From Phallusia mammillata (taxonomy: Eukaryota), in NCBI GenBank assembly GCA_965637545.1, contig OZ281499.1, forward strand, positions 10,044,001-10,108,000: a DNA stretch of 64,000 nucleotides, written 5' to 3'. The translations under genes were made by a program, and so were the position numbers. The notes beneath the pieces were generated by a model, which was given only the letters and a program-made list of their open reading frames with translations, had not been told where the DNA came from and did not search any database. Below are positions 1 to 64,000 of the stretch, piece by piece. The number at the start of each line of letters is the position of its first letter. Position 1 is the first letter of the stretch.

Positions 1-196
1 ATATATTATTGGTTTGTTTTATTCCATCTGAACCTAATAAGCGACTATACCGACCAAGAAAACTAATTCGGCGAAATGTAACTGCAACAAACTTGCTTTA
101 TTACTCTTTTATTTGCTGTACCTGCGGTTGCATACCAAAACACACTATGCATAACATAAACAACGATTTCGTTTTCTTCAACAAACTAGGGAGCTT

Positions 197-1840
197 TTAT
201 CCTCTGAGGTGATCTAAAACAAGATTCAAACCATTAAATTGAAAAATGCTGATTAAAATTATTACAGTGCGCAAGCATGTACAAACGTACAAAAATTGCT
301 GAGCTTAATTGTAAAAAAATTGTAGATTATATTTTAGATTTGTCAAGTGTACTTACCACGAAGGATATTTTCCATTGCTTCTTCAAGCTTCCAAGTTTCA
401 AACATGTTCTTCATATTATCCCATGGAATTTTTACACTGCAAACACATATTAGCATTCAACTTTTTAAAACCAGCAAAAATCACCGAAATTAAGTCAAAG
501 TTGGTCCACTCAAACATCGAGAAACCCAGTGTTAGGATAACTGTGTGAATGTTGTGAAAAAAGGAAAAAAAAAAAATTTCGTTTCATTAGAATAAAAGGA
601 TGTAAAGAATATTTGTCTCTGTATGATTTGGAAATCATGTTTTTTTGAATAATGTTTTATAATTATAAATATCAAAGATGTTGAAGAAAACCCGATAAGT
701 TTGGCCACAACAGAGTTGTGATTCGGCTGATAAGTTATATTTGTTAATTATTTGCTGGAGCCAAGTCAAACTGCAACTGATAACAGCATAAAAAATAACA
801 AAGAATTATTAAACAGGAATTCCGACTAATTTCTGGGATTATTTCAGTAACATCTGCTTTGAAAATCCTGATACGGAAACTGTTGAGACCAAACGTGGTG
901 GAAGTGGTTAGTATTGCAAAAAAAATGGCTGCTGAATATGATTTAATGTTTGGTATAAGTATAAAAATATAAAAAACCAAATATAGAAAAAATGATTTGC
1001 TTTTCAAACATTTTGTTAACCCTCTACTGGATCAGAAAATGCTAGAAGACTTGTTTACATTATTTACCGACGTCCTCCATCAAAAAAACAAAAATGCAAA
1101 GACAATAGAATTTGTATATTGACTATTTACTAACGTCTAAAACACAAGGACGCGACCTTATTTTAACACTTTCGTGTCGTATATTTGCAAATATATCTGC
1201 AAATTACGATTTGCCGAGGAGATCATGCTTCTTCAAGCACAACTGTGCAAATGTATTAAATGTGCATGCCAGGACCACAAAAAAATAACTCATTATAAAA
1301 CAAGTTAGACTAGTAAGTCGGGCCGGGCTTTTGGAGATTTAAGTTCGAGCCGGGTTCGGGCTTAGGTTTTGTTACACAAACTGGCTTTATTCGGATCTGA
1401 ATTTAAATTCTGTGTATTTTTTTCAGATAAAATTAGCCCACTAAGTATATAGTTGCTGGACTTCACCGAATGCCCAACAGCCCTAAAACGCCATGTTTAT
1501 TTAAGTATTCTGTCCAATGGTACGTTTTGTAGGCTGTTAAGCAGAGGCCTGTCAAACAAACTTTCGTGACTAAACGACTTCTGAACAACGATTCAGGTTG
1601 AAGCCGAGCTTCGGGCTTGTACTTTCGGATTGGGCTCAAATTTCGGGTCGGCTTACAACTTTGATTTAGACGCAACGATTTGCTACTTGCAAGTATCGTA
1701 AAAGTTTTTTTGCTTAAACGTTTGATTTAAACTACTTACCCCCCGTTGTTGCTGGTCTGGTGGAGGGGTTTTCGTCCATGGACTGGTGACAAGTTCATTA
1801 ACAGCAACGAAATCAGCACAAACGCAATACACCTGGTCAT
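197..1840 (-). CDS. Small secreted peptide precursor, copy A (65 aa; signal peptide plus helical peptide ending in Gly-stop, putative amidated peptide hormone/neuropeptide)
   Basis: Exons 1840-1740, 436-357, 213-197, all GT-AG with matching phases (2, then 1). Translation MTRCIAFVLISLLLMNLSPVHG-RKPLHQTSNNGGVKIPWDNMKNMFETWKLEEAMENILRDHLRG*. Same exon sizes, splice sites and phases recur in copy B. Confidence 0.78.
1310..1663. mobile_element. hAT-like MITE (CAGAGTTGTAAG / GGCCCGA-rich family), degenerate, in intron 1 of peptide gene A
   Basis: GTAAGTCGGGCCGGG at about 1314 and GTCGGCTTACAACTTTG at about 1647-1663; flanks AGTTAGAC/ATTTAGAC resemble a decayed 8-bp TSD; same family as 11939-12210 and 48716-49106. 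Confidence 0.65.
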
Positions 1841-2139
1841 TTTTGGCTTCTAAAATAACAAAGAGCCTGTTTTAGAAACATAAAGCTGCTACTACAAGCC
1901 ATGACTAAACTTTAATTTGCACATTAAACCAACTTCCACTTATCAATCTGGTAAAATAATTGAGCTAACTAGTTTCTTCAAAATACACCACGATTTTAAA
2001 ATAGACAGCAACTATAAAAAGCAATTTAAAACGTTTAATTCCTTGAACTTCGACGTCGCAGCTGAAAGTCAATACGGCTCATTTTAAGGAAGTGACAAAA
2101 AAAGGCAATCAAAACTTCCTTCCACATTCTAATAAGCTC

Positions 2140-2520
2140 AAATCCCACCGCAAGCTAGATTTTTTAGCCTACGCCTTCCCATTTGGAAATGCTTGGTTAT
2201 ACCGGCTGATTCGATATATTACGCCTTTACAGGGCCCATGATTTATATACGAGTATGCTGTTATCGCCGGTCTGCATAAACGCGTCAGGGCCAAAATTTT
2301 GTTAATCTTAATGGTCATATCTGGCGATCCCCTACTGACATGTGCAGCATACGAGGCAGGCAAACGGCTTGTTATTCGACGCGTTGCTCAGTTGGTAAAG
2401 CACTACTGGCAAAACTTATGTCGTCGGTTTAAAACCCGCCGCAGGCTATCTTGCCATGTGGAAAAGTCTGGTCACCGGCCGATTTGGTATGATATGCCTT
2501 CAGTGAGCCTGGTGTACTAT
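2140..2520 (+). mobile_element. Tandem fragments of a tRNA-derived SINE-like repeat
   Basis: A-box-like TGCTCAGTTGG at 2385-2395, B-box-like GGTTTAAAACC at 2426-2436, followed by the family body (GCAGGCTA...GCCTGGTGTACTAT); a second body fragment at 2140-2310. Confidence 0.75.
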
Positions 2521-2749
2521 AGTTTCTCGGTAGAGCATGTTTTTCGACTAATGTTTCATCGACACTGCAAGGCCAAAGAAGTTTAGAAAATACTTTGTGT
2601 TTGACTATAACAGATTCATCAAATACTTATAAAATTAGCAAACACTAAACTTCGTTGATTGTTTGTTGTATCCAAAATTAGGTCTCGTAAAGAGCAACCT
2701 TTGGCAGTAAAAATCTGTTTATTACAACTCTACAAGTAATAAGTTAAAT

Positions 2750-3700
2750 CCAGATGTGGGATTCAAATTATTGTCAAATTATTGTCAGTTGTATACACAG
2801 TCTAAACATATGCTCCAACAACATATTCTGCTTATGGCTTAATCTACTGTAGTATTAGTACTTTTGCAACACCTACTTGGTTTATCTGCAATAATGCGTG
2901 TCAGTACCCTAGCTAAATACGTGGTATCAAAAGCAGCACAGTTCTGTTGAAACTTGTAGTGACTTCGAGTGAGTTAGCTATTGCACCATACAGGTATTTG
3001 CGTCACCGCCACGAGAAGGAGGAACTGATTGTAAATCATGTGCGCGGTACCAATAGAGCTTTGTTTGAATTGCACCACAGATTTTCCTCAAACAATATAT
3101 ACATATATATATTGTTAATATAATTGCAGGTCTTTTCCAGACCATTTGGGCGGTAAATCTTGGTCATTTTTATTTCATTTAGTGTTTGACGATATTTTTT
3201 GTGTAAATGAAATAATAGTTTTTTTTGTACTTGGCAGTTATAGCTTATTTTCGCCATAGATGCTTCCCTACTGTTCTCGTCTGACCTATCGTGTTTTAGC
3301 ACTTCTTTTATTTCCGCATTACATTCATTTTTTAACGCCATTAGATTTACCGCCCAAATAGCCTAAAATCGCCCGGCGGGTTGAGCCATAGCTGAAAAAT
3401 CGTGTTTCATGACTTACGGGCCGCATCTGTCGCCAATTGCTGTGTACAGATAGATTACTAGATTCATAAGTAGCTCGGACAGTTGGAATTACTTAAACAC
3501 AAGGAATGGATACTTCGTTCCCTTTATTTCCATCTAGTGGTCGAACAAACTAGCGCTATCAAGCCCTTTTGCGATGTGGAGTTGTCATTACCCAGGAAAG
3601 TTACATTTTAGTAAATCTCGACCTGATTTTTTTAGATCATTATTTTAAGGTGTCTCTACAAAATGAAATGGAAGAAATGAAACAATAATTTGGGAAAAGC
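2750..3700. repeat. Diverged duplicate of about 7500-8520
   Basis: Shared blocks such as TTTTTAACGCCATTAGATTTACC (about 3327 and 8090), GCGCTATCAAGCCC and GGAAAGTTACATTTT (about 3555-3610 and 8338-8395), GGTGTCTCTACAAAATG (about 3649 and 8485). Confidence 0.85.
2839..3039 (-). CDS. Possible 2-exon gene for a 50-aa secreted peptide (weak)
   Basis: Exons 3039-2992 and 2943-2839 with a 48-nt GT-AG intron give MIYNQFLLLVAVTQIPNCAA-FDTTYLARVLTRIIADKPSRCCKSTNTTVD*. The paralogous block at about 7.6-7.75 kb keeps the ATG and donor context (MINEYVLVFM|GTATGG) but not the downstream ORF. Confidence 0.22.
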
Positions 3701-4512
3701 CTACATAGAAACCACTGTTATGCACCAGACAATGACTTGATCACTGCAAAATGATGCTTAAGTGCATCAGTTTCTCGCCCCCAAACAGCTATGCGCCTGA
3801 ATAACTACCTTACTTACTATGATGCTTGTATGCAATACTAAAGCAGTTTTTGTGTGTTGATTTTAGGTAGTTGCAGTTTTGGAATGTGATCTTTCATTTA
3901 GTATCATTGATGATTGAACGGATGATATGGTTTTTAGTGCATTTAGATTAAAAGTTACAGGCCCATATATGTCCTGCGGTTCATTATGATGTTAGCTTTA
4001 AGTTTAAGTAAAATAGAGTATGACCGGTTTCTTCAACTTAAAATATGGACATTATTAACCCTTTAGGTATAAGGCCAAATTTTTCTAGAAATCCTAGAAA
4101 TAGACATCCTAGAAATAAGAAACTTCCAAACTTATTTAGGTATAATCTCCAATGGATGTTTAGTATCAAACCTCTGTACAACTACGAAGCCAAATTTGAC
4201 CTGAAACTCTTTAAGGGTTTTTCAGTTATGCCCAACAGTTTTTTAAGGGGTCTTGTTCGCTGCAGGTACCTTATACATAAACCATAAGCCTGACGAGTGA
4301 GAAGTTGAAACTTTGCTTGCGTACACAGTTTCTCACAGTAAAGGCGTATTTCATAAGAACAACGAAACAAACTAACCTTCTTTATTGACTTACTGAAACA
4401 AAAAACAAATTTTAAATGGTATTGTAAAGTATCTTGATGAATAATTAATCTGTTTGAAGGGTAAAGTGTGATGATATCAAATCTATACATAAACAAAATA
4501 ACTCTAAAACAT

Positions 4513-5898
4513 TTAGAATGTATTGTAATCGTGGAAAAGTTCGATTGCAGTTAACAAAGAATCAAGATCGTCGAACGAGTACATGTTACGGATAGCTTCA
4601 AGTTGGCCAAGGACAATCTTCGTCGACATTTGCGCTTTAGGACACATATCTCCGTAAAACTGCAAGAAGTCATCCCAACCTCTACGCATGTATTCTCGGT
4701 AAAGGTGTTTAACCTTTAATAACAAATAAGTTCTTTTTAGGGAGTGACAAATATAATCGTTCTTAACATAAACAACTACTTACCGAGAAATAGTTGTGGC
4801 AGGCTAATTGCAATTCGGAGTATTCAGCAATTCCACGAAGTGACCTTACATCGTTTTCGAGAATCTAAGAACAATGCGCTCCATCGGTACTCGTTCATTT
4901 TCAAGTAATCGCTTGATATTTTGCAGGTTTGGACACATTATAGAATAAAACTGATCAAAAATTATGTAGTAGCTTCTTTGTATTATGTATGTTTGTATCT
5001 ACATTGCAATACATTTTAAAACCAAGAAGGTGAAATGGTTAGCCTAAGAATATTGCAAGCCATGACTCTTATTCTGTTTATTTCTGTATTTGAGATTAAA
5101 GGAAAAATAATCATCATGAAACTATACCATTAGTTCTGCCTTAACATTTAGACTTACTAAGACGTTAATGATACTGTAGACATCATCACGATTAATTTTC
5201 AGTCGATACCACGATTGAGGGCGACCCGTTGGTTTCTGAAAAATAGACACAAATATATCTGTGAATTGTGACTCTATTTACAAAGAAATATGACTCAACT
5301 GTTTTGTTTAAAAATACTTAAATTACCAACAATGACGTGTTTACGTTAACATAAAAAAGTTCAAATCTTTGTTAAAAGTAAAACATTGCGCACTTTTCAA
5401 ATTAGTCGGGCTCTGCACAAAATGACAACTTTAGTAATTGATCAAAAGCATCAACAGCATGGCTTAAACATACGATCACTGTTTGCCTTTTTAACTACAA
5501 TACAGTAAAACCAATGGACGATAAAATCCTTCAGAATCAGTCGGTTCAAATAAAGGAATATATATTTCGCCTATGTGGCATCATCAGTTTCTGGAAATCG
5601 AAGGATTTTATCGTCCATTGATTTCATCTTCCATTGGTTTTACTGTGTGTTGGGGTTCTGAACGTATGTATTCTGTGTTTACCTGATAACCATTGCTTTT
5701 CACCTGAGTGGATCCAAATGTCGTCAAGCTGTAGGTCGGCATCTCTGAAGTCTGAAAATATCACAAAACCTAGAGGTGTTTTTAGCATTAAATTTGCAAA
5801 TTTTTAAATTAAATCTTGTGTAGATACCTTTTGCGATATTCTGGCCAAGATCAAAGTGGTTGTATAAACAGCGAAACAAGTTTGTTTATTGGGAGAAA
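4513..5898 (-). pseudogene. Multi-exon gene of unknown family, apparently damaged (or alternatively spliced around the lesions)
   Basis: Terminal exon 4713-4513 VKHLYREYMRRGWDDFLQFYGDMCPKAQ...HDYNTF*; penultimate exon 4950-4784 is 167 nt and needs +1 nt to join FYSIMCPNLQNIKRLLENERVPMERIVL to ILENDVRSLRGIAEYSELQLACHNYFS; candidate upstream GT-AG exons 5235-5210, 5751-5683 and 5898-5828 (last has an in-frame TAA in the compatible phase). Confidence 0.5.
5502..5646. repeat. Inverted repeat / hairpin element
   Basis: CAATGGACGATAAAATCCTTC (about 5512-5532) is the exact reverse complement of GAAGGATTTTATCGTCCATTG (5601-5621); ACAGTAAAACCAATGG also pairs with CCATTGGTTTTACTGT at about 5631-5646. 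Confidence 0.8.
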
Positions 5899-7499
5899 CT
5901 GGATATAAGAAAAAAATGATAAGAATATTAATAGGTTGCAGCAATCTATGACCACGACATTAACGAACTGCAAAATATAATGAAATTTAATGTCTTTAAT
6001 GAGACAAAATAACTACGCAACATTCAAAAAAACTTTTATTTCGTTCAGTTGGACAACTCCTTGAACAGATTTTTGTAAGCAGCTATCTGTTTTTATTAAC
6101 TAACTCTTTAAACTTTCTGATGGAAAAGTAGTGAATCTGCGCGACAAAAACAAACTGAACTGAACTCTTGGTATTAACTCTGAAAACTGATTATAATTGG
6201 AAAATTTACAATCAAAGAGTTACAAAATTCATATGAACGTGACTGAGATTTAATTTATAAATTAACGTAAGTCATGACAGCATTGTTCATAATGACATTA
6301 AGAGAAAACAAGTCGTTTTGGGTGCCAACGAGGTAATGAGTTTGTTGTATTATTGGAAAGTGATACCACATAACAATTATTTATTCGCACAAGAATATAG
6401 ATATTTTGAACTTTATTTAACATGCATGAGTTACTGTCTGATTTTCAATGTCGGACAGTGGGCTTTTATCTTGATAACAAATCACATGAATGTATTTTTT
6501 ACAATACATTGTTTATAGCAAAGACTGCAAAAAGAAAACATACCTTCAAACAATGTCTCATTTTATCCCGTTTCAAGTGACTTAAGCAATTTTACATCAA
6601 CATGACGTTACAATTAAATATCGATTTAGTCACTTGCACCATCAGACCAATATCGAGGATAAGCAAACGTCGAATAAAGGCTGCCCGACTGGGTAAAGTA
6701 AATATTACGTGATGTATGGTATGGTGACTCCCAACAACGACAATATTTACAAGAAAGTCGAACCTCTATTTATTGAAAAAAGTTGCGACAAGGTAAAGAT
6801 CAAAATATATACATGCTATGAGAGAACTGTTTGTCTTTGCTGACTTTTTTGTCCCAATCGAGAGTACGAACAAATTTATTGTTAGATCGTTATCAATCTC
6901 AGTTCATCCAAAAAAGTTTTAACTGATTTAGATTCTTTCTGCTACATTTCTAGGTCGCCGTTTTGTTTAACCGCAGATATCAATCGTGGAATAATCGCTT
7001 ATGTCAGAAAATCTGTTGGTGTTGTTATATTTTTGCTGTGTGGCGAAATTTTTAAACCAACTACAAATTATTGCATTCAGTTAATAAAATTCGACTGATG
7101 AGATTTGTCAACACCCTATTCAAAACCACTTTGCTGTGCAAAGGGGAAGCGCACCAGTGACGTAAATCCACAACAAATATGACCTGGACTTAATTGGTTT
7201 GTGTAAGTATTTTTAGGTAAATGACGTCACAACAAATGCTTAAAGCATTATAGTGTCACAATGCACAAAACGCCTTAGCTTGGAATGACCAATAAAACCG
7301 GATTACCATTTTTTGCATTTGTAGAAGTATGTGGCGAGTGGCAAACCGTTTTCAAAATTACCCATGTGCATTACATTCAAATATATTCTCTGGCCGTTTA
7401 ACAGGGTTGAAAAGCACAATATCGTAAGTCAGACCGATATATTAGAATTTTTATTGAAGTCTAACCCAACGCACATTCTCTAGAAGCATTTTAATATGA

Positions 7500-8520
7500 A
7501 ACAATTCTGTTAACTAAACAGTGTCAATTATAATTTACATGATCTAAAACATGTGCGCCAACCGAACATTTATTCTGCCTAAGGCTTTGTCTAGTATCTA
7601 GCATAGTATATTACTTTTGTAATGTCTCTGCTCAATTCTCCAGCCATGGTGTGCTGCCCTTACCATATGTAAACTTGTATTAAAAAAGTATAGGATATGT
7701 CGGTTTTCTATTGCGCCATACCATGAAAACCAGAACGTATTCGTTAATCATTTATTTACGCGCAAGTATCGGCATCGTTGAGGTTCTTTGTTTGAATTGC
7801 ACCACCGCTTTAAAACAAAATATGTTATGGCAGGTCTTGGCCAGAAATGGAAGATACCAAGTTGCCCAGATAAGTCCTTTTGTAATTTTATTAGTATTAT
7901 TTCCAATACTATTTGAACTGGTGCGTGATAATAGTTCAATGAAAGTTGACAATATTTTTTGCGGTAATGAAATTTTTTCTCTACTTGAGAGCCTGTAGCT
8001 CTTTTACATCATCTGTACAGATAGTTGATGACAAAAATCTGAATGTGCGTATTACTGAATCTTTTCGTCGATTTTAGCACTACATCTGATTTTTAACGCC
8101 ATTAGATTTACCTCCCCAAATATTCTAAAAGTCGTCCGGCGGGTGGCGCCACAGCTGAAATATATTTAAAAATAGCGATTTAATGACTTACATTACAAAT
8201 CTGCCACAGGATTGCTGTGCACGAATAAATTGTTAGTCTCAAAAGCAGTTTGGACGATTGGAATTACTTGAAATAGGAATGGATACTATTATACCCCAAA
8301 AACTGTTTATTTCCATCTAGGCCTCGCATAACCTCAAGCGCTATCAAGCCCCTTTCCGACGTGGAGTTGCCATCAACCTTGGAAAGTTACATTTTGGTAA
8401 ATCCCGTTCTAATATTTTGATCATAAAATCTTGTTTATTTTCGGTGTTGCGCACAGTAAATTATATGTTTAGGATTCATTTTTAGGTGTCTCTACAAAAT
8501 GGATTGAAAAAAACACACAA
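7500..8520. repeat. Diverged duplicate of about 2750-3700
   Basis: Same shared blocks as listed for 2750-3700, including conserved minus-strand GT/AG motifs. Confidence 0.85.
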
Positions 8521-8688
8521 ATAAATTTGTTTAAAGGCTAAAGTCTCTTTTGTGTTGCTTCAGCTTTTTGTTTTTATTTTTTTCCAATCAATTTTTTTAA
8601 AAACCTCTGTCATATGCTTTTTAAACGACTGTAAACACAAATGCCGACGGATAACTGCTTGACAAAAAAAGATGTCGAGTAACTAAGG

Positions 8689-8961
8689 CAGGGGTGGGCA
8701 ACCTGCGGCCCTTCATTAAAGCTTGTACTGGCAAACGAGTCTAATTGTTACATATTTTTGACCTGATTAATGCGCCTGATGTTAGTTTTCTGCGATCTGG
8801 CAAAATGTGGCTAGAATCAAATACGAATTATAATTACTTGTAGTTAGGCATATTTGGTAAGAAACAGAGCAAAATCACTTTGTGTGATGAACATGTGCGG
8901 CCCTCGATCCAATTTTGACATTTATAATTGGCCCTACAGTGACAAAGACTGCCCACCCCTG
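8689..8961. mobile_element. hAT-type MITE (CAGGGGTGGGCAA TIR family)
   Basis: CAGGGGTGGGCA...TGCCCACCCCTG termini; internal sequence is shared in reverse orientation with 37506-37823. Confidence 0.85.
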
Positions 8962-9931
8962 GGGTAAACTATAGATTGATGATGAACCTGCAATGTTTCC
9001 CTTTCTACTGTAAAAGTTTGCAAGGGATTCCTAAGCATTCCAGAAATTTTCTCAGTAAAATCTGCTTTGAAAATGCTAATACGGAAACGGATAGAAACAA
9101 ATGCCGTGGAAGAAGTAATTATTGCAGAATAATATAATGGCAGCTAAATATGATTTAGTAGAAGTATCGTGTTGTGTTAAGTATAAAAATTAAGACTTTC
9201 AAATAGCGGTACAACATGCTGCTTCTATTTTTTATAATCATTCTGTAGAAAACTGTTCCCAAATAAAGAAAAATACTTAACTGTTCCCAAAAAATACATT
9301 TCTATGTCACATGCAAAAAAGTCACTGAATGGTCCATACGTTTTTGTGCCCTTAAACAGATAAGCAAGGGTTAGTCTCCAAGCCTCTGCTGCTGGATAAG
9401 AAAATGTCAGACGTGTAACATCATTTATCAGGTTCGCCAATAAAAAATGTGTGTTGGTTGATTATTACAAATGTGACCAAAACCCGACTCGTAATTAGGT
9501 TGCCAATTACGCACTGTCCTTCGACCAGGGTACATTAGTATACCGTATCAAATGCGATAATAATTTGAGCAAATGTTGCAATAGTTGTTTACAAAATCAG
9601 CAGGTTTCGACCTGCTTGCTCAGGGCATACCTGTATTGCCAAACCATGCTTGAAATTTGTATTGTTCCTGTCGCAGTTAATTACCGTTATATTCTCGTCA
9701 TTCAAGAGCTCCGGAGGGTAATATAAATAAATTAAAATACATATAGTTGGTTTGTTTAATTCTAGCTAAATCTAGTTTCAAATTTTCAACAAATTCAACA
9801 CCCTTGCATCAAACTTGTTTTTTTAATTTTTTGTTTTATTTGATGTACCGATGATTTTGCTGTTGCATACCAAAACACACTATACATAACATAAACAACA
9901 ATTTCGTTTTCTCGAACAAACTAAAGAGCTT

Positions 9932-10941
9932 TTATCCTCTGAGGTGATCTAAAAAAAGATTCAAACTATTGAAATAAAAAATGCTGGTTAAAATTTATAC
10001 AGTGATAAGCACATACAAACGTACAAAAATTGCTAAGCCTAATTGTCGACGAAAGATCTAGATTGTATTTTAGATTTGTCAAGTGTACTTACCACGAAGG
10101 ATATTTTCCATTGCTTCTTCAAGCTTCCAAGTTTCAAACATGTTCTTCATATTATCCCATGGAATTTTTACACTGCAAAAACATATTAGCATTCAACCAT
10201 TTAAAACCAGCCAAAATCACTAAAATTACGTCAAAGTTAGTCCACTCAGACATCGAGAAACCCCCTCTTAGAATAACTGTGTGAATGTTGTGAAAAAAGT
10301 TTAAGTTTAAATAAAAACGCGTTTCGTTCCATAAGAATAAAACGATGTAAAGAATATTTGTATCTGTATGGTTTGGAAAGCATGTTTTTTGACTAATGTT
10401 TTATAATTATATGGAAGATCTTGATAATCGAATAACAAACCATTGCGGCCTGTCACTGCAAAGCAAAAAAAAAGTAAAAAAAATCCGATATGTTTGGCCA
10501 CAACAGAGTTTAGATTCGGCTAATAAGTTATATTTGTTAATTATTTGCTGGAGCCAAGTCAAACTGCAACTTATAACAGCTTACAACATAACGCATTATA
10601 AAAACGGAATTCCGACTAGTTTCTGGGATTATTTCAGTAACATCTACTTTGAAAATCCTAACACGGAAACTGTTGAGACCAAAACTTGGAGGAAGTGGCT
10701 TCTAAGCAACGATTCAGGTTGAGGCCGGGCTTCGGGCTTGTACTTTCGGGTTCGGGCTCAAATTTCAGTCCACAAACGCTTTGCTAATTGTAAGTATCGT
10801 TAAAGATTTTCTGCCTAAACGTATAATTCAAACTTCTTACCCCCCGTTGACGCTGGTTAACTTCGCGGGTGCTTCGCCATGGACTTTTGACAAGTTCATC
10901 AACAACATCGAAATCAGCAAAAACGGAATAAACCTGGTCAT
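9932..10941 (-). CDS. Small secreted peptide precursor, copy B (65 aa)
   Basis: Exons 10941-10841, 10172-10093, 9948-9932, GT-AG, phases 2 and 1. Translation MTRFIPFLLISMLLMNLSKVHG-EAPAKLTSVNGGVKIPWDNMKNMFETWKLEEAMENILRDHLRG*. Exons 2-3 are nucleotide-identical to copy A. Confidence 0.78.
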
Positions 10942-11204
10942 TTTTAAGAGCCTTCTTCAGAAATATATAAAGCTGCTACTACACGTAAGAGTCAAATTGT
11001 TAGTGAACTTTAATTTTACACATTAAACAACTCCCACTTGTCAATCTATTAAATTAGTTGAGCTAACTAGTTTCTTTACAATATAACCTACCACCATTTT
11101 AAAATAGGCAGCAACTTAAAAAAGCAATTCAAATCGTTAGCACATGCATACAATTAGTCTCCAATCTTTTTTTAGGAAGTGACAAAAAAGGCAATCAAAA
11201 CTTC

Positions 11205-11510
11205 CTTCCACATTCTAAAATGTTCGAATCCCACCACAGGCTAGACTTTTTCTAGCCTAGGCTTTGCCATATGGGAATGCTTGGTGTCCGGCTGATTCGG
11301 AAGCGGCTTCAATGGGCCTGGCGTAGAAAGGTTTATAAATAAGTTTGCCGCTATCGCTGGTCTACATGAATACTTCGGGCAAATCCCAGTATGTATTTTT
11401 GTTCATCTTAACGAAATAATGGCATACGAGGCAGACAACGGTGCTTGTGATTCGACTTTCGACGGGCTCACGGCTGAGAGTCCCGGCAAGACTCCTGTCA
11501 TGGTTTTAAA
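11205..11510 (+). mobile_element. tRNA-derived SINE-like repeat, tandem fragments
   Basis: B-box GTTCGAATCCC at about 11222, body GCTAGA...GGGCCTGGCGTA, terminal motif ...GTTCATCTTAA at about 11400, then the start of a second unit (CATACGAGGCAG...). Confidence 0.75.
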
Positions 11511-11938
11511 ACACACCTTTTTCTAAAGCGTTCCACGATCATACGTTTTCCGAGACCATTTTTGTTAACTTGATTTAATACACGGAACATCAGATTTAAA
11601 TTGTTTCGTTAAATCTTGTTACTAAAACCATCATAACATGAAGCAATAATTCAAAAAAGTTAAGAAACCTTGCTTAAAGGATTGAGGAAAGACTCTGCGT
11701 AAGTTATGACTGCAGAAAAAAACACGTTTTGGCTACACTCTATACACATACATATAGTCTGATTACTAGATCACATTAAACTGTTTAAATATTGCAACAA
11801 AAAGACGTAATATAAAACGCTTTGTTAATGTCGATTGAGTCGAGCTTGATCTCCTTGCGCCATTTCTTGCATTGAAAACTCTATGAAAATAAAACTTGAT
11901 GTAGTCAGGCCTGTCTTATTGTTTATTGATGTGGCAAT

Positions 11939-12210
11939 CAGAGTTGTAAGTCGGGCCGGATTCGAATTTGGGCAGGGTTAGGGTTCGGAAGGGGTTCGGG
12001 CTTAGGTTTTTTTCAAAAAACGGGCTTGATTCCGTCAAACAGCCATAAAACGCCTCAAAACCAATTGTTCAAAACCAATTGTCTATTGTGTTTTCTGAGG
12101 CTTCAAGTATAGGCCTGTCAATTAACCTTTCCGGCCTAAACGGGCTTCTCAAAACCGATTCGGGTGCGTGCCGGGTTCGGGTTCTAATTTCAGGCCTGTT
12201 TTTAACTCTG
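11939..12210. mobile_element. hAT MITE (CAGAGTT TIR family)
   Basis: CAGAGTT...AACTCTG termini with a perfect 8-bp TSD GTGGCAAT (11931-11938 and 12211-12218). Confidence 0.9.
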
Positions 12211-12711
12211 GTGGCAATTATTTGGTCCATACTTTTTGTTTGCGTACAATTAGGCATTCTGAACACTTTAATACTTTCCAAACTGTGTTTAGTTTTTGCA
12301 TCAACCAGTTTATAAAACGTAACATCAACTGTATAAGAAACAATTCTATTTAACACTACCTTTGAAACAGATGTAGGCTATTACACTAACCTTCATAAAA
12401 AAGGTTTACGATGTCATCTAACCTTGATATCTTGGTGTCATACCAAATTATTATCCTGCGAATTCAAAAACAAGATGAGTAGAGTAGAGTTTTTGCTTGG
12501 TGAAAGAACATACTGCGACATGATTGCATTGAAAACCACTACCAACATTTGGTAAAGAATGTTGCAATTATTGAAACACCAGCAATTATTATCAAGCAGA
12601 AAGTTAGAATTTATTTTTAAAGACAAAGGATTAAGCAACCCAAAAAATTTTAGTGTATTTTTTTCGAGAAGAACGTTTGCATGTTTTAAAAAGGTCGCGT
12701 ACCATTTAGGC

Positions 12712-12934
12712 CAGGGTTCGGCAACCTTTTTTTGTACTGCGGTCCGTTTTTGAAACTAAATTTTTATCACAGACCAGCCTTCAAAAAACTACAAATATTT
12801 AGCAATAAAAACGCACAAATTAGTTTAGCATTCCCGAGAGACATGAGCAAAATGTTTTTAAGCATTTAACCTGAAAAATTATACGGCTCGGTAACGAACT
12901 CGTCGCGGACCAGTACGGTGGTTGCCGACCACTG
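12712..12934. mobile_element. hAT (Charlie/Buster-type) MITE
   Basis: CAGGGTTCGGCAACC...GGTTGCCGACCACTG termini, 8-bp TSD ATTTAGGC; same family as 21887-22125 and 30012-30244. Confidence 0.92.
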
Positions 12935-14406
12935 ATTTAGGCAGTTTGCAAACAAAAATTTTTACTTTATTACTTACTGTCTGTGCCGACTTAAACTGCG
13001 TGCAGTGGGAAATCCCGCCAAAATAATCAGCAGCGCAGGCAAAATCACATAACCTGTAAGTCTATGCATTTCGTTTCGCTGCTTGAATACAAAACATTTT
13101 TTTGGTTGTACTGTAAACTACTATTCACAAATTTTGGGTTTTGTTGCCGTTAATGGCACAGACAGCACGACACTTTACAAAAACAACGGCATCTCTGTAA
13201 ATGAAACGATTCTTTGCGATGCACTTTTTCCGACACCAGCTACAAAAGACTAAAAGTATCTTTAGTTATCTGAGTTCTTTTGAAATTCGTGTTAACTGAG
13301 CAGAAGAAAATCTCTGCTGCATTCACAAACAATATACTTGCAATGGTCTTTAACGTACTCAAGCAGAGAGTTAGTTCGGGTCTGACTTTACATTTTAGGT
13401 TCGAAATTAGGGTTAGAACCCTATTGAAAACGGCTCTAAACTTTGGTTCGCAACTTAAACCAATATGAAATTACAACACGAGAGTAAAGTAAGTCCAATC
13501 TAAGCCTATATGTTGTTGAACCTGTCCTAAACCCTACCCGAATCTAGCTATACACCTACAACCTTAACTCAAGGATTTATACTACGAATTAATATAAAGG
13601 ACATTGCTTGCAATTTTGTGCGAATCTTCTTAACTTTGCATTTCTTTTAATTGTATGTTGAACCTAAACAAAAATATCTGGCCTGTTAGTTGTTGTAATG
13701 CAGGCATACAAGTCTCGACTAGCAGATAACAGAAGGGCAAATGAAATGGGTAAAATCATCAGTGAAGTTTCTTTGTCTTTCATTTAGCAAGAAAATTGGC
13801 GTCATACTATGGAATTACCATACTATTGTTTTCATTCGTTTTGAATCATTTCCTATTTGCGGTGTTTGTGTGGTTTTCAGCAGTAGGTGGCAAACCTTGC
13901 ATTTTATCAACAGGTTTCACAAACAACTAATTAAGGTAGTAATCATAATTCAGATGAGGATTGAAATTATTTTTTTTTATTGTTGCTCAGCGGTTTTAAT
14001 ATTTTTTAACGGAAACAACGAGGTTTAAAAAGCCAATATAACTCGTCTTACGAAAAAAGGCAATCCATCTTTGGTTAGCGACAAACATTTAATGGCGAGT
14101 CAACAGTTGGAGCGAAGTAGGTAATCTTTTTTTTCGGGGTCTCTTAATGATGCATTACGACCCTGATCATACCATTGTAAAACACAACCAGTGTTGTTCT
14201 ACTTTGTTTCCGATGACACACTACAAACACAATGGACAACAGTTATTTTCCGTTTCCCTGTCGGAAAGGCGACTAGTTCAATTAGATTAACGTGCGTTAA
14301 CCTGTTATGGCAGTTCGACAATAATCATTTTCTTGGGGTTGTGGTCAGTTGGTAAGGGCAACGCTGGTCACTACTTGTGCGTTTTGAGAACCGAGGCCCC
14401 ATAACT

Positions 14407-24898
<10,492 letters not shown>

Positions 24899-25146
24899 TA
24901 TTTATTCGTACTCGAGTGTATTTTGTCAATTTTTCTTGAAATACAATACAGTATACCCGGTGAAAGCTTATACGAAGCGCTGTCGTCAGATTTTGTGCCC
25001 ATTCCTTCCGGCGCTTGAAATTATCCGGCAGGGTTTCTTGATCCAACAATTGTGTCATTTACTATTTTGTGCTCCATAACGTTTCAAATTTGCGCAACTA
25101 CTTACGGTTTTTTTTTATTTTCCGGCGAAATAAACTTAACTCGGAC

Positions 25147-25225
25147 ATGTGCGGATGATCAATGGTTACTAATTAGGCTACGTCGCCTACCCTTGGCAAT
25201 TGCCCCCCATTGATCATCCGCACAT
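25147..25225. repeat. 79-nt hairpin with a 19-bp perfect stem
   Basis: ATGTGCGGATGATCAATGG (25147-25165) pairs with CCATTGATCATCCGCACAT (25207-25225). Confidence 0.85.
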
Positions 25226-25730
25226 AGAAAATTGTGCATTACCTACCTGCTGGAATTTATTTGTAACGCTAGTGCACTATGTAACTTGATATGGCAGAGT
25301 ACTAACAATATTTGTGTCAATTGTGTTGCAAAGCGTGGTGGTCGAATTTTTTTTTTGGCCAAACAGCAGTTTGATTAACATCAGTGGGCAATAGTTGAAT
25401 GGCCCAAACCGGACGTTTTAAGTTCACTTCGCAGCAAATCGTAAGCGGTTAGTCACTGCATGGGAATCGGGCAGCAACGATATTTTACATAAAAGTGTTT
25501 TTCTGTTGCGTGATTTACATTGTTTGCGATTCAAGCTCTGTGTTAAGAGCGGGAGAGGAAATGCTCAGTAGCTGCATATTTATCGATGGCGTCACTTATG
25601 GCATGTGACAACTTTATAGTTTAGTGAATGGTTAATGTTTGGCTAACTTCGGCGAATGCCAACCATTTTACTCATTAGCAAGAACAGGTTGTCAGGCAGA
25701 TTTTTGTGCAAAGGTTGAAACAATCTTAGA

Positions 25731-28700
25731 ATGACTTCAACAAGCCCAGTGAGTAGAACTCGTGAATATTTTTAAGTTTAAACGTTTCAGCAGCAAAAGA
25801 TTTTGGTAATTATCTGCATTGTCTTGTAATTGAACAGTTACAAGAACTGGACTGCGAGGACATCACGTGTGATCTTAAAGAATTTATGGCCGGTTCAGAA
25901 GGTTTTGGGGATGTTCTGTTTGGCTATCACAATGGTTTCAAGAAAGAGGTTGCAATAAAAGTTTTTGAGGTCATTGGTGAACAACGCAAAAGGTCATTGC
26001 TAGTAAACATGTAAGTTAAAGATTATCATCATCAACATTTTTTATCACCTTAAACCACAATAGCCTTCTAAATTGTAACGTTGTTAGGATAATGGAAGAA
26101 ATGGAACACTTGCAGAAAGCAGATCATGAAAATGTGGTTCGAATACTTGGCTACGTCAAATGGTCTTTTGCAATGGGAATTGTGATGGAATTTTGCAAAG
26201 GTGGAGATTTAGAAACTTTACTCATGGATACATCTAAAGAGCTCGGCTTTGCAGTGCGCGTTCGCATTTTGTTTGAAATAGCATCAGCATTGGCCTTCTG
26301 TCACAATCTACCTGATAAACGTTTAATTCACCAGGACCTAAAACCTAGAAACGTGTTGCTTACTGAAGAACTAAAATGCAAGTTAGCTGACTTTGGTAGC
26401 TCCGAACTGGCAACACATAGTACTTCGGCAACAGTGAATCCTACATTACGAAGCAAAAAAGAAAGGCCCCAATTCACCCCTTATTACACTGCTCCTGAAA
26501 AATTGAGCGATCTTACCATGAAACCAAGAAAGGAACAAGACGTTTACGCCTTTGCAATGCTAATTTATTGGGTCTTGACTCGTAAGACTCCTTATCCACA
26601 TCTGGCAGAAGAGGAGCGAAGGGAGTTGAAGAAAAAGAAATCGCAAAGCAACTCCAACTACTGATGAAGCGATGCTGGGCTCAAGATCCCACAAAACGTC
26701 CCACAATGACTGAGGTAAAGGAAGAGTTAAAACTGCACTTGGAAAAGCAAAAAGTCACCAAGCTACTTTCCCAAGTTTTGACGACTTTAAAGCAAATGGA
26801 TTTGGACGACCAACCGCAAGCCAGCGAAAGTCATCGCGTTCCTCTTTATTACTTTTCAACACGTTCCAGAAGTTTTCATGGTAAAGTAACAAACCAAGTT
26901 ATAATGTTTTAATCAACAAAGGGTAACTCTGTGAAACAGATCATAGCACCCGGGCGTAGTTAATGTCTCCGGGGGAACTTGCAGTAATGGTAAAAGTGTT
27001 AATGTAAACCTATTTGTGACAAACGATCTGCTTTCCTTAGACATGTTACTTTTTTTTAAACGGCAACATAGCGAATCAAACATAAAAACTTTAGCCTAAT
27101 ACCCAGCTATGTTTTTAGTTTCGCATCAGGTGACACCGGGGGAGGGTCAAGCGAACCAGCAAGGGGCGCACAGAAGAATCCTTCTTCTCAACAAGAGGAA
27201 ATCCCAACCTCTAGCGGATCACCCAACCTGGGTATGAGACAAAAACCTCGTTTCTTGCTGTTTGCGATAATGTATTATAAGATTGGCCTGTGCGGACTTG
27301 TGCAGACGTGAGAAACGGTATTTTAAGTCAACAACCAAAATATCAAACACGGAAGCGTCAATTCAGGCCGAAACTTTTAATGCATAACGACATGTTGCTG
27401 AGCTGCAAGATAATGTTAAGATAACTTTGCTGGATGTTTGTTAACGAGAATAGGGTCGCAACCAATGGCTGCCAGTTGAAAGTCAATATTTGTCCAATGG
27501 CAACTAGCAGCTCAAACAAATTCCCTTGTTAACGTGAACAGATTGTCAGAAAGTTGTAATATTTTGGTATTTATATTCCTCATAGGTAAGATAAGGCAAC
27601 GTCAAAAATTATATTAAAGTCTCATACAAATATATATTAGCTCCCTCGACACCAAGTGGCAGTAAAAGCAAAACGACCAAGCCACCAGAGGACGTACAAC
27701 AAGCACCGTCTACATCTTCTTCCCAACAAGAACAAGTTGCCTCTACTAACACGCCACAACCACCGGGTAATTCTGACAACGTTAATACGTGGCTTTGTGG
27801 TCGGCAACCGCCGGGCCGCGACATGGTGCCGATCCGCGACGATTTGGTTACCGGTCCGTATACTTTTTCAGGTTAAATGCTTTAAAACATTTTGCCCACC
27901 TATCTCTGCCATGATAAACTAACTTAGGCGTTTTCATTGCTCAGTATTTGTAGTTTTTAAGTCGGCGTGGTGGCCAAACTTTGTTTAACCGAAAATAAGG
28001 TTGGGACCCAGGGAAATCACAATCCAGCAATGCTGGTCGTTTGCCTCTTTTCATAAACCCAAGGGCGGATTATTTAACTCCGGGATTAAAGGCAAGTAAT
28101 CGACACTTTTAAGGGAACGTATAAGACTACATTACGTAAAACAGATAAATCTCTGCCATATCGCCCAACCAACATTGACCTAAAATTTAAAGAACGCAAA
28201 GCTTCTCCGACCGCGATGACCTCTAACACGGCTGGCCACTCATGGCTACAGTCGTAAGAAAGATTGCATTTTTACCATGCTTGAGTGGGTAGCCTAGTGT
28301 TATCAGGATTTTAGCATGATCATGATCACCGTTCACAATGTTTAACTTCGCTTTTGCTGAAGTGTTGACTTAGTATCAGTCATGGAACTTTGTACCTTGA
28401 CAAAACCGAAAGAAAAATGTCGTCCCAGCAACCTTGACGTGACGTTAGGGAATCCCGCGACATAACGCAATTGTAAAAGAGCCCTCCGGACAAAACACTT
28501 AACCAGGAATCACCAAATTAAAGTCTGCCGCAAAATATTACGAAAACTAAGGGTAATTGGGATTTAATGTAAATCCACAAGACTCTTTTTAGAATCGGAG
28601 CAATGCCGATTACCTAATAATTAAATATATTTTTATTTATCTGAACTAACGTTAAACTGTAATTACAGATTTCCATGCATATGACTGCACTTATTTCGTT

Positions 28701-29462
28701 CAAAAATATGGAAAATTACTAAGAAAGAGAAAGTATGACGAGGCAGAAAAGGCAAAACAACAATTTTCAAGGTTATTCGAAGATCAACGAGCGGTCACTG
28801 CCGAAGATTTGAAAGCAGAAGCTACAAGGCGTAAAAATGGGGGCAAATTCTGGGAAGCAATTTTGTTTTTAAGGGTTGCCGCAGATTTCTACGCAACAAA
28901 AACCCCCGACTTCGCTGTAGCGAGAAGTGTAGTGGATTGTATGGAGGAAATTCGAGAAACAATTGAACTTCTGATGGAAAATTCTGATTTTTTGTCGGAA
29001 TCAAATAACAAAGAGATTGTGCGCGATCACGTGATACAAGTCATGTTTTACATGGCTCAGCAAATACACAACCTTCGAATAAACGAAAAAATTCGATGTC
29101 AACTGGAGGCTCGGTGTTTGGTTCATATTGAAATGACTCAAGGTTACATCGGGGATTTGGCATCGGAAAAATCAACAATAGAACATGGACTTGAACTTAT
29201 GGAAACGCAGTTCGGAAATCAAAGTTCAAAGTTTTACATCTACGGGTCCTTGTTGCACAATCTTGGTGCTTTATACAGTGAAACTTCACAGATCGCCAAA
29301 GCAATCGAATATTTCGGAAAAGCAATCGAAGCATATAAAAATGCGGAGGATTTAACAGAGGAAGAACGAGAAGAATTTATTGCAAACAGTGAGAACGATT
29401 TAAACAATGAAACGTTGGACAGGTCACAACGTATGCACCTATTCTCAAGTATTTGTCAGTGA
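25731..29462 (+). CDS. RIPK-like (TKL group) Ser/Thr kinase - S/P/Q-rich linker - TPR-like C-terminal domain; frameshifted near 26590-26625 in this sequence (pseudogene, null allele or assembly error)
   Basis: Exons 25731-25748, 25838-26010, 26088-26880, 27130-27231, 27641-27766, 28669-29462. Motifs GSEGFG, VAIK, HQDLKPRNVLL, DFG, YTAPE, DVYAFAM, then LMKRCWAQDPTKRP in a different frame. C-terminal YGSLLHNLGALYSETSQIAKAIEYFGKAIEAYKN is TPR-like. Confidence 0.85.
27795..27900. mobile_element. Fragment of the GTGGTCGGCAACC hAT MITE family
   Basis: GTGGTCGGCAACCGCCGGGCCGCG... matches the 30012 and 22125 copies. Confidence 0.7.
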
Positions 29463-30011
29463 GACAACTGTTGAAAAGAATCATTTTTTTGTAAATATTC
29501 GTTTGATTTTCTTGGCTTTGTGTGTAGGCTAAACGCTATATTCTGGGTTGAATATTTCTTAGCCTGAACCCGACCCGAAAAGCCAGGCGCGACTTACAAC
29601 TGTGCAGTGAGGACACTTTATTTTCCAGTAAAACAACTAAGCCCAAGTGGCAAATGTAAAGTTAGCTTTGTTTAGCAACTTTAACCTTTTGTGGACCTGA
29701 AAATAACGTTATTGATCGCGCGTACCTGCCCATTAGTTTTATTCGTTTCGTATTTTTCTAGGTCGCGGTTACCTTAAGTAAAATCTATGATCTGTTGTTT
29801 GCTGGAGCATAAACGTGCATAACTTGCACACGTTAGGCAATTAAGTGACGTGCAGCTAATATTAAGTTGTACGCAGATCTAAATTCAGTTCCAGCACACA
29901 CCAAACTATTTTATAGCTGTGTATTTTTCCTTCTTCAAAAGTTTTAACCCCTGCTGTACATTTATGTTTGAAGTTTTAATAAAGTCAGATATCCACTCAA
30001 GTCTACGAAAA

Positions 30012-30244
30012 CAGTGGTCGGCAACCGTCGGGCCGCGGCACGTACCGGTCTGCGAGGAGTTCGTTACCGGACCGTATAATTTTCAAGGTAAATGGTATAA
30101 ATCATTTTCTTTGTGCATCCTGGGGATGATAAATCAATTGTAGGCGTTTCTATTGCTGAATATTTGTAGTTTTTCTAAAGGCCGGTCCGTGATAAAATTT
30201 CACTTTTTAAAACGGTCCGCAGTGCAAAATAGGTTGCCGACCTG
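30012..30244. mobile_element. hAT MITE (CAGTGGTCGGCAACC family)
   Basis: CAGTGGTCGGCAACC...GGTTGCCGACCTG; reverse orientation of the 12712/21887 family; no clear TSD. Confidence 0.85.
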
Positions 30245-31446
30245 CAATACACACAGTCTAAGACAGTGGTTCTCAACCTTACGTGGACCGTGTCCCCCTA
30301 AAATTAACTTTTGGCCCTCGTGGCACCCTTCAAGTAACCCTGTAAGTCCTGTGGACCCCTGAAAATGTAAATGGCAATCTCATGTTGGAATTCGGTTGTT
30401 ACTTCGGCTTTAAACAGGTCGAATAGAGTAAATAGGAATCCGTAATCGTGAAAAACCTCAATATAGACAAACAGTATGTGAAATAGTCCATTAAGTTAGG
30501 GAATAAAATTAAAAAGAAAATGGCTTTTAGTGGATGTTCCTGGTGAATCTACACCCGTCGCCCCTTGAAATACAGCTCGTAGTCCATCGCATCAATGAGT
30601 CGAAAAATATAATCCATTGCAATAACATGACCCGTAGTGTGAGGTTACTGTTTGACTAACGATGAAATAAAAATCTTGTAGAGTAGCCCGCATTTCATTT
30701 CGAATTTCAAAACAGCTTTGTGGCTCCCAGCGTCTTTTTACTGTGTGAAGATTGCGTATTGCGTCAACGTGCGTATAATCGGATGCGAAAAACGGTCCGT
30801 GGTTATAAAATTGCAATACAGATGTGAAAAATAAAAACTCCTCACATATTATTCTTGTTCAAAACATCTTTCCTGCAGTATTCTATGGTAGCATATTGTT
30901 TGAGTCCATCCCTTACACAATATCACACACATATAGGGCCTAGTAGGTTTATTACAAATATGGAGCATAAATCATTTGATTTTCATACCTGTGCTGTTAT
31001 TTATAAATCTTGAACCATTGGATTTTTTGCCTACTTTTTACATAGGTGTCTCATATGTCACTTTTCTTTGTAATACATCACAAAATGAAGAACAACATAA
31101 ACCTATTCCAATGTACAAGAAAAAGGTTTTAAAGTAATTATATTGTAAAAACCACAACATTTCTATCATCATTAAAAAAGTATCCACGTTGTAATAAAAA
31201 TTAGTTAAATTACCTGTTAAACCAAATTCTGCTGCAATTGAAAAACAGGCATTTAAGGTATGTTACTATTCATCACAGTACATGGGATATTTTACACAAA
31301 GCAGGTTTTCTCCAACTAGTTCAATTATATAAATAATTTCTTTTGTTGAGATTGGGCAATCAAACTTTCCAAAAATGAACTTATTCTGATAACTTTTAGG
31401 TGCACATTTCACAGTTTGTAGCAGAAACATCAACCAGTACCTAAGT

Positions 31447-31658
31447 CAGTGGACCTTTTTTTCCTTGCTGCACCCCTTTCAAATCACCAACCAATTTTCG
31501 CACCCCCTTTCAAATCACCAACCAATTTTCGCTCCCCCTTCTGTAATTGCCTAAATAGAATATACCTAACCAACCTTAATGATTCAGCATCCCCGCACCT
31601 ACTAGGAACAGTCCTCGCATCCCTTGGGGGTGCGTGCACCCCTGGTTAAGAACCCCTG
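31447..31658. mobile_element. hAT MITE
   Basis: CAGTGG...AACCCCTG flanked by 8-bp TSD ACCTAAGT; contains an internal tandem duplication of about 30 bp. Confidence 0.8.
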
Positions 31659-32099
31659 ACCTAAGTGCATGAAAACGACAACAATGGGATTATGACTTCA
31701 TAAATAACTTCCCAAATATTAATACAGCATATATGCTATAGTTCCGAATTTCTAAACTCTGGTGCTTTACTTGCAGTTTCCTTTTTCTGAATAATTGCGA
31801 TCAACAGAGAGCAGTAGGTAAGTGCCTGAAATGTGTTATGAACTGACTCTTTCGTGACCCCTGTCCCCTTTGGATACCCGAAAACTATTGTTACTTACAT
31901 TATTAGCTGTTGTATCCCGCTGTTGTTCTGCGTTCCAGTCGAGTTCAAAGTCTGTTCTTTTCTAAGAAACCTTGCATATTTTACCTTAACTTATTAGTGG
32001 AAACAAGAGGGCTTCAAGTCTCGTGATTTGTTCAAAATAATTGATACTAATCAATCAATCTAGAAATTACTCTCAGGTTTGCACTATCTCTAGACCGAA

Positions 32100-32260
32100 A
32101 ATCGCATGCGTACGTCCGAAAAAAAATAGCATTCTGTGTTTACTCGACGGAAGGCGGCGGACCGAAATTGACGCGCGTATACGCATGACGGACCAAAACA
32201 GAAAACGGATTGGCGACCCACAAGCACCAAGCAGTGATGACGTCAATTACCAAAAGAAAG
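32100..32260. promoter_or_regulatory. CpG-rich promoter-like island (possible divergent promoter upstream of APPL)
   Basis: Dense CpG, CGGAAG (ETS-like), ATTGG (CCAAT), TGACGTCA at 32238-32245. Function is inference. Confidence 0.4.
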
Positions 32261-32813
32261 CAATTGTTTGCGCACAACTATACTTTTGGTCTTGATTGTG
32301 ATTTAACAAACTGCCTGTGCCTTTGGATTCTAATCTTTTAGCGTTGTAATCCCATGAGACTAGAAAAAATTAACACATGTCGTGGCAGGAACATTTTCGC
32401 ATGAACTACATTTTTTTGTAAAAAAATATTAATCTGATTTTACCAACCTAAAAAACACGGTCAGGGGCCGGATTAAATGATCTCGCGGGACGTAGTTTGG
32501 TGATCCCCTGCTGCATATTACCGAATTTACTTGTCTACTCTATACATCTGTTCTAACACCCCCGACTCCGACTTATGCCAACTCCCTCAACTGCTTATTT
32601 ATTCTCAAACTCCCATCTATTCTGATAGCGCCCACAGAAACACTGGTGTATGTATGAAAGTTTTGTGCCATAACTGCTGCCTAATTGTACGAAAATTAAT
32701 TTTTTTTCTCGTAATCTAGTGTGAAATCAGTTAATTTAAGTGTTATCATAGACATCCGGGTGCTCAATGGTGTGATACAAGTTTTGCAACTACATTTACC
32801 TGCTAGTTTATTC

Positions 32814-33365
32814 CAGGGCTGCCACTCCTCGGGATTTTTCCCAAGATCTTGGGATTTCAGTGCTGAGCTTGGGATCTTGGGATCTTGGGAAAAACTTTTC
32901 AAACCTTGGAATTTTTTGAAATTATTCATTTAATGCGTTTAAGATTCAATTAATACTATTCTTGCAAACAAACATGATCCGTTTGCAAAAATCATCTTTT
33001 TATCTAACGATTAGCGTGACAGTGCTTCATAAATTTTGTGTTCGAAGCCGTGTAAGTTGATTGAATTTCCCTGTCAAAACAAGTAAGTTCGGCCAGTACT
33101 ACACGCTTTTCGATGTATCATGTGCCAGTAAAAAAAGTATACAAAAAATGTTTTTTCTTTTGCATTTTTCGGGTACGTATTTCTTTTTTTCAAAGGTACG
33201 TGATGGCTGGGACCTGGTGTAACCATAAAAATTATGCTTCCTGCGCCAGCTAGGATTTAAACTGTGTATCTGCCATGTTTTCGTTATCTTGGGATTTTTG
33301 GACAAACCTTGGGATTTTTTGTGAGGGAACCTTGGGATATCTTAAAAATCTCAGTGGCAGCCCTG
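32814..33365. mobile_element. hAT MITE (CAGGGCTGCCACT TIR)
   Basis: CAGGGCTGCCACT...AGTGGCAGCCCTG, subterminal CTTGGGAT repeats, TSD GTTTATTC. Confidence 0.92.
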
Positions 33366-33384
33366 GTTTATTCGTTTCCAACCG

Positions 33385-33430
33385 GTATTTGGCAGTGACG
33401 TCATTTTTGGTTTCTCACGTGACATTGCGT
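33385..33430 (+). promoter_or_regulatory. Probable APPL core promoter (CRE plus E-box)
   Basis: TGACGTCA at 33396-33403 and CACGTG about 14 bp downstream, roughly 270 bp upstream of the APPL ATG. Confidence 0.45.
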
Positions 33431-33675
33431 TGAGAAAATAAACAGCAGCAAATCCGAGTAAAACAAACTAATAAAATCTTGCAGCAATGTTGCATTGTAC
33501 AGCGATTGTGATTGTTTTTGGTGACTTGAATTAAACAAATGTATGGTGTATTTTTCAGTTGATGCTGTAAGTAAAGAAAATTAAACTGTCGCCTTCAAAT
33601 TTAGCACGTAAAATAGTATTTGTCATTTCATGCTGTTTTGACTGGTGAATCTTGGGCCTTTAACTCAGTATTAAA

Positions 33676-36600
33676 ATGGCATCAGATCTTCTGCAACTGG
33701 AGGATTGCTTGGAAGACAGTCCACAGGTATTACTGGTATTTGTTCTGACTATTTGGTTCTTTATTCTGTGTGGTGTATACTATAAAGTTTACACACACAA
33801 ATGTATTTTAGAAGGGTTGTTTTGTCCTCGATTTTAAGTTTTCTTGCATAAATATGCATTTCTGGTTTTTATTTCTAAGCCCTAATAGGTCATATCATCA
33901 TGGTTTACCATTTAAAAATCAAATCCATTTATATTTTAAGTGAAAAGTTGTTTCTTGAAGATGAAACAACCTGGAAAGGAATTGTTGCATGCTCAAAAAG
34001 AATAAAAACACTTAATTTCAAAAGTATAAAGGAAGTTTCTTTAATTTGTTATGTCTTTTTATTTTAGACAAGAGCCTTGATTGGTGTGTATGAAAAAGAC
34101 TCTGACATTTTGCTTCAATATGCTCAAGAGCTTCATATTATGTGTAGAAGAGTTACATCTGCCCAGGTTGGTTTAGGTTTGTAGTTTAAGACCATTGGCA
34201 TATGGATTTGCTGTTACTTTCAATTGCCCATATTTCAATGTGCTGTTTTAATTTGTCTTAGTTGGTTATAGTATTTAAATTCATTTGTCATGTAAGCTCT
34301 TGGTACCAGGCATAGTAACAACCCTAAAATAACGCTTGTAGTGAATGTTTTGCTGTGAATAACGCACATGATTTGCCAGCACAGAAATGGTACTATTCAC
34401 ATTTATTTTTGTTTCTGTGTTTCAATGTTTTATTCATGTTTACACATTATAGGCCATGGCATTACCTTACCTGTTCCTTTAAAAATATTTTTATAACCAC
34501 CAATAACTGTCAATATGTTAGATTTGAAAGAAAAAACATTGCATTAAAACAGTTCTCTTTCATACAGCTTGAGCTTACAAATGCTACCCAGGATCTTGCT
34601 GATAAATTAAGAGACTTTCAGAGCGTGGTAAGTGATAGTCTAATATGAACAATACTTTTAACTTAGTAATTTGTTTTTTTTTCATAAAATAAATATGTAT
34701 ATTTTCAGAAATTTGTAGTTGGGAATCAAGATGAAGTAATTGGATCCACTTTGACACAACTTGTCACAAATATTGATGAGGTAAAAAAGGCAATATTTTG
34801 ATTTTTCGGTTCAGTTGCTTCAGTGTTCTTTTTTCTGCATAAAACTGCTATAAATTTGTTTTAAAGGTCTTTATATGTGTAATTGCTACTTTTTAGATTT
34901 CAAGCTATAATGCGGTTCTTCAAGCACAATTATCAGAAAGTATGGATTATCATACTTCACAGTAAGTCAATGCAATAAAGGTAAAGGGACAAATACTAGT
35001 AGTTTATGTCTTCAGATTTCTTAACAAGGACCTTAATGAGTATCTTCGCCTGAAAGCAAGCTTTGCTACTAGTGACAAACTACACGAAGAAGCGGTTGCC
35101 AAACTTGCAAGGATCTCCAAAAAGAAACACAATGAAAAGGTTTGTTTGCCTAGATTATCCATGTTTTTTTGTAAAAATGGACCAATATGTTTTAGTTAAT
35201 TAAATCATTATTCAAGGCATATTGGAAATATTGTTTTGCAGTAAATTTTAACATGTAATCATTTCTAAATGCTTTGGACCTAGAAAGTTTTAACATAAGT
35301 TTGTTGTGTGCCAGGGTGGCCATCAAGTTGTCTGTGCAATTATAAGATGGCATGATAATTCACAGGACATTATGTAGTTAGATAGAATTGTATGCAAAGT
35401 TTGCATTGTGTAAGCAAAGTAGGTGTTGTATGTTTCAATACATGTCAAAGAAAATACCAGAATATAAATACCAATTCGTAAAACAAAGCAAGAATGCAAC
35501 TTCCATTATGAGCATACATTATTGACAAACATTTCCTATTCTTAACATCAAATAATAACAAAGCACTGGATGCTGTTCAAGGCTGATCAATCCTCACTTA
35601 AAGCCAAGATGGCAACTTCCAATCTTGCCTGTTAGCAGTTGTTGAATTAAAAAGTTGCAAATGTTGATATGTGTCAAAACGCCTATTAATTATTTAGTCT
35701 CTGCCTTTTATCTGAATAGAGAACAAAATTTTTATTGGTGTGCATTTTACTTGGTTGTGGATGGTATTGTAACATTGTAGTTGTCACTTGTGCAAATTTT
35801 AACATTGTTCATTACAGTTGTTGCTACATGGCAGACTTATTTTGTTTATTAGAGCTCTCAGGAAGCAACAGATCAACTTTATGCATCAAGGAAGTCATTT
35901 CATAACGTAAGTGCTGAATATGCTTTCCTTACTAACGGGGGTTGCTGTACTGAAACTTAGGTTTGCTTGTTATGAAAAATATCAATCTTAGTGATTTTAT
36001 CTGTGTATACAAAACTGTTTAATGTTCAAAAACTGTTTCAAACAGTAACATTAAAAATATTTTACACAAAAAAGCTTTTGTCCTTGCCAGTATTGTTTTG
36101 TTTTTTTAATTTCCAAACTTTATGACTTGTATATCATACATATTGTACTTCGTAAGGTTTGCTCATTTTGTTCATTGTTTATTTATAGACATCAATGCTA
36201 TATTGTTCATGTCTAAATACTTTGCAAAACAAGAAGAAGATTGGATTACTTCGACCAGTCATCAGTTTTTTGCAATCACAGGTTAATGTTTTGTAATGCT
36301 TCTGCAACTTGAATGATTTACTGTTTTTTTTTCAATTTCACTGCCGTATGTTACTGATTTGCAAAGGATCCTTTTGTATTTTGTGTGATATATTTTTGTC
36401 AGATTGCATTCTTTCGTATGGGATCAGAAGTAAGCAAAGTTGAACTGGAACAAGTGCTAGGAAAACTTTCTTCTGATTTATCACAGTAAGTAGTTAGAAA
36501 AAATGTATACACAACATGGAACACATTTATTTCGTATGCAATCTATTGAGAGAAATATACCTTAGTTCTTAAAGGGGTACAAGTGCCTGTTGGTTGCACG

Positions 36601-39600
36601 AAGGAGTTTTAATGGGACTCCAACAAACAATTTGGCCCTTGTTCATGAATACTTCATATTTACTTTGATTAGGGGTTATAAAATTTAAATAATGTTCTTT
36701 ATTTATATTCACAACTTGATTTTTCAGTCATTTCCTAAAAAATGTTACTTTTACTTGATTGGGATTCTGGTTTATAAAATACCAGTTAGTCGCAAACATT
36801 CGTTTAATTGCATAGGGATGTAAATCCCTAACAAAGCCATACATTCAGATAATTGCATAATAAAGCTTAACAAATTGGTTTTGGATTAACACTTACAGTA
36901 TGTCAAACTGGTAAGCCCCCATCACATAACGCTTTGTAATATGCTGTAGATGCAGCACAGTAATGAACTAATGATCCATAAATTGTGCCTTGATATGTTT
37001 TGCCCACCTTGTTGTTTTAAGCTTGTTCTGCTTTTTAGTAGCTTTGTGATTGTTCAATGTATTAGTGTAACTATGTGTTCTTTCAACTTACAATAATGTT
37101 AACCTGATTCACCTGTGATACAAACTTGTAAAAAAATGATTTGGGTTGCAACAAAAATTTTTTTATTGCTTTCGGTAAAAGGCTTGAAAAAGAAACAGAT
37201 GAAACTAGGGAGTTATACGTAGAGAAGATGGACAAACTTGATGCAAACAGCACTCGTTCCTACATACCTGACCCCCCAGCATCAATGAACTTTCCTGATT
37301 TGCCAGTTGATAGGGCCCGAACCCAAATCAGTAGCTACTTATTCTACAGAAGGTATGTGGTCTCTAAGCATCCTATATCAAAATATATTAGGTTGCCTAC
37401 ATTTTTTCTTACCATTCATGAAAAAAAAAACTCAAAAGATCTAATGATAGCAAACAAGACAATAGGCATTGTGAATATTTTTCCAGAAAGTAGCTTTGTT
37501 TATATCAGGGGTGGGCAACCTTTGTTACTGTAGGGCCAATTATAAATGTCAAAATTGGATCGCGGGCCGCACATATGCATAACACAAAGTGATTTTGCTT
37601 TGTTCCTTACCAAATATGCTTAACTACAAGTATAATTCGTATTTGATTCTAGCCACATTTTGCCAGATCGCAAAAACTAGCATCAGGCGCATTAATCAGC
37701 TCAAAAATATGTTATAATTGGACTCGTTTGCCAGTACTTCTGAAATCCAAGTGTCTCTGCGGGCCACACAACCTTTAATGAAGGGTTGCATGCGGCTCGC
37801 GGGCCGCAGGTTGCCCACCCCTGGTTTATATGTTCAGATGCTAGATTACAATTAAAATTAGCTACATAATTTTGTAAAACCTTCATATAGTCATCATGGT
37901 TTGAAAATGGTTAATAAAATTTGCTAATGTGCTTAATGTGTTGTTGCTTGAAATGATATTATGACAGCAACTAATTAGAAAGACAGATGCTAGTTGTAAC
38001 CATTGCCTAAACCTGCATTAGAAAACTTATGATTCCATGTTAGTTTAAAAGAAAATGTTGTTTTGATTTGGGCACCGGCATTTTGGTGAACAAATGTATC
38101 CGTTAGAAATATAACAATTTATCTTTTGTGTATCACTCCCCCTGACCAGTGTTTGTCGATTTATTCTTCTTTCAAACCTAAATTATATGTTCTGTGTTTA
38201 TTTACAGTAGGGGTACCATCTTGTCACAATGGCATAGATGTTACTTCTTCACACAAGGTGGAAATCTAATGATGCAATCCAAAACTGAACTGGCTGGGCA
38301 GTTGTTTATGGACTTAGATGGTTGCAACGTTAACTTTGTTGACGTAGATGACAGAAAACATGCTTTTCAAGTAAGCAAAGGTTTATTTGTTTATTTGTAA
38401 AAGTTTGGATTATAGTTAGTTATCGTACATAAATAAAATCAACCCTACCTAAATTCTCTTCTTGTGCGTAAAGTTTACAGATTTTTAAAGTATAATAGTC
38501 TACGCATACTTGGCTTATCATTGGGCATTAATTTAAGATTCAAGGTACTATAAAAATTATAGCATTTGCAGTTGTGACAAATTCATCATAATCAGCGTCA
38601 TTTTTTTGTAAAAAAGGTCATGTCTTCTGATGGAAGACATTCAGTTATTCTGCAAGCTGAGAGCAAACACAAATGTGAAGAATGGATCGCAACCATCAGA
38701 AACATTGCTGCAGGATTGTATCTGCACGATAACCCAAGACAGGCAGCAATAAAGGCACTAAAGGCCCAAGGACCACCCGACGATAACCTTTCCAGTTCAC
38801 AAAGCAATCTAGAACTTGTTCCAGGCATTCCAGGTTTGACTTGTTTGAATATCAATGTATTTTTGGTCAAGGATTTAAAAAAGCAAAATTAAAGCTGACG
38901 TTAGATTTAGTTGACCCTAAATGTAGTTTATTTGCTTCGTATGAAAAACGCGAAGCATTTTAGACATGTATAGTTGTAAAATCCTTGATTTTAAAGTGTA
39001 TGTGCCACGGCACTGCACATGGTCAATATGTGATAACCATCTCTTATTTTATATTTGTTTTGAAATACTACATTATTGTTTTGATAATGCTGTTGTCATG
39101 TATAAGACATATTGACTTAATATGGCGTATTGTAAAACATTGTGCAATTTTGTTCACAGTAATCAAAGCTATATAAAGTTTTGTACTTATAGCAAATATA
39201 CTTTAAAGAGACTAATACCTAAAAAGAAAATCTTCTAATTGTCTAAAAAATAGCTGCATGATTTACACGATTTAGCCTAAAATACTGGACAGCTTGAGGG
39301 CATGTAAGCACAACAAATTTGTGGTATTTGTCAAATGTATATAATTGTAGGACAAATGGTGACACCTGAAGATCAAAAAACATCAGACGAACAACAGCAT
39401 TCCAGTTCCTTTGAAAGCAAGCACGAAAGTTTGCGCCCATCAATGTTCGAACGGCTAAAGATGGCTGCCACGTCCTTTATGGCTCCAGAGGAAAAACCTC
39501 AGAGAGAAAGTCGATCTAATTCCACCTCGAATGTTAATGAACCTAGTGAATCAAGTTTTGATGCAAAGATTGACCAAACAGAGCCTATACTGTTCGATCT

Positions 39601-42600
39601 ACCTTCACCAGTTTCGGAAACAAAGGAATTACCTAAGGTAAATGTGTTTTTTTACATTTTCGTGGTTGTGTCTTGTCTTGATATAACGTATGTGCATTTT
39701 ATAATTAAGTTTTAATTTTTGAGTATTTGATGCCAAATTGGGAAACTTATGTATTTTGCCCAAGTTATAAGTTTCAACTTGCAAGTCAAAACTCCTATCA
39801 AATACTTTTAACCTTGAAAGTATTCTGTTTAAATAGCATATAAAAACTACATGGCTTTTGTACATTCCACTGTGTACTGTGAAGGGGATTTAATTTACGA
39901 AGGCAAAATAATACTGAAAACATTAAAATGTATCTATGTTATTATGCTTATATTGCAATCTTATTTAACCAATCTCTCATAATATATCCGGTCTAAATTT
40001 TGGCAATACATTCTAAGGGTATGTTTGGCATAGGGAATGAGATGTAGCCCTTCCCAATTAATAATTCATTGCAGTTACAATGTGCAACATTATTCAGGCA
40101 TATTCATGTCGCTTGCAATTATTAGTATAACGACTGTGACTTGCTTTGTTTTAGGATGATTCGACAAACCAGACTGCTTCTGAACCTACACACCCAACAG
40201 GTAAATGAAATTTTAACACATTTTGCACTGACTGACCCAAATTAAAAAATGTTTTTTGGAATTGGCTAAAACTGAAAGTGCATTGATTGGGAAAAAAGAA
40301 CTATACAAATAAATGTATATATGTATAGGTCACTTTGTTTTTTGATCAATAGGTCTATATATATATATATATATTGTTCTATTCAAACGGTTGGTTCTGT
40401 TTGGTTAGGCATCTATTGTTAATAACATGTGTAAGTCCAAGCATGCATCAGGCTTATGTGCCATATAACAATAGATTAATGATCACAATTATATTATTTG
40501 GCATAATGTATGATTGTTAAGTATGTACTTTTTACAGAGGTGAGTTTAAGGTTGATCACACCAACCTGATTTAACCTTTTTTAAATCAGTGAAACCTGTA
40601 TGATACCGCTTCTAGAAACCTTTGTATCGTAATGTGCCAGAAAAGGAGAATTCCAACTAACAATATGTGAAAAAACGCAGTGAGATGATTTTATAACTAG
40701 TTTGTATGATAGAATATGAAAAAAACTGTAGAGTGAAAACTTACCAAAGTATTTGAAAATTATAGAAATACTACAGCAAACCTTGATTAAACGAAATTTG
40801 ATTAATCCAGATCCTCCCCTAATTCGAACAAAATTTAAGGTACAAATGATTTATAACGTGGCAAGGCTTTAACTAATCCACATTGGTTATCGTGGATCCA
40901 GATAAAAAAATTGGGTTCCAACGGGTCCGAATTATCCAAGGTTTACTGTATTTGTGCATAACATGATGCCTGACCACCCTTTTTTAATGTAAGTAAACAC
41001 CTTCTGTGGTGTTAAAATAACATGTGGACCGGACAAAACCCTTGTATTGATTAAACTGTTTTGTCTGGTGAATTTGTGACATTTGGTCAACATCTGCAAA
41101 GCACATGATATCACCCAGAAATGTGATAGGACACACTGTTAAAAATAAGAGTAAAAATCAATATGTTTTCTATTAGGAGAAAATGTGTACTGTATAACGT
41201 CTGAATTCATTGTGTGTTGTGTTCTACACTGTGGCCCTGACAGAATTTTTAAAGAGTAAGCTTTAAATCAAATGTAGATTGACAAAAATGGACAAGAATT
41301 CTTTTATTGCATTTTGTTGCGTCTGCGTAACAAACTTGCAAAAATATTATTCATTTTTCCTCACCTTTGGTTAACATGCAATCCCAGATTTAGCAGATGC
41401 CATTTAAATAATTGATGTATATTCAACACCACAAAGGGTAATTAGCATTAAAACTTTATGGACACCAACATTGGCATATTATCATAACAGTCAAGTCTTC
41501 AGCTTAACACATAATGTCATTTGTGTTTGCTTTGTAGCTGCTTCGGACACGAACCAACCAAGACATAACCCATTCACTTCTGAACAACCAGCAGTAATTG
41601 ACACTGATGAGGCAGCGTTTAAGGCAATGTTTGTGGTGCGATTTCTAGGCTGCAGAAGGGTAAGAACTGATGTTATTTGTGACACTCATTTTTAGTGATG
41701 GGACGGGTACCCGGTACTCGGTACTCGGTATCGATGGTATCGAACGATTTCAGTGGTATCGATACTCGTACTCGGTATCGAAATATTTTGCCTCAGTTTT
41801 CGATACCAACGTGCGAGTACCAAAGGCCGATTTACACCATAAGAATACGGGGAACTTTATGCCAATATTTGCTTCGGACAGCACAAAATTGGAAAAAAGT
41901 TCCGCCAGTTTACGTATAATTATCTTTTTCGCTATCACGTGGAGATTACATTTTTCGGCATGTGTGTGTGCACGCCTGTACCCCGACCATGGCAGATAAA
42001 TAAGCCAGTGATATACAACTAAGTACAACACTACTCCTAAGTACTCGGTAATCGTACTCGGTATCGAAGGTATATACATGTGGTACTCGTACTCGGTATC
42101 GGTACTCGCTTCAAAACCTGGTATCGTCCCATCACTACTCATTTTATGTTTTTGTAACCCCTAATTATGTGTCTGTCTTTTGGAATGTTGTAACCTTTAT
42201 TTGGCAAATTACATGTTTGTGTGTCAAACCCTGTAATACATGGCTAAAATTAGCTGTAGACTTGTGTGAATTTTTTTAATGCTTTGTCAAACAGTGTATA
42301 AGGAAAGAAAAGATCTTTTGTAATGACCTACAGAAGGGGCTTTCCACTGTGAAAATCTAAATCTGAAACAACAGTAGACTCTTTTTTGATATTCATTGTT
42401 CTATGTCTTGTTTGTAACTATTTTTTGTGTTTGTGTTTTTAACATACAAATTTGTCATGTGAGCTCGCATATACAGTAAACCTAGGTTAAACCGGTAAAT
42501 CTGGAAATTCGCCTAATTCCGACAAAACTTGAGGTACAAATAATTTGTAATGTACTAAGGCTTGAACTAATCGACTTCAGTTAATCCAGATCTTCACCTA

Positions 42601-45398
42601 GTCAGGACTATTTTTGGGTCGAAACGGGCCCATACTAACTAGAGATGTACCGAATATTCGGTTTGCCGAATTTATTCGGCCGAATCGGTCATTTTTGCAA
42701 AGATTCGGTTTCGGCCGAATAATTTGTTGCGATTCGGCCGAAACCGAATATTTTACGAACACAAATTTAAAGCGTTAAACATGTCTTTTCTGCTCATTAA
42801 GGTACCACGGAATCTTTCAAAAGCCCAAACATAACGAAAATCGCGTCAATTTTTATCTTTTTCAACACATTATCGTTTTTCCCACTGTAGTCAAAAAATT
42901 AGTAATTCATTGGCAGGTTGCCAATCATGCTTGAGGCAATTTTACACCCCACAGAACTGAAATGAGGACGAAACACGACTATTCTGCACTAGTTGCCTGG
43001 TAGATGAACATTTTTTCATGTCTAACGCGTAGCGTACGACTTCGCGTGACGTCATAATTGATTCGGTTGATTCGGCCGAATTTATTCGGCAAAACCGCCG
43101 AATATTCGGTTTCGGCCGAATCGAAATTTAGACGGTACATCACTAATATTAACCAAGGTTTACTGTATTAAGCATCATGTACCCATTACGTCTAAGGTTA
43201 ATTGCACATCAACAATCCACAGGTTGGGGAAGATGCCCACTTAGACAGCTCAATTGCCGAAACCATTTGTCACGTGATGGCTGCACGGGCCTATCACAAG
43301 ATGTTCCGCATGAATGAGCTCCATCTCGCCATTAGTGACTGCGCCGTTCGTCTGGTTGATCCAGCTACTCAGGTATGTATAACTTGCTTTGGACTCTATT
43401 ATAAAGCTTCACAACGTTGCGATTAAGCTTCACAACGTTGCGCCTTAGTCCCTTGTATTTTCGCTGTGATCTTAATTTGTGTTTTTGCTGTGAGATTGAA
43501 TAGTCAAGTACTGTACAACCTAGGGATGCGCCGAGCCGAGCCAGAACCCGAGTACTCGGTACCGAGCATCGCTGTTTTTAATGCTCGGTGCTCGGCCGAG
43601 CAGTTGCACAAACTGACCCGAGCGTTAAATTTGCATATTCATGCACTGCTAACATATGTAACTAGTGTTCTAAAGGGTGTCTTTAAACAAAAACGAATGA
43701 TTTTTCAAATGGACTAGATGGTGGAAAACGCGTACTTTATGGGCATGTACAGCTTAATAAAACACAACCGGTGACGTAAGAGGCCTTGTAGAGCTAAAAC
43801 GTAAAAAGGGGATTTTTTGTGACGTCATAATGCACCGAGCGTGCTCGGCCGAGCATTAAAGTGAGATGCTCGGTGCTCGACCAAACAGAACATTTGCAGT
43901 TTTGGCACATCCCTAGTACAACCGAAATTTTAAAGTCACTTTAATTGCCCAAACAGTGAAAACTTACGTAAAGTTGTCTCCGAATACTGATAGCGCTTGT
44001 AAAAGTGTACCAAAAATATAACGAAAGAGGCTATCTGTTTTTGGTCCATACCAATGTTTCCCCTTTAATGTGAGTTATAAGCGGGCCGAAAAGTTCTAAC
44101 CCTACCTGAACCTGAAAGTATAAGCCCGGTCCGAATTCGAGTCTTTTTTGATAATAACGTATAGGCCCGAAGGTCTGTTGGGCATTTGGTTTTGTCCAGT
44201 AACTAGCTACTTATCTAGGTAACGTATTTATACATATAATTACGTAACGAATTGTAAAGGCAGGTCTGAATCAAACCTATTTGTAAAAAAAAACAAAGGG
44301 AATATTAGTACTTATATCTAGCCGAATGTAGGCAACATTTGATGTTTCCAGGAGGTGTTGGTTTCATAGCTAGGCGTCTTGGGTAATTCGTGCAACTCTC
44401 ATAAGCTGTTTAACTAACATATGAAATGTATCTTGTAGTTCAACAGAGAGAGTTTTCCGGCTTCTTCCGTTCTTCGTGCTAAGACTCTAGCTGACAACCC
44501 ACGCCTCCTTGGCTTCATTGTCAAGCAAGTTAACACGTCACAACTTATGTGTTACACGTTTGAGAGCAATGCTGATGGTGATGATGTGTGCTGCGCTATC
44601 AACACTGCAAGGGTTATGGAACAGAGCAAGGTACTTTGGCAATGTATTACTAATGTTTTTCACGTGGGATTCTATTATAAAGGCGTTTACACTAATACAG
44701 GATATTTTTGTGTGACAAGGTATTTTCCTCTGCTAGGCTCCGTTCATATAGGCAGCGACCGTTAGAACTTTGAGTCATTTGGGCTCCGCTTTTTTATCTT
44801 AAGATTGTGAGACAATTTCGCATACTTAGGGATCGTGAATCCCAATGCGTTCATAAGACGATGGTGGTCAATTGCCCTCGCAATTTTGTCGTTTGCTCGG
44901 TCTTATAGTTAATGATATGACTCCAAAATATTTCTAATTTGAGTCGACAAAAGGTACTCTTGTAAGACTAAACTTGGTCAACTATTGTAAAAAGAGATGT
45001 TATACTTTCTTGGGTTCAACTTTGTTTTGACCTTTAGCAATCTATTGTATAAATCAAGCTCTTCTGGCAAATGTATTTTTATTCCGACGTTTCGACGTCC
45101 TGTACAGGTCGCCTTTATCACGGTAAATAACGAGTATATTAACATGATATTAATTTTGCCGAAAAAAAGGTATCACAAACTTAGATAACTGTAGCCTATA
45201 GGCTACTATTTAAAAATAGCAACTTGTGACGTCACAATGCCTATTGTGCAGATCGAACACGAGGAAAATTCGAAGCAACGTCAAATCGAAAACGACCTGG
45301 AAGCACAAAGTCGTATGATCGCAGCGTCGGAAACGAAACCGCCCGAAGCTGAAACACAAGAAGAAGTTGATAGCAAGGAAAGCGGCGACGCTGCCTGA
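33676..45398 (+). CDS. APPL1: APPL (DCC-interacting protein 13) adaptor, BAR-PH-PTB, 731 aa; co-orthologue of vertebrate APPL1/APPL2
   Basis: 18 exons in phase: 33676-33726, 34068-34166, 34568-34627, 34709-34780, 34897-34961, 35016-35139, 35853-35906, 36189-36281, 36403-36485, 37182-37352, 38208-38370, 38617-38833, 39351-39637, 40155-40200, 41538-41659, 43223-43372, 44439-44630, 45252-45398 (sum 2196 nt). Recognised motifs LEDSPQTRALIGVYE, YFFTQGGNLM, EEWIATIRNI, NPF, FVVRFLG, VMAARAYHKMFRMNE, NPRLLGFIV, CYTFESN. Confidence 0.94.
37506..37823. mobile_element. hAT MITE (CAGGGGTGGGCAACC TIR)
   Basis: Perfect 15-bp TIR, TSD GTTTATAT. Confidence 0.93.
40774..40948. mobile_element. Tc1/mariner-like MITE (TA-CAGTAAACC family)
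   Basis: TA|CAGCAAACCTTG...CAAGGTTTACTG|TA; homologous to 42474-43165, about 51630-51845 and about 53780-53950. Confidence 0.8.
41693..42137. mobile_element. hAT MITE (TAGTGATGGGAC TIR) with GGTACTCGGTATCG subterminal repeats
   Basis: TAGTGATGGGACG...CGTCCCATCACTA, TSD CTCATTTT; begins 34 nt after an APPL donor site. Confidence 0.93.
42474..43165. mobile_element. Tc1/mariner-like MITE hosting a nested hAT MITE
   Basis: TA|CAGTAAACCT...AGGTTTACTG|TA; interrupted by 42640-43145. Confidence 0.85.
42640..43145. mobile_element. hAT MITE (TAGAGATGTACCG TIR) with TTCGGCCGAA repeats
   Basis: TAGAGATGTACCG...CGGTACATCACTA, near-perfect TSD ATACTAAC/ATATTAAC. Confidence 0.88.
43521..43915. mobile_element. 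hAT MITE (TAGGGATG TIR) with CTCGG/CCGAG repeats
   Basis: TAGGGATG...CATCCCTA, TSD GTACAACC. Confidence 0.92.
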
Positions 45399-46756
45399 TT
45401 GGTTGGTTTGAATTCAAACAATGCGAATTTGCAATCTCTTGTTTCTTTTGATGGCAATTTGTAGACTGTGTGCGCTGTAGCGAAATCATACAGTACAAAA
45501 AGACTGAATTTGTGAGTACAGTACAAATGAAAGTTATGAAAGCCCGTTTTATAAATCCAGTTTTTCAATTTACAGCTTAAACTTTATGAAGGTAAAAATA
45601 TTTCTATATCTGTTGCTCGTTTATTTGTGCCCTTTTTTCTTACAGCTTGTGCATAACTTAGCACCCTTAAAATTGATTCTAAAAATTACGCATTTTGCCA
45701 TTTTTTGCATAAAGTTTGAACTGTATCTTTTCATCTCACATTTCAGTATTTATCTATTTACCCAAATGGTAATTTTCTGGCCATAAAAAACGATGTATTT
45801 AATCAGAGTATTACACTATTAACTTTTAAATGTATTAGTAGTAAAACGTGTATAACAACTTGTTTTTAAAAAACATTTTCACAATTTGTGAGCAATTATG
45901 GTCGAATTTCTTTACCTTGCCCCGTACTATATATTTTGTAGCGGGTGGCTTTTTTGTGTTTCCTTAAAACAAGCAAACAATGCAATCAGTTTCAAGTATG
46001 TGTGTTTCTCTGTATTTGTACAGTTTATTAGTTTTGCGCTAAAATCGACTCCCTAAGTGCAAAGGGATAAAAGATATAAGTTTCATAATTTATACTGTAT
46101 ATTTCCATGTCTTTTTGTAAACTACTTAATGTTTATCATAAAGTAAAGATAGTTTATGTTCAAAATGAGCCTTTATAACGTACTTTAAAATTTAGGGCTT
46201 TTTGAAGTTAAAATTTTGCCCATGTGTAATAAGCGATTTTCTAGCCTCGTACACCCTTAAAAGCTTTTTCCTAAACTTTTCTTGTTTTAGTGTCAAACGC
46301 AATTTCATCTCGTGTAGCATGCTGTTACGTTTCCATCTCTGTATCAATTTGCCGTGCAACTCATATACTTACGACGTATCTATTCCAGCAGATGCTTGTA
46401 TATATTTTTCGTGTCCAAAGCTACTTTTTTCGCAAGCAAAAAAAGCTGTCGATTTTGGGTGATATTTTTTACAAATAATGAGCAACAGATGACAGTCAAA
46501 CCATACGTAATTGTATCTAAAAGAGCTGCCTATTTATTTATACTTGGCTTCTTTAGCTTGGAAAAAGTGGTAACTGATTTTTGTCGGCAAAAAGCATTCC
46601 TACAGTATAAGTTTCAAACAGTGTGTATGCCTGTTATGGGCAGAGTTGTCAGCTGACCCGAATTGGAATTGTTTCTAAGAACCCCATTTAGGCCCGACTT
46701 ACAGCTCTGGTTCTGGTAGAAATAAAGTAGAAAAGATGGCAGCTATACCATTAGAC

Positions 46757-47208
46757 CAGGGGTCACCAAACTACGGCCCGCGAGGTCATTTCATCCGGCC
46801 CGCGACAACATTTTTTGGTTTGCCAAATCGTATTGATAACTTTGCAACATTCAAAAATTAATCTACTTCTTACGAAAGTTTTCCTGTCGCGATATGTGGA
46901 ATACAATATTGCTTAGTTTGATAGGATTACAACGCCCAGGATTGTTCCCCGTTACGTCACAGACAAGACTACAAGTGTCAATTGTGCGCAAACAAATGCC
47001 TTTTTTTGTTAATTGTAACGTAATATACAAGCATTGCTCGTAAGAGACGACCTATACAATTTAACAGTTGTAACACCAGATTTTAAATTTGTAGAAAGAC
47101 CATATCTTGCCGCACCAAGAAAAATTAACTCTCGGGCTAAGTTTTGAAAGGCGGCGCTAGGACATGTAAACTATGCGGCCCGCAGTGAAAAAAGTTTGGT
47201 GACCCCTG
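46757..47208. mobile_element. hAT MITE (CAGGGGTCACCAAACT TIR)
   Basis: Perfect 16-bp TIR, TSD CATTAGAC. Confidence 0.93.
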
Positions 47209-48438
47209 CATTAGACGAAAGAAAAGCCGAACAAAAGATCCGAATGAAAATTGCTCATTAGTCATTAGTTGTTTTGAATCTTTGCTCCAACTTTCTTGGT
47301 CTGAGACTTGCTTTTGGTAAATTTTCCTAAAACTGACTTTGAAGCCCAGCAACAGCAAACCTTCACTTTGCAGCTAAATATAAAAAAGCATAAAGCGAAA
47401 TGGTGAACAGTGTTTACTGGGGTTGTTCCTTAGACTTGCACGGATAGATCGAAAAACACGTAGAGCGCGATCAACCACACACTCGAACACTAACAAGAAG
47501 AAAAACAAACAAACGACAAAGAACACACAAACAGACAGATGGGTAGAAGAGGCACATGAAACGTAGAACGCTGCACAAAACGCCCGCTGGGTTATAACAC
47601 GTTGAAAAATTTGTAGCACTTCTATAATAAACGAGAGAGGGTCAAAGTGAAGAAGAGATTTCGAGAGAAAAGTGAAAAAGGCACGCTTAGTTGTGAAAAA
47701 GGCGAGCACCAGCTTGAAGGCGACATGCTCATGTCTCGGTTTTGTTTTGCAGTGAAGGAATGGCAACTAAACCGTTTTTTACATATAATAGGCAGCTGAA
47801 TAATGCAATATTTGTATTTAAGGCAGGATACTTCACTACTTATTTGAGTTTTTTTCGAAATATAAACTAATTTAAACCGTGATGGCTCAAATTTGTTCAT
47901 TTTTTCAGCACATTTCAATGATGAATTCCGTTAACTTATTACAAAACCATGATATAATGCCTTTGAAAAGTGACAAGTTGCTTCGATTTGGCATAGCGTA
48001 GCGCTCATGAAACGCAAATATATGCGCAAACATACCATCCTTTTATAGTACTGAACCGAGTCTATAAACATTTCAACAAAAATATTAGAGTAGAAAAAGA
48101 TATAATTTAGAACGAGCTGGAGTAAATATTTCGAATGTATAACAACAACATTTATTTAGTTTTGTGATATTTGGTGGTAAAGTTGTGAATATGATTGTAT
48201 GCCACAGATATAACCATCCTTGGGGACCGGTGGCTAAGTTCATGGTAATATTTTGGGGACATTTCAACCTTGACCCCATTTTAACCATTGGGTCGCATAA
48301 ATTACATAAATTAGCTCGCGTAGGGAACGCAAAGGGCGAAAAATTAAGTCGAGGTCGACAAAACCAACATAGAGAACACGTTTAATGGTGCAGGAAAATG
48401 ATCACAACGCTGTTATGTGCTTTGTTGTATATATTTTA

Positions 48439-51400
48439 CTAGCTGCTGCCGAAGATGAGATAAATGAGAAGTGACACAAAGGCGATAAGTACAGCAGCTG
48501 TTGAGTATCTCCGCATCTGAAGAGGAAAAAGAATAAATATTATAGTTTGCGCTTTGGTAAACCGTTTTATTGCATACTGATCCCAAAACAGTAACCTATT
48601 AGCTACGTAAATCATAGTACGCCAGGCCTATTAAAGGCGTTACACCGAATTACCCAGCCACCAAGCATTCCCATAAAGGGCAAGGCAAACGTTAGAAAAA
48701 TCTAGCCTGCTGTGACAGAGTTGCAAGCGGGCCCGAAATCTGAGCCCGAACCCGGCCCGAACCCGAAAGTATAAGCCCGAAGCCCGGCCCGAACCCGAAA
48801 CGTTTTTGAGAAGCCCGTTTGGGCCCGAAATTTTGATTGACAGGTCTATCCACGAAAACCTTGCAACAAAGTATAAGAAAGAAAAAAGTGAGAAAACAAC
48901 AAAAACAATGAACAATCGTTGACAATGGGGTAAACAATACGTTTTAGAGTAGGGTGGGCATTAGGGCAAAGCCAGAGAATTGTTACTAAAAATGGCGGAA
49001 ACGGAACGAAAAATCAGGCCCGTTTTGAGCCCGTTTTCTGACAAATACCTAAGCCCGAACCCGGCCCGAACCCGGCCCGAAAAGCCCGGCCCGACTTGCA
49101 ACTCTGTGCTGTGAGACTCGAACCCATGATATGACCCTTCAGGCTGACGCTCTGCCAAGTAAGCTTTGTAAATACAAAACTGTTTGTCCCAAGATAAGTA
49201 AATGTTTACTTAATCGAATATTACTATTATGTGCATAGAAAATCAAAACTGGTAACTTTTCACCAGTCAAGTAAATGTTCTTGTTATTTAGAATAAGCAG
49301 AATGTTGGCAAATTGCATATGCGATTACGCATACTATGAACTAGTTTTAAGAGGCTGTACTTAAAATAGCAAAGTAGATTGGGTCTGGCAAAGTCATTTT
49401 TATGTCAATGAATAATATAAGACTTTAACGAAAATTGTTTAAAGTCAGTGGTTCCCAACCGAGGAGGAATTCCTTTCAAGGGAGCAATTCTAAAACTTGA
49501 GTGGGGAAATTTACTTACGTTTTTTACATGCGGTTTGTAAAAAGACACTTAAGCTGTGGGAAACCTGTAGAGTTGATAAAATACCCAATTTTAACTCATC
49601 TTTTTATGGTTTAGCATCTACTATGTAGTATATTTGGGAGGAATGAGAATGTTTTGAATTGTTAAGTTAGGAATTTGTCGAAAAAGGTTGGAAACCACTG
49701 GTTGAATGGAATTGTTAGACGCAACTACACTAACATCGAAACTTACCGCTAGAGAACCTTCCAATTTCATTGCGTTCTCCTCACGCTCTCGAATCAGCTG
49801 CTGACATCTAGTGGTCACCTCGGCCAGTTCCTCGTCTTTATTTCCCATCGCTGACGTCAGCTGAGAGTGTGACGTCACGCAAGGTCACGTGAGTTGTCGG
49901 GAAGGGGGTCAGGTAGGTGAGAGGAGAGAAAAGGTGTAAGAGTGTTAGTAAACTGGTTAATGAGTACAGCCGTGTATGGGCTAGTTTCGAGATGACAAGC
50001 ATTTCGAATTAAAAAGGCCGGTTACCATGCGAAACACAGGCAAAAATGCATGGGTCTGTGCCAAGAAGCGCAGTTGTAAAATGAATTGCAACTGCATGGT
50101 ACCAGATACGTTTTATAGGGCGAGCGTTTTTTGTTTTGAGAGTTACAACACAGTGTTATACCCTATGAGGCACCACCACCAGAAAGGAATTTACGCAAAA
50201 AAAGTGATGAATAAAACGCTTCTATGTGAATATTATGGGTGAAACTTCTAGACTTAAACCACATAGATATGGACAAGCGACCCCAAACGATATAACGATA
50301 AGTTTCCTTAATTTTTTCGTCCTGAATTTCATGATACAAAACCTAAGCCCTTTCAAAATTTTGTGGCGCTTTCGGAAGGTTTTTGTAGATCAAGGTGTTC
50401 ACAAAAAACGATTTTCTTTCTATCAACGCGTATTGCGTATTGTCCTATGATGTTAAAACGACGTCACTACTTTGAACAGAATGCATGAAAGTCTAGCGAC
50501 ATTACACTACAGAAGGCCTAGATGACTAAAGCAAAAACAGGCCTTTCTTTTAAAAAATATTGGTGAAATAATGACTTTTTATGCAAAAATAAATAGAGTG
50601 GATTAAATTTAAGGCATTTAACCCAACTGCGTAAATAGGGTAAATTATTAGAGGCACGTTGGAAGTACTCTACAACTGTAGTTAGTTTTACAAACTTTCT
50701 GATACTAAGAACCACACGTTTTTTTGACAAGCCCACTCCTATGTGTGCTGATTCGGTTTTCTATGTTCTATTTTTTTAAGAGTAGCCTACTATTGTCTGG
50801 CGCTATCCAACTTTTAACACTTTGCATGCGGGTATAAAAAACAAGAACAGGAATAAAATACCCGTAACAGTAACACTTCGACGTAACACGCAAGAGTACA
50901 AAAAAGTGCAAGATCTTTTGAAAAGATGGTGCACGTTACGGAACCACTAGAAGAACAGTATCACCGTTAAAATGCAAGTTAAGGGTATCAGCACACCACC
51001 AATACACCACCGAAAATCAGCAGTTAAAGAGTTTTCCCCCAGCATTTTTTCCATTTGACGCAAAAGTTTGGTTATATACTGTACTCTGTTTGCAGAAACG
51101 CTCTTTTTTGCTTCATTTATAGCAAAATATAATGAAATAGGAACCTTTTTCAGGCAGTTTTGAAGCACACTATAGTGTTAAAATGCACCCAAACACGCAA
51201 CCAGCAAACCTGCTTAATTTAAAAAAATCATCCAATCGCACGCGATTGTTGGGTCACGTGCACGCCGGGTTAGGACCACGTGATCAGTACCGAGCAATCA
51301 GCGCAAAGTCTACCATCTGCACACTACGGGTTATTTCGGGTTAATGGTTATTAAATGTCAACTGGAAACAGCTAAGATAGACTTGGGAATCGAAAGGCAA

Positions 51401-54400
51401 TGCCGCTAATGATAGGCTACTACAGCGTATGGTGGGTAGTCACGTGTTTTCCACCTGCCAATGGGAAACAGACACGTTGACCTCCTGCATAATGGTGGTG
51501 CGGTTGGCTACGAAGCAGATGATATATAAGCGCAGTATAAATTTAAGTTTACTGCTTTTTTGTGAAAGTTCTGGGCCTGGTGGTCAGATCAAACCTAGAC
51601 TGAAGGTTACTATAATTGCACATACATTTAACCTCGGTTAATCCGGACCCGTTTGGACCAGAAAAATGCCCAGATTAGGCGAAGACCACATTACAAATCA
51701 TTCGTACCTCAAGTTTTGTCCGAATTAGGCAAGATCCGGATTAACCGATGTCGATCAGTTACATCATTACTGTATTACAAATCATTTGAACCTTAAGTTT
51801 TGTCCGAATTAGGCACAGATCCGGTTTAACCGAGGTTTACTTTACATATTTTTACTGGATCTACTTTATTTATGAAACTAATAGACACAAAAATGTTTTG
51901 GGTTATAACTTATATGCTGGGATGGTTTTTCGTCAATCCTTTTTTGACGCTGCATTTGTTACATGCAAGCGGACAAAACACAGAATATCCCTAAAACCTT
52001 CGATTTGATAACCACGGCCAAACCAAAGAAAATCAGAATTTGAGGAATAATACATTTTGTGTGGGATTGTATAACTAGGAGCATATAACATGCACAGCAT
52101 ACGTTGTTTTTTACCTTTTCTTTCTCTTGAAGAGATTCTTCGAGGAGAGTTTTATTCGAGGTAAGCTCCTTCTCTAAAGCTGATTCCTTTTCAGCTCGTG
52201 ATTGCTCAAGACGCTGTAATTCGCTATTTATTTCCTCTTTTTCCCGTTGAGCCCTGTTACAGAAAAGATGCTGTGTTTCAGGGCAGTGTTTCCCAAAGTT
52301 CTTACCATTTTTGCACAACTGTTAATATGAGCATTTTTTATCATTTGGGAGCCAAAACATTTTTAATTCATTTAACAACAGTTTTAAGTTATAATATAAC
52401 ATACTCTAGCAAACATCTCCCGATACGACTTTAAGCATAGAGACCCGTTTTAACCGTAAATTACATCGGCCCTGTAAGTAAATCAGCGTTGCGACCTATA
52501 CGGAATTATGCTCAGTGTTTAAGATATGGAATTCTATCACATTACAGTGATTACTGAACATTTTGTGCAACTGGTAAGCCCTATTCTAATAACAGTTCGG
52601 TTACATTGTTTGAACCCGTTTACAAGAACGGCATCGTTAAAAAGGGATCAAAGACACTTATCCACGAACAAACATGCTTTTTGTTACAAAAACCAATTAT
52701 TTGAAATGAAACCTATACGACAGTACTAAAACCTGCTTCTATCATAACATTTCCTGTACAAACCATAGGTATGGGATCGCTTTTCAGGCGTGTTTTTGCA
52801 AGCTGTTTATCTCTTTAATATGTATAAAGGGCATACAGCCAGGATAGGGACAGCAAAATGCCATACTAATGACATTAAATGGCGCAAGCGGTTTTGAGGG
52901 GAAATACAAAGTAACCACAAAGCCAGGTCAACGCATTTCATTCATATGTCATGACAGTAACGCACATTAGCTATCATAGCGCCTCATACTATCTAAGCCT
53001 TAGCTGTCTTTCAAGATTTTCTAAACTCTCCAAAAAATACTTCGATCGCATGCTGACCATTGTTTAATGCGGAGCAGTATATGGCGTTGCACGGTGATCG
53101 TGACGTCATGGTCGCCACGCTGATGACGTGTCGCTTCGTCATCGTCACCAAGTCCCATCAGCTTTGGAATAAAGACTCCACTGTTACTGTAAGTGCCGCT
53201 GTGAGCACTGCAAGAGGGTACGGGTTGAAATCCCAGCTCGTCTGCGAAAAGTTCGGTCTCTTCTGAAAGCGGGATGACCCTGTTGTCGCATTTCTGCATT
53301 ACATCGTTAAAAATCGCGTCCGACACCATATGTCTTTGTGCATCTTCGCTTTTTGGTGTTTTAGCGTGAAGCTGCTTTGCGGCTTTTCTCAGGGCGAACC
53401 TCGGTGAAGGTGGAACCAGTTTACTCCGGTTTGATCTGGTTGAACTGAACCCGCTGTGCGGTGTGGATGATGTAGAGGTGCCTTTTGAACTTCTCAAGGA
53501 GGGCACGGGTATGCGCGACCCCCTTCGCATATATTCGGGCACGCTGCTCATTCTGTGACGTCACTATGCTGCAGAAGCATTATTGTCACTTTTTCACTAA
53601 CTTAAGTTCATAAACTTGTGTGCCTAATAATTCTGATTCTGACAATCGTTGCTGTATATTCCAAACAAAAAATTTACCATTACGGCAGGCTCAAAATAAC
53701 TGTTTGAACTTTTTCCATACCAAGCTAATCCAAATCTCATACACAAAACTAGAATGAAAAACTGTCAAATAGCTCTTGCGGTAAACTTCGGTTAATCTGG
53801 ACCCGTTTGGACAAAGAAGTTGTCCGGACTAGTCGAAGATCCGGATTAACCGATGTTGACTAGTTCATACCTTATAACATTACAAACCATTTGTACCTCA
53901 AGTTTTGTCTGAATTATGGAAAGATCCGGATTAACCGAATCCAGTTACCCAAAGTTTTGGTACTTTCTTTGTGTTATCATTCTAACAAAACACGGTACTA
54001 ACGTAATAAAATATGAAATCAATATTATAGAGGCATTGGGTGTGTCTCAATCTATACCAATTAATTTCAAACCTTCACCTCAACTAACCACTCAAAAAAA
54101 CACGTCTTTGTTGCAGATACACCTGATAGCCACACGACAAGGTGGATCTAAAAACAACAACCACTTACTCTTGTAGTGACAGCGTCAAAGCATCGAAATC
54201 TGACTTCACGTCGGCTTTTTCTTTTCGGCAGATGCTCAATTCGTCTTCGAGTCGGGCAATCTGCTCCTCTTTGCTGAAATGTAAGGGATATTGCCTGTAG
54301 GTTGGACACAACAAACCTGATTGTGCGTCACAAACAAACAACTATTGTGATGTGACAATGGCTATTGTTGTGATACATAATAAAGGCTTGTTCAATGGTT

Positions 54401-57400
54401 AAGTAAAAATAGGCAGGTATCCACGTGTAATTCATGTGTTGTTGCATTTTACCCATAAAAACAATTGTTAAAATGGTTTTATAACATGTATGGCGGTCAC
54501 GTTTTAGCTCTGTCAGAACAACTAATTTTTGATTCGTCCAAATTGGTATTTTCTAGTGTATTACATCGATATTCTTTATAATTTACCAAAATATACAAAT
54601 GTTATCACTAGGGCAAGTTTTTGTTGCACTAAAAACGTGAGAAAGTTGCACTTAATTTCAACAAAAGTTGCAGTAAAAAGTTGCATTTATGCACAAGTTG
54701 CATTTATGCATACTTCTTGGAGTTAAAATAACTAGCGGGCCGCAGGTTGACAATCCCTGCCTTAGACTGTCATCTTAACAGATATCAAGGTTATCGCTTC
54801 TTACTTGCAAAATAACGAATGCACTTTCATATAAAACGTTATGCTTGACTGGGGTTGTTGAACTGCTAGCTTGCAAGTCAACTGTTGCGTCATAGATAAC
54901 ATTGAGATGCAGCTAATCCATCACATAGCTCTTTATTATGCAAATCAAAGAGAATACAACCATACTAAAAATAGTTTTACAGCATGTTTTTTAAATCACT
55001 CCTTTACATTTTGCGCAATACTTGATAAAAGTTGCAGTCAAAAGTTGCACGAAAAATAGAAAAAAGTTGCAAAAAGTTGCAACATAAAATTCCTACAAAC
55101 AGCTTATAACATCATACTACATAAATTCTGAGTATTTAGGAAGCTGCTGGAAGCTGTAAAAAAAAGTTGCAAAAGTTGCAAAAACTTGCCCTAGTTATCA
55201 CTATTTCGTCAGTTTTTGCAAACGATTCCTATCAAAAAATAAAACTGATTTTACAAAATTTCTTTTCGTATTAATATATGCTTTGATGCATTTTTGTTTT
55301 ATTATTGTGCAGCAAAATGTCATTTGTGTCATTGGATACCACTAAAAAGGCTTGTACTGAAAAGAATAGCCGTATAACGGAAAAATCCTTCGTTAATATA
55401 TCGATTTTTGGAGACTAATTTTATTAAGTTGCCATATTCTAGGTAGAAGGGATATGGTTAATATGACATATGGAAAACGGCGTTTTCTTGTTCAAATTCG
55501 ATTTCAATTGAAACAGCCTGAACGAAACAATGGCGTTGAATAGGATACATAGCGTGCGTTAAACAAAGATACATAGTTCAAATGTCCTCACAGCCCAAAA
55601 TCGTCACACATTTCAATACCGTATCATATGTCACGTTTACGACTATTAAAGTAGACAAGTTATTTAATATGTTCCTTATTCAAGCAAACAATTATCATTT
55701 GTTTAAAAACAATGAAAGAACACGACCAATCTTACGTGCGATTTGCTTAAACAATGGAGTCAGAAAATTTTCAGGGAGTGATTATAATAAGTAAGCTTCA
55801 GACAGTGCACATTATTTTTACACACAAGGTCTTATTAGTGCAGCTGGTGACAAGACATATGCCGTTTTTTTTCAGTATGTTACTTCCAACAAACTACAGT
55901 GCCTTTAGATTGCTACATTAGCCAATGCAGTCCATTTCTTGTCATTATAGCTGCACTGATGAGACGTTAGAGGTCAAAACAATGTACACTGTCTGCAGCT
56001 TATCATTTGATAGCTTGATTCTGTCGTAATTATGTAACCATTGACACAGTGCTGGATTAACCATTAGGCAAAGTAGGCACGTGCCGACAGGCCAGTCAAA
56101 AATCCAGGCCAGTTTAAATGATTTGGCAACACTGATAATTCTAGTTTTTTTAGTTGGCAGCCCTTTTTTTCGGGCCACTTATAAAATGTGCCTACAGGCC
56201 AGCAGACCCTTAATCTGGCACTGCATTGACAGGTTTCGTAGCGTCAATATTGGTAAATTTAGTTTGTTTAAACAAGGGTAAAAATTTGGTTAGAATATTC
56301 TCAAAAGTAACAATATAAAAAGAGCCACTGCTCCACGTGTAAAGTGTTCAAAATAGGAAAAGAGGATCCCATTGCGCTGATCGGACCCCCTTGCAATTTT
56401 TGATGTAGCGGCTAGTTCAGGGGCGGGCAACATCCGGCCGGGATTTTGAGCGGCCCGCAGACAGTTTCTGGTCTTACATGATAAAGTGACCCGTGGCCAC
56501 AGTCGGCCGCAATCCCCCACTACTTGCTTACTACGTCAAGTTATATTTGTAACGGACAGTAACGCTACCCAATAGCAAAAAAATTTCCCGCCGTTGTTAC
56601 CATTGAACCATACGTCCATTGTTACGACATAACTGCCAACCTTATATGTGACCTGCTTTCACGGTTTCCTTTGTTTCCACACGTGTAGCCTAGTTAGTGT
56701 TTCAGCAGTATCTAAGTCTGTGGTGAATAATTTTATGTTATATCAGTTAGAATTGTTTGGACTGTATTGTAATTGTGACGTTCTTGATTGTATTTGGTTT
56801 AGGTCAGTGGTTCTCACACTCGGTTTTCGGGGCCGCATGCGGCTCCCAACTACTTATTTTGCGGCTCGCACCAGACCTCAGAAAACCACCAAAGATTGCT
56901 ATTTTAGCTTTTAAAGTCATAATCTTTAGTGATTTTCTCAAGGTTTCGTTTTTTTTGCGGCTCCCTGCACACTTAAAAAAATACCATTTGGCCCTGACAA
57001 TAAAAAAGTTTGAGAACCACTGGTTTAGGTGGTCAAAAATCCGTTTTAAATCACTGGATGAATACGCTATTAATGTATCGACTCGGGAATCCGGCCCGCC
57101 AAGTACTTCATTTTACCATATCAGGCCCGCCGACTGGAGAAGTTGCCCGCCCCTGGGCTAGATGCATTAACACTGACTAACTGAAGAGCCCATTAGCAAG
57201 TTAATTGCACCACTTACGCTATTAGTTGGCTTGTGTAATCTTCCAGTTGTTTTCGCACTTCGCGCTCTTTATCGTAAGCCGCTGTAGCGAGTAGAGCCTG
57301 AGACTGAACTTCGGCCTGAAGTGATTCTGTTTCGTTCGCGAATTTTGTGATGCTTTCAGCGTCCTCTTCTACTTTACCTAGAACAGATGGTTGGTCGTTA

Positions 57401-60400
57401 CCATAAAAGTGTCTGATACAGCAAAATTATTGTCAAAAAGGTTCTGCGTGAAGTCGCAATGAAATGTTTCGGTAAATTGTTTGACCAAATTCGACCCAAA
57501 CCAAACTTTTAGATTGTTTGAAAATTTAGATTTGTTTGAGGCTTTGACTTTTAAAATCAACCGTTTTAGAGTAAAAAGATATAACACAGTATTTGAGTGT
57601 AAAACATCGACAGTAAAATAAAACCACTAGAACGGATGCAACGACCAATTCAGATTTTATGCATTATTTAATTGTTGTTTCCCAGAAAATACGAGCCATG
57701 TTGTCTGCACAACGTTAAACTTTTTTGTTTTAGGTTTTTGCAGGCTATTTCAATGTGGTTTGGAGTCATACATCAACCGCATTAACAACATTCAATTTAG
57801 ATCATAACCTACATCAGAAAGAGAATTTTAGCTTCAAATATTTTTTGCCGGACATGTTAAAACGTTATTGACATGCCTAGAAATTAACTTAAGCGCCAAC
57901 AAAAATACGTGGAATCCATGTGGTTTAGTCCCGCGGCCCACTGGTGGTCCGCGACGTTCTTTTAGGTGGGCCGCGAAGTTTTTTAAACTACTACCATACC
58001 AATATGGAGGTTAAAAAAAGTTACACAGTTTGTGTGAACGTACTTTCAAATTTAACCATTTTTCTCAAAAATATGATACTATAGTATACTCACTATGAAA
58101 GCCCCATAGCGCATAAGATTTCACGTTAAACAAAGCATTATTACACAAACAAACTGCGATTGTCACGTCACAACAGTATTTGTACTAGTTGTAAAATCTT
58201 GATGCTGGAACTCTCTTTGTTAGCTTTATTTGGTCTTTGCGTAGCTACAAAATGGATAGTTTTTTTCATTGTGGTTTTCTCGCAATATTATACGGTGGTC
58301 CGCCGAAAAAACAAAATTTTTAAGTGGGCCGCGAGCTGGAAAAGGTTGGGAAGCACTGGTTTAGTCCAATCCATATTCCACTTTTTGGAAATTAGAAAGA
58401 ACAATAACTTTGCTTACCTTGTAGAGTGGAGATTTCCTTTTGAGCATTTTGTAGGGATTGCTCATTAGTTTGAAGTTGAGTTTCCAGCAGAGAGCAAGAC
58501 TCCCTGCGCTCCTGCAAAGATGATTCAAGGCTGGAAACTTCCTCCCGCAGTTGAGGAACTGCCTCGGCTGTCTGCCTTGTCACCATTAACTCATCTGCAA
58601 AAAAAAAAAAAAAATCCAAATTAGAGATAGACCGAAATGTTTTTTTTGTTAAGGCTGATAGCGATTATCGGCAGTTAAGTGGACCGATAACCGATATTTA
58701 AAGACGATCAATCGTTTGCAGTCTAAAAAAGGCCTAAATTTAGACTATTTTAACCATGAAAGATAGTAAACTTGTTGAAAATGTGAACGTTAGATTGTAG
58801 TTTAAAGCACAGGCTTCGCTATACTTATAGTAACATAATCGTGTAAAAACAGAACTAATGAAGGCCATGTCAGGGCATCAAAGTTTTCGACGTCAATTTG
58901 GTCCCCCATAGTGTTGTACGCAAAGGCCTTTAAGGTAGTACACAAGCTTACTAAATAGAAAAGGGTTAAGTCAAAATTATAACATTTGCAAAAATTAGCC
59001 AAAAATGCGCCACAAAGTTTAGGGAATTTTAATTACATCATTCAGTTTCATCTCTTTTACTTTGACATAATATACACCATTCTTAGTTTCAAATGTTACA
59101 ATGTGTTTGCTATAATTCACAACATTAGTGCACATTTTATAGGAGCTTGACAAACCATTTTATGAAACACTGATCTACCCTTAAGAATCTTTAAGGTAAC
59201 AATCCTGTTAACACTTAGTTTAGATTTGACTTGTCTAAATATATTTTTTCCATTCCAGGTGCCAAAGGAGAATTGTTTGCACTCATGATACTGTAATAGA
59301 CATTGGTTACTGGGTGTCAAGACTTGAAATAAAATTTGAAGTTAAAACTTTGAAAACAGGTCACAAGCAGAAAATAGTCTACAGCTACTGTTTGTTTTGG
59401 ATTAAAATATCTTGTTTTGTTGTGCATAAGCTTTCTGAGCATTTAAGAAGACCCAAAAATATTGTCTTTAGTTTTCTTGGTACTTGCCTTGCATGTATGG
59501 ACACCAGCAACATAGAAAAAATTCCCTGAATTTGTACAATGCCTTTTGAAAAATTATTACAAGCGCAGTCATGCTACCGAGAAACACACCAAGCGTGCCA
59601 TTGTGGCTGAAAAACATGACAAAAATTATGTTGCCACAATTTTTTAAACATCCTTGCAGCATGTTTTAACTACGCCCTTGTTGTTTTGTGCAAGAAATAC
59701 ATTATATCTTACACTTTGCAGCTAATCTGAACAATGAGACCAAACTGTACAACTGACACTTTGTAAATCATTTTTTGACAAAAAGAAATATGAAACCAAA
59801 AATTGCTATCCAAGTGTTTTACAAGATAAAATACTAAATAAAAAACAATGCGATTTTTTCTTGCTCACAGATACTTCAGATGCTGTTATTTCTCTCTTAA
59901 ATTTTAGGAAAAAAATATCTCTCTCCTAATTTGAGGACTCATAACTTGTTTTTTTATGAAGCAAAAACAATGCTTGTGATTTCCACTTAGAGTGTTTTGT
60001 TATATGCCACAAAACAAACTAATCCACCCTAGCTGTTCTCAAAGGACTTGCTCTTGTGATGTTGGTACTGCTGCTTCTATGTTGACACTTCCTAAAAACT
60101 TTTGACAGTTTTATTACTGCCAATACTGCATGTCAACATAGATAAACACAACGCTATTATCTCTTGGTTCACGTTGGTTGCATCTTCAAACTATAACTTT
60201 TAATAGATTCTAGTAATTTTGAGTTGATTGGATCAATTGTTTTGCCAAGCTAACATAGAGTGTTGTGAGCCAGACAGGCATTTAATCGGGAACAACAGTC
60301 AAAATTGGAGGGACTATTTTAAAACCGAATTCAACATCCTTATTAAAATACTAGGCACTCTGATCTATATCTCAACAAACAGAGGTGTTGTAAGCAGCAA

Positions 60401-63017
60401 AAACATGTTAATTGTTGCGAATTAATATTTTTTACTCAGGTTGGTTGCTAAAGTCATAGCTGCCACATTTCTAGTTTACTTTCAATACTCAAATTGCACT
60501 GCCTTAAACATGCCAAGACCTAAATATTTGCTTTAGACTAATTTGCAAGATATTTCTGCAAAACTTAACAGAAAGACCAAACTGTATTGCTGAACTCTTC
60601 CAAATTTCTGCATGTAAACAAGAATAATTGAAAACATAAATGGTTTTAGCCCCAATAGGAAACCACGAAAAAATGCCCAAGCCACTGTGTTTCCTGACAA
60701 CAGGCGGTCTCACATCGAACAATGCTTGCATTAACTGCTCTGCACTGCATATAACCCTTCTAACGACTACCGCTGATGTTAATGGAATGAGAGATGCCTG
60801 TGGACCACTGAGCTTGTGTCCCTGGTGCTGATCAATACTGCTGACTGAGATTGGATCAATGAATATTTGATTTAGCACAACACAAAATGCTTTGTTGTCA
60901 TGGTAAGAGATAACAAGGTCCAAAATGCTAACCAAAGCACTTTTGACTAAATAAGCAGGGTTAAATAAGTTGCAAAACTATGTCTGTGAAGTTACAATTC
61001 ATAATCACTTTTCTTGAGACTACATGATATAAAAACATTGAAACATGCATTCTCCAACATCAAACCTCAGAGACTTTTTTTTTTCAAGTAACCTATGTGC
61101 TATTTATATTTTTCAAGTCGTGAATTTCCAAAAAAAATATAGACTGCAATGGCAAAAAAAAACCAACTTTATTTTTCTGAAAACAACTGATTACTTTATC
61201 ATTTCTGCCCTGTTGCATAATGCCCAAGCAAATAATATAATGTTGACTTCAAGCACAAATAAACTTAAGAACATGGCAAAAATAAGATATTTCAAATCAC
61301 AAAACCTTTAAATCTGATTTGAAACCTTCATTTTGACTTATTTTCATTCAGTTTTTGTTCTCAATTTTCATCACAAACATGTCTTGTTCCTGTTTACTGT
61401 GTAATGCTTCCACTGCTTAACAATGTTTGTTAAAACGGTCCATCCTAAGGTATGAGGCTGTCTGGTAACAGGTTGTTCAATATATGTATACAAAACAATG
61501 TAACAACAAGTAAGACTGTTTCCTCACGTTTTGGGTTGGGCTAAAATGTCACAGATATGCTTTGCTGAGCATGTTTGAGAAAGGTCAAGCTCATGTAAAA
61601 CCTATGTTGTTCATTTTAAGTTATTTTGTCGGCCTTAAGATTGTTAATTGGACCTCATCTTATGTTTACAGTGTCAACTACAATTTGAAGTGGTAATTTT
61701 GTCAAGCATACAAAATGTTATTCTTTCATTGCCAAACTGAGAAATTAACTGTATGTCAAGTGTTTATCACATTATGACAGGCCCATTGAAGGCATTATAT
61801 CAAATCAACCAGTCACCAAGCATTCCCACATGGCAAGGCACTGGTTAGAAAAATCAATCCAGTGGTGAAATTCGAACCCACAACAGGAGTCTTTCTGGGA
61901 CACACACTTTACCAACTGAGCGATGCAGGCTCTGCATCTGCAGTGAACCAATTGCAAGTTGAATCACAAGCACTGTTGCCTGCCTTTATAGATGCTTCAG
62001 GGCTCATCCCAGTTATGAATTTATGTTCATTTCAAGTATATTATGTTCAATACTAACCAAAAGCCAGTTAAAAATCAACATAGGCCATGGACAATAGTAG
62101 CAAACCAAACTATAGGCAAAGAACAAACCTTTCTAAAGATACCTGCTGTTTATGGTGTCTTCTTAAAAAATATGCTCGTTTTGTACAAAACTCAAACAAC
62201 AACTTACTTTATATATTCAGTGCCATTAATGAAGTAAAAACTGAGTTTAAGACTTACTTTGGAGTTGGAGGAATTCTTCTTCTTGTTGAGCGAGCTTTTG
62301 TAAAGCAAGCTTCAGTTCTGCTGAGGAATCCTGAAGTGCTTCTTCCTTTTCTTGCAACTTCTGTTGCCATTTCTCTTCCATTTGGGCATTTGAGGATGAA
62401 ACTGAGTTCTCTGTGGCTTGAAGAAGCTCAGACACCACCTCCTCCACATTAAGGGGGACTTCAAAAATAATTTTTAAGGGAAAATATTATGAATAATTAC
62501 AGTTGCGTAATATTTTTGTGCTAAAGAAAATCTACAATGACAGGGCTATCATAACTGTTATGTGAAAAATCATTATTATTTAAAAAAATTGTCACTGTAC
62601 TAATGTTGAAAGATAATAAATTCACAAAAATCTAAAATGCATTAAAAACAAGTAAAAGAACTATACAGAAAGTGCATTAAAAATATTGATAACAGTTGAA
62701 ACAAATTAACTAAAAATTAATACATAAAGATCTATTAGGCTACTGCGTAAAAATTTAACAATATCGAAAATCATAAATATCACAGCAAAATGTACAAAAC
62801 ATAGTAATCCGTTAAAACTCTTTACCCACCTGATTTTTCCATCGTATGTTGTGTTTGTAATGACTCGATTTGATCTAAACATGCAATTAAAACCAATTCA
62901 ATTAAAGAGAGAGCACATTAAAACTATTTCAAACTCATCAAAGACTTAAATCACCTTTTAACTCAAAATTTTCTTCCTGTACTGCCAGCAACTGTAGGTC
63001 AGTGTCCTTAAGTTTAC
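48439..63017 (-). CDS. SLMAP: 3' part of a tail-anchored coiled-coil protein, SLMAP-like (5' end including any FHA domain lies beyond the window)
   Basis: Phase-consistent exons 63017-62955, 62458-62258, 58594-58418, 57377-57218, 54273-54169, 52253-52115, 49860-49747 and 48516-48439 (extra exons at 59-61.4 kb not excluded). Heptad-rich throughout; ends MRRYSTAAVLIAFVSLLIYLIFGSS* (one C-terminal TM helix). TTRCQQLIREREENAMKLEG resembles the SLMAP segment recalled as QLRCQQCEDQQREEATRLQG. CDS call is solid; the SLMAP name is inference. Confidence 0.62.
48600..49175 (-). mobile_element. tRNA-derived repeat split by a MITE insertion
   Basis: Body (CATAGTACGCCAGGCC...CTAGCC) at 48613-48707 resumes after the insertion as GACTCGAACCCA (B-box, minus strand) at about 49114. 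Confidence 0.8.
48716..49106. mobile_element. hAT MITE (CAGAGTTGCAAG TIR)
   Basis: Perfect 12-bp TIR, TSD TGCTGTGA, CCCGAA/GCCCGG subterminal repeats. Confidence 0.93.
49446..49700. mobile_element. hAT-type MITE (CAGTGGTTCCCAACC)
   Basis: CAGTGGTTCCCAACC...GGTTGGAAACCACTG; TSD not preserved. Confidence 0.8.
51630..51845. mobile_element. Tc1/mariner-like MITE family copy
   Basis: AACCTCGGTTAATCCGGACCCGTTTGG...AACCGAGGTTTAC; contains an internal duplication of AAGTTTTGTCCGAATTAGGC. Confidence 0.75.
53058..53551 (-). CDS. Nested alternative (first or cassette) exon of the SLMAP-like gene, 164 codons, S/P/R-rich with SRIP motif
   Basis: 176-codon GC-rich ORF from ATG 53551. Donor TG|GTCAGC after 53058 is phase 2, matching the acceptor at 52253. 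An AG two bases before the ATG would also splice in frame from exon 54273-54169. Confidence 0.6.
53780..53950. mobile_element. Tc1/mariner-like MITE family copy (partial)
   Basis: GTAAACTTCGGTTAATCTGGACCCGTTTGG...AAGTTTTGTCTGAATTA matches the 51630 copy. Confidence 0.7.
54609..55193. mobile_element. hAT MITE (TAGGGCAAGTTTTTG TIR) with AAAAGTTGCA repeats
   Basis: Perfect 15-bp TIR, TSD GTTATCAC. Confidence 0.9.
56805..57022. mobile_element. hAT (Charlie/Buster-type) MITE
   Basis: CAGTGGTTCTCA...TGAGAACCACTG, TSD GTTTAGGT. Confidence 0.92.
61770..62025 (-). mobile_element. tRNA-derived repeat with A and B boxes
   Basis: Minus-strand GCTCAGTTGGTAAAG (about 61908-61921) and GGGTTCGAATTT (about 61868-61880), family body, and the family terminal motif GCTTCAGGGCTCATCCC at about 61994. 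Confidence 0.8.
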
Positions 63018-64000
63018 CTGAAAAAGAGTTGGTTACACCATAAACAGCTGACTACGCTTAAATGAAAACCTTAACATTGCCCCAAACAGGCCTTCAAAAC
63101 ATGTGTATCATGCCTCAATCACACAGTCCAAAGGGCAAGGGCAAATGATGTCATATGCCAACATTAAGACTTTGAATTCCTATGAGATTTGCCTGACTGA
63201 TCTAAGACTGATAGATAAAGTGCACACACTGTGTCACGCATATTCATTATGTGAAGGAAGGTGGGTGGGTTGAATGCTTATTATTTAGATCAGTGGTTCT
63301 TTACACTAGTGGGACATGACTTTTGGGGTGGCTAATGGGAAGTTAATAATATTTTGTGATGAACTGAAAATAGTTGCATATAATTTATTGAATAATCAGT
63401 ACAAAAAAAGCTTATCAAAGTTATTGGCCATTTGTTGTTAGCTGTCAGTTGTTTAAAATCACTCCTCGAAATTCTCTATTAAAGAAATGTATTTCAAGCC
63501 AATATGCTTGTTGTGGATGCTTTCTTTACCCATACTTAACAATGGATGGGTCCACAATATTCATTTAATTGAACTGGTGATTTATGGCCTAAAATGAGTT
63601 GAGAACCAAAAACAACTTACTTTTTAATTCTTTAAGTTTGGCCTTGAAAATGACAAAGGTGGTAGGTAGAACACTGTTTTTGTCTGCAAACAAAGTAAAA
63701 ACATTTTTTTGAATAGAGCTATGCAGTGTTTTTTAAAGGTGTTTTGGGGGACCAAAACGGTCCCCCAAATTTCTCCAGCGGTTTCCCAAAATTTGGACTT
63801 GCAACTACAACTACAGTTTTTGGTATTTAAATGAAACACTTGCGGTCTCTTAAAACTACTTAGCGGTCACCCAAACCAAACCTTAAAAAAAACCTGGAGC
63901 TGTGTATGATAACCTGGTTCGAAATAAAACTCAATTTGTTTTTTTACGCTTTCCTACTTTTAAGTTTAACCTGCATTTTATTAAGTAAAATACCTGTTTT

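What the first reader, a model, noticed from the sequence alone, without database searches (positions are those of the whole stretch)
197..10941. Twin genes for an unrecognised, probably amidated secreted peptide with a frozen mature region
Seen: two 3-exon minus-strand genes (197-1840 and 9932-10941), invisible to the ORF track, each encode 65 aa: a signal peptide, an 11-aa variable spacer, then GVKIPWDNMKNMFETWKLEEAMENILRDHLRG-stop. Exon 1 differs at 23 of 101 nt (11 of 33 aa); coding exons 2 and 3 are identical at 97 of 97 nt. Established: a terminal Gly is the PAM amidation signal. The peptide is helical in pattern and about neutral in charge, unlike cationic ascidian antimicrobial peptides. 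Inference: this is a peptide hormone/neuropeptide pair. There is a weak likeness to CRF/urocortin peptides (IP-WDNM-KNMF-ETWK vs urocortin-3 VP-TNIM-NLLF-NIAK as recalled; Asn 8th from the amidated end; about 42 aa after the signal). Against it: 4 residues shorter between those anchors, no dibasic site before the conserved part, and the C-terminal hydrophobic positions do not match.
Basis: partly seen in the sequence, partly recalled or inferred. Interest (0 to 1): 0.8.

Follow-up and report, generated by a model that had tools for sequence, protein, structure and literature searches.

The report
Paired sea-squirt secreted-peptide genes
Two neighbouring tiny genes really do encode almost identical small secreted peptides, but they belong to a large gene family in this genome that is built like sea-squirt antimicrobial-peptide precursors; they are not relatives of the stress hormone CRF, and no transcript has been seen yet.

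Summary
There are two minus-strand three-exon genes. All introns are GT-AG. Exon 1 differs at 23 of 101 nt (11 of 33 aa). Exons 2+3 are identical at 97 of 97 nt, while the introns beside them differ by about 12% (Fisher p = 1e-5).

They are not an isolated twin pair. A genome-wide profile finds 9 exon-2 copies within 33 kb here. A further 18 or so related copies lie elsewhere on C6, C4 and C3. All share the layout: signal, variable middle that is often Lys/Arg-rich, N-G-G, exon junction, V-x-I-x-[W/Y]-D, acidic helix. The intron phases (2, then 1) match wherever exon 1 was modelled. The scan has noted this family before, 15.9 kb upstream (s1-388499), and its sister cluster 16.7 Mb away (s1-388444).

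The layout matches ascidian linear cationic antimicrobial-peptide (LCAMP, Ci-MAM-type) precursors. The sequence likeness to those was judged by eye only.

In this pair the middle is short and evolves about neutrally. Only the helical tail is constrained.

The CRF/hormone reading finds no support. There is no PF00473 or PDB match and no dibasic site, and the terminal Gly is not kept across paralogues.

No contig covered an exon in four likely RNA runs, and no outside relative was found.

The parts
1740..1840 (-). Copy A exon 1. ATG at 1840-1838. Signal peptide is codons 1-22 (1840-1775). The 11-codon spacer plus 2 nt of the junction Gly codon is 1774-1740.
   Evidence: the donor GTAAGT follows at 1739
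437..1739 (-). Copy A intron 1 (phase 2). It holds about 640 nt of extra sequence relative to copy B, including dispersed repeats.
   Evidence: repeat-like partial contig matches at 1345-1694
357..436 (-). Copy A exon 2: the conserved helical tail (26 whole codons, 435-358). Identical to copy B.
197..213 (-). Copy A exon 3 coding part, (D)HLRG plus TAA. Identical to copy B.
108..113 (-). Copy A AATAAA polyadenylation-type signal, about 85 nt after the stop (a second one at 102-97).
   Evidence: pattern only
1876..1884 (-). Copy A degenerate TATA-like element TTTATGTTT, 36-44 nt before the ATG.
   Evidence: pattern only; homologous to the TATATA of copy B and of the third Z-type copy
10841..10941 (-). 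Copy B exon 1: signal 10941-10876, spacer 10875-10841.
10093..10172 (-). Copy B exon 2: the conserved helical tail.
9932..9948 (-). Copy B exon 3 coding part, (D)HLRG plus TAA.
9835..9840 (-). Copy B AATAAA signal.
   Evidence: pattern only
10964..10969 (-). Copy B TATATA element, only 23-28 nt before the ATG.
   Evidence: pattern only

Best explanation
Copies A and B are two intact paralogues (the 'Z type') of a large superfamily of three-exon genes for roughly 60-85-aa secreted prepropeptides, found so far only in this genome. Every member has the same plan. Exon 1 encodes a signal peptide and a variable middle that ends in N-G-G. Exon 2 starts V-x-I-x-[W/Y]-D and continues as an acidic helix. 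Exon 3, which encodes 5 to 14 residues, finishes the tail. This is the plan described for ascidian linear cationic antimicrobial-peptide (LCAMP) precursors such as the Ciona Ci-MAM family: signal, cationic peptide, anionic helical proregion. In sister clusters the middle is strongly Lys/Arg-rich. In A and B it has shrunk to 11 residues, carries little charge and drifts about neutrally. Selection holds only the helical tail. The inferred pathway is: transcription from the minus strand; splicing at the stated junctions; signal-peptidase cut after His-Gly at residue 22; secretion of a 43-residue peptide. That peptide may be cut further before the conserved Asp, as ascidian LCAMP precursors are said to be. 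That cut would free a 26-residue helix whose final Gly could be amidated. Shown here: the gene anatomy, family membership, the selection pattern and the helix prediction. Inferred: expression, processing, amidation, and any defence or signalling role.
For: Anatomy and identity. Selection on the tail: 0/97 versus 75/609 in introns, p = 1e-5. As an internal control, the exon-1-less Z fragment is about as old by intron identity yet differs from A at 8/80 exon-2 sites plus a 3-nt indel, against 0/80 for B (p = 0.0065). Spacer: 14/35 nt differ, dN/dS about 1.2 for A-B. Family: 9 exon-2 copies at C6:10023671-10054171; 17-18 matches genome-wide with broader profiles, on C6 at 18.09, 18.39 and 26.85-26.91 Mb, on C4 at 6.84 Mb and on C3 at 8.65 Mb. 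Homology to the distant cluster: same phases, the same N-G-G | V-S-I-[PA]-W-D junction, and end-to-end BLASTP of the exon-2 peptides at E = 2e-4. Helix: AF2 residues 3-32, pLDDT 89-92 in the core. LCAMP plan and its cleavage before Asp: PMC7387483. Its Ci-MAM signal consensus (22 aa) matches the Z-type signal at M1, R3, I5, F7, L9 and S18 without gaps. Its second family's consensus starts M-N-K like the Y type. Several of its anionic helices start W-N-[EQ] and contain L-E-A-M-E-Q-like runs. All of these likenesses were read by eye.
Against: No transcript: none of four likely RNA runs from four studies has a contig on any exon. Those runs are small, their tissue or stage is unknown, and their RNA status is a guess. 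The kinship to the Ciona LCAMP families rests on short, compositionally biased segments read by eye. A and B lack the defining cationic amphipathic helix. Their tail is only weakly acidic (about -1 to -2 overall, -3 in the best 18-residue window). The tail's hydrophobic moment is no higher than in shuffles. Two word searches and a full HMM scan of 1.84 billion proteins found no relative, so nothing outside this genome anchors the family.
Confidence: 0.6

Rival explanations
1. One reading: the conserved 32 residues are a C-terminally amidated signalling peptide (hormone, neuropeptide or pheromone), possibly CRF/urocortin-like, that acts on a receptor.
For: Strong purifying selection on exactly this part. 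A predicted single helix of the length of class B ligands. Terminal Arg-Gly-stop in the Z and X types. Copper monooxygenase (PF01082) domains, the family that includes the amidating enzyme, are abundant in the genome. The payload-like middle has decayed, so the tail must matter in its own right.
Against: No CRF profile match at E<=10 on the peptides or at this locus genome-wide. No PDB hormone match. No dibasic site before the conserved part. The family is multi-copy and fast-diverging, whereas Ciona is reported to have one CRH-like gene. The terminal Gly is lost in the Y type and in distant-cluster members. The third Z copy has changed 18/80 exon-2 sites.
Confidence: 0.13
2. The usual propeptide logic holds. 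The conserved helical tail is only a carrier or proregion for sorting and processing. The released product is the N-terminal piece, about 17 residues up to the Trp before the conserved Asp, which is free to diversify.
For: This is the pattern of LCAMP-type precursors: conserved signal and proregion, variable product. The spacer differs at 40% of sites against about 20% in flanking DNA (p = 0.009). Distant-cluster paralogues carry Lys/Arg-rich middles in this position.
Against: In A and B the variable part is only about 6 residues and nearly uncharged (+3 and +1 for the whole piece, by my count). It contains Pro and Gly-Gly and shows dN/dS about 1 or below rather than clear positive selection. 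The X type has almost no middle at all. A carrier with nothing to carry would not be expected to stay perfectly conserved.
Confidence: 0.15
3. The exon identity is a by-product of recent short-tract gene conversion between A and B, and one or both copies are silent relics.
For: No transcript seen. The cluster holds pseudogenes and fragments: an X copy with an in-frame TGA, the exon-1-less Z fragment, and a stray exon 3. The perfect-identity run around exon 2 is 114 nt and extends 27 nt into intron 2. Copy A's TATA-like element is degenerate, and copy B's lies very close to the ATG.
Against: It would take two separate tracts that each happen to match an exon (114 nt and 29 nt), with 12-14% divergence directly beside them. 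Both reading frames, all eight splice sites and the polyadenylation-type signals are intact. The Z fragment shows what neutral decay of exon 2 looks like over a similar time.
Confidence: 0.08

Closest known systems
Ciona LCAMP precursors (Ci-MAM-A to -E, Ci-PAP-A, the KH.S921 family, Ci-META4/6), as tabulated in PMC7387483
   Same: Small size, no Cys after the signal, and the same order of parts: signal, variable middle, helical acidic C-terminal region. The signal is conserved within each family. There is no dibasic site at the boundary, and an aromatic residue followed by Asn/Asp (W-N-E/Q there, W/Y-D-N/S here) opens the tail. By eye, the Z-type signal resembles the Ci-MAM signal consensus and the Y-type signal resembles the second family's consensus.
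   Different: A and B have no cationic amphipathic helix: the middle is 11 residues and nearly neutral. Their tail is only weakly acidic. Sequence kinship was not tested by computation. Expression and activity are unknown.
Styelins and clavanins (Styela clava) and botryllin (Botryllus): ascidian haemocyte antimicrobial peptides
   Same: Prepropeptides with a C-terminal extension that is removed by cleavage before Asp (PMC7387483; PMC9966394). From my own knowledge, clavanins are amidated through a Gly that precedes the acidic extension.
   Different: No sequence similarity was found. Their product is a long cationic peptide, which is absent here.
Myticalins of mussels and frog dermaseptin-type precursors
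   Same: Tandemly expanded multigene families with a conserved signal and acidic region and a hypervariable product (PMC5577615 abstract; the frog case is from my own knowledge).
   Different: Unrelated lineages. In frogs the part order differs. Processing there uses dibasic sites.
CRF/urocortin/DH44 family (Pfam PF00473)
   Same: Length of the conserved part, helical prediction, and a possible amidated end.
   Different: No profile match, no dibasic processing site, and many copies instead of one gene. The recalled motif likeness is no better than chance by every test run.

Membership tests
CRF/urocortin/DH44 (PF00473) | Match to the family profile | tested here: not met
   hmmscan of the exon peptides of A, B and four paralogues at E<=10 found no family. 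A whole-genome scan with PF00473 does not pick up this locus; its best hit lies elsewhere (C5, 22.7 bits, with a TGA inside).
CRF/urocortin/DH44 (PF00473) | Mature peptide flanked by a dibasic or furin-type site and followed by Gly plus basic residues | tested here: not met
   The sequence shows no K/R pair between the signal and the conserved part. Gly is the very last residue.
CRF/urocortin/DH44 (PF00473) | Single conserved gene per invertebrate chordate genome | tested here: not met
   There are 9 local and about 18 further paralogous exon-2 copies, against one CRH-like gene reported in Ciona (PMC7406891).
CRF/urocortin/DH44 (PF00473) | Activates a class B GPCR | not testable with these tools
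   Needs a receptor assay.
Ascidian LCAMP precursors (Ci-MAM type) | N-terminal signal peptide, conserved within the family | tested here: met
   The first 22 residues have a basic n-region, a hydrophobic core of about 12 residues and V-H-G at -3 to -1. The signal differs at 13.6% of nt against 40% for the spacer. No SignalP run was available.
Ascidian LCAMP precursors (Ci-MAM type) | Cationic amphipathic helix between the signal and the tail | tested here: not met
   A and B have 11-residue middles with Pro and Gly-Gly. Net charge is +3 and +1 when counted up to the Trp. Lys/Arg-rich middles do occur in distant-cluster paralogues.
Ascidian LCAMP precursors (Ci-MAM type) | Anionic helical C-terminal region | tested here: inconclusive
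   The helix is predicted with high confidence. Net charge is only about -1 to -2 overall. It reaches -3, the paper's limit, only in the best 18-residue window, by my count. Distant-cluster tails are about -9.
Ascidian LCAMP precursors (Ci-MAM type) | Sequence homology to named members | tested here: inconclusive
   By-eye comparison only, with the segments printed in PMC7387483 Table 1 and its two signal consensus strings. The word searches and the HMM scan returned no relative.
Ascidian LCAMP precursors (Ci-MAM type) | Haemocyte or epithelial expression and antimicrobial activity | not testable with these tools
   No contig lay on any exon in four likely RNA runs. Activity needs synthesis and assay.
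C-terminally amidated peptides | Gly at the C-terminus of the processed peptide, and the amidating enzyme family present | tested here: met
   A and B end in Arg-Gly-stop. PF01082 domains are present in the genome.
C-terminally amidated peptides | The Gly is conserved among relatives | tested here: not met
   The Z and X types end R-G and one distant member ends K-G. The Y type ends R-V, and two distant members end R-K and D-V.

The most novel reading that the evidence does not exclude
In this pair a former proregion of an antimicrobial-peptide-type precursor has become the product. After the cationic payload decayed, the helical tail was kept unchanged in two copies because it now acts on its own as a secreted, possibly amidated, signalling or recognition peptide. 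This would be a traceable case of a peptide messenger born from a defence-gene carrier domain.
Probability: 0.15. Interest if true: 0.7.

Novelty: new variant of a known kind. Interest (0 to 1): 0.35.

Why it matters
If the family reading is right, this genome carries a large, unannotated set of tiny secreted-peptide genes. They follow the ascidian antimicrobial-precursor plan and are scattered over at least six loci. That is useful for annotation and for mining salt-tolerant peptides. The A/B pair is the instructive oddity: the usual payload has withered while the usual carrier is conserved perfectly. This turns the question of what the acidic tail does into an experiment, using synthetic tail and N-terminal pieces, in situ hybridisation and peptidomics. 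It also removes a tempting but unsupported claim of a new CRF-like hormone in a tunicate.

Tried and rejected
CRF likeness: Pfam at E<=10, a PF00473 genome scan and PDB sequence searches were all negative.

Outside relatives:
- Word search with profiles for 22-70 aa and 36-114 aa: blank.
- Full HMM scan of 1.84e9 representatives: one hit, P0001. It is a TTQLEH...VNG repeat protein that matches profile positions 10-19 five times, so I rejected it as spurious.
- ESM Atlas by features: no usable hit.
- Peptide words in 8.4 million papers: none.

Expression: four likely RNA runs were laid on window 1-2300 at 85% likeness. Only short repeat-like pieces inside intron 1 and upstream matched, with no exon and no joint.

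Haplotig artefact: rejected. There are no N runs. A-B similarity is confined to about 2 kb. The cluster shows many segmental duplications at 70-90% identity.

Amphipathic-helix idea: the hydrophobic moment is not above shuffles. The hydrophobic face switches sides near the second Trp.

Positive selection on the spacer: not shown, because dS is as high as dN.

NF-kB-type sites: none within 2 kb upstream of either gene, and the window count is at chance.

The bacterial promoter scan was irrelevant.

The Fedders et al. 2008 paper is not held.
Full report
**What is there**

Reading the minus strand confirms both gene models to the base. Copy A has exons 1840-1740, 436-357 and 213-197. Copy B has exons 10941-10841, 10172-10093 and 9948-9932. 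All four introns are GT...AG, with phase 2 and then phase 1. The exon lengths, 101+80+17 nt, give 65 codons plus TAA.

Exon-wise translation gives three parts:
- a 22-residue signal-like start (basic n-region, hydrophobic core, V-H-G at -3 to -1);
- an 11-residue spacer;
- an identical 26-codon exon-2 peptide.

Exon 3 reads (D)HLRG-stop in both copies. Exon 1 differs at 23/101 nt and 11/33 aa. Exons 2+3 differ at 0/97 nt.

I never joined the three exons into one protein. So no full-length query, signal-peptide predictor or exact-sequence look-up was run.

**Is the identity more than chance?**

I aligned the two loci piece by piece. The divergence between A and B is:

| Region | Sites differing | Percent |
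|---|---|---|
| 5' flank | 74/338 | 21.9% |
| 5' part of intron 1 | 22/141 | 15.6% |
| 3' part of intron 1 | 55/467 | 11.8% |
| Intron 2 | 20/142 | 14.1% |
| 3' UTR | 18/114 | 15.8% |
| Signal (exon 1) | 9/66 | 13.6% |
| Spacer (exon 1) | 14/35 | 40% |
| Exons 2+3 | 0/97 | 0% |

Zero of 97 against 75/609 intron sites gives Fisher p = 1e-5. Whole codons of exons 2 and 3 hold only about 15 synonymous sites, so P(no synonymous change) is 0.13. Protein-level purifying selection is enough to explain this. Nothing points to constraint on the nucleotides themselves.

The spacer is more diverged than the flanking DNA (p = 0.009). Its dS is as high as its dN, and dN/dS runs from about 1.2 down to 0.4 across the three Z-type pairs. 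It looks unconstrained rather than clearly driven.

**Not twins but a family**

A tblastn of the exon peptides over 124 kb, followed by reading of the hits, shows a cluster from C6:10022259 to C6:10054941. The window starts at C6:10044001. The members are:

- **Z type (minus strand).**
  - Copies A and B.
  - A third, intact copy at 10036529-10035070. Its exon 2 differs from A at 18/80 sites and it ends ...LLRG-stop.
  - An exon-2 fragment at 10030128-10030048 with no exon 1.
  - A stray exon 3 plus UTR near 10031700.
- **X type (plus strand).** One intact copy ends ...SRG-stop. One copy has an in-frame TGA in its signal. There are two lone signal exons.
- **Y type (plus strand).** Three copies. 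The middle begins K-R-L-V. They end ...ERV-stop, with no terminal Gly.

A profile of the exon-2 peptides finds exactly 9 copies in the whole 240-Mb assembly, all at this locus. Self-comparison shows repeated segmental duplications at 70-90% identity and no assembly gaps, so A and B are not haplotigs.

By intron identity the exon-1-less fragment is at least as close to A (86.8%) as B is (82.3%). Yet its exon 2 carries 8/80 changes and a 3-nt indel, against 0/80 for B (p = 0.0065). This is a useful internal control. It shows what neutral decay of exon 2 looks like over a similar time, and it shows that A and B have both been held by selection.

**A wider superfamily with a cationic middle and an acidic tail**

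I fetched it and confirmed the relationship. Its first exons encode a signal followed by a Lys/Arg-rich stretch that ends S-[IV]-N-G-G, with a phase-2 donor. Exon 2 starts V-S-I-[PA]-W-D-F-E-N-N-E-D-L-E-M-F-E-D-L-L-R with a phase-1 donor. Exon 3 again starts with the junction Asp and continues acidic.

BLASTP of A's exon-2 peptide against one of these aligns end to end, 11/26 identical, E = 2e-4 for the single comparison. Broader profiles find 17-18 exon-2 copies genome-wide:
- C6 at 10.02-10.05 Mb, 18.09 Mb, 18.39 Mb and 26.85-26.91 Mb;
- C4 at 6.84 Mb;
- C3 at 8.65 Mb.

The earlier follow-up on s1-388499 called this a single-locus family. That is true only of the narrow subfamily.

**Comparison with what is known**

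The plan of signal, variable and often cationic middle, and helical acidic tail is what PMC7387483 reports for almost all Ciona LCAMP precursors (Ci-MAM, Ci-PAP, Ci-META4/6 and uncharacterised genes). According to that paper:
- the signal peptide is conserved within each family;
- there is no basic processing motif;
- cleavage probably falls N-terminal to an acidic residue, as in styelins and clavanins.

By eye I see three likenesses:
- The paper's 22-residue Ci-MAM signal consensus matches the Z-type signal without gaps at M1, R3, I5, F7, L9 and S18, with conservative matches at six more defined positions.
- The consensus of its second family starts M-N-K, like the Y type.
- Several of its anionic helices open with W-N-[EQ] and carry runs such as L-E-A-M-E-Q, close to L-E-E-A-M-E-N here.

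These segments are short and compositionally biased, and I had no reference for the Ciona sequences. So I left the computed comparison out and treat the kinship as a lead of about even odds.

A and B do not meet the defining LCAMP feature, a cationic amphipathic helix. Their tail is only weakly acidic. AlphaFold2 predicts one helix over residues 3-32 of the 37-residue open frame that contains exon 2, with pLDDT 89-92 in the core. Its hydrophobic moment is not above that of shuffles.

**The hormone and CRF reading**

- Pfam finds nothing on any exon peptide at E<=10.
- PF00473 scanned over the genome does not hit this locus.
- No solved peptide matches at E<=10.
- There is no dibasic site.
- The terminal Gly is present in the Z type, the X type and one distant member. 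It is replaced in the Y type and in two distant members. The amidating-enzyme domain family is present in the genome.

Amidation of A and B therefore stays possible but is not a family trait.

**Expression and outside relatives**

Four likely RNA runs from four studies of the same organism label showed no contig on any exon. Only repeat-like scraps matched, in intron 1 and upstream. These runs are small and their tissue or stage is unknown, so this does not show silence.

Two word searches, a full HMM scan of 1.84 billion proteins, the ESM Atlas and a search of papers for the peptide words found no relative.

I could not search other tunicate genomes with these tools. A weak GH6-domain hit is consistent with a tunicate. 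I did not otherwise verify the organism.

**Verdict**

The CRF/neurohormone part has no support.

The pair is best read as a payload-poor variant within a large superfamily with the ascidian antimicrobial-precursor layout. The scan had already met this superfamily on neighbouring and distant DNA.

Noticed in passing
G000 C4:20.99-21.06 Mb, C6:4.02-4.06 Mb, C8:7.87-7.91 Mb, C3:19.06-19.09 Mb and others: The copper type II ascorbate-dependent monooxygenase domain (PF01082) gives 57 exon-level matches, clustered in several tandem arrays. That is far more than a single amidating-enzyme gene plus a DBH-like gene would give, so the family looks expanded in this genome.
   Followed up: no
L025:483-1049 (C6:26896483-26897049, minus strand): A distant-cluster member has a 189-codon open frame in which a long Lys/Pro/Ser repeat (units like K-K-S-S-P-T-K-S-F-P-T-K-S) runs straight into the W-D acidic tail. 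So the variable middle ranges from about 6 to more than 170 residues within one superfamily.
   Followed up: partly
L018 (C5:8187028-8187123, minus strand): The only place in the genome where the CRF profile PF00473 reaches its cut-off (22.7 bits, E = 0.035). The match contains a TGA and no convincing ORF was seen around it.
   Followed up: partly
C6:10022259 and C6:10039742 (plus strand; 21.7 kb and 4.3 kb before the window): Two lone signal-peptide exons with a phase-2 donor lie 0.4-1.2 kb upstream of X-type genes. They could be alternative first exons or relics of lost copies.
   Followed up: no
window 1345-1694 and 2141-2292: Short stretches in copy A's intron 1 and 5' flank match parts of contigs in all four runs laid, at under 90% likeness, and those contigs run on into unrelated sequence. 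This suggests a dispersed repeat that is present in transcripts or DNA elsewhere.
   Followed up: no
window 10030-10284 (plus strand): An 84-codon TTG-started open frame runs antisense across copy B's exon 2 and intron 2. Copy A has no counterpart of 70 aa or more. It is probably a chance frame.
   Followed up: partly
window 13007-13016: A perfect palindromic NF-kB-type decamer, GGGAAATCCC, lies about 2 kb upstream of copy B. The window-wide count of such sites is at chance level.
   Followed up: no
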